DNA of 64,000 nucleotides, counting the filler, from Sanchytrium tribonematis (lineage: Eukaryota): the NCBI GenBank assembly GCA_018985235.1. It is 12 parts of 12 records of this genome, joined end to end, with 100 filler letters (N's around TTAATTAATTAA, not from the genome) between each part and the next. Parts side by side here need not be neighbours in the genome. Positions count along the whole stretch, not along the records: positions 53,102 to 56,756 come from JADGIG010000826.1; 11 more parts are not named here. The stretch is one strand, 5' to 3'. Shown piece after piece: positions 1-64,000 of this stretch. The translations under genes and the position numbers were made by a program. Below the pieces are notes generated by a model, which ran no database searches, was not told the origin of the DNA, and saw nothing but the letters and a program-made list of their open reading frames with translations. Positions within the stretch are counted from its first letter, which is position 1. Every line of letters begins with the position of its first letter.

Positions 1-3000
1 GTTTCCAGTAGGCTGTTAATTTAATTTTCCAATTGACGGAAAACACTCTACTAAAATAAAAAATTTATGCTTTCATGAAGATCCGCGGTTTCGAAATGAA
101 TGGAGTTCCAAAGATCTGGTAAACTATGCATCCATCTTCACATTTGACATTTTTTGACAATAGAACTGTCGGTTTTATTTCCACTATGACAAATTCAGTG
201 ACTAACTTAATCAGAGTACATCCAAACAACTCACAATATTCTCAAACCAAATACTTGCGTTTTAATAGTTTTTGGTGCGTATGAAATCTAGTTTATAATT
301 CATCTACATAGGTATTCTTCTTATGTGGGTTTAAATGATTAATCGTATTTTTAAATCTGTACATTTTACTGCTAATTATTTTAAATTGACTATTGCGTGG
401 CAAGGCAGCAATTGATCTATACATGGCCATGTAGTATCTGGTATTTCTTCTTCAATGGTGTACTGGTCAATAAAATCAATTTCCATTTTATTTCTAATGA
501 TTTTCTTCGAGTATTTGGTCATTGTCTGGTTCAATATTGATTTGATTTGCTTACAGTATTTGTTTGCAGTGTTGACTATGCTATGCATTCCATCATCTTG
601 GTCCATGGAGAGCATTGTATTAAGAGTTGTCTGGAAAGCAGGAGAATTCTTATATTTTTTAAAACAATCTGCATATTCTTCTTTGATTTCATCTGTGATA
701 ATGTTTGGAGTGTACCATCTATTCCATTTGTTGAGTTGGATCACTTATGCTTCTGTTGATATCTCCGTGAAAATAGCCAGATGATCACTGATTAATGGTC
801 CAATTTGAGTAGGCCCAATTTTATGAGCAATGGACTCATTCAACATAAATCCTAGTCGTGTTATGGGATCTTCCACATCATAGTCATTAATTATGCAGCC
901 GAGATCCGTGTAAACATTATTTATAAATTCCATTCATTATTATTTCTAATTTGGACCATGCCACAATTATAGTCACCAATCATAAAGAATTTATTAGATG
1001 ATGCACGTCTTTTACATTTCAATAAATCATTATAAAACACAGTTTTATCAATACTATTTGTCTTATGTAAAAATACAATGAAATAATCACAAAATTGCAC
1101 AAATAGAATAACTGGTGATTCAAGCAATACTATTGGTTTATAACTGGATAACATTGGATGAATATATAGTGCCATTCCCAGTTGGGTGGGCTCTGTTTTA
1201 TTTGTGACATAATTCATATTCTTAAACTTGGAGTGGAATTTTGAGAGTCTGGCCTCTGCATATCCCAATATATGGATGTTGTTGGATGTTATGAAGTTCA
1301 TAATGGCTGTATTTTTGTTGTGTGACATTCCGTTTATATTTGGTGAATTTGACGTATTTCTTGATCCACCACTGGCTTTTCCAGTCCACCAAATCACGTC
1401 TAGCGGAGCAGGAACATAGTCGGATTCTAAAAATAAACCATGACTTAATTTTAATGGATATTTGAAGAAACCATCATGATCATAATATTCCCGGAGACCA
1501 TTGGGGTTACGGATTTCTAATTTATACATGTTGTTGGTACTGTCGTGGAAACCGGAGTCAATTTGGTATGTATTAAATGGAATTGGGAAATGTTCTGGAT
1601 CGACAAATGTCATGGAATTTTTGATGAGTATTTGTGCATTAAAAGAATGTGCTGGTTGTAAATCTTTTAATTTTGTGTTTGATTTTAAATTACACTGTTG
1701 TTTGTGGTCAGTATATTGAATTGTGATAATTTGTGGGGATTTACCAGGATCTGGTAGGATGCTTTTCCGGTCCAATTCTGGACCGCTTTCTCAGTGGTTG
1801 GACTCTTTTACAACACTACTGAATGATTTGGGAGGTGTATCACTGGCTTTATCATCAATTTCTGTGATCTTGTCTGTGATTGGCTGATTTTCAATTTTGA
1901 TTTTTTCATTATTTGGGACATCCCCAGTAGATTGAGTGAGTACATTGGGTTCTTTAATCTCTGCTACTTGTGTGATAAAATTAAATCTGCAACATCGTTA
2001 ATTATTGTGACTTTGGAGAACACAGAATCATCTGATAGAAAGCCATCATGCTCATCAATAATGACTAGTGGTCCATTTTCAATAATTTTTGGTAATTTAA
2101 TCTGCTTATTAATCAATCTATTTGCAATTGTGTTGTATTTTGTTGAAATTTCATGATACTCCATTTCATAGAAGAATTTATGTCTTAAATTACACAACGA
2201 ATGTATTTACATAAACCACGTTCTCCTTGAACAAATTGATCAAAAAGGGGTAAATTACCAGTGGCTTTATGCTTGACTTGTAAATATCCATGCATTAACG
2301 ATACGTAAATGGACTTAATATGCTCCAAACCCCAAACCCCATTTATGTTGCTATCAGGATTATCACTTTGAATTAAATGCTTTAAATACGTATTTCTGGC
2401 AACAAATTGAATTTCACAGTCAATTAAATATGCGATATTCTCGAATATTTCTTTAATTTGTTTGAATACAACTCTCTTTTCTGACATTTTACATTTAAAA
2501 ATAATTTCAAGAGCGTTTAATTTGTGCACAAAGCTGAAATTCTTAAAGATGGCTTTAAATTCTGTAGAGTTAAACTTTCCAAATTTCTGAATCAATTGTT
2601 TTAGCTTATTGTACTTTAATTCTTTGTTCTTTTGCAATCCTTTAATGTATACGAATTGGAATTGTGGATATTCTGTTGCATTATTTAGAATTGCTGATTT
2701 GTTTTCTCCATTTTCTTGCTGTTGAATGCTATTTAATTTCAGTTCATTTAGAAATGCCTGTAGATCTGGATCAATATTGAATTCTTGAATCAAATTCTGC
2801 TTTTTGTCGTCACCAGCGATAATAGGGGCTTCCTGAGCATCGCTTATTGGCTGTGATAATTTTTCTGGCAAAGTCATTTCAGCATCACTTTTTGAATCAG
2901 TTTTGGTTGCGTTACCATTGGAATTATGATTTGATTGTTGCGGTTTTTTATCGATTTTCATTTTGTTATTTTCTTCTTCTTTTTTTGTTTTTTCCTGGAA

Positions 3001-3147
3001 TTGTACGATTTTATCTGTCTTTTTCTTTAATGTTGCGTTTAGTGTACTGTTTTCGTTTGCTGTTTTTGGATTTAGAGATGGTTTCAAAGATTCTTTTTTA
3101 ACGGTAGAGTCAATTGGCATCTCCTTGTCAGATGAGTCCATTGACAC
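1..3147 (-). mobile_element. Degenerate non-LTR retrotransposon (LINE): ORF1-like region plus APE endonuclease, broken by frameshifts and stops; runs off the window start
   Basis: Chained minus-strand ORFs 2185-3147, 1964-2197, 921-1775, 745-933 and 376-744 carry APE motifs NINGM, GYAEARL, MIGDYN and ISDHL. Confidence 0.7.
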
Positions 3148-3571
3148 TTGTTATTACTCAGATGCAGCTTTAGGTCCACTCATACTGGAGTTGGAAATTT
3201 ACAAAAAAAAATTAAATTGCAAAATGCAAATTCAGAATTTCCCTCCTGCTCAACTGAAATTGAAGTATTGGGTATTCGATTTATTTTGATGGATATCATT
3301 GCTGAGAAATCTACTGAATCAATAAATTCTTTGTGACACCAAACTATTTCATGGAGCGGATCCATTTGGTAATCTTATTTCTAATCAAATTCATTTCTTA
3401 AAATCCAGAGGCGTTTCGTTGACTTTTCAATGAATTCGTGGCCATATTGGGCATGAATACAATGAGCTCTCGATTCAATGAGCTGCTGACAGCTCTTTTA
3501 ACTCTGTTATTATTCATTTCTATTCACAAACAAAATAACAAAAGCCTGTTGCTTTTAATGTTGCGGAAGGA

Positions 3572-5258
3572 ATGTATTTCCGTGAGTTAATGAAGAATTT
3601 ACAGCAAGAACATATTGCATACGCCATGAGCATGCTTTGCGAAAAGGTGAGTTATGATGAATTTGTTAAAGTGCTTGGGTCTCGTTACATATTGGATTTT
3701 AAATCAGTGGATTTTTTTCAATTAAAACAAGAGAATTTGACTGGGCAAGAATATGCTGATAAAATTCAAAAATTTGGAAAAGTAGCAAAAATTAGTGAAG
3801 TGAATTTGAATGATCACTCTAAAGCTAGTTTGAAAGATGATATTGCAATTGTGTTGATTTCTATTCAGTTTGAGAGTTGGTCTATTGCTCGTAAAGCAGC
3901 ATTGGATGTAGAAAAAAGATTGAATCAAAAAGTGAGTGAATCTAAATCAGATTCAAATGGATTTTCTGGGTTTTGTCATTTCTGCAAGCAGCCAGGTCAT
4001 ATTTCTAAGACCTGTATTGTGCGATTGGCTACTATCTGTAATAAATGCAAAGGAGAAGGACATTTGGAAAAGGATTGCAAGAGAGATGACAGGGATTCTA
4101 AGAGAGAAGTCAACAATGTGGTGAATGATGAAGTAAAAATTAGTGATATTTATTACAAATTGCGCATTAATGGTCATTTGACTACTTCGTTGCTTGATAC
4201 TGGTGTGAATTGCAGCATTTTAATCGAAAATACTTATGGCTATTTGGGATTGAAAATGAGTGAATATCACGGCAAGGTGAGTTGCGGTGGTGTAGAGAAG
4301 CGTATCTTGGGATTCGTGGAGTATGGAAATGGATTCATTTGATCCATTTCAATCAAAGATGTTTGTGTTAGAAGGGGAGTACCGCCGTCAACCCATTGCT
4401 GGTCGTGATGTGTTGTTTGAGCATTTTGACTGTTCATTGATGCTTAATTCTAAAGAAAAGGTGGGGAATAATGTCTCAATTGAGTCAGATGTCGAGGAAG
4501 CACTAAAGAAATTGGTTTGATATTTGGATCCAATTTACCAGGAAATGTAGTTGAATATAACGTGGATAAAAGCAAGCCAATCAATCTACCACCAATCAAT
4601 ATTGAATTGAAAGATGGCTTTGACCCAGAGAATCTGCGACAAAAACCATTTAATGGGACAGAGAAATACCAGACAAGAGGAATTATTGTAAAAGGAGAGA
4701 GTGGGTTTAGCAGCCCGGCATTTATACTCAAGAAGGGAGACAAGTATAGACCTGTTGTGGATTATCGACGCATAAATTTAGCCACTAAACCAAGTGGTTT
4801 GCCAATTCATAGATGATTTGATTCAACGTGCTCTTGGTTACCTGTTCTATTCAAGTTTCGACTTGGAGTATGGGTACCATCAGCTGCTTGTTTCAAATGA
4901 CACAGCAAAAATTACAAGTTTTGTGACCACAGTTGGCCAGTTTCTACAACGGAGACTTGGTCAAGGCCTGCGTACGGCAGGCGGGATCTTCCAGCACTCG
5001 ATATCTACCTTGTTATCCCCAGTTGATAATCTGCTGCAATACATCGACGATTCGTTACTTTACAGCAATGATTTGATGCAGCATATTCAGGATATACGGG
5101 ACTTGATTATGATATGCAATAAGTATCATATTGTATTGAAATTGTCAAAGAGTCAAATTTGCCAGCCTGTAGTTGATTTCTGTGGTTTTGAGATATCTAG
5201 AGATGGATGTGGTGCCAAATTGTCATGTTATTCTCTCTTTAATTTCTTAAAAGATTGA
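3572..5258 (+). mobile_element. Degenerate Ty3/Gypsy LTR retrotransposon gag-pol (gag, protease, RT)
   Basis: Two CCHC knuckles (CHFCKQPGHISKTC, CNKCKGEGHLEKDC), protease LLDTG, RT motifs YRPVVDYRRIN, DLEYGYHQL and YIDD; split over 4 ORFs. Confidence 0.85.
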
Positions 5259-5339
5259 CTAGAGCCACTGAAACTCTTCTTTTTCATATGAAATGACTTG
5301 TAGTATCAAGCAAAATGGAAAAACAAATGAAATTAAATC

Positions 5340-5680
5340 TCAACACCATTGCAGATGGATCACCCATTCCTAGAATATACGAGTTGATTCAAACCGTATC
5401 AGGATATCATTATTACACCGTATCTGATTATTAGACGGGTTTTAACTAGATCAAAATCCATTACTACATCATTTGCCACCAGTAAGTCTCAATATTATAG
5501 TCATCGACTTGGTCAAGGATTAACGCAGTCCGGCGGTCTGTTCCACCACACGACATTCCAATTGACATCAGAAACTAAAAACCTAGCCCAATGCATTGAT
5601 GATTTAAATGATTTGAAGCAGCATATGAAGGATATCTAGACATTTGTTTAAATATGCTCAGAAAAGAATATCGGCTTCTG
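5340..5680 (+). pseudogene. Second, more decayed Gypsy RT fragment
   Basis: Translates to GSPIPRIYELIQ and HRLGQGLTQSGGLFHH, paralleling GLPIHR and RRLGQGLRTAGGIFQH of the adjacent element. Confidence 0.55.
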
Positions 5681-6233
5681 CGGCAATTGTGATTATACTC
5701 AATCAGATCTGGCAAAAATCAACATTAATTAGTCATTAACATGTGAAACATCCACTAGAGCGAAATTAGCGCTGTCGTTTTAGCTTTAAATAATTCACAC
5801 TTGAACTTCAATTATTTAGTTAAAATACATTTCGATTCAACAGCAGTAATCGCAAATATACAGTCATATACATACGTTCACAGTATTAAATTATGATCCT
5901 CTATGATTCAAAGCATTAATTTTGACATTTAATGGGTAAAAGCATATTCAGATAAAATTATGTCGTGGAAATTAGATTACATATTTGCTTTGTAGAACAA
6001 ATTGAGCAACTAATCGTGAACAACTGTCAATAGTGAGTAGACAGAATAAATTCTCCATAGCAACATTTGCAGCATTTGATGAGCAAAATAATGGATTTGT
6101 AAACAACTTTTATAGATCACTCTCCAGTAATGAAATTGTCAACGCAAAGATCACAGGCTACTCTTACTCTAGTCCAAAGTCATATTTCAAAGCTAAAAAC
6201 AAACCTTTTAGTGCAAAAAAAATTAAACGGCAA

Positions 6234-6403
6234 AATTGCTTGAAATAACTATAAGGTTTACATGACCAATTTCTGGAAAGAGAGTAAGCTGGAATCCTAT
6301 TATGTACCATAACCTGTGAATTGCTTGAAATAACTATAAGGTTTACATGACCAATTTCTGGAAAGAGAGTAAGCTGGAATCCTATTATGTACCATAACCT
6401 GTG
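6234..6403. repeat. Perfect 85-bp tandem duplication (2 copies)
   Basis: aattgcttgaaataactataagg...ccataacctgtg at 6234-6318 and 6319-6403. Confidence 0.9.
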
Positions 6404-7253
6404 CATTTTGTCAAGATGCTGTCAAAAAACATGGCTCAGCTTTGAGACAATTGAACCTGATCACCTATCAGTAGACGTCAAATTAGACAAACAACTAAAT
6501 TCTTAGCTCGAGAAAATTGAATCTCTTGTTTAAAGACGCATTTCATGGAACATCAATTCTGATCAAGCGCCTTGGGTGCACACTAGTTTAATATTGTGAA
6601 AATTGCAAATTACCAACTTTTTGGGCCCAATCAAATGCTTATATATCAAAGACGAATGAAAATGTATATATACCCCACAATCGAGTGTAAAATTAAATTA
6701 GCTTAAAAATTGACTTTTTAAAATCTATCACACTATTGTGGTCACAACAATAATGAAGTAGCCTCAAGGTGATCGATCTCAATGTTCAAAAAGCTACAGC
6801 TGAATTTTCGTCGTTTCATAACAGTATGAAAGGAGGTCGCTTTATAAGTGATTTAGGGTTGCATAGGGGGTAAGTTGTGACTGATTATAAAAAGGGTATT
6901 ATTAACTCAATGAATAGGGAATGTAACAAGGAATGTGTTATCAATTGATAGTGAAAGGGATCTCAGGATGCTACTAATAGCCCCTATAATTATCTTATCT
7001 TTATTTACAATAGTGCTGTTTAGGAAAATAAGCATTGTTATTGGACACATCAAATCGATGTATGGATCTATAATCTCCTTAATCCCTAATACTATAATTG
7101 TACATTATTGAATTGTGATAGGCTGCTAAATAGAAATTTCCAAAAAAAGCATTACTAAATCAGATACTTTCTTGCGCTATTGCTCACACTTTATGCGAAT
7201 AAATCAAGAGATTCTTTTTGGATTGAAAATCAAGCCGTAACTAAAGCCCCATC

Positions 7254-7706
7254 ATGAAACATTTTGATCTTTCAAATTATTCTAGGGCTCAATTAGACGA
7301 GGTTCTGAAGAGCCCCTATGACTATCTCACATCCCTTAAAAGTTTGCAATTGAAACAATTTGAAATTATAGAGTGTCAAGAAAAAATTGTTGATACTTGT
7401 GGTAAAAATATAGATTTGAATCAAGAGCTGATTACTATTGTCGAGTTACTATTTAAAGTTCAATCGATGATAAGCGATCAATATGTGGCTTATCAAAATG
7501 AATTTTTAGTCCATTGCGATTTATCTGCGAGTTTTGGAAAGATTAAACACTTGGATTTTTTAGAAGAAAAATTAATATCGCAAGAGAAAAGTATACAGAC
7601 TGAAGTATCTTCAAAAAATGATTCAAATATGGTTGCGCTTCTCAAATTTAACTTTGAGGAGGTTAATTTAATCAAAGAAGTTGCTCATTATCCCTTGAAA
7701 CAATGA
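7254..7706 (+). CDS. Hypothetical helical/coiled-coil protein
   Basis: 150-aa ORF with ATG preceded by CCCC; first gene of the gene-dense block. Confidence 0.55.
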   Translation: MKHFDLSNYSRAQLDEVLKSPYDYLTSLKSLQLKQFEIIECQEKIVDTCGKNIDLNQELITIVELLFKVQSMISDQYVAYQNEFLVHCDLSASFGKIKHLDFLEEKLISQEKSIQTEVSSKNDSNMVALLKFNFEEVNLIKEVAHYPLKQ

Positions 7707-8452
7707 TTAAAGTCTTCCCAGTTGCGTGTTTAAGAGACAACTACTCATATGTGGTTAAATGTGTGAGTTCTGGAAAAGGTGTGATAATCGACCCTGTGAT
7801 GCCGTCTAAAGCTTTTAAAGTGGCTAATGACAATAATGTGGACATCAAGCAATGTCTTGTTACTCATCATCATTCTGACCATCATGATATACCGGCATTA
7901 CATCGAATGGGGTTTGGACCCAAAACCTTGCAAATTATTTCTGGTGATAAGCGAATATCACATTCTGAAATTACACAAGATAGGAATATTTGGAAAGTGG
8001 GAGAAATGTCAATTCAGTCAATTTATACGGGAGGCCATACTTTAACCCATTTTTCCTACCTAATAACTCATAATAATGAGCAACATCTTTTCACCGGGGA
8101 TTTTTTATTTATCGGTGGTTGTGGCAAACTTTTCGAAGGTAGTCCTAGCTTAATGTGGAAATCTATAGAAGAAATAATGAAGCTTCCAAATAATGTCAAG
8201 GTTTGGGTGGGGCATGAATACACCTTAAATAATTACAAATGGGCGAACGCCTTATTTCCGACAGATGAAGGTATAATAGAACGAAAAAGGTTTGCCGAAA
8301 CCAATGCTTGTACTATTCCTTCGACACTTCTCATTGAGAAAGAATCCAATTTATTTTTGAGGTGCAACCAGGATTTGATATTACGTAAATTTGGTACTGA
8401 GGACCCTGTGTACGCGTTGGAAAAGTTGAGAGAAAATAAAGATTTATTTTGA
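7703..8452 (+). CDS. GLO2: Hydroxyacylglutathione hydrolase (glyoxalase II)
   Basis: DNYSY, THHHSDH, GHT, LFTGDFLFIGGCGKLFEG, GHEYT and C-terminal LRENKD motifs. Confidence 0.9.
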   Translation: MIKVFPVACLRDNYSYVVKCVSSGKGVIIDPVMPSKAFKVANDNNVDIKQCLVTHHHSDHHDIPALHRMGFGPKTLQIISGDKRISHSEITQDRNIWKVGEMSIQSIYTGGHTLTHFSYLITHNNEQHLFTGDFLFIGGCGKLFEGSPSLMWKSIEEIMKLPNNVKVWVGHEYTLNNYKWANALFPTDEGIIERKRFAETNACTIPSTLLIEKESNLFLRCNQDLILRKFGTEDPVYALEKLRENKDLF

Positions 8453-8465
8453 AATGTATTAGAAT

Positions 8466-9663
8466 TCATCTTCTGAAAATATCGTCGTAATACTCTATAT
8501 AATAAGTAACCAATATACCAACCCAGCCGTCAGATTTAGATTGTGACACCATCTGATTCGTATCTACAAATTTACATAGGTTGGGAGCCCAAATAATTAA
8601 TAGATTGCTAGTGCTCATCAAATTTTCTTCCTTGTTAAAATTAATTTGCCTTAACAAGTGAAATAAAATTTTTGTGACTACATAAGATGGGTATGGCATT
8701 TCCACTGTTTGGCGTTTGACAAGTTTAAATAAAGCGTCATCTTTTTCAGTAAGATTGACAACCTTGTGATTCTCGGCATAATCACTCAACAGAATAAACC
8801 ATTCTTTAACCCACAATCCCTCCGGTATCTCTCTAATAAATGACTTTAAAGAAGCTGCAGCAATGTGGACTGCTTCATCAATGGTTCTTTTCGGTAGTTG
8901 AGTCAAAAAATCTTCCATCAGAAAATCCAAAATAAACCCTAAGTTAATTTATGTAACCTTGATCTAAGAGTGCCTGAACTTGTTTAACATGTTTAGTGTG
9001 TGGAGACTTTCTGAAAATACCTTTGACAAGAGTGCCTTTTTCAATAAGAAACAAAAAGAGATTGCTCAGTGGTTCTGGAATTAAGCTCAGTAGTTCTGAT
9101 ATATCAAAATAGTCCTTTCCTCCGTCGTATTTAACCAGATCAATTAATTCTTTTTTGTATAGAACTCCGTGTATCTGGTAGTTCGGGTCTATGGTAGAAT
9201 TAAATGCTATAATTTTTTCGTCCGATAGTACATATTGAGGTACAATATCCTTCAACTCCGATAAATTTGAACAGATTCTGACTTTCTTTTTGAATTTCGG
9301 AGAAGTCATCTTGTAAATTGCAGAAAGCGCATATTGGATGATGGTAGGCGGATGAACAATTAAAACTTGTTTGATATTTTTTCTAATTTCCCTTGAAGAC
9401 TGGCTGTAAATAGAATGACCGAATGATATCATTGAGAGCACATTGAATTCCGAGGGCTGATAAAATATCAATATACTATACGGCTCCTCGCATATAAGTT
9501 TAATTTTGTCCATAACAAGGTCGATAACTTCTTGATTAGGAGTGCCATTTGGTACCAAGTGAAAAGTAATCACCAAACAGGGTCGCTTTTCTTGATCGAC
9601 TGCAAACGCACAAAAGGATGTATTTATGGAAGTAGTAGATAGCCTGGAATCGCTTTGAGACAT
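8466..9663 (-). CDS. BCH/CRAL-TRIO plus RhoGAP protein (p50RhoGAP/ARHGAP1-like); 2 exons, intron 8939-8957
   Basis: RKNIKQVLIVHP (BCH), GIFRKS, LKSFIREIPE and NLMSTSNLLIIWAPNL (RhoGAP); removing the 19-nt intron joins the two ORFs. Confidence 0.85.
8939..8957 (-). other. 19-nt GT-AG intron gttacataaattaacttag
   Basis: Restores RhoGAP frame LDQG|FILDF. Confidence 0.85.
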
Positions 9664-9678
9664 AATCTCAAACAGGGG

Positions 9679-11046
9679 ATGGAAGAGGTCGACTCGGTGC
9701 CAAAGCTAGATTACCAAAAAATGGCTGATGAACTGAGAGATGGCTTATATAATGAGTTCGAAATGCAACAAATGGATTTCCTGCAGGTTTTAAAAGATGC
9801 GAAGGATAAGTGTAATGCTAACTTATTTCGATTTTTAATTAATTATGTTGCTTTAGTGGATTTCAAACCCATTGAATCCCATCTAGAACAGTTTAAGGAA
9901 ATTGCTTTAAATTTGAGTTTTGAAAACATGCTTTCTCTGCTGCTTTATAATATATATATAAAGAAGGATGATGTTGAATGGATACAATGTCATAAAGAGT
10001 TTGTATTGGAAAATGGTAATGAATATACTGATGAGCTCTTACTTTATTGTGCTTTATCGAAGGATGATGTAAACGATAATTTATATGTGAGAATAATGAA
10101 TCTTTTAGAGCATCCCGAGAATAGAGAACCCTATTTGAAGCTTCTCATTCATTGCTCAGAGGTGAATCCAACAAATTTTCTTTTTAATTGTTTACTTGAA
10201 TGGGTTATAGATGGAAACATAGCTATAGATCAATCTCTTCATTGTATTTTTGTTAATATCTCGATGATAGAGATTTCATTTGAGTCTTTTGAGAAATTGA
10301 CAGACTACATTTCTAGTAACAAACCAAAGCAGAGTAATAAAGACTCCAAAATAGAGTTTGACATGAATTGGAACGACGCTACTTTATTGGTTTTGGCGAA
10401 TAACATAATTACAGACAAAATTATTGCAGAGAGAGTATATTCATTATGCCAAAAACATATTTCGGTATTTTACAAGACTAGTCTGAATATTGCCTCAATC
10501 ATCGACAAATCTTTGTCATTGGAGAAAAAAAGATTTGATATGATATCCATAGGTGACTTAAATTACATTCAGTCGTTTTATAAACTTGTTATCAAACTTT
10601 CCACATTCTCAACTATGAATTACCTTTTAGATGATTTATTGGTGCCCGAAAGTGTAGACTATGTCATACAGATATACCTTAAGATGCGAGAAAGCGAAAA
10701 TACAAATGATCCACAAATGTCGACTGAAGTCCAGAGTGAGCTTATTAAATCAACGAAATGGGTTGATCTCGTTGGAGATGTACTTCAATATTATCGGTGT
10801 ATTGCATACATTCCCATTGATATACTAGAACTTTATAAAACTAAGGATATTTGGATCGACAAATTTCAATTGGAAGACGAATGGATCAAGAGCTTTGAGA
10901 AAATGGTTTTTGAAGGTGCTCGGTTGGTTAACAATGAAACAGCAAAGAGACTATTGAAAGGGTCTCGATTTTCAGTTTTAAAAGACCTTGGTGGAAATGT
11001 TGATCCGCTTGACATAAAGCTTTTTATTTCAAGCCTTGTAGAATAA
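9679..11046 (+). CDS. Hypothetical protein (about 455 aa, helical)
   Basis: Long ORF; first ATG at 9679. Confidence 0.65.
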   Translation: MEEVDSVPKLDYQKMADELRDGLYNEFEMQQMDFLQVLKDAKDKCNANLFRFLINYVALVDFKPIESHLEQFKEIALNLSFENMLSLLLYNIYIKKDDVEWIQCHKEFVLENGNEYTDELLLYCALSKDDVNDNLYVRIMNLLEHPENREPYLKLLIHCSEVNPTNFLFNCLLEWVIDGNIAIDQSLHCIFVNISMIEISFESFEKLTDYISSNKPKQSNKDSKIEFDMNWNDATLLVLANNIITDKIIAERVYSLCQKHISVFYKTSLNIASIIDKSLSLEKKRFDMISIGDLNYIQSFYKLVIKLSTFSTMNYLLDDLLVPESVDYVIQIYLKMRESENTNDPQMSTEVQSELIKSTKWVDLVGDVLQYYRCIAYIPIDILELYKTKDIWIDKFQLEDEWIKSFEKMVFEGARLVNNETAKRLLKGSRFSVLKDLGGNVDPLDIKLFISSLVE

Positions 11047-11268
11047 ACCACTTTTGATAGTCTCCAGTTTCCTCTTTTTGGATTCTGCGTTTACTTTATT
11101 ATTTTTTCGCAATTCAAGATATTCTGAATATAGGCATTTGTTCAATTCTGTCTTCTGGGTGTTACAGATTCCAAAGAACTTTCGGAATCTATACGTGTCA
11201 TGACATAGAAACAAACGCTCTATTGCGTCGCTACATTGACTTTCAGAATCTGATAAAATTGTGTGCAT
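11029..11268 (-). CDS. CMC2: Twin Cx9C-type COX assembly protein, Cmc2-like
   Basis: MH.., C..AI..L..CH, KFFGICN..K.ELNKCL pattern. Confidence 0.75.
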   Translation of the reverse strand: MHTILSDSESQCSDAIERLFLCHDTYRFRKFFGICNTQKTELNKCLYSEYLELRKNNKVNAESKKRKLETIKSGLFYKA

Positions 11269-11284
11269 AGAAAAATCTCCGTGT

Positions 11285-12355
11285 ATGACTCATTTTTTCA
11301 ACGCTGGGCCAGCGAGTTTACCAAAACAGGCCCTAGAAGAATGCCAAAAAAAGTTTTTTGATATTGGCACTGGTGAATCAATTTTAGAAATTTCCCATAG
11401 AAGTCAATTTTTTGAAGCTACGTTAAATGAGGCTAATTCACTTTTGGTAAAGCTTTTAAATATTCCCAAAAATTACAAAATTCTATGGATGCAGGGTGGT
11501 GCGAGTTTGCAGTTTTCTGCATGTGCCCTTAATTGCTACTCTAGAACAAATCTACCTATCAGTTTTATTGTGAGTGGAATTTGGTCAAAAAAAGCATTCG
11601 ATGAGTGCAAAAAACTAAATTTACCTTGCTCTTTAGTTAAGCAATCATTTACTGAAGGTGTTCATCCCAATGAAAAGTTACCGTCTGATGGGTTTTTATA
11701 TTATTGCGCAAATGAGACAGTACATGGCGTGGAGTTTGATTTTGTGCCTGAACACAAAAATTTGATTTGTGACATGAGTAGTAATTTTTTAAGCAGGCCA
11801 GTTGATGTGTCTAATTATGCAGTCATTTTTGCTGGTGTTCAAAAAAACGTTGGGCCTGCTGGAGCTACTTTGATTATTGTCCGGGATAATCTTACCACTC
11901 AAGTCGATTATCCAATCCCTACAATGTTAGATTATTACACTTTCGCATCTACTAATTCTCTTTATAATACTCCACCTGTCAGTACCATTTTTGTATGCAA
12001 GTATGTATTACGTTGGATTGAAGAACAAGGTGGTTTGGAAGAAATGGAAAATCTTAGTCTGATGAAGTCCAAAATAATTTACGACATAATCAATCGATTT
12101 GACATGTATCATTGTCCCGTCTCTGCCCAATTCCGCTCTCGTATGAATATACCATTTAGAATTATAGCTGAATCGCAAGCTGACGGGGACTTAGAAAAAA
12201 ACTTTATAAAACAGGCTGAACAACTTGGATTATTTGGACTGTCTGGGCACAGATCCGTCGGAGGAATTCGGGCTTCTTTATATAATGCTGTTGACTGCAA
12301 TTCTGTACAAGCTCTTGGCACTTTCATGATAAATTTTGCAGAGAATAATAAATAA
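11285..12355 (+). CDS. SER1: Phosphoserine aminotransferase
   Basis: FNAGPASLP, EISHRS, NETVHG, DMSS, QKNVGPAG, YNTPP and GHRSVGGIRASLYNA. Confidence 0.95.
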   Translation: MTHFFNAGPASLPKQALEECQKKFFDIGTGESILEISHRSQFFEATLNEANSLLVKLLNIPKNYKILWMQGGASLQFSACALNCYSRTNLPISFIVSGIWSKKAFDECKKLNLPCSLVKQSFTEGVHPNEKLPSDGFLYYCANETVHGVEFDFVPEHKNLICDMSSNFLSRPVDVSNYAVIFAGVQKNVGPAGATLIIVRDNLTTQVDYPIPTMLDYYTFASTNSLYNTPPVSTIFVCKYVLRWIEEQGGLEEMENLSLMKSKIIYDIINRFDMYHCPVSAQFRSRMNIPFRIIAESQADGDLEKNFIKQAEQLGLFGLSGHRSVGGIRASLYNAVDCNSVQALGTFMINFAENNK

Positions 12356-12402
12356 GATTGGTTCAGTCTCTCAAAAATATTTAAAGTTTTTTTCTGAAAC
12401 AA

Positions 12403-13339
12403 ATGACTCCCGATGATTTAGAAGTTTGTATTTCGACTCTTATGAACTGTCAACTACTAAAAGAGACTCAAGTCAAATTTCTTTGCGAGAAGGCAAGAGA
12501 AATATTGGTTGAGGAGAGCAATGTTCAGCCAGTTAAAGCTCCGGTAACAATCTGCGGTGACATTCACGGACAATTGCATGATTTGTTAGAGCTTTTCAAA
12601 ATTGGTGGAGTGGTACCAGATACTAACTACTTATTTATGGGTGACTATGTGGACAGAGGTTATTATTCAGTTGAAACGGTGTCGTTATTGGTTTGCTTGA
12701 AAGTTCGATATCCTCATCGTATTACTATACTTAGAGGAAATCATGAAAGTAGGCAAATTACTCAAGTTTATGGATTTTATGACGAATGTCTTAGAAAATA
12801 CGGAAACGCTAATGTTTGGAAATTTTTTACTGATCTTTTTGATTATTTACCACTCACTGCATTAGTGGAAGACCAAATCTTTTGTTTACATGGTGGTCTA
12901 TCGCCTTCAATTGATTTGTTAGATCACATCAAGTCTTTGGATAGAATTCAAGAAATTCCACATGAGGGACCTATGTAAAACTCTTTAATTTAGGTGTGAT
13001 TTACTTTGGAGTGATCCTGATGAAAGATGTGGATGGGGGATATCCCCTCGAGGAGCTGGTTATACATTTGGCCAAGACATAAGTGAAGCTTTCAATCACA
13101 ATAATAATTTAACATTAGTAGCTCGAGCTCATCAACTTGTGATGGAGGGATATGCATGGGCTCATGATCGCAATGTTGTTACAATATTTTCTGCTCCCAA
13201 TTACTGTTACAGATGTGGCAACCAAGCAGCAATTATGGAATTTGATGAAAAAATGAAGTACGAATTCCTTCAATTTGATCCTGCTCCACGAAAAGGGGAA
13301 CCTCAAGTTACCCGCCGTACACCAGATTACTTTTTATAA
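12403..13339 (+). CDS. PPH21: PP2A catalytic subunit; 2 exons, intron 12975-12993
   Basis: [29 protein letters not shown] after splicing, [11 protein letters not shown] and C-terminal TPDYFL. Confidence 0.95.
12975..12993 (+). other. 19-nt GT-AG intron gtaaaactctttaatttag
   Basis: Restores conserved [13 protein letters not shown]. Confidence 0.95.
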
Positions 13340-13368
13340 ATAAATCCTATCATTGAAAATCTAAAGGG

Positions 13369-16300
13369 ATGACACAGGCAACTTTTGACCGGCCTATCGA
13401 TGTTCAAAGTCTCATCGAAACAAAACTGAATGTCACTGTTGATATGGACTTGGCATTTCATTTAAAGGAAAAAATATTGTATATGGATGGAGGTATGGGT
13501 ACAATGATTCAAGAATACAAGTTGGAGGAGAATGACTATAGAGGGGAATTATTAAAAAATCATGACTCGGATTTAAAAGGCAACAATGACATTTTGTCAA
13601 TTACACGTCCAGAAATTATTAAAGAAATTCACCTGAAATACCTTCAGTTTAGTGATATCATAGAGACAAACACATTTAGCAGCACCCAAACTGCACAGGC
13701 CGATTACAACTGTCAGCATCTTGCATATGAGCTTAATTTTAAGTCGGCTTTAATCGCAAAGGAGTGTTGTATACAGACAATGAATGAGATTATGGAGCCA
13801 AGATGGGTTGCTGGTTCTCTCGGCCCAACAAACAGAACTTTGAGCATAAGTCCGAGCGTCGAAAATCCTGCTTATAGAAACATTACATTTATGGAGCTTG
13901 TTGATGTTTATAAAGAGCAAGTTAAAGGACTGATTGCAGGAGGTGTGGATCTCTTATTGGTTGAAACCATATTTGACACTCTCAATGCAAAAGCTGCAAT
14001 ATACGCAATTAAAGATCTAGAAGAGCTTCGAGAGATACCAAAACTCCCGTTATTTATAAGCGGCACCATTACTGATCAAAGTGGCAGAACACTAAGTGGT
14101 CAAACAGGTGAAGCTTTCGTGATATCCATGGATCATGGCGATCCTTTAGCTATCGGATTAAATTGTGCATTGGGTGCCGATCTCATGAAACCTTTTATGT
14201 CGAATATTTCCACTTTCACTCGACATTTCACTCTTTGCTACCCAAACGCTGGATTGCCCAATACATTTGGCGAATATGATGAGACTCCGGATTCTATGGC
14301 TGCCCAAATAGTAGAATTCGTCAAAGACGGGCTTGTGAACATCATTGGTGGCTGTTGTGGGACTACTCCAGCACATATACAAGCAATCAGAAATGCCACC
14401 AAAGACTATAAACCTAGATTGAAGCCCTCAACCGATCACACTCAGAATTATTTCTGTTTAAGTGGATTAGAACCAATGATACAGCTTGAAAACATTAGAT
14501 TTATCAACATCGGGGAAAGATGTAATGTCAGTGGAAGTCGAAAATTCGCAAGATTAATCAGAAATAATGAATTTGAAGACGCTTTAACTATAGCTCGAGC
14601 TCAAATAGAGAATGGAGCTCAAATTATTGATATAAATGTAGACGATGGTATGATTGATGGTGAAACAACAATGCGAAAATTCTGTAATTTGATTATCCCT
14701 GAACCGGATTGCTCTAAAGTTCCAATTATGGTGGATTCAAGCAACTTTGCAGTGATAAGGAATGGATTGGAATGTTTGCAGGGAAAGTGCATTGTCAATA
14801 GCATTTCTCTTAAGGAAGGAGAAGTAGACTTTCTTAAAAAGGCACGGGAGATTAAAAAATTTGGAGCTGCTGTTGTTGTGATGGCATTTGACGAAAATGG
14901 CCAGGCGGCAGATTGTGATGAAAAAGTTCGCATTTGCTGTCGCAGTTATGAATTACTTGTAGGAATAGGTTTTAATCCAAAGGATATCGTATTTGATCCA
15001 AATATACTGACAATTTGCACCGGTATGTCTGAGCATGACAACTACGCCGTTGAATTTATCAATGCTGCAAAAATTATACGGGAAAAATGTCCAGGATGTG
15101 GGATTAGTGGTGGTGTCAGTAACGTTTCCTTTAGCTTTAGAGGAAAAGAAGTTATAAGAGAAGCAATGCATTCTGTATTTTTATATCATGCCATCAAAAA
15201 TGGCTTATCAATGGGAATCGTAAATAGTGGTTTCTTGACTGTTTACGATGAAATCGATAAACATTTATTAAAACTATGTGAGAATGCCATACACAACGCT
15301 GATCCGGATGTGACAGAAAAACTTCTGACTTTTGCTGAAAATACTTCAGGCAAAGTTGCCCAAGTCAATGTACAAGAATGGCGGTCTCTTGCTGTAGAAG
15401 AAAGACTAAAGCACGCACTAGTGAAAGGAATTGCTGACTTTGTGGAAGTGGATGTTGAAGAGGCTCGTCAATCTTATGAAAGGCCTCTCCATATAATCGA
15501 AGGCCCCCTAATGAGTGGAATGCAAGTAGTTGGTGATTTTTTTGGGCAGGGCAAAATGTTTTTGCCACAGGTAATCAAAAGCGCAAGGGTTATGAAAAGA
15601 GCTGTGGCGTACTTGATACCATTCATGGAAGAAGAAAGGTTATCCAGTTTAGAAGACACTTCTGGAGATATGTATAACGGTACTGTGGTTATAGCAACGG
15701 TTAAAGGAGATGTTCATGATATTGGAAAAAATATTGTCGCAGTGGTTCTTGGCTGCAACAATTTTAGAGTAATAGATTTAGGAGTCATGTGCCCTTGCAA
15801 AACCATTTTAGAAAAAGCGGTTGAAGTAAAGGCAGACGTAATTGGACTATCAGGTCTTATTACTCCCAGTTTAGATGAAATGATTTCTGTTGCAAGAGAA
15901 ATGGAAAAAAGGGAATTAAAGTTTCCTTTGCTCATAGGTGGCGCTACGACGAGCAAAATGCACACTGCTGTTAAAATTTCCCCAAAATATTCACAACCAG
16001 TTGTCCATGTGCTGGATGCCTCCAGAAGCGTGGTAGTAGTTAACAACTTGATTGATGAAAATAGAAAGCTCGATTATATGGAAGATCTGAATGAAGAATA
16101 TGATGAACTGCGAACCGAGCATTATGAAGGACTCCTAGAGCGTAAATTCTTGTCTTTAGAGCAATGTCGAGGGAAAAAAGGAATATATAATCACATTATT
16201 TGTAAGCCTGCTTCAATTGGTGTTTTCTCCATAAAAGATTTTGATTTGAGTAGGTTAGTGGATAAGATTGACTGGAATCCATTTTTCGTCATTTGGCAAC

Positions 16301-17156
16301 TTCGTGGCAAGTATCCCAATAGAGGCTATCCAAAAATTTTTAATGACCCGGATGTAGGAGAAGAGGCCGTTAAATTATTCAACGATGCTAACAATCTAAT
16401 TAAGGAGATTATAGCCAAAAAATTAATGGTTGCAAACGGAGTTTTTGGAATTTTTCCTGCAAAACAATCTGGAGATGATATTTCAGTGTATGATGCTTCA
16501 TTTGAAAAAGTAGAGGCCGTTTTACACGGTCTTAGACAACAAGCAGAACATGAAATAGACGAGTATCTTTGTCTTAGTGACTTTATATCTCCATCCGAAA
16601 AAGATTACATTGGCATGTTTGCTGTGGGAATATTTGGAGCCGAGGAGCTTTCAGATATGTATGAAAAAAAACATCTCGACGACTACAATTCTATCATGAC
16701 CAAGGCCGTAGCTGATCGATTAGCTGAGGCATTTGCCGAAGTTTTACATGAGGATGTTCGTAAGAAGCACTGGGGATATGCAAGTGATGAAGATTTTGAT
16801 TCAAAGGAACTCCTGAGCATATCGTATTCAGGCATTCGACCGGCTCCAGGTATTTAATTTTAACAAAGGATATCCATCACAGCCGGATCACACTGAAAAA
16901 TTAACGATATGGAAATTATTAAATTGCGAAGAAAATTGCGGGGTAACTTTAACTGAGTCATTGGCGATGAATCCGGCAGCCTCAGTTTCTGGGCTTTATT
17001 TTGCAAATCGAGAATCTAAATATTTCGCAGTGGGTAAGATTTCGAAAGACCAGGTTCAAGATTATGCAAAGCGCAAGGATATGAAGATTGAAGATGTGGA
17101 GAGATGGCTTTCGCCTATTCTTTCATACGGTAGCATTCATTCACGTAGAAATATAA
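13369..17156 (+). CDS. metH: Cobalamin-dependent methionine synthase (MetH/MTR); introns 16850-16868 and 17130-17148
   Basis: [30 protein letters not shown] (B12 ligand), [12 protein letters not shown] and [11 protein letters not shown]. Confidence 0.95.
16850..16868 (+). other. 19-nt GT-AG intron gtatttaattttaacaaag
   Basis: Restores conserved [17 protein letters not shown]. Confidence 0.95.
17130..17148 (+). other. 19-nt GT-AG intron gtagcattcattcacgtag
   Basis: Gives a normal short MetH end (LSPILSYEI*) and removes the overlap with SET1; fits the intron consensus. Confidence 0.75.
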
Positions 17157-17207
17157 TTTTTATCAATTTTGTTCTGGTAATAAATTGTGGCAATTTTTCA
17201 AGAAACA

Positions 17208-19020
17208 ATGGAGAAATCTCTTAAGTCGGCGTTTCCCTTGACCAAGGATATGATCGAGTCAGAGTTACCATGCAAAGTTCGTGAATTTGACGGAACATTT
17301 GCGATTATTGAGGAATCAAAACCAAGTTTGAAAGATGGACATTTCAGTTTTTCAAATGATGTGCCTAGCATAATTGAACCAGCTAAACGGCGACCTTTAA
17401 ACAAGATCGAGGAAGGTTATACGATAACTTTTAATAAAGAAAATGCTACTCCCCTAACAGAGATCGAAGGGAACGTCACTTTGGGACTAACAATGCCTGA
17501 TGTATATCCGTTCTTGCATATTAAAGGACTCAGCGACTTCACCAAAATTACTGGTCATAAGACTATCGGCTACAACGAGTGCGTGGTTACAGGGCTTTCA
17601 GTCAAAGATATGGAGAAACTGCGAAGTTCAATTTACAAGGATGTGAAGGATGCCTCAGGATCAATAGAATTGTTCATTTCGCCTCGTCCGACATCGCCTG
17701 AAAATCTAGAACGATTTAATCCAAAGGAATTTTTTGTCAAAAAATTACGAGACAGAATAGAAGAGGATGTATGGAAATTGGTCGATAAAATATACGAAAA
17801 AAACTTCTCCAGAAATGAGTCGAACAATCTTGAATTAAGCTCTGCTAATTTTGATCCGATAAAGCTGGAACAAGTATTTAATAATTCCTCAAGTAAAAAG
17901 AAAACTAAGAGATCGGTTGTCGAAATTTTCGAGACATCCGGAAGCTCTGATGGTGCTTTTATAGCAGAACTTGACAGTCAAATTTTAGCGCTTCATCCAA
18001 AAAAGGTGAAAAAAGTTAAAAAGAAAGTCGCTTCGAAGGCAAAAAAATCTGAGAAAGAAAAGTTAAAAAAATCTCTGCATCATATCAGCCTTCTTGATAG
18101 ATCATCAGATCTAAAATTGTATGATTTCGACGATATTGTAGCTAAAGATTTTGTTAATTTTGATTACGTTTGCCCTAGAAGGTCTGGTGATTTTGTGGAA
18201 AACAGACTTGGAATGGACGAAGAAGATCGTCTTGCTTATTCTTTTGCACTAAATCCTAAATTTGACTTGACAGATGAAGAAAAGTACAATTTTAAAATAG
18301 TTCTTATGGAAGCGGGTGAATGTCAGAGGGAATTGCCGCATCGCACCATAGATTATGAAGAAAAGGTTCGCTACCTTCCACAGAGAGCCAAATACAGACT
18401 AGAATTGCCGCATTTACCTTCTGTTGATCCTAAAAAAGTTGCCGATTTAAGTGACACAAGGGCGTCTTTAAGAGCAGCCAGAGCAGAGCAACGAAGGCTG
18501 GAAAGAGATTTAGAAAAAACACGTGCTGAGGAAAGCGAAGCATTCAAGTTTAATCAGCTTAAAGTTAGAAAGAAAAAACTATTGTTTGCCAAGTCCTTCA
18601 TTCACTCATGGGGCCTTTTTGCCAGAGAGGTAATACCAAAAGGTGAAATGGTTATTGAGTATGTTGGAGAAGTCGTAAGGGCGAAAATTTCGGATTTTAG
18701 AGAACAAGTATACGCATTAGAAGGTATGCACTCGAGCTATTTTTTTAGAATCGATGAAGATCTTGTCATTGACGCTACCTATGTAGGAAATTTTGCTAGA
18801 TTTATTAATCATTGGTAATCTCTATTCATGCAGCTGTGACCCAAATTGCTATGCGAAAACAATAACAGTTGATGGAAAAAAGAAAGTTGTTATATACGCA
18901 GGTAGGGATATTAAGGTAAGTGAAGAAATTACCTACGATTACAAATTTCCAGAGGAAGACATTAGTCTGAAAGTCAAGTGCTTTTGCGGAGCCAGAACAT
19001 GCAGGGGTTCATTGAATTAA
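17208..19020 (+). CDS. SET1: Set1-like H3K4 methyltransferase; intron 18815-18833
   Basis: [58 protein letters not shown] and post-[16 protein letters not shown]. Confidence 0.9.
18815..18833 (+). other. 19-nt GT-AG intron gtaatctctattcatgcag
   Basis: Restores SET motif RFINHCCDPNC. Confidence 0.95.
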
Positions 19021-19036
19021 ATCAACTTCATTAAAT

Positions 19037-20462
19037 TTATTGGGTCCAATTTTCGGTCAAGTATGCCTGTAGTTGTCTTAAATCAATTGTGCCAATCGCA
19101 AAGAAATAATACACAGCTCTCTCATAAAATTCATATTTTAGCACGTCCTGGCATTCTGAATCCTTAAAAATACAATTATCTAGTAGACGCCTTAGTTGGT
19201 GGGGTAGAAAATGGCGCTCCATTTTGATTAAGTTTTGAAATGTACTGCCAGGTTTGCCTCGCTTACGGTAGTATTGCTTAAATAAGTGATCAAGCTGATC
19301 ATTTTTGTTGAATGGCTTATTCATGTCAATAAGTAGATGAGTTAGAATAGGTGCAGCGGAGTAAGAAAACGGATTCCATGTTGCACTTGTTTGAGTTAGC
19401 TGTTGCAGTCTCTGTCGAACTGAGAGTCTTTCATAGGGTGTCATACTTTTTTCGACTGTCATTAAACAAAATATTTTCATATACCAAACCACAAAATTTA
19501 GAAATGCTGGGTGATCAGAGTTGAACCTATTGGATTGAAGGTTATTTAAAATCTCGATTATACCGTCAATATTTCTTTCTTCTAAATAAACCAGCATAGA
19601 TTTTGGAGATCTTTTATCCCTTAGCAATTTTGTCAACGATGGTACTCGTTTATAAACAACACCCATAGATAATAGATGCTCTTTCATCCAGCCTAAGTAA
19701 ATTAGATTTACCTTGGAGACCATGATATAAATCCACTTGAGAGCACGGAGCTAAGATTTTCTTGTAGTGAGTTCTCAAAGGAATGCTCTTGTCAGGATTT
19801 AAAATTAAATAATAATTATCAGATTTCTTGTACATATCAACGCAAATCAACATAGCTGTAGACTCGTCAATTTCTACATTAATGAGTCTGCAAACGACTA
19901 CAAACAAACTTACAACACTTTGTGCATATTGAAGAAATCCCATAATATCCTCCAATTTGATTAATGTTCTAGCACCACCCTGAAATCGTTCCTCGAATTT
20001 AAAGAATTGCTGGCTGGGCGTCAAGTAAAGTTCTACTAGTTTGGAAAATTCAACACCATTATTTACAACCTTTAATTCGGACAGCCATTTGACACAGTTA
20101 AAAACCCAAAGAACTAACTCTTGAAATTCATCCATTGATGGATTTGGTGCAACCTGGTATTCGCTAAATGCAGAAATAGATTCGCAAGATTTATATCTTT
20201 GTAAAACTTCAACACTTGTAATGCACTTCACAGAATTTAGTACAGATTTGAGATAAACAATTACTTCTGGAATATGAATTGGATTGCAATTTAAATTTTT
20301 GAGTTTTCGAATTTGTGCATCTAAATCCTGAGCGTAATTAAGTCTCCATTTTCTAAGCAATATGCTCATATGGATGCCTTGAAAATAGGAAAATAAGATT
20401 TCCTCATATGGCTCGTAATGCCGCAATAATGTTGACAAGAGTATTCGCTGACAGTCAGACAT
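19037..20462 (-). CDS. Hypothetical protein; 2 exons, intron 19693-19711
   Basis: Two overlapping ORFs join in frame (HGLQG|WMKEH) when 19 nt are removed. Confidence 0.7.
19693..19711 (-). other. 19-nt GT-AG intron gtaaatctaatttacttag
   Basis: Frame restoration and fit to the intron consensus. Confidence 0.8.
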
Positions 20463-20577
20463 GTACTCAGAATGAGCTTTCTACTTTTAAAGACGTCACA
20501 TACCACATACCAATTTGGCACCAATCAAATTTATTAAATTTGCCGCCTCATCCGACTGGCAATTGAGGCAAAAATAT

Positions 20578-21471
20578 TTATTTCAAATTTCGATGCAACA
20601 GATAGCATGCGTGCAACACAAGAAGTATATAGCATTTCCACTCATTGCCAATTGACCATTGGGATTCATTTGGAACAAAAGTTTCCGTGTACAATATCAA
20701 TAAGAAAGGATGAAAAATTAAATTCGGAATGTCAAATTTTAAGCGGATTGAGCTCAATAATACACTTTTCAAGACCAAATCCCAGAAGTTTTTTTGGAAT
20801 GCAGTTCCAATAAGTTCTTTCCAATGTCTTATTTTATAGAATGACTCTATTGACAAGAGCGACACACTAGATTTGAAAGTATTGTTCGCATTACCGGGGA
20901 GTGTTAGCCAATGAAAACAGCATAGGAATACAATTATTGGACCTGTAACTGGTTCCGTTTGCTTATAAAACATTAAAAATAATGACATATGAACATATAA
21001 AACAACAAAATAAGAGTGATCCAGTTTTTTAATAGATAATAAAATATACATGTATATTGAGAAGCATAGTGCCAATGTGATTAGCTTTTTCCCCCAGCTG
21101 TAGTCAGCTACTTTGGTATCCAAATACATTATAAGGAAAATAACTAGACTTGGTTCAATTATAAATATTGCAAATTTAAAAAATTGAATCAGATTTGAAT
21201 AGTAAATTACAAGATTGGACCATGGTTCTTGTAATTTATAAGGCGCGCTGTTAAAAAAGAAGTGCCTAAAGACTGAAAAGCCATTCAAGTTTAAGTATAA
21301 TTGTAATGTGGTGCTAATAAAGGGAATTCTGGTCAAAGAGACTAAATGACCTAACAAGTAGCCAAGCGATAAGTTAAGACCCGATTCTTCGTTTATGCTA
21401 AAGGACAATGGTAATAAGATTGCAGACGATATTGGGAGGCAATTTCTAATAGCTGTAGTTAATAGCCCCAT
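20578..21471 (-). CDS. Multi-pass membrane protein, possibly ICE2-like
   Basis: Several hydrophobic segments; N-terminal LPLSF...GLNLSL resembles ICE2 (weak). Confidence 0.5.
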   Translation of the reverse strand: MGLLTTAIRNCLPISSAILLPLSFSINEESGLNLSLGYLLGHLVSLTRIPFISTTLQLYLNLNGFSVFRHFFFNSAPYKLQEPWSNLVIYYSNLIQFFKFAIFIIEPSLVIFLIMYLDTKVADYSWGKKLITLALCFSIYMYILLSIKKLDHSYFVVLYVHMSLFLMFYKQTEPVTGPIIVFLCCFHWLTLPGNANNTFKSSVSLLSIESFYKIRHWKELIGTAFQKNFWDLVLKSVLLSSIRLKFDIPNLIFHPFLLILYTETFVPNESQWSIGNEWKCYILLVLHACYLLHRNLK

Positions 21472-21474
21472 TGT

Positions 21475-21771
21475 ATGAAACAGATAAATAAATTACCATC
21501 TTTAAGACTGACAAGCAAGTATTCCGAGAGTGATAGAGTCTACAAATATAGTGCTGCATTGGTTTTGAAGGCTAAGGTTACTAGGAAAAGAATAACTCAA
21601 CGCAATAATGGTATCCTCAGTTACAAGCGAGACATTTCAAAAAAAATTGTAGCTCTCGACAACCAAATTGTACATAAATCTTTAATTAAGAAAAAGTATT
21701 TAAATCTCAAATCTTTTATTGATATCTACTACGAATTGGAAAATGAAATTAGCAGATGCAAATCTCAATGA
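21475..21771 (+). CDS. Small basic hypothetical protein
   Basis: 98-aa ORF exactly filling the gap between its neighbours. Confidence 0.45.
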   Translation: MKQINKLPSLRLTSKYSESDRVYKYSAALVLKAKVTRKRITQRNNGILSYKRDISKKIVALDNQIVHKSLIKKKYLNLKSFIDIYYELENEISRCKSQ

Positions 21772-22758
21772 CGGGACTTTTTGCTTACTTGAACAACCGA
21801 TTCGTCAGAGGATCGCTTTACACCAGACGAAATAAATTCAATCTCGAATTCATCCTGAACTACTTCTTCGATTCCCGAACTAGAATCATTTTCATTATAA
21901 TATTGAATTTGGCGTTCTTTAAAATGTATATCTCCGACTAACTTTAATCCACTCGCTACCCTTAATTAAAAATTATTACCTGTTACTAGAGACAAGTATT
22001 TTCCACGGATAATAGCCTTCAAACATCACAGTGAAATATTTCTCGTCCCTTATGAAATCAAGTAACAGTCTCTCTAAATTATCCTCGAATTCGGGATCAT
22101 AAACCAAACCACTGGATGTAAATATTTCGAAATCAGTAGACTTGATCAGTAGCAAAGAATCAACTAAAGATTTTAATTTGGAATTCTCGGAAAACTTGAG
22201 AGTTAGGAAAGTTGCGTTGCATACAAGACAGCCTGGTAGGGTCCCGGTAGAATTATATGATACAAGTACATCCGGTCTATTTGACTCAATGGACAATAAA
22301 TTAACTGGACCTAATATAATATTCTTAAAGCCGTTTTTTAACAAGAGTTTTTTTGACATTAATGCCGCTACACCAGAAACAATAGCATTAGTGGTGGCAA
22401 CGATCGGTATGATTTTCCCTGCCATGGCTTTAATCTTGAAGATATTTTCTAACTTTAGATTAAAGCAATAAGCGCGCAAATTAGAACACGCACCTAAAAA
22501 TAATAAAGTATCCTTATCATCTTTGTCAAATTTAATTAATTCTCCTTCATTGAATCGCCTTTGCAATTTTATAATGTACTTCTTGAACAATTTGGCATAA
22601 TAATCAATATCACAATCTTCTAGTGGGTTTTTTTCAATTAAATTGCCACTTAACTGATTCGAAGAAATGGCGATGGGAGCGTTCGATTTCCATTCCTTCA
22701 TGGAAGCTATGGTTTTGATATCTGATTGGAATATTTTTTCAAAAACCTTTATGTAATA
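21765..22758 (-). CDS. UBA2: SUMO E1 subunit Uba2, C-terminal part (5' truncated at contig end); intron 21961-21979
   Basis: FDKDD, SNLRA, KAMAGKIIPIVATTNAIVSG and CLVC; spliced last exon gives an acidic tail ending KRSSDESVVQVSKKSRH*. Confidence 0.85.
21961..21979 (-). other. 19-nt GT-AG intron gtaataatttttaattaag
   Basis: Opens a 65-codon terminal exon not seen in the ORF track. Confidence 0.8.
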
Positions 22759-22858
22759 NNNNNNNNNNNNNNNNNNNNNNNNNNNNNNNNNNNNNNNNNN
22801 NNTTAATTAATTAANNNNNNNNNNNNNNNNNNNNNNNNNNNNNNNNNNNNNNNNNNNN
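22759..22858. other. Artificial contig linker N44-TTAATTAATTAA-N44 (also at 26563, 30347, 34131, 37912, 41690, 45468, 49239, 53002, 56757 and 60509)
   Basis: Identical 100-bp spacer with stops in all six frames, present 11 times. Confidence 0.97.
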
Positions 22859-23289
22859 AACGGAAACGAGCTATCGGCTCTATTGAAACTGTTTAATGTC
22901 AATGTGTCTTCATATTTGACGGAAGCTTACAGTATGGCTAGACGTACAATACAGGGTAGTATCAAGAACAAATAGGCTTTCACGGATGAGCTGGCGATCG
23001 AGCGAGAAGAGCATCAAAGAGACCAGGAGCATCCTTTTGAACGATAGAGGAGTATTGCAGATCATTAGGGGACGCATTCATTGTAAAAATGTTATAGGAA
23101 ACAAGTGGAAGAGACTCTCGGTTTTTTAGGACTACCGGGCGATCAAGTGAGCGTCTGGTTTACGAACAAGTTTGGACACGTGGTGAATTCTGGATCAGTG
23201 GATAATCGGGTTTGGGGAACGATCGGTCATTCCTTACATCTACTTACAGATATTTACAATTTACTTGATTTAAATAAGCAGTTGGATTA

Positions 23290-25130
23290 GCCAATCAGGT
23301 CATTACATGATTGAATTGGCAGATCATTTGGCAGGATTAAAAACTTCAAATCGACTAAATTTACTTTTCAATCTATCACTAAAACAACCAGGAATGGTAA
23401 ATCTGCTATTGTATATGTAAACAACTCATTTAATTATTCACAAATAAATTCAATTCCCAAAAAATTAGAATTTTAAAAAGAAACGTGTTGTATTTTATGA
23501 CCAACAATCCAACAATATGCCCAGTGTTGTCCTGCAGTGCTACGCAAATGCAATCCCTTTAATAAATCTGCAAACCAATTTCAGTGATCATCTTATGCTG
23601 AATTATGAAATTGATTTCAATAATAAATCAGATGTCATCATTTATTGGTAATGTCCCAGGTGGAGAATTAATAAACTTGAAGACACCTGCAAATGCTTTA
23701 TCAAATGTTATTTAAATTCCAAACTTAAGAAGTTTCGGAAAAGCAGCCAAAAATCGATGAATTGTTTAAATTAATAAATAATGCCCCACTCAAGGCTGAC
23801 AACTGCAGTTTTGGAAAAACAGTGAGACACAAGAAATTGTTTATGAGTTCTTTTTATAAGTCTGCTTATCAAAGAAGGGACAGTAACCATCAACTGGCAA
23901 ACAAAATTAACTCGCGTGCTAAATGTCTTTCTCTCAAATTTTTCGGGGTTAAAATCAACAGTCTTTCTAGATGTGGATTACTTAAAAGAATGAAATCAAA
24001 TGGAAGAACAAAATCAAGATTCCACCAACATCTTGATGTTTTCGCAAATGAACAACATCTCCGAAAGTGGCAGTCTAAATGGAATCTTTCCACCACAATC
24101 AATAACCCAGCTTTACCATCTGATCTGTCACGATCATGCTCAAATATTTCATTATAAATACTCAATGAGCATCTACACAATATCGGTGATTTTAAAAATA
24201 ATAAGTCAACTCCAGATGAATGCAAATCCTTAGAGAAATATTTGAAATACCTTCCTAATAATAAATCACCTGGTAAGGATCAAATTATGAATGAATACCT
24301 TAAATTTGCACCAGATAAATTCAAATCATTTATTTGTGCATTTTACAGTTCTATTTGCTTTGCAGGAATACATCCCTCTAAATTTAGTCAGAATATCATT
24401 GTACCTGTTCATAAATGTCGAAATCGTAAATTTAATGATATCATAACTTACAGACCAATTTGTCTTGCCTCTTTTTTAATAAATTGCTTGAATCTATTAT
24501 TAAGGTCATTGTGATGCCAGAATTGAAAACTTCATTCAATCAATTTGGATTTAAGGCTTTAGAAAAAAGAATCAATTATCTTAATTTTTAAGGGTCACAC
24601 ATTTAAATTTGTGCAGTGTGATGTAGCATAGATCACTTTGCCTTTCTAATTCTTGTCCAGGATATGACATTACCAACCAATATCAAATGTATTTTGATAA
24701 ATTTGGTAACAAAACAAAATTTACAAAATAGGAAAAAACCTTTCCAACCCCCAATCAGTTAATAAGGCAATATTACAAGGTGCAATGTTTTCTCCCCAAC
24801 TTTTTACTAAGATGATAGATGAGACAATGAATAGTGTAAAGCTGTTCACCATTTGGTATGCGGATGATCTTTTATTGGTTTTAAAAGATAACATGCCAGT
24901 TGAAAAGGCACTAGATGCAATTAGTGATTGTCTTGCAGTCATTGGTTTACATTTAAACCAATCAAAAACAGTCATTATTGATGAATAATATTCTACATGG
25001 CTGGGTTTTCAAATTAATCAATACGGAATGAATTTGAATATGCAAATTTAATACAATATCAAAAAATGCAACAGACAGCTGCAGTAATTGTATAAAGTGA
25101 GTGCTGAATTGAATAGATTTTAGTAAATAT
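23290..25130 (+). mobile_element. Heavily decayed LINE (APE-RT remnant)
   Basis: KSPGKDQI, YRPICL, QGAMFSP, WYADD and GLHLNQSKT in broken frames. Confidence 0.75.
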
Positions 25131-25146
25131 TTTTTGTAATAAACAA

Positions 25147-26549
25147 ATGGCAAACAAAAAGCAGACACCGGTAAAGACTAAAAGAAAAGCTTTACGTGAT
25201 CTAGCAATTCAAAGACTATCTTTAAAAGAAATTTCAAGAAAATATAACACAACTCCAAAGACAATTCGCGACTGGACAAAAAATGCGCATAACATTTTAA
25301 ATTTTAAAGGGAGAGATTCGCGTAAAATGGTACCACTTGGACATAATATAAAATTCGCAAGTATTGAAGAGATTACTATTGAAAGAATTAAGTTTATGAT
25401 GGAATGCAAAATGATTATTAATTATGAATTGATTAAAAAATGGATTGAAAACCAAGAATTAGAATGTGTATTAGATGGATCTTTCAAAATATCATTAAAT
25501 TGGTAAAAGAAATGGATTACTTAACAGATCAACTACACAATCCACTAAAAAAGAAAATATGGAATTAACAAATTCAGCTGCACCACATATGATGTTAGAA
25601 AAGAATCTGCAAATTATACGGACGATAAAATTTTATTTATGGATGAAACCGCTATTTGGATGGATGTTGGGAAACCAAAAACTGTTGCCAAAAAAGGTGC
25701 AAATGTAGTCCCGATTTTTAGTGGTTTTAATGAAAAGATAAATATTACATTTATGATTGCAAATAAGAAAAATGGATCCAAAATTAATTTTATTGTAAAT
25801 GCAACAACAAGTGCAGCTAAATTAGACACTATTGAAATCAAAGAAGATTGTATTATGGGATATACTAAAAAAGGATGGGTTACTTAATCATTATTAATCA
25901 AATATTTGAATTACATTTTACCATTTGGAAATGCATTGCTTATTTGGGATCATTGTTCAGCACATGGAGCTTCTAGAATGGAAAATATTATGAGTGAATA
26001 TTTGGCAAATAAGAAAATCAAATGCTTATATGTTCCAAAAGGTGCAACTGGATATTGCCAAGTAGCAGATGTGGCAATTATTAGATCTTTAAAGTGTAAT
26101 ATCAGAAAGTCTATTAGAAACTTTTATACTGAACAAGTTAACAATTTATGGGAAAATTCTGAATTGTCAAAAGTATTAAAAAAACCACCTATTGGTAATT
26201 TTAGAAAATGGATTGTAGAGCATTGGAATCAAGTTCCACTTTCCATTATTGAAAATGGTTTGCAAACATGCTACTACAGTGAAAATATTGAAGATTTGCA
26301 CATGGCAAAAGTGAATGACCTGAGTATTTAATATTAATTTAGAAAGAGATTTTTTAAATGCATGGAAAAGAGTCCAAATGTTTGACGAAGTCATGGCTTC
26401 TTTAACTGGAGGTCCAGCATATTCTGGCTCATTTGATTTTTGCGATGATATTGAGATTACTGATGAAGGAACTCCAGTTTTTGACTTTGAAAATCAAACT
26501 GAAGAGCCAGAAGTGATGGTGTATTCATTGTTAAGTGAAGAAGAATAAA
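25147..26549 (+). mobile_element. Degenerate pogo/Tigger (CENP-B-like HTH plus DDE_1) transposase
   Basis: HTH ISRKYNTTPKTIRDW, MDETAIW, KGWV, WDHCSAH and TGYCQVADVAIIRSLK; in-frame stop and frameshifts. Confidence 0.8.
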
Positions 26550-26662
26550 TATATTGATTTGANNNNNNNNNNNNNNNNNNNNNNNNNNNNNNNNNNNNNN
26601 NNNNNNTTAATTAATTAANNNNNNNNNNNNNNNNNNNNNNNNNNNNNNNNNNNNNNNNNNNN

Positions 26663-27323
26663 ATTTGACTTTGTGCCCGGTAAAATCATTATTAGATGTG
26701 ACGTCTTGACTATTGGAGGTTGGATTGGAACTTCTGTAGTAGTCTTCACTGGAAAGTCCCCCTTTGGCATTGAATCCCCTAGTGGTGGGATTTCCTCCAT
26801 GAAATTTCTGAACTTGTGCTGCTGCCTTTTCTCTCTCTCCAGTAAGCACATTAGGGTTTGCAATCATTTCTGCCATTGTTTTCAACTTATGCCTAACATT
26901 AATTCCTGTATCCTTCCCATTATCAATACACTGGTATGTATTAAGATGACCAAGTTGATTTACAATGTTGATGACGGTACTAATATTTCGCTCAGATCCG
27001 TGTTTAATTAGATAATCTAATAAACTCAAAGATTTATAAATTCCTCTCCAAGAAGATATTTGCGTGTTTGCACATTTTTCATGCAAGAATCGTAGCGCAA
27101 ATGAAAGCGCCGTTAAGTTTCCCACATTATTAAAATTATTTGGGCTTTGATGTCCAGTATTGGAATCACACATTTTGACCAATTGCTGTAAATCTTTCGT
27201 GTCATGGCCCCATGGGTCATTATTTGTCAATTTGTTAAGTAATGCTTCAAGAGGGCTGTATTGGAAAACTGTAGATTTCACAGTTTCAATCAATGAATTA
27301 ATTTGAAAATTTGAAAAATTCAT
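26663..27323 (-). CDS. ENTH-domain epsin-related protein (3' truncated)
   Basis: TNNDPWG, WRGIYKSLSLLDYLIKHGSE and GKDTGINVR. Confidence 0.85.
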
Positions 27324-27486
27324 TTGGTTGTTTCAGGTGAAAACCCATAATATGTGCAGGTACTAGTAAATATTGCTTGCAATCATTGGCTACACAGTAT
27401 GGATCTACAAGAAGTTCTAAAAATACAGATTTGGTCAAATTCATATGGAAAGGGGAAAGTTGTAAAACTAATATCTTGATTTTCAA

Positions 27487-28899
27487 ATGGATGTGGGTGC
27501 TAAGTTCTATGTGAAATACAAGCCTTTAAAAAATAATGACACTGATTATGAAATTCAAGAGAACGCAATTGTTTACAAGGGAACTGAATATCCAGTTGAG
27601 AAAATTGTCCATCCTGGTGAAAATGCATTCGAAAAAATGGATATATTATTAGAACATGTTATGCGATTTCACGAAGGAACTAATACCTCTATATTTACTT
27701 ATGGTTACAGCAATGCGGGTAAATCTTATACCTGGTTTGATAGTAATAACGGAATTATATGGCCATTAATTGAAGATTTATTTAAATACAAATCGAATGA
27801 ATTTGAAATAAGACTAAGCATATGCGAGCTTTATAACGGGAGATGGAAGGAACTTACAACAAAGACTGATGACCTGAAAGTAATCGAAAAAAATTCCATG
27901 ATACATTTTTATTCTAGCCTAAATATGAAGAATTCGCTTTGTTCTACAGTTCATACCATTGAAGAATTTAAAAGCAAAGTAGTCTCTGCCTTGAAGATTA
28001 GAAAGGTTGCTTCTACTCAAAACAATTTGACCTCATCTCGTTCACCGTTAGTCTTTAACATATATTTGGCCGAGCCACAGGAAAAAGGTATACGATACAT
28101 TTCACGATTAGGGTTATTGGATCTAGCTGGAAATGAACGTTTGGGTCATTTTACAGGCAAAAAAGAACAAACAACGGAGGCCAAATATATAAATGCTGAT
28201 ATTTATGGACTTACCCAATTGATTAGACAAATTTCTAAATCGCAGAAGATATACAGTCACAACTACAGAACTCCTCTTACACGGGTATTTGCCCAGTGCA
28301 AATTTTTGACTGTTATTGGATGTGTAGATTTTTGCAGCAAGGATTTTACAGTGTCTATCTTGCAATTTCTGACTGAAGGAACTAAAATTCCAAATTACTG
28401 CCCCGATTTTCAAAAAAGGCACGATTCTGGACTTGCGTTGGATAACAATGTAGAAGAATTACCACAAACTGATGAAATAGGTATAGATACTCAAGATCTG
28501 ATTGATTTCTCAAGTTTGCAAGAAATGATTCATTCCTCCTTAAGTCAATTTAACTTGGAGATAAGCGGAAAGCTTGAAGAAAATCTATCTTTATTACTTG
28601 AAAAGTTAAATTTGCTTTATAACGAAAAAAGTCAGATTTTTGATCATTTAAAAAGTTTTGGATGGAATGACTCTATCGGAATATTGCCTTGGCTGACCGA
28701 AAAACTAAGGAAGCGTGACATTTTGACTGTCATTGGGAAGGAAAAGGTATTAGAAGGGAAGAAGTTGAGTCAAAAAAAAGGCATTGACTATATACCCCAA
28801 TTCTTTTCTGTCGATGATCCAGAAAACATTCCACCGCCTCAAGGCAAAAAAAGAGGAAAAACAGATGTTCAGAAAAAATTGAGACGCAAACACCAATAA
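27487..28899 (+). CDS. Divergent kinesin motor protein
   Basis: P-loop YGYSNAGKSYT, ELYN, switch I SSRSP, switch II LDLAGNE, LTRV. Confidence 0.8.
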   Translation: MDVGAKFYVKYKPLKNNDTDYEIQENAIVYKGTEYPVEKIVHPGENAFEKMDILLEHVMRFHEGTNTSIFTYGYSNAGKSYTWFDSNNGIIWPLIEDLFKYKSNEFEIRLSICELYNGRWKELTTKTDDLKVIEKNSMIHFYSSLNMKNSLCSTVHTIEEFKSKVVSALKIRKVASTQNNLTSSRSPLVFNIYLAEPQEKGIRYISRLGLLDLAGNERLGHFTGKKEQTTEAKYINADIYGLTQLIRQISKSQKIYSHNYRTPLTRVFAQCKFLTVIGCVDFCSKDFTVSILQFLTEGTKIPNYCPDFQKRHDSGLALDNNVEELPQTDEIGIDTQDLIDFSSLQEMIHSSLSQFNLEISGKLEENLSLLLEKLNLLYNEKSQIFDHLKSFGWNDSIGILPWLTEKLRKRDILTVIGKEKVLEGKKLSQKKGIDYIPQFFSVDDPENIPPPQGKKRGKTDVQKKLRRKHQ

Positions 28900-28942
28900 A
28901 ATAATACAAACTACGCGCTGGTTTGGAACCCCTTGTGGCAAA

Positions 28943-29989
28943 ATGATCTTATTAGTTTCACTTTTTCTTTCAAAATTAATAGAGTTGACACCAGAAACAT
29001 TTGACTCGTTTGTTGGCGGTGACAAACCAGCCTTTGTAAAATTCTATGCCCCATGGTGCGGACATTGCAAAGCCATGGCTCCAGATTTCTTGAAACTGGG
29101 TGATGCTTATGATGATGTTATCATTGGCAACTTGGATGCAGACAAGTACAAAAATTTAGGCGAAAAATATGGTGTTACAGGCTTTCCTACATTGAAGTTT
29201 TTCCCACCAAAAAGTTTAGAAGCTGAAGAATATAGTGGTGGTAGATCTTTGGATGATTTTACGGCCTATCTTAAAGAAAAGACGGGTGTGGGCGCGTCAA
29301 TCAAGAAGTCTAAATCATACGTATTGGATTTGACAGACTCATCTTTTTCAAAGCATGTCGACGGCAGCAAGGATGTATTGGTCGAATTTTATGCTCCGTG
29401 GTGTGGTCATTGTAAAAAATTGGCGCCGGAATATGAAAAGGTTGGTCTTGCATTCGCAAACGAAGAAAATTGCGTGGTAGCTAAAGTCAATGCGGAGGCA
29501 GAGACTAACGTTGCTTCCAAGTACGATATTAAAGGTTTCCCTACTTTAAAATTTTTTCCTAAGGGTGGAAAGAAAGAGCTTGAGTTTGATGGAAAACGTG
29601 ATGAAGCTGGAATAATCAAATATTTGAATGAAAAATGCGGCACCTCAAGACTACCGGGGGGTAAGTTAGAGTCTACTTTTGGTACTATTAAAGAGCTCAA
29701 TGACTTAGTTGTCGAATTTTTGAAATCTTCAACTCCTGCTACTGTTATTAAAAAAGCAACTACTGCGGCCACAAAAATCAATACCAATTTTTCTAAATAC
29801 TATTATAAAGTAATGGAAAAAATTGTTAAAAATAAGGATTTTGTGGCTTCTGAAATTACACGCTTAGAAGAAATTTTGAAAGGAGATTTATCTGCAGCCA
29901 AAAGAGACTCATTTTACATCAGAATGAACATCCTGAACTTATTTAAAGGTGGTGACAAATCTATTGAAGCGGATTCCGATGAATTATAA
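28943..29989 (+). CDS. Protein disulfide isomerase, ERp38/PDI-D type
   Basis: Two FYAPWCGHCK thioredoxin domains, ERp29-like helical C-terminus, ends SDEL. Confidence 0.93.
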   Translation: MILLVSLFLSKLIELTPETFDSFVGGDKPAFVKFYAPWCGHCKAMAPDFLKLGDAYDDVIIGNLDADKYKNLGEKYGVTGFPTLKFFPPKSLEAEEYSGGRSLDDFTAYLKEKTGVGASIKKSKSYVLDLTDSSFSKHVDGSKDVLVEFYAPWCGHCKKLAPEYEKVGLAFANEENCVVAKVNAEAETNVASKYDIKGFPTLKFFPKGGKKELEFDGKRDEAGIIKYLNEKCGTSRLPGGKLESTFGTIKELNDLVVEFLKSSTPATVIKKATTAATKINTNFSKYYYKVMEKIVKNKDFVASEITRLEEILKGDLSAAKRDSFYIRMNILNLFKGGDKSIEADSDEL

Positions 29990-30029
29990 TAAATAATTTC
30001 TTCGTTTTACATTATCTCCTAATACTTAA

Positions 30030-30346
30030 ATGACGGAAGATCCTTGGGAGCAGCTTAAAGACAAAGAAGGCAGAACGTTTTTTTATAACAAATTTACTAA
30101 AGAGACAGCTTGGATCAAACCGGACTTTAAAAACCCATGGAAAGAAATAAAAGATGATAATGGCGAAACTTATTTCTATAATTCTATTACAAAGCAAACA
30201 CAGTGGGAGGATCCAAAGTTTGTGCAAGAGATCGATGAGTCAGAAGCAGAAAGCATGAGTATTGATGAAGTAGTAGAGGAAGAAACACCTAACATAACTC
30301 CAAAAGAACAATTTGTAGCATTACTTGAAAGAAACGGAATAGATGA
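30030..30346 (+). CDS. PRP40: Prp40 (WW-WW-FF splicing factor), N-terminal part
   Basis: Two WW domains; overlaps by 167 bp with the contig starting at 49339. Confidence 0.85.
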
Positions 30347-30446
30347 NNNNNNNNNNNNNNNNNNNNNNNNNNNNNNNNNNNNNNNNNNNNTTAATTAATT
30401 AANNNNNNNNNNNNNNNNNNNNNNNNNNNNNNNNNNNNNNNNNNNN

Positions 30447-30920
30447 TGAATTGCATTTGGTTTGATTCACTCCAGTCCAAACCAATTTATTATCAACTTC
30501 TCTTATTTTGACTACATTTTCCACTTTTAACAAGTCAATAAACTCTTCATTATATAATTCTAAAAAGGATACTTGTATATTTGGATTTTCTAGTTTGTTT
30601 GATTCTGTGAATATCCATTTTAATGCATTTGGAAGCAACCCATTCGGATAATTAATATCTGTGCCCAAAGTATATGTTTTCCCACTTCCTGTTTGTCCAT
30701 AACATAATAATGTGCAATTATATCCTTGGATAAACTGATTTAAGAGTGGTAAACACGCGTCATTAAAAACATCTTCATTTTCAGTCTGACTTGGATAAAC
30801 AGAGTCAAATGTAAAGGGTCTATTGCCTAATAAGACACAATTTTCTTTAAATAAACTCACACATTCTGTATCTGTAGATGGTTTTATTCTCAATTTGACA
30901 TTTACAGAATTTTGATTCAT
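30447..30920 (-). CDS. Kinesin motor domain N-terminal fragment (kinesin-4-like)
   Basis: FTFDSV, GYNCTLLCYGQTGSGKTYT and VSFLELYNEEFIDLL. Confidence 0.88.
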
Positions 30921-30974
30921 TTTATAATGTTTGAAAATCAAAAAAGCCACATATTGAATAGTGTATTTATTGTA

Positions 30975-31202
30975 TTAGAAATCATAGACTCTTCCTTTTC
31001 TTTCCCAGTCATTATATCTAGTGGGTTCAGGTCCTTTAGGTCCATTAAATTCTTCTTCCATTTTGGATGTTTTTGGTGATTTGGATGGATGTGTAGGTGT
31101 AGTATAGATATTTTCAGATGATTTGGACTGATTTAATGCATTATTAGTGGTTGTTTTTGATTTAGAGGCATTTCGAAGTACTCGAGTGATTTGACCAAAC
31201 AT
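30975..31202 (-). CDS. SDHAF4: Succinate dehydrogenase assembly factor 4 (Sdh8/DUF1674)
   Basis: GPKGPEPTRYNDWERKGRVYDF C-terminus; presequence-like N-terminus. Confidence 0.9.
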   Translation of the reverse strand: MFGQITRVLRNASKSKTTTNNALNQSKSSENIYTTPTHPSKSPKTSKMEEEFNGPKGPEPTRYNDWERKGRVYDF

Positions 31203-31304
31203 GGGGAATTCTCAAATTTGATTTAAATGCCATTAATCTTTCCAATTGAGTTTATTAGAATTTATAACTCAATGAATGACTGCATAATACTCTGTAATCC
31301 ATTG

Positions 31305-33078
31305 CAGAGATCGGAAAAAATTAATTTAATTTCAAATTAATTGCAATTAATTAATTGAAATTGGTAATTGGAAAAGGCTAGTAATTGACCAATTAGTAAT
31401 AAAATGCTTCATATCCTTTGAATTCCACTTTTATTTGGATTATACAGGTTTCTGTAAGATTTTTACTCAATTCGACAATTTTTCTAACAGAATATGAACT
31501 CCAAATTGTCCCAAAAAGAAGTGGCACAATTTTACTTTGACTTTAGCAATTCAGAAAACAAAAGTCACAAGTGCAAGTGCGTTACTAGCATCACAATGCC
31601 AAAGAATGGTGGATACACCAACTATTTTAATCATGTTAGATTAAAACACAAAGATTATATTAGCGAGGTTACATCTGTAAGATCTTTTAGTCAGAAAAAA
31701 CTGTGTACAGATAGTTCTATTAATACATATAAATGGATACGCTGGATTCTTGAGGAAAATGTTCCTTTTACTTTTGTAGATTCCAAATGGACCCGGATGA
31801 ATAGCAATTTGAAAGCAATAAGTAGCAAAACTGTAACTGAATATATGAAAAAAATGGTTCCAATGGTAGAACAAAAAATAGCAGATTCTTTGCCAGAGAA
31901 AATTGGAATTATGTTTGATTCTTGGAAATCATTTGGTTCCAACTATGTTGGCATTTTTGCAATATTGTTAAATAAACAAGAACCGGTCTTAATCTCCCTC
32001 TCTGTGCTAGAAAATGAGGAGTCTCAAAATGCAGCCGAATTTAAAAAAAAATTAGAGACAATTTTACCACTTTTTGGTAAACAAATGAAAGATGTTTTGT
32101 TTTATGTATTAGACAATTGTTCCACCAATCAATCTATGAGTAATCTTTCTCATAAACCAATGATTGGATGTTATTCACATCGATTAAATTTAGCTGTAAG
32201 AAGATACATGATGAAGCACGAAACATTATTTGAGAGGGTACTACTTCTTTATTTAGTTAAATAACTTAATGAAAAAATTAAAAACATCAACTTTCTCTGC
32301 CTGGTTACGATCTGCAATGGGTGAAGGAAACAATTTAGTGGCAATTACAAGAAGTGAAACAAGATGGGATCAAGATTTTGCGATGCTTGATAGATATTTC
32401 CTTATCAATTGATTAACAAGTATCCAAATGATTTTGAGCATCACTTGTCAATTGATGCAGAAATAATTAAGCATAAATCATTTGAAAATGCAATAGTCAA
32501 AGTAATTGATGGCGAAGAAAATATACTAACTAAAATTGAAAAACTGGCTGTTAAGGGCTTTATGACTAACTCAAATTTTGATGAAGAATTTGTTACTGAT
32601 ACTGAATTAAATGAAGAATCGGATTGGACTGCTAAAATCCTTGAAACTCATGCTAGAAAAAGAAAAAAATTAAATAGCAAGTATGTAGATTTGAGCAACA
32701 TCAATCCAACATCAAATAGATGTGAAAGATTGTTTAGTCAGGTCCGGCATATATTTACCAGTGTTAGAAATCGTTTGTCTCCAATAATGTTGGAAAATGC
32801 TGTATTTTTAAAATACAACACTAGTTATTGGGATGTTTCCATTGTTCAAGCAGTGGAAAGAAACGAATTGGCAAGTGAAGTGGACAAAGACTGCGACATT
32901 ATTTCTGAATCATTGATCTAGTGCCAGAATATGAATAAATTGCGTACAAAAAATATTTTGATTGCAATTCAATTAATGCCAATTAATTGCAATTAATTAA
33001 TTGATTAATTAATTGATTAATTAATTGGAAGCGATTTAGGGCACTAATTTAATTGCAATTAAATTTTTCCGATCCCTG
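31305..33078 (+). mobile_element. hAT DNA transposon with TIRs and 8-bp TSD; internally deleted transposase with intron 32238-32256
   Basis: TSD atccattg at 31297-31304 and 33079-33086; TIRs CAGAGATCGGAAAAA / CAGGGATCGGAAAAA; FDSW, DNCSTN, CYSHRLNL, TRW and PTSNRCERLFS. Confidence 0.95.
32238..32256 (+). other. 19-nt GT-AG intron gtactacttctttatttag
   Basis: Continues the transposase as FER|LNNLMKKLKT...SETRW. Confidence 0.8.
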
Positions 33079-33130
33079 ATCCATTGTACATTGGTGTCAC
33101 TTTTGCAACCAATAGAATTTCATTGTTGCA

Positions 33131-33887
33131 ATGGCATTACTGGGTGATTGTGAAATATTATACAAGTATTATAATGAGGAATATTTCGAAAGTCAATTAG
33201 ATGTCAATGTGACTCCCATTTCATCTGATTTCATCGATGATATCGCTGGAAGAATCACATGGCGTAGCCCTGTAAATCAAGATGAAGAAAACCAAAATCC
33301 AAATGTTGATCGACGCATCGAAAATAAAAGAGGATTTGGTGAAGACATTAAATTGCCATGACGGAATCAGATTTTCAAATTTTTTTGATTCACAAATTAA
33401 TGACCCATTTGATAGATTTAATCTAGAAAGTGATTCTGTATTGAGATTGTCACCAGGATTAGAACAAAAAGAAGGTGGAGTCCCCCAAAGATTAAAATTT
33501 GTACAACCAAGTGGATCCAGTGGACCAATAAGACCCAGTCCAAGTGGACCAAGTGGCATGCCAGCAACAGCAACAGCTAGAACACCACTTGGACAGATTA
33601 CTGGACAGGTTGATTCAAGTAATCCTGTGAGAAACAAAAGAAAGAGTGGAAGTGATGATGAAGAGAGTGACAATGACAGTGACAGCGATGATGATATTGG
33701 TCGTCATCCTCAATCAAAGCGACCTAAAGGAAATTCACAGCCTACAGGGAATTCACCGCCAATTATGGAGAATCATTTTACCTTTTATATTGGGGGCGAT
33801 AAAGTAACTGCTACGGGACAAGAAACCCCACCTCATGTTAAATCAAGTTTCCCTGATGAAAAGTCTGCTGTTGCAGCCGCCGCATAA
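33131..33887 (+). pseudogene. Low-complexity (S/G/P, acidic) ORF with a frameshift near 33358, next to the hAT
   Basis: Overlapping ORFs 33131-33361 and 33282-33887; no fitting 19-nt intron found. Confidence 0.35.
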
Positions 33888-33898
33888 AATCAATAAAA

Positions 33899-34130
33899 TC
33901 ATTTGCGATTTATTTCTGCTGTAGAAACCACGACGCTGCTGCCATGCTCATATAGCGGATTAAATGATTCTTTAGCCAGTGATTGATACAGTGGATTCTC
34001 ATTGATTTCTGCACTCAAGAATTCCTTTCGCCATTGCGCATCAAATCGTTTGTATAACACTTTGGAATAAACCAGCCAGGCTATTAATCCACCTGCAATC
34101 ATCATAATCATACTACATTTTGCCAAAGAA
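33899..34130 (-). CDS. C-terminus of a type I membrane protein with an integrin-beta-like dual NPxY tail (5' truncated)
   Basis: TM-like MIMMIAGGLIAWLVY followed by ENPLYQSLAKESFNPLYE. Confidence 0.7.
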
Positions 34131-34230
34131 NNNNNNNNNNNNNNNNNNNNNNNNNNNNNNNNNNNNNNNNNNNNTTAATTAATTAANNNNNNNNNNNNNN
34201 NNNNNNNNNNNNNNNNNNNNNNNNNNNNNN

Positions 34231-37200
34231 GAGATTGACAGAAAATTTTTCGACGGAAAGCTTTTGCACTCCGAAACATACATAGGTGGTCACGTTGAGG
34301 CTTTGAAGGCTGGAGTGTATAGGAGTGATTTGCTTTACGATTTTAAATTGAATCCAGCCAGATTTGAGGAACTTCAGAAGGATTTTGACGAGGCCGTAAG
34401 AGTAAACGTGGAACATGAAATGGGTTTGAAAATGGAAGACGTTGAAAATTTTGAAGAATCAAAATTGGAAATATTTGAGAGGCTCGACGCTCTTAAAGAA
34501 AACTTTAAATTTCAAGACTTCCCTCTCATATATCATTTGGACGTGGGAGCGATGTATCCCAATATTATATTAACAAATCGACTGCAACCTGACGCTATGG
34601 TCACAGAAGCTGATTGCGCTCAATGTGATTTTAATAGACCCGAGTCAAACTGCCAAAGACCGATGACTTGGACATGGAGGGGGGAAATGTATCCTTTAGA
34701 AAAAGATTATATAGCGTCAGTTGAAGACCAATTAGAAAAAGAATGTTTTAAAATTGGTAAAGAAAATGTACTTTACAAGCAGTTGCCGCTGGATCATCAG
34801 ACCAAATTGTTACGAGAAAGAGTGGTTGATTTAAGTAAAAAAATGCACAATAGAGTCTACGTAACTGAGGAAACTGATAAAGTCTCTACTGTTTGTCAGC
34901 GTGAAAATAGTTTTTACGTCGATACAGTTCGAAACTTTAGAGATCGCCGGTACGATTATAAAGCTGGTTTAAAAAAATGGAAAAGGAAGCTTCAATCCGC
35001 TAAAGAGAACCAAAACTATCAAGAAATCGAGGAAGCTTCCAAAATGGTAGTTATAATGGACAGTTTGCAACTTGCACATAAATGCATACTAAATTCCTTT
35101 TATGGCTATGTAATGCGCAAAGGTAGTCGGTGGTTTTCTATGGAGATGGGAGGAATTGTTTGCTGGACTGGCAGTAAAATTATTCAAACTGCTAGATCCG
35201 TCGTAGACGATATCGGTTTTAGTTTAGAGCTTGATACAGATGGAATTTGGTGTGTTTTGCCAAAGAGATTCCCAGAATTTGTATCTTTAAAAATGAAAAA
35301 CGGGAAAGATGTGAAAATTAGTTATCCATGCTGCATCTTGAATTATAAAGTCTATAAGAATTTTACCAACAATCAATACCAGACTTTGATTAACAAACTC
35401 TCTTATGAACTTAAAGCAGAAAATTCTATCTTTTTCGAGGTCGACGGCCCATATAAATTAATGCTTTTACCCGCAAGCACTGACGAAGATCGGCTATTAA
35501 AAAAACGCTATGTTGTGATTGACGAAGATGACCGTATCACAGAACTTAAAGGCTTTGAAATCAAAAGAAGAGGCGAATTGAAAATCATAAAAACTTTTCA
35601 AGAAATTATTTTTAAAGAATTTTTGAACGGAGCAGACCTGAAATCTTGCTACGATCATGTATCAATGAAGTCAAGAAAATTTTTGAATATTCTAACCAGC
35701 AAAGGCGAGAACGTGACTGATCTACAAATTTTTGAATTGCTTTCAGAATACAAAAGCCTCTCCAAGTCTCTTGCAGAGTATGGTAACCAGAAATCAACTG
35801 CCATAACTACTGCTAAAAGGCTAGAGCAAGTTTTAGGAAAAGAAGTTACTGGTGGTTCAAGTTTAGCTTGTACTTTCATCATCTCCAAATTTCCATCTAA
35901 CACCCCTGTCGCTGAAAGAGCCATCCCACTCCAAATTTTTCAGGGAGACGAGCAAACTAAAATTTACTGGTTACAACGTTGGTTAAATGAAAACGACACA
36001 TCCTTTGAGCTCAAAAACATTTTGGATTGGGATTACTATTTTGAACGTTTTTCAAGTGTTCTTCTCAAAATCATAAGCATTCCAGCCATTTTACAAAATA
36101 TCCCAAATCCTTTGCCGGAAGTTCCAATGCCTAAATGGGTTTCCAAATTTAAGACGGCAAAATCCATGGATCTTTCAACATGGGCAAAGTCATCAAATAC
36201 TGAGTCACGCATCGATTCTGTTTCTAGACCTAGTAAGCTGTTCAAGGCCATCCCAGTCCAAAAAGTTGTGGTAGATATTCGAAAGAATTTTTTGAAATAC
36301 CTCGAAGTTCAGTCAAAAAGATGGATACAGCGTTACAAGTATCAAAAAATGACAAGAACTAGGAATTTTGATGAGTTTCAATTAATTCAAATATCGCAGG
36401 CCAATTTGGGCGTTTTTGATTTATTTTATCTTGAGAACAACACAGTTAAATCGATTCGCTTAGATGTACCAAGGACATTTTATACAACACAAGAGACAAA
36501 GACTTTTGTAATGGATGAAGTTACCGTTAAAACTGTCTCAAAAGCGATGCCATCCATTCATAAGGCAATTTATTTTATAACTATGCCGGAAACAGTATTC
36601 AAAACCTTGAACATACAAGAGGGGTTCGAAGAAGACATTAATCTGATTTATACATTATTGCTTCAAACCGGTAGCAATTTTCGATTCCAAAAAACTCCGG
36701 GGTATCTTGCTGAAAAACCAAAAAATATTTTCAAGTTTGATCGAATAATTCCTAACAGTCCGAAGCCTTTTAAATTGAAAGATTTAGAAATAGCTTGCTT
36801 AGATGTGGAAATGAACCAGCAAATGACCATATTGAGCTTCTGCACAAAGCATGAATTAAATATTTTGATATATGCGTCGAATTTTGATCAGACAGGATTT
36901 GAAAAACACTTGGAAAATGCATCGGCAAAAGGGTATTTTGATATTCAAAGGAAAATTTGTACAGTTATATCTGATTATTCTTTATTTTTGTCAAAAGTTA
37001 AACAAATTTACAAAGCTGACATTGTTTTGTATACCAATAATGCCAATGTTTTTTTGGATCATTCAAAATGTAGTCTTTTTATTGAAAAATCACCCCGAGA
37101 ATGGTCTTTCCAGTCATTCACGTGGCAGCAGGATTACTGCAAAGCTCTGTTCACAAGATTAAGTCACATAGTTGATATCGCTGAAGATTTGATTGAAATG

Positions 37201-37911
37201 AGTGTATTTTTAAATGTCCCAATTTGCAATTTATCTAGTTCTCCATTGGTGTTACCTTTTGATATGATGATTCTCAAAGAAATAAAGCTCAACAACGGAG
37301 TGGCCTGGCACAAATATCCAAAAGTTTGTAGTGAATCCTTTCAAATTTTAAATACTGGTATGTCAGATAATATTTGCTTTGAGCTTGACATTCATCATGG
37401 CTTTGTCAATGCCATTTGGAATCTTCAAGGTGATTATAAGATAAACATACTGAAACTGTTTTTGAAAAGAAACTTGAAGGAAGATAAATTGAGAGATTTC
37501 ATAATGCAGCATTTGGAGCACTATTTGAACAATCCTGAAGGTTTATTTTATCACCATGATATGTTAGAAACTATATATAAATATCAAAAAAAGCTTCAAC
37601 ATCAATTAATTACAATTCTGAGTAAGCTCGGATGCAAAATTATTTATGCAGATTTTCACGTAATGTGGATTGACACGCAAAAGGTTAATGAAACAACGGC
37701 GCTTAATTTTATAAAATTTATAGGAAACACAGTCAAACAAGTTCAATTATTCAAATTAATGGACATTAAGGTGTCCCAAATTTGGTCAAAATTGTTATTT
37801 GTAAACAAAAATAATTATGTCGGTAAAAACGTAGAGGACGAAATGGCTTATAAATTAGATTTGTTTTATTATCTGCCAAATGATTTAAGAGAGAACATGC
37901 AATCTATTTTG
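34231..37911 (+). CDS. POL2: DNA polymerase epsilon catalytic subunit (partial at both ends)
   Basis: SETYIGGHVE, YHLDVGAMYPNIILTNRLQP, QLAHKCILNSFYGY, ELDTDG and ELKGFEIKRRGEL. Confidence 0.97.
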
Positions 37912-38011
37912 NNNNNNNNNNNNNNNNNNNNNNNNNNNNNNNNNNNNNNNNNNNNTTAATTAATTAANNNNNNNNNNNNNNNNNNNNNNNNNNNNNNNNN
38001 NNNNNNNNNNN

Positions 38012-49338: not shown

Positions 49339-50358
49339 AATTCTATTACAAAGCAAACACAGTGGGAGGATCCAAAGTTTGTGCAAGAGATCGATGAGTC
49401 AGAAGCAGAAAGCATGAGTATTGATGAAGTAGTAGAGGAAGAAACACCTAACATAACTCCAAAAGAACAATTTGTAGCATTACTTGAAAGAAACGGAATA
49501 GATGATACCTGGACTTGGGAATCAGCTATTAGGAAAATCTATAATTATGCAGATTTCAAAGCGCTTCAAACTGCAAGTGAAAGGAAAAGGGCATTTTTTG
49601 ATTATATTTCTGAACATCGTGAAGATATGAGGAAGAAGAGGCAAGAGGAATTCGTCTTTCTTTTTGAAAAGCTCAAGCCAAAATTAAAATCTTTAATTCA
49701 AAAAGAGGCTTTATACTCTGATATTAATTTTGTTGAGTTTCAATCTCTGGCAAAAAGTGAAGATGCATTCAGGGAATTCGTTGAAAAAGATCTTTTAGAA
49801 TTGGCTTGGGCAGAATGTCGAAAAATTGTTACTGTGATTGAGTCTGAACATAGAGTGACCTTAAGAGACAAAGCAACCAAATTTCTGGACAAATCGGAAA
49901 TTATCCTCACCTATTCTACTAAATGGACAGAGTTTGAGGAGCAATTGAAAAATTTAAAGACATGGGAAGGTGATCTTCTAAAATTGCACAAGATTGATTT
50001 GTTAGATTATTTTGAAAATCGAATTCGTGATCTTGAAGAAAGAAAGGAATCTGAATTTCAAAAAATTTTAAGAGAATCATCGAAAACAGAATCAACTGCA
50101 AGAAATGAATTTCGCAAAGATCTTCTAGTCATGAGGCACAAAAATATCTTGGTAGAGGACGAGTACGACTTATATGCCATAGACAAAAGAAATTTTTTGT
50201 CTTTTCTTAGAGAATATAAAATCCATATTCCAATTGATCTCAGCTACGAAGAATTTAAGAGAAAAATTAACATTAAGGCATTTGGATTAAGTCCAAAGAC
50301 GAAAAATATCTCAGATATCAACCTACAACTTATTTATGATTCAATTTGTGCAAAATAA
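49339..50358 (+). CDS. PRP40: Prp40, FF-domain part (continues 30030-30346)
   Basis: FVALL..GIDDTWTWE..ERKRAFFDY; identical overlap with the other contig. Confidence 0.85.
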   Translation, partial: NSITKQTQWEDPKFVQEIDESEAESMSIDEVVEEETPNITPKEQFVALLERNGIDDTWTWESAIRKIYNYADFKALQTASERKRAFFDYISEHREDMRKKRQEEFVFLFEKLKPKLKSLIQKEALYSDINFVEFQSLAKSEDAFREFVEKDLLELAWAECRKIVTVIESEHRVTLRDKATKFLDKSEIILTYSTKWTEFEEQLKNLKTWEGDLLKLHKIDLLDYFENRIRDLEERKESEFQKILRESSKTESTARNEFRKDLLVMRHKNILVEDEYDLYAIDKRNFLSFLREYKIHIPIDLSYEEFKRKINIKAFGLSPKTKNISDINLQLIYDSICAK

Positions 50359-50387
50359 ATTTTCTCCCGAAACAAAACTGCGTTTAA

Positions 50388-51412
50388 TGACTACAGTTCA
50401 CGAACCTGAAAATGCTCTTCAAAATCAAAAATTAGCATTTAACACCCAAATAAAAGAAGCTCCATCTTTTAAACGGCTATTCATGGCAATATCATGCCGA
50501 TTACCCAATGAAAATGAATGGGCTTTATTGCATTTAATGGCATGTCAAGAATACCCAAGTGGGTTAGTTCCTCCTTTCATAGGAAGACTTGTGAGTCTTG
50601 GAATCGATCTGCTGAAAGATGTATGCACAAGTAATCCATTGTTTGCACCAAACACAAGTCACATACTTCTTTATTGTATGGTTTGCTTACACAATTTAGC
50701 CGTTTCAAACGGCTCCGCTGTTCTTTCTATACCCGAGATTTTTGATCTTGTCGACGGCGTTTTGGATTTAAATTCTGACTTTAAGGACTCTATGCATGTG
50801 AAAAAGTTGGGCTTTCAAATTGTTCAGAGTATGGCAAATTCTAGGTGGATCCCTACAGGAAAACAAGTTTGGGTTTACAAAAAACTTTGTTTTTATATTG
50901 TTCATGATGACAGATTTTTTATTAAAGAAGCAGCTAGAATGTTGTCAACGATGATCAAAATGAATCCACATAAAGAAAAGCAAATTGTATATGATGAGGT
51001 TCTCAAATACTCTGAGAGACTGGTTCAATTGATTGTTCCACGTGGTTATGATGTTGAACAAACCGAAGACTTTATTGATCACGCTTTGAATGACATTCCA
51101 ATGGTAGAAGATGTCTTGGAATTACTATTTTACACTTGCTTTCATAGCGATGTTTTGGTAGAAACATTATACGAGCACCCGAGAGATGTGGTTTCAATTT
51201 TGATATATTATACAGGTCACCCGACTCACAGCAATCAAGTGCAAGGTGTTTCTATGTACGCAGCATTGATTTTAAATATTATTTTTAAGAGATTCGACGC
51301 ATTTGACCTAGGGGTAATCTACAGAAATATACAGGTACATTCAAATAAGGATTGGTGGATGAAATGGTACAAATCTCTAATATTGGAGAAACCTAGCATT
51401 CCTAGACAGTAA
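50388..51412 (+). CDS. Armadillo-like protein resembling the ARM region of Rsc9/ARID2/Swi1
   Basis: KRLFMAISCRLPNENEWALLHL resembles the conserved 'SGLPNE..WA/FA' motif. Confidence 0.55.
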
Positions 51413-51413
51413 A

Positions 51414-52508
51414 TCATTTTAACACATGGATGCCATTGATAGAACCATTCGAATTGGCACTTGGAGGGTTAGACAAAATAATTGGATTCGTGGGGGGAGT
51501 TAAGCTTGTCCAAGATAATAACTCTCTCTTAACTGTTCTTCGCATCATAGATTTTCTTTTCTGGATATCCAGCCATTCTTTATTCAATTTCAAGATCTGC
51601 TTACCATCTTTATTGACCAGTAAATCAAAATTGTGTAGTGTGAACACAACATCATTGACAGTCATACCCATTTCCATCGCCACATTTTTGATAATAAAAG
51701 GCTTATTAATTTCGATGCACTCGTTAATTTTTTGGGCCACCCTAAATTTCCAATAAGACCTATAACTTATGCACCCACTATGGCTTAAAGGCTTCTCTGG
51801 GGTACCTTGCTTTTTTTCAACTTGATATAGCATGTAACTAAAATCAATTAAATACTGACCATATCCCAAATTTTGGTATATTGGCAAAACGCAGATACAA
51901 GACAAATTATGAACATCCGATGCCATTTCTTTGCTAAAATAGCCAATAAATTTACATCCAAACTTTCCACCGACAGGCGGGTGAGCGCTTTGAGGAGATT
52001 CGAGATGTATAGAAGTATTAGGATCAGGTCCGTCGTATCGAGTGAGAACATAAAATAAAAATGGGTCAACGTCATGGTATAACGCTTTGGTATCAAGAAA
52101 TAATTTTGCAAGAAGGCATAAATTTTGACAATAAAGCTTCGCTTCATGTCCTCTAACTTCAAACACACTTATTTCACCATCCCGGTATATTTCTTTACCG
52201 GGAGGATGTCTAATTTCACAATTTTCTAAATGGTTCAAATAATTTGGCTCACTATTCATAAAATTGAGACAATATTGGCACATAAATAATTTTTTTATAC
52301 TTGCGAATTCTTGTGGAAACGGACTTATATACCATGATTTGATTTGATGTGGTCCGAACTGCACATGTTCTAATTTGTGCTGTTTAGAATGTATAATTTT
52401 CATCTTTTCTTTTTTCAAGGAAAGCATAAATCTATTTTTATCGGCTTCACTGGCATGAGTTTTTGCCGTGGAAGCTTCTTCTTCGTTTAATTTACCAAAA
52501 TCAAACAT
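51414..52508 (-). CDS. MYST-family histone acetyltransferase
   Basis: WYISPFP, CQYCL, HPPGKEIYR, YCQNLCLLAKLFLD, GYFSKE and GTPEKPLS. Confidence 0.93.
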   Translation of the reverse strand: MFDFGKLNEEEASTAKTHASEADKNRFMLSLKKEKMKIIHSKQHKLEHVQFGPHQIKSWYISPFPQEFASIKKLFMCQYCLNFMNSEPNYLNHLENCEIRHPPGKEIYRDGEISVFEVRGHEAKLYCQNLCLLAKLFLDTKALYHDVDPFLFYVLTRYDGPDPNTSIHLESPQSAHPPVGGKFGCKFIGYFSKEMASDVHNLSCICVLPIYQNLGYGQYLIDFSYMLYQVEKKQGTPEKPLSHSGCISYRSYWKFRVAQKINECIEINKPFIIKNVAMEMGMTVNDVVFTLHNFDLLVNKDGKQILKLNKEWLDIQKRKSMMRRTVKRELLSWTSLTPPTNPIILSNPPSANSNGSINGIHVLK

Positions 52509-52561
52509 TATTATTAAATATAATCGTTTCGTAAATTTTGTTTGAAAAATAAAATTTTATC

Positions 52562-52966
52562 TCAAGCTTCAGTTTGATTTATTTCTGGTTTCCAGTCGAT
52601 CTGATTCATCATCATGTCCTTTACACTAGAAAGATGCCAAACAATAGTGCATTCCTCAGAGCAGCTGTAATTAAGCTCTTTAAAGTACCTTTCTATTGCC
52701 GTCAGATTTCCATATTCCTTCATAATTTTAATTTTGTCTTCTACTTTTCGTATTCTGACTGGTTTGTAGAGCTCTTTTACAGGTCCGTTTACTTCTGCGG
52801 CTAATCTCCAGTGATCTTTTCTAAAGTATGGTGGTGGATGATCCATGAATGGACGAAACTTGTAAAATTCACTTTTAGGATCTGAAGTATAATGAAAACA
52901 ATTTGTTTTCGGTAAATTTATCATGACTTTAAGCGATTTTGACATGAAAACAGTAAGAAGGAGCAA
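52562..52966 (-). CDS. Small hypothetical protein (start uncertain)
   Basis: 134-codon ORF with a hydrophobic N-terminus but no ATG at the tracked start. Confidence 0.35.
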   Translation of the reverse strand: MLLLTVFMSKSLKVMINLPKTNCFHYTSDPKSEFYKFRPFMDHPPPYFRKDHWRLAAEVNGPVKELYKPVRIRKVEDKIKIMKEYGNLTAIERYFKELNYSCSEECTIVWHLSSVKDMMMNQIDWKPEINQTEA

Positions 52967-53101
52967 TCAATTGTGTTAGGGTAATTTACTCGGATACAAT
53001 TNNNNNNNNNNNNNNNNNNNNNNNNNNNNNNNNNNNNNNNNNNNNTTAATTAATTAANNNNNNNNNNNNNNNNNNNNNNNNNNNNNNNNNNNNNNNNNNN
53101 N

Positions 53102-53211
53102 TCGCAGAATGTTTAGCTGAAGAATTAACAAATGCTGCCAAAGGATCTTCCAGTTCTTACGCCATCAGAAAGAAGGATGAATTGGAAAGAGTTGCGAAGA
53201 GTAACCGTTAA
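53102..53211 (+). CDS. RPS5: 40S ribosomal protein S5 (uS7) C-terminus
   Basis: Translates to [35 protein letters not shown]; not in the ORF track. Confidence 0.95.
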
Positions 53212-53248
53212 AAAATAAACTATTTCAATTGCCGTTTGTTTGACAATG

Positions 53249-54013
53249 TCATTTATTAGTGTGCCATGCGATTTCATCGGCAGCATCTTGAAACCATTGA
53301 AACGCAAGCAATTCTGTTGTAGTCGGAATCTTCTTGACATCACAATTCATAGTGGCAACGAGTACTTTTTTCAGATGCTTAAATGCATCACCAGCCATTT
53401 TAATTCCAATATCGTCTTGATTTGTCTCAAAACACAATCCAGCAAAAATAAATTCACCATAAATCATTTTAAACAGCATGTTATACATTAATCTGCCATA
53501 ATAAATGATATTATATACTTTTGAGTTCATTTCTTCTATTCCCATTAAATGGAATACATTAGACGCATCTGTTTGTTTGTAAATCATCTTATTTTTGCTA
53601 ATATTTGCAATTCGATTTAATTTATACTTTCCATTACATTTGACAATACTAGCAGTCTCCAATTTAATAAAATATCCATTTACATGTAAATAATGAATGG
53701 CATTTAGAATATGGATTGACATTTCTTGAAATTCATGAAAATGATTTAATTTTGTGACAATCAAACACTTTTCGTAATACACAGCCATGTCATACCAGAG
53801 ATTCCATTGATGTTGTATAGGCTTCTCCATTCCCAATATTTCGATAATATGACGTGGTTTCTCGTCATAAATCATTTTGCAAATTTGTCTTCTTTCTTCA
53901 TCATATTTAAATAATCCCTTGACACATTTCTGTATAGTACCATCACTCATTTCACACCATTCATTTTCATAATGCACTACTTTTGAGATTAATAAAATTA
54001 AAAAGACCAACAT
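53249..54013 (-). CDS. Putative secreted pseudokinase (array member 1)
   Basis: MLVFLILLIS; YYEKC, AIHYLHVNG, IVKC..YKL, MNCD..PT..LL.F.WF. Confidence 0.75.
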   Translation of the reverse strand: MLVFLILLISKVVHYENEWCEMSDGTIQKCVKGLFKYDEERRQICKMIYDEKPRHIIEILGMEKPIQHQWNLWYDMAVYYEKCLIVTKLNHFHEFQEMSIHILNAIHYLHVNGYFIKLETASIVKCNGKYKLNRIANISKNKMIYKQTDASNVFHLMGIEEMNSKVYNIIYYGRLMYNMLFKMIYGEFIFAGLCFETNQDDIGIKMAGDAFKHLKKVLVATMNCDVKKIPTTTELLAFQWFQDAADEIAWHTNK

Positions 54014-54135
54014 GCTCCAAAAATGAAATAATTTGCCATTTATTCCATATTGGCTAAAATATACGCCATTTTGCTAAAAGAATACATCATCATGACACCA
54101 TTTCACATCTTCAAGCCATTTATTGATTTGCCTTG

Positions 54136-54864
54136 TCACTTGAACCATTTGAATTGCATTAATTTGGAGCTAGATGGAATTTGATTCAAATCGCAATTCA
54201 TGGTTGCAATCAGCACATCCACCAAATCATTAAATCTTTCATCATCGTCCATAATATCCAAATCATACATTGTAAACATTCTAAATCTCTTTGTTTTAAA
54301 ACACTTAACCACTGGTTCTGGTGCGGCTCTCTTATTTATCATCAAATGAAGCATCCGATACATCAATCTCCCATATAATATCATATTGTACACACTAGAA
54401 TTGATTTTATCAATCTTGAATCGACGAATATCCTCAGGTGCCTCTATTTCTGTTAATTCCCCAATAAATGCAATCCCACTCAATTTATAAATATCCCCGC
54501 ATTGCACAACATGTTTATACTCCATTCCCATATGATGGTACCCATTAGAATGTAAATAATGGATCCCATTAAGCACATCTCTACTCATTTTACGATATTC
54601 TTTTAATTTTTCAAATTTGGGTAAATATTTGCATTTTTCACTATACACTGCTATTTGTGATGTCCCCATCTCTGCTATCCCATATGATTTAGTAATATGA
54701 AGTGGTGGATTATTTAAAAATAGTCTTAAAAGTGTTATCCATTTTTCATCATTTTCATAAATATGCCTCTCGCAGTTATATTGAATATTATTCATTTTGC
54801 AATATAAACTATGATTTATTTTAGCAATTTGTAAACCAGAATGTAATGTCAAATATAGCAACAT
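54136..54864 (-). CDS. Putative secreted pseudokinase (array member 2)
   Basis: MLLYLTLHS; YSEKC, GIHYLHSNGYHH, CGDIYKL, YGRLMY, MNCD and FKWF. Confidence 0.75.
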   Translation of the reverse strand: MLLYLTLHSGLQIAKINHSLYCKMNNIQYNCERHIYENDEKWITLLRLFLNNPPLHITKSYGIAEMGTSQIAVYSEKCKYLPKFEKLKEYRKMSRDVLNGIHYLHSNGYHHMGMEYKHVVQCGDIYKLSGIAFIGELTEIEAPEDIRRFKIDKINSSVYNMILYGRLMYRMLHLMINKRAAPEPVVKCFKTKRFRMFTMYDLDIMDDDERFNDLVDVLIATMNCDLNQIPSSSKLMQFKWFK

Positions 54865-54991
54865 TGTAGAAATACAGATATATTTGCTTGTTTTAAAACA
54901 GGGCTCCTTTTCAGTCCATGTGATTTGCAATTCGTCATAATGGCATCATTTTACATCACATGATAATTGACTCAAAGATCATGATGATTTA

Positions 54992-55735
54992 TTATTGAAT
55001 CAAACACTTACTGTCTTTCCCTGTAAACCAATCCAATTTCATTATTTCATTTGCATTTTGATTCTTTTCCAATTCGCAATTCATGGCAAATTCAAAGACA
55101 CCCAATAACCTCTTAAATTGTTGTCTAGTTAATACTTTCTTGACTGGTTCATATTCAAAATAGTGTAAATGAGATACATCATAGCATATTTCATTTAATT
55201 CATCAAATTCTTTAAAATACAATAAATGATAAATCATTTTTGACCAACTCACTAAATCCCAATGAGTGGTTGTAATATCATCACTCATCATCCATTGCAC
55301 TGGTACGTTTATCATAGAATATGAAATATCATGAATTGTCAATTGTTTTGATAAATATTGAAAATCAGTTAATTTGTAAATATTGCCACATTTCACAATG
55401 GCATGTAAATGGATATTTAAATGGTATAATCCATGATTGTGAAGATATTGGATGCCTTGAAGACTATTTAATGTGATTTGATGTAATAATTCATGAGATA
55501 GGTGTGATTCTGATGTAAAATATAAATTATAAATGTTTTGACATTGCTCGGTATACCAGATGATATTGGAATGGGTATATTGTGTATTTAATAAACGGAT
55601 TAAGTAATTAGATGGATCAGACTCGTAATATTGATGTAGAGATTGCAATGCGTCATTTGGATATTTGTAAATCGATTTCGTGTATTCTGTGGATGGATTG
55701 ACGAGTGAGAATGTAATGCAAAAGAGATAAAACAT
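54992..55735 (-). CDS. Putative secreted pseudokinase (array member 3)
   Basis: MFYLFCITFS; YTEQC, GIQYLHNHGLYHLNI, CGNIYKLTDF, MNCE and LDWF. Confidence 0.78.
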   Translation of the reverse strand: MFYLFCITFSLVNPSTEYTKSIYKYPNDALQSLHQYYESDPSNYLIRLLNTQYTHSNIIWYTEQCQNIYNLYFTSESHLSHELLHQITLNSLQGIQYLHNHGLYHLNIHLHAIVKCGNIYKLTDFQYLSKQLTIHDISYSMINVPVQWMMSDDITTTHWDLVSWSKMIYHLLYFKEFDELNEICYDVSHLHYFEYEPVKKVLTRQQFKRLLGVFEFAMNCELEKNQNANEIMKLDWFTGKDSKCLIQ

Positions 55736-55801
55736 GTGAGATGTTTTATTTGTGATATGGCATCAAAAATGACATCAAATGATTTCCCCGTTTAAATAAT
55801 T

Positions 55802-56122
55802 TTATTTAAATCCCAATAAAACAGCACCCAATACGGTTAATGAGATGGTAGAAGATGAAGAAGCATACGATTGTGTTTCAGACGAATCTGTAGATTGTGT
55901 TTCTTGAGCAGATGAAGAATTGTCAGGAGCAGTTGCATTTTTACTTTCATCACCAGGATTAGAATGTGTTGCATGTGCAGGATTCTTTGGTGGTTTTTGT
56001 TGGACTTGATCATGCGTATGATTTTGAGTTGAGTTGGATGGATTCTTTTGAGTCAACATGTGAAGTGCGGTCAGAAGAACTGGATTTGTTTGTGCGGTAA
56101 TCAAAGAAACTGCAATCAACAT
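55802..56122 (-). CDS. Small S/T/Q-rich secreted, possibly GPI-anchored protein
   Basis: N-terminus MLIAVSLITA, polar core, Ser run and hydrophobic C-terminus ISLTVLGAVLLGF. Confidence 0.65.
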   Translation of the reverse strand: MLIAVSLITAQTNPVLLTALHMLTQKNPSNSTQNHTHDQVQQKPPKNPAHATHSNPGDESKNATAPDNSSSAQETQSTDSSETQSYASSSSTISLTVLGAVLLGFK

Positions 56123-56314
56123 TTAAATTGTGGATCCCTCATTCCCTTTAAATACATTTGTGAATCTGTTATTGGTACAAGCTTATTGGCAATTGATTGT
56201 AACCTGGACGCACAAATTCAATCGGGCGTGGCAAGCATTTGTGAAATACTTGGATAAACAATCTAAGTTGCATTATTTATTGTTCTTTTGCTTAAGTTGA
56301 TACAATCAATCGCT

Positions 56315-56756
56315 TCATTGACTTGCTTTTGAGGTAAACCATGGATCATTTAATATACCCTCCGCAGTAGGATATACTCCAATGTAGTTTGGAATTGTCT
56401 TTTTCTACAATAATTTTAACAATTCAAATTCTTCACTAGTCAAAATCTGTGAAACTCTTTCATTATACTGGAATATTTTAGAAAAACGCAAATCATACTC
56501 ATCGTAATGCAATTTATACAGGGCACAGTTATATTTTTCTCCGTATAAAACATGATACAGCATTTTAGCATACGCAACAATATCCAAATAATAGGTTTCA
56601 TACCTGCGATTTCTATCGCTATCATAAGGAAAATAGAGAATTTGGATAGTTTCAATGTTTTTAACACCAGAATATTCTAAAATACCTTCTCGAGGTTCGG
56701 TCAATTTGAATTGATCACCGCATCGCATCACATTTTCAGCTCTTACATTTCCATGC
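56315..56756 (-). pseudogene. Pseudokinase array member 4 (5' truncated) with an in-frame TAG at 56405-56407
   Basis: HGNVRAENVMRCGDQFKLTE and DIVAYAKMLY; the same frame continues YPTAEGILNDPWF after the TAG. Confidence 0.7.
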
Positions 56757-56856
56757 NNNNNNNNNNNNNNNNNNNNNNNNNNNNNNNNNNNNNNNNNNNN
56801 TTAATTAATTAANNNNNNNNNNNNNNNNNNNNNNNNNNNNNNNNNNNNNNNNNNNN

Positions 56857-59696
56857 ACGATGTGATCTGCCAAGCCTTTTGAGACTCCGTTACAAACTGT
56901 ACCTATATTCTTTTGACTAGTCAACTTTACAGAGATTTTCGCAAGCGGATTAGACGATTTTAAATCGTATATTAGTTGCTGCAGATCTTCGATGGAATAG
57001 ATATCATGATTAGGAGGAGGGGAAATTAGCCCTACATTTTTGGTACTTTTCCTGGTTCGTGCTATATGTTCATCTACTTTACTTCCGGGCAGTTCTCCTC
57101 CTTGCCCGGGCTTGGCTCCTTGCGCTATTTTAATTTGAAGCATGTCGGCTGTACTTAGGTAAAAGCTGTCTACACCGAAACGGCCGCTTGCTATCTGTTT
57201 GATTTTGCTCCGCAGTAAATTGTCTGAAGACCTTTCCTCGTTTTCGCCTCCCTCTCCAGAATTACTTTTGGCATCAAGAGTGTTCATAGCCTTTGCAAGC
57301 GTCGTATGTGCCTCAATCGAAATAGACCCAAACGACATAGCACCAGTATTGAATTTTTTCACAATTTCAGTCCAAGGCTCGACCTTTTCAATCGGAATAG
57401 GGGATCTCTTGATATCCAAAAGCCCTCTGATCGTATTTCTACCGATAATAGTATTTGTCTTCTCGGTATATTTTTTGTATGTTTTAAAATCTTTTAATTG
57501 AACGGACTTTTGAAGAAATGCAACGCTGGATGGATCGTTTATATGTTCCTCTCCATTATATCTATAGTGATAAAAACTGCCTTCGGGTATACCTTTAGAA
57601 TCAACTTGAGCTAATTCATAAAATCTTGAATAATCTTCTTCTATTGATTTTAAATCTATTCCTTCAATTCTGTTTGTAGTATTATTAAAATAATTAATAA
57701 CATTATCACTGAGACCAATGGACTCCATCATTTGCGAACCTTTATAACTTTTAAGTGTAGAAATACCCATTTTTGCAAATATTTTTAAAAGGCCGTTTTC
57801 TAAAGCCTTGACATATTTGAAATTCCCTAAAATTTCCAATGAGTACCACGGACAAATTAAATCGGCACCATAAGTTAGAAGACAGGCCATGTGATGTACT
57901 TGACGGCATTCCGCGCTAGTAACAATTATCACAGTATTTCTTCGAAGTCCATTTTTGTTTAAGCAATCGTCAATTGCCGACGTTAATAATAGTATAGGAA
58001 TAGGTACATGATCTTTTGTTATTTGTTCATCTGTAATATTTATAAAAGTGAAGCCATTCACCTCGTTCAACAACCTCTGACAAATTGACTCAACTAGTTT
58101 TTCTAAATTATAATCTGATTTAGCGGAAAATGAGTCAATAGTAATTATATTATGCAACTGAATACCAACAAAAGCATCTAAAATTTGAGTCAGTTGTGGT
58201 TTTGTAACAATAGGACTGGGTATATTTAAAAATCTATTATTTTCGCCAGAATTGATATTAGTCAGATCACCCAACGGACAAGACAAGCTAGTTAAAACTG
58301 CCTCTCTAATAGGATCGATGGCAGGGTTGCTTACTTGTGCAAAAAGCTGGTGAAAATAATCAAATAGTAATTTTGGCTGATTTGAAAGGCACGCAATTGA
58401 AGTATCTGTACCCATACTACCCAATGCTTCTGATCCAGACAACATTGGTTTTAATATCATGTTAATCTCTTCAGTTGTGTAACCAAATAGCTTTATAATT
58501 GGGTCTGTAGAATAATCCTTATTTCTTGGAGATGCAATCGTCGGTGTAATCTCTAAGTTTGACAATTCCGACCATTCATCAAATGGGTATCGCATTTGAA
58601 CTTTGTCTACAATATCGTTATATTGCAAAATTTCACCACTTTGAACGTCAATTGTTATCATCTCCCCTGGTGCAATGCGTTGATGGTATTTAAATGCTAA
58701 ATTTTTCAAATCCATAAATTCGCTTCCCAAAACAATCGTACCATCTGTTGCAATCATGTATCTTGAAGGCCGCAGGCCATTCTTATCTACTGAAGCACAA
58801 ATTGTTTTTCCGTTGCTACTAAGAAGAGAAGCCGGACCTTCCCAACCCTCCATAACTGTAGAAAAATACTCATACATCAATCGGGTCTCCGAATCTTTCG
58901 GTAAATTTTCAAATGCCTTTGGTACCATCATCAACATAATTTCTTCTAGTGTCCATTTTGTCATATTTTGATAATAATCCAATACAAGATCCATAGCAGC
59001 GCTGTCTGAACACTCCTCAAAAGGAAGGTAGGGTACATTTTCTTTTTCTTTTTTTAATAAATTCATTTTTAACTTCATATTTCTGATGTTACCATTAAGG
59101 GTATTAATTTCGCCATTATGTGCCAGATTTCTTAATGGCTGACATAGTCTCCAGTCAGGATTTGTATTTGTGGAAAATCTCGCGTGTGCAATTGCAAATC
59201 GGGAACGCAAATCACTAAAATCCTTATAAAAATTAAACAGGTTTGTGGGAGAGCAGAGGGCCTTATATACGATAGTTTTATCGTGAAATGAGCAAATATA
59301 CGAATCCCTAAACTGGTCCTCAATTTCATTCCTTAATATATAAGGGCTAAAAACGCTTTCCTTGCTCACAATAAACTGAAAAATCTGAGGAGCGCCCTTG
59401 ATGACACCTTTATTGGTGGGAACTTCGCGGACAATTACGTCATACCCTTTTCCCAGCAAGTATTTTTCAATTTGAAGTGTTGTTGAGCTGTTTTCCAAAA
59501 AAGTATGAGCAACTGCCTTGTATTTTTTAGTTTCTGGATATAGATGCCATGGGATCTCAACTAGAACGCCACTACCGTCAGCACTGGCCCCTCTATGGCT
59601 AAGTTGGAGCAACATTTGCTGGCATGTTTCCATCTTGATACCGTTTTTATTGTAAATAGCTCCAATTCCGCACATTCTTTTAATTGAGCAAAACAT
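56857..59696 (-). CDS. GLT1: Glutamate synthase, N-terminal part (3' truncated)
   Basis: MCGIG, HARFSTNT, AHNGEINT, NGLRP, GAMSFGSIS, QIASGRFGV and QGAKPGQGGELPG. Confidence 0.95.
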
Positions 59697-59944
59697 ACTT
59701 TTAGAGATTAAAAGCTTATTATTGAAACAAATGAAATCATAGGAAAATCATGTGCTTCTCAAGATTGGTTTTGATAAGTTATCTGAGATTTCCTCCTAGT
59801 CAGATGATTTTCATTTTCAGGACATCGTAAATTGATTCGATTTGCGGAACAAGATCTTGAGGTGATCTAGGACATGCCATCTACATTTTTTTCTGATTCT
59901 TTACCTCGAAAAAAAGGCATAATGTTTTTAAAAGGCCAACAGAA

Positions 59945-60508
59945 ATGCTTGGTTCTCAGATTCACTCATATTTGTCCTTAGTCAGACTAAGTAGTTCTGA
60001 ACAATCAGACGATATATGCCTAGATTTAATGAATGCAGTGGAGCAGACTGAATCTTCAAGTGAAGAAATTAGGCTTTTACCAGAAATAGTACGCAGTAAG
60101 TTTGCAAGCCCGCTTGAATGCGCCTTTATGTTAATGAATGAGGCCACCACAATCAACAAGACCTCGTTCTTGTGTTATGGAAAAATTGATGAAATGCTAA
60201 AGAAGCCTTTGGCATACTATCAAATGAGCCAAACATTATTGTCAAACAATGAAATGAAAAACTTTTCTGGCAGGTTCATTGATGGTTATTTCGTTTTAAT
60301 TGATGGCGTAGGCTATATACCTCATTTATTACTAAAATTTGAACTACTAAAAGGGGTTTCCTTTGTTCAATTTTGCGTAACACCTCTTAATACATTAGAA
60401 TTAAATTTGAGTATTGATCAATGGAAAGATATGAATTTTAGGGTCTCTGAAGCTCCGGATTTTGTTTTGACGAACCATAAAAGTGAGCCTTTGTTGTCGT
60501 TTAAAAAC
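59945..60508 (+). CDS. Hypothetical protein (3' truncated)
   Basis: Open frame to the contig end, divergent from GLT1. Confidence 0.45.
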
Positions 60509-60608
60509 NNNNNNNNNNNNNNNNNNNNNNNNNNNNNNNNNNNNNNNNNNNNTTAATTAATTAANNNNNNNNNNNNNNNNNNNNNNNNNNNNNNNNNNNN
60601 NNNNNNNN

Positions 60609-63600
60609 CTCTTTCCTTAACCATTTCGATGGCTTTTCCTACGTTTGGATGACGACTTAAAAAGTCTGCGTCCAGGTTGGAAGCTCCCTTAATATAGATA
60701 ATAGTGGTCACCCTGGATCCAAATAAATACCTGTGCCATTTTTTTAATGACTCCACAATACACAAACACTCCAACTCGGTGATGTGCCACTGCTGTTCTT
60801 CTCTGCTTAAAGTTCGGCTCCAGAAATAGAGTGGTCTCCCAGCTTGTAGTAAAACTGCACCTAATCCTCTACTGCTTGATGCATCAGTTCTAATTTCATA
60901 CGGTTTTGTAGAATCTGGATAATTTAAAAGAATGCGTTTAGATAATAATCTTTTAACCGTTTCGTATGCATTTCTCTGCTCTTCCCCCCATTCCCAATGC
61001 ACATTTTTTCGTAATAATTTCAAATAAGGCTGCGCAATAATGCTATAATTGGGAATATATCTAGCATAGAATTGAAATGCACCATGAATTGATGCTAACT
61101 GTGACTTGTTATTGGGTGTTTCAGCCTTTAACAATGCATCAATTTTTGCGGGATCTGGTGATATTCCATTTCCGTTAACTATGTGACCTAATAATTCCAT
61201 TTCGCTATATCCAATAGAACATTTAGATGGCTTCAATTTGTAATTATAGCTTCTTAATCTCAAAAAGAGTGCTCTAAGAGTTTGAAGCATCCCTTCAAAT
61301 GTCTTATCACCTGTGCTAATATCATCTTGATATGCTCTAGTCATTTTCAAACCTCGAGTCATTGTATTCATTTGTCTTTGAAATACAGATGCTGCATTAA
61401 CCCATCCAAAGGGAACAACTTTATATTGATAGATTTTGTCTCCAACACAAAATGCCGTATACTTCCTAGAGTTGATGTGTAAAGGTGCTTGCCAATATCC
61501 CGATCTTAAATCAAAGTGGCAGAAATAGCACATTCCTGCAAATCTTAAGATTTGCTCTTCTGTATCAGCTTGCGGATAATAATCTGGTAAAGTGATTCTA
61601 TTTAGTGGACGTAAGTCCGTACAGAATCGTTTCTCCGTGGTGTTCTTCTTATCAACAATAACAGTCTCATTGAGATATTCGGACGTCTCAATTTCTTCAA
61701 TTACACCCTCTCGTTCCATCTTTTCTGCATTATCCAACAAGATTTGCTGCTCTAAAGGACTTCGTTTTCTTTTCTTTTCTTTATATGGTTCCTCATTAGT
61801 GAGTTTGATCTCCACAGGATCAATGTTGGCACCCAATTTTCCGGTAAATACATCTAAAAATTCTTCGCATAATGATTTGATTGCCTGAACTTGATCTGGT
61901 TCCAATGACTTGTTTATATTTAAATCTGACCAAACTTGGTCAAGGGTGCTATCTCTTTTGAAATCATCGTAATGAACAATATCAGCTTCTCCAGGCAAGG
62001 CCTCAGTGAATTGTTCTTCGTACTCTTCTTTGACATATTCTATATCGTCGACTGTATCTGTTTCGATTTTATATTTTGCATCTTTTTCTACTGCTTCTTT
62101 AACAGGACTACTTTCAAGGTTTCCGGTGCGAACTTCCATAGTTTCAGCATCACTGACTGATAATTGACGAATCTCTCTTAAAGGTACAAGGTCATCGTCT
62201 GGAAATTTCGACATTTGATATTCATTAGTTTGAATCCTCTTACCATGTTCTACTGTCAAGAAGCATGATACTGGTCCATTGTCCGGCTTGACCCTTATAT
62301 TCAATTTTACTTCTTTAGACCCAAATTTTACGATTTCTTTCGGACCATCAATTACAATTTTCAAAGGCACTAAAGAACAAACTCCCAAAATTATATCATT
62401 TGTACAATTTTTCACTATTTCAAATGGAATATTTGCTTTTGAATCATGATTAATGTTGCAGATCATGTAAACTCTTCCTAGAATATCCTCATTTTGATTA
62501 TTGGCAACCTTAATTTTCTCGAAAGGAGATTTGTACACTGTGACTCCCGGTAAATACTTTAGCATCCAAGTGACAGTGACTAAATTTATGTCTGATCCTG
62601 AGTCCAAGAGCATCTTGGTGTGCTGATGTTCCAATTGCCCATCTACTTCAATAGCATGTGACAGTGTCATTTTATTTTCTTTAAAATCTCTGGCGGACAT
62701 TGATCTGATTGCAGTAATGCTTCTTCCAAACATCTGTTGGATTGTATTTGATTCTCTAGTATTTCCATTATTTGGGTTTCTAGTATCGCCTTGAGTTGTT
62801 TTTGCTGAATTGTTCCCTGTTTCCGGACAATTATAATTTCTGTGCCCTGTTTTCATACATCCGAAACAAAGATTTTGGGCTCGACACAATTCTATTTGCT
62901 CTGGAGTAAGTCGCTTAACGCTTGGAGTTATTGTTTTAGGTACGTTGTTTCCACTTTCACCAGATCTCACTTTATCAAAACTATTTCCCTTTTCGTAGTA
63001 AAGTCTGCCTAAAAACTGTTTTGTATTCCTTTCTACTGAAATTAATAGAGATGCAGCACCATCGACTGTACGAGGAATCTCATTATCAGTTTTGTTGCTC
63101 AAAGCCATTTTCAATTTTGGATGGCATCTATTTAAAAGTCTGTATACAAGGTTCTCTTCCTTTAATGCCAATTTTGCTTGCTCCAAATGTGATGCACCAT
63201 CAGATGCTAATGGATTGTTAACTATAAACTGTAATTTCTTTCTTAATAACTTCATTCTCGTTACAAATTGTCTAATAGTTTCATCATTCTTCTGATCGAT
63301 ACTCATTAGCCGCTGAGTTGTATTTGTTAATCGTGATCGTGGTCTGTATGCTATGATCAATCCCTTTGATAATTTAGTAAACGTGTTGTATCTTTCTCCG
63401 GCAAATAATTGACTTTCCTTGCCTGTCAATAATCCACTAATAACATTAGCCCAGTCATCAATATGTACCCCATATCTTCGTAGTTGTACATCGACATCAC
63501 TTAAAAATGCATCCACATCTGCGTGTACTGAATCTGCATCTGGATCAAAGAACACTTTCCCATTCAATTTCTCAAAAGCATCTTTAGCCACTTGTTGCCG

Positions 63601-63993
63601 CAACATCAATTCTAAAGAGCTTGGTTTCTCTTTCTCAGTTTTTTGCTCTGTTTCTGATTTCTTGTTAACCTCATCAATGTCCATTAGTGAGTCCATTCTT
63701 GTGTCAATTGACATCATATCATCATATTCAATTTCTTTTCGTATTCCTAATTCATTTCTGTATTTGTTTTGTTCATTCTTCTTTAATTTTTCTAATCTTC
63801 TTAATTTTGATTCTGTTTCTAATTTAATTTTTCTATAATCATTTAACTGCGCATTCAAATTCTCTAAAGTTTTTCTCGACTGCCCAACAACATTAGATGA
63901 CCCCTCGGAGGCGCCATGTACAAGATTGGGGCTTTCTAGTGTTGTGGCAGGTGTTGAGATGGTCCTAATTACCATATCCTCATCCATTCCCAT
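60609..63993 (-). mobile_element. Ty3/Gypsy single-ORF gag-pol (gag, CCHC, protease, RT, RNase H), truncated before integrase
   Basis: CFGCMKTGHRNYNC, LLDSGS, RFCTDLRPLN, DLRSGYWQ, PFG, YQDD, TDASS and DADFLSR. Confidence 0.93.
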
Positions 63994-64000
63994 TTCTATT

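Follow-up and report, generated by a model that had tools for sequence, protein, structure and literature searches.

An integrin-beta-like tail in Sanchytrium tribonematis points to a family of candidate lectin-headed, talin-coupled receptors in aphelids and blastoclad fungi

Our analysis of a 64,000-nucleotide stretch of Sanchytrium tribonematis DNA (hereafter the window) identifies the last coding exon of a single-pass receptor, which by its membrane-plus-tail region belongs to a family of receptors shared by aphelids and blastoclad fungi and which, as far as the sequences of its relatives can tell, is not an integrin. We favour, at a probability of roughly 0.55, a reading that sees it as a lectin-headed adhesion receptor working like Dictyostelium SibA, with the first of two NPLY motifs in its tail binding talin. 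Basal fungi encode talin, vinculin and paxillin, yet no integrin, and in the fungal literature we found no receptor named for the talin-actin link. In this family, the 'yet-unidentified integrin functional homologue' of basal fungi gains a concrete candidate, which, being present in Allomyces and Blastocladiella, is also a named and testable one within culturable fungi; for the chytrids proper, where we found no member, it leaves the question unsettled. If the reading is true, the talin-binding tail would be an old, swappable module that animals and amoebae combine with VWA heads and the fungal branch with a lectin head.

The window is made up of eukaryotic contigs joined by N spacers (overall GC 0.347), and the receptor exon sits at the right edge of the contig that occupies 30447-34130. 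A minus-strand open frame runs from 34129 to 33899 and closes with a stop codon at 33901-33899. Within it, the last coding exon (33899..34112, minus strand), recognised by its open frame, its relatives and silent differences between copies, encodes the end of a membrane helix, a cytoplasmic tail and the stop. The visible C-terminal part of the membrane helix (34067..34111, minus strand) is a hydrophobic run with a Kyte-Doolittle 15-residue mean of 2.1 and aligns with the full membrane helices of relatives. It is followed on the same strand by a charged membrane-proximal segment (33998..34066) that is predicted to continue the helix and bears conserved F, W and E residues at positions -16, -12 and -9 relative to the first NPLY. 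Next come this membrane-proximal NPLY itself (33986..33997, minus strand), a predicted talin-FERM site going by the roles described for integrin and SibA (PMC12686525, PMC4325847), and, eight residues downstream, the membrane-distal NPLY (33950..33961, minus strand) with a conserved Glu at -3, C-terminal of which 16 residues precede the stop. By chance, 0.005 NPx[YF]-8-NPx[YF] pairs would be expected per 64 kb, against 25 single motifs (Markov simulations, 200 runs). Frame and hydropathy thus confirm what the first-pass annotation had seen here, namely a hydrophobic transmembrane stretch, a charged stretch and two NPLY motifs eight residues apart, and it was also right that the ectodomain is missing at the contig break, since the contig stops at 34130. 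Its span of 33899..34130 contains the frame as described, but its initial six residues probably come from reading into an intron, and the membrane helix is only partly visible.

This correction follows from the introns. Judged from its sequence, the organism in the window has GT-AG introns that are very short and of one length, 19 nt: this length accounts for nine of 57 frame-joining candidates, any other from 12 to 60 for no more than four, and the intron motif occurs 47 times at 19 nt against 33.7 +/- 5.1 expected, which is the sole z above 2 among 27 lengths. Introns of this kind lie on the plus strand at 12975-12993, 16850-16868, 18815-18833, 32238-32256 and 38633-38651, and on the minus strand with starts at 8957, 19711 and 21979. 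Excising them restores motifs that we take to be those of PP2A, methionine synthase and a SET protein, and on the receptor contig, too, excision of a 19-nt intron lengthens a frame. One gene split in this way, at 13357-17221 (plus strand), looks to us like a cobalamin-dependent methionine synthase. At the contig end, 34113..34130 (minus strand) begins with T, ends with TAG and fits a 19-nt intron without its first G; it is probably the 3' 18 nt of such an intron, cut by the contig end, which is why we regard the first six residues of the frame as a probable intron remnant. The TAG end, the 19-nt pattern and the point at which a variant copy (see below) diverges make 34112 the most likely start of the receptor exon. 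By eye, the loose end of that copy holds a 19-nt GT-AG stretch whose excision continues the hydrophobic helix in register with the relative P0005. Nucleomorph introns have this size, and none of the literature matches listed described 19-nt introns in fungi.

Membership in the receptor family is based on the membrane-plus-tail region. While a word-based search gave three relatives among 35 candidates (57-62% identity), HMMER returned 20 matches at E<=0.001, of which 18 were membrane-plus-tail relatives, and a profile search added Blastocladiella emersonii and Allomyces macrogynus (eight family rows among ten matches). Cluster look-ups put names to further members, namely Amoeboaphelidium protococcarum KAI3632783.1, Catenaria ORZ35457.1 and Paraphysoderma KAI9137795.1, the latter clustering with the full-length P0017. 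Dropped from the family were P0007 and P0024, whose cystatin repeats mark them as HMMER artefacts, and P0035/P0036, which are NPLY-repeat proteins without a membrane helix. In a tally of 25 family proteins, which includes near-duplicates and stems from a set collected by likeness to the tail, the membrane helix, the 8-residue NPxY spacing and F(-16) are found in all 25, and W(-12), an acidic residue at -9 and the Glu at -3 of the second motif in 24 each. The window matches every one of the family positions, that is, membrane helix, F(-16), W(-12), E(-9) and NPL[YF]-5-E-2-NPL[YF]. A tree of 66 columns places it inside a 24-row clade with the named relatives (96/86) and separates it from VWA and Sib-like tails; the subclade nearest to it comprises eight rows, all of them ectodomain-free gene calls that start at or just before the membrane helix. 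Our searches found no family member in Chytridiomycota or gut fungi, which also have talin, an absence that is weak since these searches were word-limited. The ESM Atlas gave no match at 0.9 or above for the window fragment or for P0013. Family proteins are already in databases, under head-only or hypothetical names: NCBI calls the Allomyces and Catenaria members 'fibro-slime domain-containing protein' or 'PA14 domain-containing protein', so that the head alone is named, and the tail and a talin link are absent from the names returned. We found no description of a PA14-Ig-NPLY receptor family in the full-text literature, a body of text largely separate from subscription journals.

In the tail, the likeness to integrin beta (PF08725) consists in a membrane helix that runs into a charged helix and then into NPxY-8-NPxY. 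A profile of 20 membrane-plus-tail segments matched 21 PDB sequences at E<=10 and the top ten are integrin beta chains, led by beta1 (E 2.1e-5) together with beta7, beta3 and beta2. This match spans the charged helix as well as the NPxY motifs, and in the integrin beta1 membrane-proximal helix the positions opposite the family W and E are taken by the second Phe and the Glu that follows it. When the Pfam model Integrin_b_cyt was run on the window, as the first-pass annotation had proposed, it stayed below its gathering score (11.5 bits vs a cut-off of 23.4), with 22.3 bits for the best full-length relative and matches at E<=1 for 18 of 20 aligned tails. Unlike integrin beta, the family alignment lacks the alpha-contacting HDR(K/R)E motif, replaces the Trp ahead of the first NPxY by an aliphatic residue, shortens the linker by two residues and has a Glu where integrins have Ser/Thr (a Thr pair) before the second motif; outside the membrane, relatives are without VWA/MIDAS, PSI and a cysteine-rich stalk, their stalk being cadherin/Ig-like instead. 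In integrins, the Trp before the first NPxY functions in talin binding. Kindlin, named earlier alongside talin as a binder of such tails, is unlikely to be a partner here, since it is described as found in animals only (PMC4325847); hence the second NPLY needs another one.

As for the ectodomain, the VWA and EGF domains that had been expected did not turn up. In 13 relatives the stretch N-terminal of the membrane helix is about 100 residues long or longer, and none of these has a VWA, EGF, integrin or Ig_SibA match in Pfam. Instead, 11 of them match Big_9, Cadherin_4 or PA14, and the remaining two have PA14 exons upstream in their loci. Complete members run from a hydrophobic N-terminal segment (judged by eye to be a signal peptide) through a fibro-slime head and two Ig domains (many more in P0018) to the membrane helix and tail, and their ectodomains contain 2-5 Cys in members of 497-603 aa and 15 in the 1258-aa member. 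TIGR02148 (Fibro_Slime) scores above cut-off in eight of 11 proteins scanned (82-100 bits vs a cut-off of 45), the three misses being fragments without the head; Pfam PA14 does so in P0018 only. The P0013 model (mean pLDDT 73.5) has two confident Ig domains matching cadherin folds and one continuous helix (460-504) that passes through and beyond the membrane. In a second model, of low confidence (mean pLDDT 63.6), just two of the best 50 fold matches cover the head, and we take both to be PA14 lectins: Cea1A, with Z 8.4 over 139 aligned residues at rmsd 3.6, and 6qe7, with Z 8.2 over 122 at rmsd 3.8. Foldseek with both models listed Ig/cadherin and glycosidase rows and no PA14 entry among them, and a full-length sequence search of the PDB gave no PA14 match. 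While the low confidence of the model, the middling fold matches and the Foldseek rows speak against a lectin head, a G-D-D-D motif is invariant in all 11 aligned heads (near-duplicates included), and PA14 lectins are described as binding sugar via an Asp-cis-Asp calcium site (PMC8092209). From this motif we infer that the family head may be a calcium-dependent lectin. In head family, Asp-Asp motif and the Cea1A fold match it resembles both the PA14/Flo5-type adhesins (Cea1A, MpPA14) and the fibro-slime proteins of Fibrobacter (TIGR02148), which have been proposed to bind cellulose (PMC4668043). Yeast PA14 adhesins, in contrast, are described as GPI-anchored wall proteins (PMC6218569) and have no cytoplasmic tail, whereas the family head is joined to an integrin-like one.

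With Dictyostelium SibA-E the family shares a single membrane helix and two NPxY motifs. SibA is reported to couple talin to the membrane via such a two-NPxY tail, with no integrin alpha partner known in that account (PMC12686525). Sib combines a VWA head with Ig_SibA, whereas in the family the head is of the fibro-slime/PA14 type and Ig_SibA finds no match; Sib-like tails differ in turn by having Pro in place of the F-W-E helix pattern. Bacterial-adhesin-like Ig repeats occur in both, with Big_9/Cadherin_4 found in family relatives and in two Sib-like metagenome loci (L004/L068). GxxxG in the membrane helix, a Sib feature, is seen in 14 of 25 family rows and not within the visible part of the window's helix. 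Outside integrins, a 2023 review cites only Dictyostelium for tails of this type (PMC10846614), and another source reports Sib from dictyostelids only (10.1101/2020.04.29.069435). Our pattern scan of metagenomes yielded at least 119 loci, some 30 of which (by our own count) have a strongly hydrophobic stretch upstream. Among 26 chosen loci scanned with Pfam, five have VWA and two have Ig_SibA plus Cadherin_4; four loci are members of the fungal family. Since the same tail appears on several ectodomains among these scanned loci, it is a shared module, and because the Sib-like metagenome proteins share both this module and the Cadherin_4 stalk domains, a Sib-like mode of action becomes plausible for the family.

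Several of these loci merit description in their own right. L004:1-6060 (plus strand) and L068:25-6087 (minus strand) encode proteins of more than 2000 aa with Ig_SibA, Cadherin_4 and an NPLY-5-E-2-NPLY tail on contigs of about 50% GC; with L093, placed in this group solely by its tail, they may represent relatives of Sib beyond the dictyostelids. L006, L021, L023, L027 and L071 are protist-like, integrin-beta-type receptors with VWA and the same tail; most of them carry Dictyostelium CTDC repeats, and one carries TSP1 repeats. Within the family clade, L003:1-6141 (plus strand) encodes a receptor of more than 2000 aa with at least 13 Big_9 repeats, membrane helix and tail, next to an ORF that is presumably GMC-oxidoreductase-like. 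In L012, L013, L016, L019, L052, L115 and L116, NPLY-5-E-2-NPLY is sometimes repeated and has no membrane helix before it; several of these look bacterial (RHS repeats, carboxypeptidase-regulatory or FG-GAP domains), and it is possible that they mimic a host motif.

On the talin-receptor reading that we prefer, the conserved Asp-Asp pair would hold a calcium through which the head grips surface glycans in the manner of PA14 adhesins (PMC8092209), the Ig stalk would keep the head away from the membrane, and the first NPLY plus the membrane-proximal helix would dock onto the FERM head of talin and thereby connect to actin, like SibA without an alpha subunit (PMC12686525). Such a receptor may help zoospores to crawl, or to settle on a substrate or host. 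Talin is proposed as partner of the first NPLY by analogy, and one survey reports it from four of five zoosporic fungi, with Allomyces among the five and, by the wording, not the exception (10.1101/2020.06.12.142943). Several points weigh against this reading: the window's ectodomain lies beyond the contig end and its nearest subclade consists entirely of helix-start gene calls, the Trp is replaced, the linker is shorter, and Integrin_b_cyt stays below cut-off. NPxY motifs also serve endocytic and sorting adaptors, which counts against it as well, as does our failure to find a member in the talin-bearing chytrids and gut fungi. More tentatively, and at somewhat less than even odds, a scenario may be envisaged in which early fungi and aphelids retained a talin-coupling tail of the integrin-beta type, to which they added a bacterial-style PA14 lectin head and a cadherin-like stalk. 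The product, a receptor standing in for the missing integrin, would give amoeboid zoospores a means to pull on algal walls and other sugar-coated surfaces; in this fast-evolving lineage it would have multiplied.

The alternative that survives best, albeit one we hold to be unlikely, accepts the family but sees the tandem NPLY as uptake or recycling signals for other PTB/FERM proteins (sorting nexins, MyTH4-FERM myosin), so that the protein would be a receptor that captures or senses sugars and not one that bears force in adhesion. PTB/FERM domains generally take NPxY as a ligand, and both the loss of the canonical Trp and the short stalk of two domains would suit such a role. Furthermore, MyTH-FERM myosins have been reported in zoosporic fungi (10.1101/2020.06.12.142943). 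Against this alternative, the likeness to integrin beta goes beyond the motifs to include the membrane-proximal helix, and the same tail module is carried by integrin-like and Sib-like adhesins. Endocytic motifs, moreover, are of the FxNPxY type, which the second motif in the alignment is not.

Extrapolating from its relatives, the gene in the window probably has the same PA14/Ig ectodomain. The opposite view, which we consider rather improbable, is that its subclade lost or swapped the lectin ectodomain and that what is left is a short membrane adaptor or a receptor with some other head. It can draw on the fact that an ectodomain is seen in none of the eight rows of this subclade, several of which have long Ser/Gly/Thr-rich tail extensions, and that the tail module occurs on many ectodomains. 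However, gene calls in intron-bearing DNA begin at exon edges (L029, L034, L075, L089) and three of these loci (L029, L034, L075) carry PA14 exons upstream; in the window, too, a probable intron cuts the frame, and the variant copy from run X1 continues for 779 nt.

That a fungus retained a true integrin beta or a Sib with a VWA head is far less credible than either of these: the beta1 match of the tail profile and the widespread Integrin_b_cyt matches would favour it, but VWA, EGF and Ig_SibA are matched by none of the relatives, and the clade of the window includes no VWA or Sib-like tails. Of the integrin- or Sib-like receptor put forward in the first-pass annotation there remain the single membrane pass and the tail, which the PDB profile likens to integrin beta, whereas the integrin VWA/EGF head has no counterpart in the relatives. 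That the frame arose by chance, is a dead copy or lies on a contig of some other organism, as the contig edge, the repeated segment and a nearby transposase-like gene might suggest, is just as implausible given the chance rate for the motif pair, relatives at 57-62% identity, copy differences that are silent throughout and a 19-nt intron style common to the receptor contig and others.

The receptor exon is under coding constraint. Its variant copy in run X1, which may be the window's own source so that the copy is no independent support, shows five differences in 230 letters, all five at silent third positions (chance about 0.001). A convergent low-complexity ORF (33276..33887, plus strand), which is repeated together with the receptor exon, served as control: four of 34 listed differences are silent (17 more lie outside the listing), the copies also differ by indels of 1, 2, 4 and 9 letters, and we see no sign of coding constraint and no Pfam match. 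Run X1 contains variant copies of segment 33083-34119, in which both this ORF and the last receptor exon lie, and these copies probably explain the contig break; the variant exon copy diverges from 34119 on, and extending the contig with run X1 led only to a 30-letter loose end that stems from it. Depth of the variant contig (282) compared with X1 contigs identical to the window (47-57) hints at several copies of the receptor exon, with the proviso that depth does not equal copy number. Loose ends of X1 at 33004-33083 mark a repeat boundary just past the transposase-like gene (31488-32921, plus strand), which carries a 19-nt intron and has no corresponding Pfam match; judging by its motifs, we take it to be of the hAT type. 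Searched with full-length relatives (tblastn), the window returned the same receptor exon only and no other gene piece, and among 405 pattern matches obtained with a close-relative alignment, none was confirmed as a related locus.

To place the organism we used DNA polymerase epsilon, which is encoded on the next contig. Against it, 41 of 46 chosen references (fungi and an aphelid) score 684-745 bits and the five animal and plant rows 523-661. The polymerase sits on a very long branch. FastTree placed it with Neoconidiobolus, a site-heterogeneous C20 tree put it beside Blastocladiomycota with a support of 31, and the AU test did not reject a placement outside Holomycota (p 0.448). We read the organism as an early fungus that evolves fast. 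Sanchytrids would be a fit, as their zoospores crawl, their GC is 35-36% and they are described as a long-branched sister group to Blastocladiomycota (PMC8371127). Elsewhere in the window, 44352-45467 (minus strand) encodes a fragment of a leucine-rich-repeat protein with a possible membrane region, perhaps another surface receptor.

What the first reader, a model, noticed from the sequence alone, without database searches (positions are those of the whole stretch)
53249..56756. Tandem array of secreted pseudokinases, a candidate effector family
Seen: four co-oriented, diverged paralogs with kinase C-lobe landmarks (Y.E.C, I.YLH..G, C...YKL, terminal ..WF). The HRD/DFG positions are replaced by HLN/DFQ, HMG/GIA, HGN/EPR or are unrecognisable, and no Gly loop or VAIK is evident. 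The three complete genes start with a hydrophobic leader and share cysteines. A small GPI-like secreted gene is interleaved and one copy has an internal stop. Known: parasites deploy secreted kinases and pseudokinases as effectors (Toxoplasma ROP5/ROPK, Plasmodium FIKK). Inference: a lineage-specific birth-and-death family of host-directed pseudokinases.
Basis: partly seen in the sequence, partly recalled or inferred. Interest (0 to 1): 0.72.

Follow-up and report, generated by a model that had tools for sequence, protein, structure and literature searches.

The report
Secreted pseudokinase array in algal parasite
Four tandem genes, likely from a tiny fungus that parasitises algae, encode kinase-related proteins that lack the catalytic residues and are likely secreted; they belong to an apparently undescribed family of at least 13 genes that would work as non-catalytic binding proteins at the host interface, much as Toxoplasma's secreted pseudokinases do.

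Summary
One 3.65-kb contig carries three complete minus-strand paralogs (21-36% identical), a 5'-truncated fourth copy with an in-frame stop, and a small Ser/Thr-rich ORF. AlphaFold models of two copies are protein-kinase folds (Z 18.3 and 19.8) lacking beta-1 and the Gly loop. All four lack the catalytic Asp. The ten nearest non-self relatives among 1.84 billion representatives are all labelled Sanchytrium tribonematis, a sanchytrid fungus parasitising algae. That gives at least 13 genes, several in tandem, forming one side of a tree branch. One subclade keeps Lys, HLDIKPxN and DFE without a GxGxxG loop, like Toxoplasma WNG kinases; the window's subclade is dead. Ten of 11 members have a short hydrophobic leader like the organism's own ER protein PDI, and family-specific cysteines mostly come and go in pairs. 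No signal-peptide predictor, expression data or localisation was available, so 'secreted' is likely and 'host-directed effector' is untested. A second sequence version of the locus differs mostly at non-synonymous sites, too few to show selection. Verdict: an independent fungal counterpart of parasite secreted kinase/pseudokinase families, not shown to be a member of any.

The parts
53249..54013 (-). g1, 254 aa pseudokinase: about 10-aa hydrophobic leader, then beta2-beta3 (Cys20, Cys30), alphaC, beta4-5 and C-lobe; no beta1/Gly loop, no catalytic Asp, DFG-Asp replaced by Arg
   Evidence: ORF; AlphaFold pLDDT 84.8, pTM 0.84; Foldseek kinases E 2.2e-8; Z 18.3, rmsd 3.3, 215 aligned to CHK1; motifs
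54136..54864 (-). g2, 242 aa pseudokinase, closest to g1; weak leader; HMG/GIA at HRD/DFG; six family cysteines
   Evidence: ORF; z 45 to g1 (12); ESM Atlas features match kinase clusters at 0.94-0.96 (20); not folded
54992..55735 (-). g3, 247 aa pseudokinase lacking beta1, Gly loop and beta2; HLN/DFQ; four family cysteines
   Evidence: Pfam Pkinase E 6.1e-5, below cut-off; AlphaFold pLDDT 86.7, pTM 0.85 (89); Foldseek PIM1 E 2.0e-10 (99); Z 19.8, rmsd 3.0, 213 aligned, starting at CHK1 residue 29 (104)
55802..56122 (-). Small 106-aa ORF: hydrophobic start, Ser/Thr-rich (28%) middle, hydrophobic tail; possible GPI-anchored surface protein, not established
   Evidence: hydropathy; no Pfam family below E 0.045 (8); only relative P0094, whose two ends are in other frames
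56315..56756 (-). g4, C-lobe fragment of a fourth copy (HGN/EPR), 5' part beyond the contig end, broken by an in-frame TAG at 56405-56407
   Evidence: z 14.9 to g3 (12); 133 of 146 positions identical to P0005 (58); stop present in run X1 contigs
53104..53211 (+). 3' end of ribosomal protein uS7/S5e gene, convergent with g1; shows that the array sits beside a housekeeping gene
   Evidence: Pfam PF00177 E 5.9e-9 (87)
53002..53101 (.). Artificial spacer (N-TTAATTAATTAA-N): left end of the contig
56757..56856 (.). Artificial spacer: right end of the contig, which truncates g4

Best explanation
The four genes are tandem paralogs of a kinase-derived family, found only in the algal parasite Sanchytrium among the hits named here, whose window copies lack the catalytic aspartate, are predicted to fold as Gly-loop-less kinases, are likely secreted, and would act as non-catalytic binding or scaffolding proteins at the parasite-alga interface. 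Steps: (shown) paralogy, tandem order, loss of the catalytic Asp in all four copies and of the DFG-Asp in three, one broken copy, and a sister subclade that keeps Lys/Asp/Asn/Asp. (Predicted) kinase fold without beta1/Gly loop in g1 and g3. (Inferred) a roughly 10-residue signal peptide sends them through the ER, where paired cysteines form disulfides that take over from the lost APE-Glu/alphaH-alphaI-Arg bridge; they leave through the rhizoid that pierces the algal wall; the variable alphaF-alphaH surface of the C-lobe binds partners, either host proteins or the active sister kinases, as ROP5 does; duplication, divergence and loss follow the host interaction.
For: Fold; family profile matches 480 PDB sequences at E<=1e-5, best 3is5 at E 3.3e-12 over profile positions 51-271 of 276. 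Dead active site. Family and organism: the 10 best non-self hits of 76 (19) are all EukProt Sanchytrium tribonematis, four on one contig and two on another. P0010, left out of the profile, scores 266.7 bits against 126.0 for the best outsider. The 15 family rows form one side of a branch, SH-aLRT 95 in a quick tree of 44 rows. Leader: 10 of 11 full-length members pass an ad hoc test (8 of 11 with annotated starts), against 4 of 34 other window ORFs and 1 of 61 generic kinase hits; the window's PDI has the same very short leader. Cysteines: the beta2-beta3 pair is present together in 8 of 12 rows that have an N-terminus and lost together in 3 or all 4 of the others depending on the alignment; the two C-lobe cysteines are present in 12 of 15 rows, lost together in 2 and singly in 1. 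Lifestyle: zoospores encyst and penetrate the algal wall with a short rhizoid (PMC8371127 section 14). Full-length open frames at 21-36% mutual identity imply selection on the protein.
Against: No signal-peptide predictor was run; the leader test and its threshold are mine, paralogs are not independent, and the g2 leader fails it. In the g1 model, residues from about 8-10 align with CHK1 from residue 16-19, so part of the leader lies where beta1/Gly loop would be. The hinge and beta7 cysteines also occur in several generic kinases that have no leader, so that pair says nothing on secretion; disulfide geometry could not be measured. No delivery motif or host target was found. Second-version differences are 16 non-synonymous to 5 synonymous codons in g2-g4 against an N/S site ratio of 4.1-4.5, which cannot be told from neutrality, and only 40 of 78 rows were seen. 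One copy is broken. The closest structural analogue, WNG1, phosphorylates parasite proteins, not host proteins (PMC6442604 passages).
Confidence: 0.5

Rival explanations
1. A secretory-pathway kinase/pseudokinase system that serves the parasite itself. The catalytic subclade would phosphorylate the parasite's own secreted or wall proteins (for example Ser/Thr-rich proteins like the interleaved ORF), and the dead copies would be regulators or structural parts of the cyst or sporangium wall, like WNG1 and BPK1.
For: The sister subclade keeps HLDIKPxN in 4 of 4 full-length members, DFE in 3 of those 4, a Lys three residues after the beta3 Cys in 5 of 5 rows, and no GxGxxG (48, 77, 102). WNG kinases also lack the Gly loop, carry Glu for the DFG Gly and act on parasite proteins; BPK1 is a cyst-wall pseudokinase (PMC6442604 passages). 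Disulfides suit a lumenal or extracellular site better than host cytosol (established knowledge).
Against: Tandem arrays at 20-36% identity, gene loss and restriction to one species among the named hits look more like host-driven turnover; WNG kinases are conserved across coccidia. The small ORF may not be a stable gene (66, 69, 70).
Confidence: 0.27
2. Redundant duplicates of a secreted kinase decaying under relaxed selection; the window copies have little function.
For: In-frame stop in g4; frameshifted second version of the small ORF (66, 69, 70); non-synonymous share of second-version differences near the neutral expectation; sanchytrid genomes evolve fast (PMC8371127 section 6).
Against: Three copies keep 242-254-aa open frames, confident folds and conserved cysteines despite 21-36% identity. 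Neutral decay to that distance would be expected to leave stops and frameshifts (inference).
Confidence: 0.13
3. Intracellular degenerate kinases whose hydrophobic N-terminus is a remnant of beta1 or a membrane anchor, not a cleaved signal peptide.
For: The leader is only about 8-11 residues with no basic n-region, and it overlaps the position of beta1/Gly loop in the g1 superposition.
Against: The window's PDI, an ER protein with thioredoxin and ERp29 domains, has a leader of the same length and style. The leader is kept across both subclades whatever the length of the N-lobe. It has low pLDDT in both models.
Confidence: 0.1

Closest known systems
[quoted passage not shown]
   Same: Parasite family of secreted kinase folds lacking beta1/Gly loop, with active members and pseudokinases, and Glu in place of the DFG Gly (DFE in 5 of 15 family rows here)
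   Different: WNG kinases are coccidian, conserved across that group, and replace the Gly loop with a helical lid. Here the models start directly at beta2 (g1) or beta3 (g3) after the leader, and there is a cysteine pair in the beta2-beta3 hairpin. No WNG/BPK1 chain was among the listed best matches. The likeness looks convergent; activity and localisation are untested.
Coccidian rhoptry kinases (ROPK): ROP5, ROP2/8, Eimeria ROPK-Eten3 (PMC3682881, passages)
   Same: Lineage-specific expansion, signal peptides, mix of active and dead copies, tandem arrays (Eten3: 5 genes at 32-52% identity, one active), a C-lobe cysteine pair, and a polymorphic C-lobe surface
   Different: No alphaF 'WC' motif and no N-terminal extension; proteins are only 240-350 aa; no hit to Pfam Kinase-like PF14531 at E<=0.01 in 13 family proteins; sanchytrids have no rhoptry (own knowledge).
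Expanded kinase families among predicted host-exposed proteins of two microsporidia (PMC5423893, passages)
   Same: Fungus-related parasite with a species-level kinase expansion enriched in targeting signals
   Different: Intracellular animal parasites; no sequence link was tested beyond one Enterospora protein (P0048), which falls outside the family in the tree.
Phytophthora CRN8 kinase effector (PMC3426532, search listing and start of abstract) and Plasmodium FIKK (recalled)
   Same: Kinase domains deployed by a parasite against its host
   Different: CRN8 is an active modular CRN effector, and FIKKs are active exported kinases (recalled). The window proteins have room only for a leader plus the kinase fold.

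Membership tests
Eukaryotic protein kinase superfamily (fold) | Bilobal kinase fold, alphaC to alphaI | tested here: met
   Models of g1 and g3; Z 18.3 and 19.8 to CHK1/PIM2; profile against PDB E 3.3e-12 (47)
Active protein kinase (window copies) | Catalytic-loop Asp (HRD) | tested here: not met
   K/G/N/N in g1-g4
Active protein kinase (window copies) | DFG Asp and catalytic-loop Asn | tested here: not met
   DFG-Asp is R/G/D/E and Asn is S/H/A/N in g1-g4; no copy has both
Active protein kinase (window copies) | beta3 (VAIK) Lys | tested here: inconclusive
   The Lys invariant in the catalytic subclade (Cys+3, 5 of 5 rows) is Gly in g1 and His in g2; a register shifted by one would give Lys/Arg (77, 102)
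Pseudokinase | No phosphotransfer activity | not testable with these tools
   Inferred from motif loss only
Secreted protein | Cleavable signal peptide | tested here: inconclusive
   Hydropathy heuristic only: 10 of 11 members, 4 of 34 other window ORFs, 1 of 61 generic kinases; PDI has a like leader. No predictor on hand
WNG kinases | No Gly loop / beta1 | tested here: met
   0 of 11 full-length members with GxGxxG in the first 130 aa (2 have a bare GxG), against 39 of 63 generic hits with GxGxx[GSAT] (102); models lack beta1. The catalytic subclade was not folded
WNG kinases | Helical lid replacing beta1 | tested here: not met
   Only the low-confidence leader precedes beta2 in g1 and beta3 in g3
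WNG kinases | Common descent with the coccidian WNG clade | not tested
   No WNG sequence was in the tree
Rhoptry kinases (ROPK) | alphaF 'WC' motif with a disulfide to the alphaG-alphaH insert | tested here: not met
   No WC at the end of alphaF in the alignments; the cysteine pair lies in the alphaG region and after alphaH
Rhoptry kinases (ROPK) | Match to the Kinase-like profile PF14531 | tested here: inconclusive
   No hit at E<=0.01 in 13 family proteins; the link of this profile to ROPKs is recalled
Host-translocated effector | Delivery into, and action on, the host cell | not testable with these tools
   No expression, localisation or target data
GPI-anchored protein (small ORF) | Signal peptide, omega site, hydrophobic tail | tested here: inconclusive
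   Hydrophobic ends and 28% Ser/Thr (44), but both ends are in other frames in P0094

The most novel reading that the evidence does not exclude
A fungus has independently evolved a WNG-like system: secreted protein kinases that work without a Gly loop (Lys, HLDIKPxN, DFE, disulfide-braced N-lobe) together with arrays of dead paralogs, both released through the rhizoid to rewire the algal host. It would be the first secreted kinase/pseudokinase effector family in a zoosporic fungus and a second natural solution to catalysis without a Gly loop.
Probability: 0.25. Interest if true: 0.8.

Novelty: new variant of a known kind. Interest (0 to 1): 0.58.

Why it matters
Sanchytrids form a recently named fungal phylum with about half their proteins unannotated (PMC8371127 section 6), and the main text of that genome paper has no occurrence of 'kinase' or 'effector'. 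A secreted kinase/pseudokinase expansion gives named, testable candidates for how a zoosporic fungus handles an algal host. It also suggests that the apicomplexan strategy (active plus dead secreted kinases, loss of the Gly loop, DFE) arose again in fungi. The window's copies escape standard annotation: none of g1-g3 reaches the Pfam kinase cut-off.

Tried and rejected
No whole genome is held, so no genome-wide count was possible. Word-index searches were insensitive: g2 found only itself among 66 candidates, and the 12-sequence profile found 2 family members among 10 hits. No RNA holder was listed for the stretch. Long stretches of g2 and g3 had no listed second version in run X1; this is not read as evidence. 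A viral origin was considered because Atlas and some generic hits resembled giant-virus kinases. It is not supported: BFVD gave only generic kinases at 16% identity or less with no standout, P0016 had no viral contig, the alignment scan of viral contigs could not run, and these kinases do not group with the family. A non-standard code for the g4 TAG was rejected: long ORFs end in TAA 22, TGA 8, TAG 1, and the near-identical P0005 is open there. Pfam ASNSD1-SEP on g1 (E 1.6e-4, below cut-off) was rejected as chance, given the fold. ROP, WNG/BPK1 and FIKK chains are not among the listed best structural matches, which excludes nothing; the wide VIA search never ran. No Amoeboradix protein was among the 27 of 73 non-self hits whose names I looked up; whether that proteome is in the library is unknown. 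P0028 had no locus in the JGI metagenomes. The careful tree did not finish; the quick tree is reported. Supplements of PMC8371127: the Sanchytrium contig names were not found, but file 4 was cut when stored and file 2 is not searchable, so orthogroup data there may bear on the range. Literature searches and passages of PMC8778642 showed no description of this family or of secreted pseudokinases in zoosporic fungi; the library lacks most subscription journals. Earlier scan notes held nothing that bears on this. The Atlas look-up of the small ORF did not complete.
Full report
Context. The window is a string of small contigs joined by N-TTAATTAATTAA-N spacers; the finding fills one contig, 53102-56756. 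The DNA is gene-dense, about 30-39% G+C, reads in the standard code and carries eukaryotic housekeeping genes. No whole genome is held. The contig starts with the 3' end of a uS7/S5e ribosomal protein gene, followed tail to tail by the array.

Observation. Three complete minus-strand ORFs (g1 254, g2 242, g3 247 aa), a 106-aa ORF and a fourth copy lie 66-192 bases apart. g4 is cut by the contig end and has an in-frame TAG at 56405-56407; it was read with X at the break. All six pairs of g1-g4 beat 300 shuffles (z 4.6-45.0); the small ORF is unrelated.

Fold. g3 alone gives a sub-threshold Pfam kinase hit (E 6.1e-5) and weak PDB kinase hits (best E 0.0029). A 12-sequence family profile matches 480 PDB sequences at E<=1e-5, best 3is5 at 3.3e-12 from alphaC to alphaI. 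AlphaFold models of g1 (pLDDT 84.8, pTM 0.84) and g3 (86.7, 0.85) match protein kinases by Foldseek and VIA: Z 18.3, rmsd 3.3, 215 aligned to CHK1 for g1, and Z 19.8, rmsd 3.0, 213 aligned for g3. g1 has four N-lobe strands and g3 three, and g3 aligns only from CHK1 residue 29. So beta1 and the Gly loop are missing in both, and beta2 as well in g3 (strand names from my knowledge of the kinase fold). g2 and g4 were not folded. No kinase group stands out as nearest.

Active site. Against canonical kinases in one alignment, the catalytic Asp is K, G, N, N, the loop Asn is S, H, A, N and the DFG Asp is R, G, D, E in g1-g4. The alphaH-alphaI Arg is lost in 15 of 15 family rows and the APE Glu in 13 of 15. 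The window copies are therefore predicted pseudokinases.

Family and organism. A profile of the four copies against 1.84 billion representatives gave 76 hits; after the three self hits, the next ten (E 1.1e-46 to 1.4e-9) are all EukProt Sanchytrium tribonematis proteins. Four lie on one contig and two on another. The rest are generic kinases; I looked up names for 27 of the 73 non-self hits. P0005 is 133 of 146 identical to g4, so the window is most likely this species or a very close relative. Counting g4 and P0005 as one locus gives at least 13 genes, a lower bound. In a quick tree of 44 rows the 15 family rows form one side of a branch (SH-aLRT 95). It splits, with weaker support (89 and 93), into a subclade that keeps HLDIKPxN (4 of 4 full-length members; DFE in 3 of them) and a mostly degenerate subclade holding all window copies. 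No full-length member has GxGxxG (0 of 11), and no member's Pfam alignment starts before profile position 41. Sanchytrids are epibiotic parasites of freshwater algae that penetrate the wall with a short rhizoid (PMC8371127 sections 6 and 14).

Secretion. No predictor was on hand. In an ad hoc test (early 7-residue hydropathy of 1.5 or more and at most one charge in the first ten residues; threshold chosen by me), 10 of 11 full-length members pass, or 8 of 11 with annotated starts. Only 4 of 34 other window ORFs and 1 of 61 generic kinase hits pass; g2 narrowly fails. The leaders are very short, but the window's own PDI (thioredoxin plus ERp29 domains) has a leader of the same length and style. 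Two cysteine pairs are nearly family-specific and mostly come and go together: beta2-beta3, and alphaG-region with post-alphaH. A third pair (hinge, beta7) is shared with leaderless kinases and is uninformative. Disulfide geometry was not measurable.

Turnover. Contigs of DNA run X1 show a second version of the stretch at about 40% of depth, for example 18 differences in 275 bases in g1; summed depth is near that of the flanking contig, which suggests alleles or two genotypes (inference, and X1 may be the window's source). The second version matches P0005 and P0094, which share one contig. In it g4 is open, but the small ORF's ends fall in other frames. Of the 40 of 78 rows shown, those in g2-g4 give 16 non-synonymous and 5 synonymous codon changes against an N/S site ratio of 4.1-4.5. 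This is compatible with relaxed or mixed selection and is no proof of positive selection. The six changes seen in g2 are all non-synonymous and lie at residues 185-207, between alphaF and alphaH, but only some stretches were listed.

Mechanism. Shown: dead active sites, tandem expansion, gene loss, and a catalytic-looking sister subclade. Predicted: Gly-loop-less kinase fold. Inferred: ER entry, disulfide bracing, release at the rhizoid, and binding through the variable C-lobe surface. I put about 0.5 on a role at the host interface, 0.27 on service to the parasite's own secreted or wall proteins, 0.13 on decay and 0.1 on an intracellular role.

Comparison. ROPKs share the expansion, the mix of active and dead copies, tandem arrays and a C-lobe disulfide near the ROP5 surface that binds host IRG proteins, but the WC motif and N-terminal extension are absent here (PMC3682881 passages). 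WNG kinases share secretion, loss of beta1/Gly loop, DFE and a pseudokinase member, yet act on parasite proteins and have a helical lid (PMC6442604 passages). Two microsporidia have expanded kinase families among predicted host-exposed proteins (PMC5423893 passages). The family works like these systems but is not shown to be a member of any. Searches found no description of it, and the genome paper's main text has no 'kinase' or 'effector'; parts of its supplements could not be searched.

Verdict. Novelty: new variant of a known kind. Interest 0.58.

Noticed in passing
P0028 (unnamed ENA record): A 298-aa kinase with a short hydrophobic leader, HLDIKPDN/DFG and cysteines at four of the family's columns, but keeping the APE Glu and alphaH-alphaI Arg (48, 77, 84). 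It may be a related secreted kinase of another lineage; it did not group with the family in the tree (55) and had no JGI locus (85).
   Followed up: partly
P0048 (Enterospora canceri): Microsporidian kinase-like protein with an N-terminal hydrophobic stretch and a degenerate catalytic loop (HGN); outside the family in the tree.
   Followed up: partly
P0010: One 443-aa ORF holds the C-lobe of one family unit followed by a second whole unit that starts with its own leader-like stretch: a fusion, or two merged tandem genes.
   Followed up: partly
window 55796-56193; run X1 record 1: A 6289-base contig that continues left of the window contig also matches both ends of the small ORF on the opposite strand with a different middle, hinting at a paralog with conserved leader and tail.
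   Followed up: no
window 28943-29989: Protein disulfide isomerase (thioredoxin + ERp29) with a leader of only about 10 residues and no basic n-region, ending in SDEL; signal peptides in this organism may be unusually short and missed by predictors (10, 18, 44).
   Followed up: partly
window 45775-48516, 60553-63993, 31494-32921: Mobile elements: a LINE-like reverse transcriptase ORF, an LTR-type gag-pol ORF (RT and RNase H), and two ORFs that look like a split hAT-type transposase by eye (no Pfam hit at 1e-4 for the first) (10, 18).
   Followed up: no
window 22759 onwards: Eleven artificial spacers join contigs of about 3.65-3.8 kb, so gene neighbourhoods across spacers are meaningless.
   Followed up: yes
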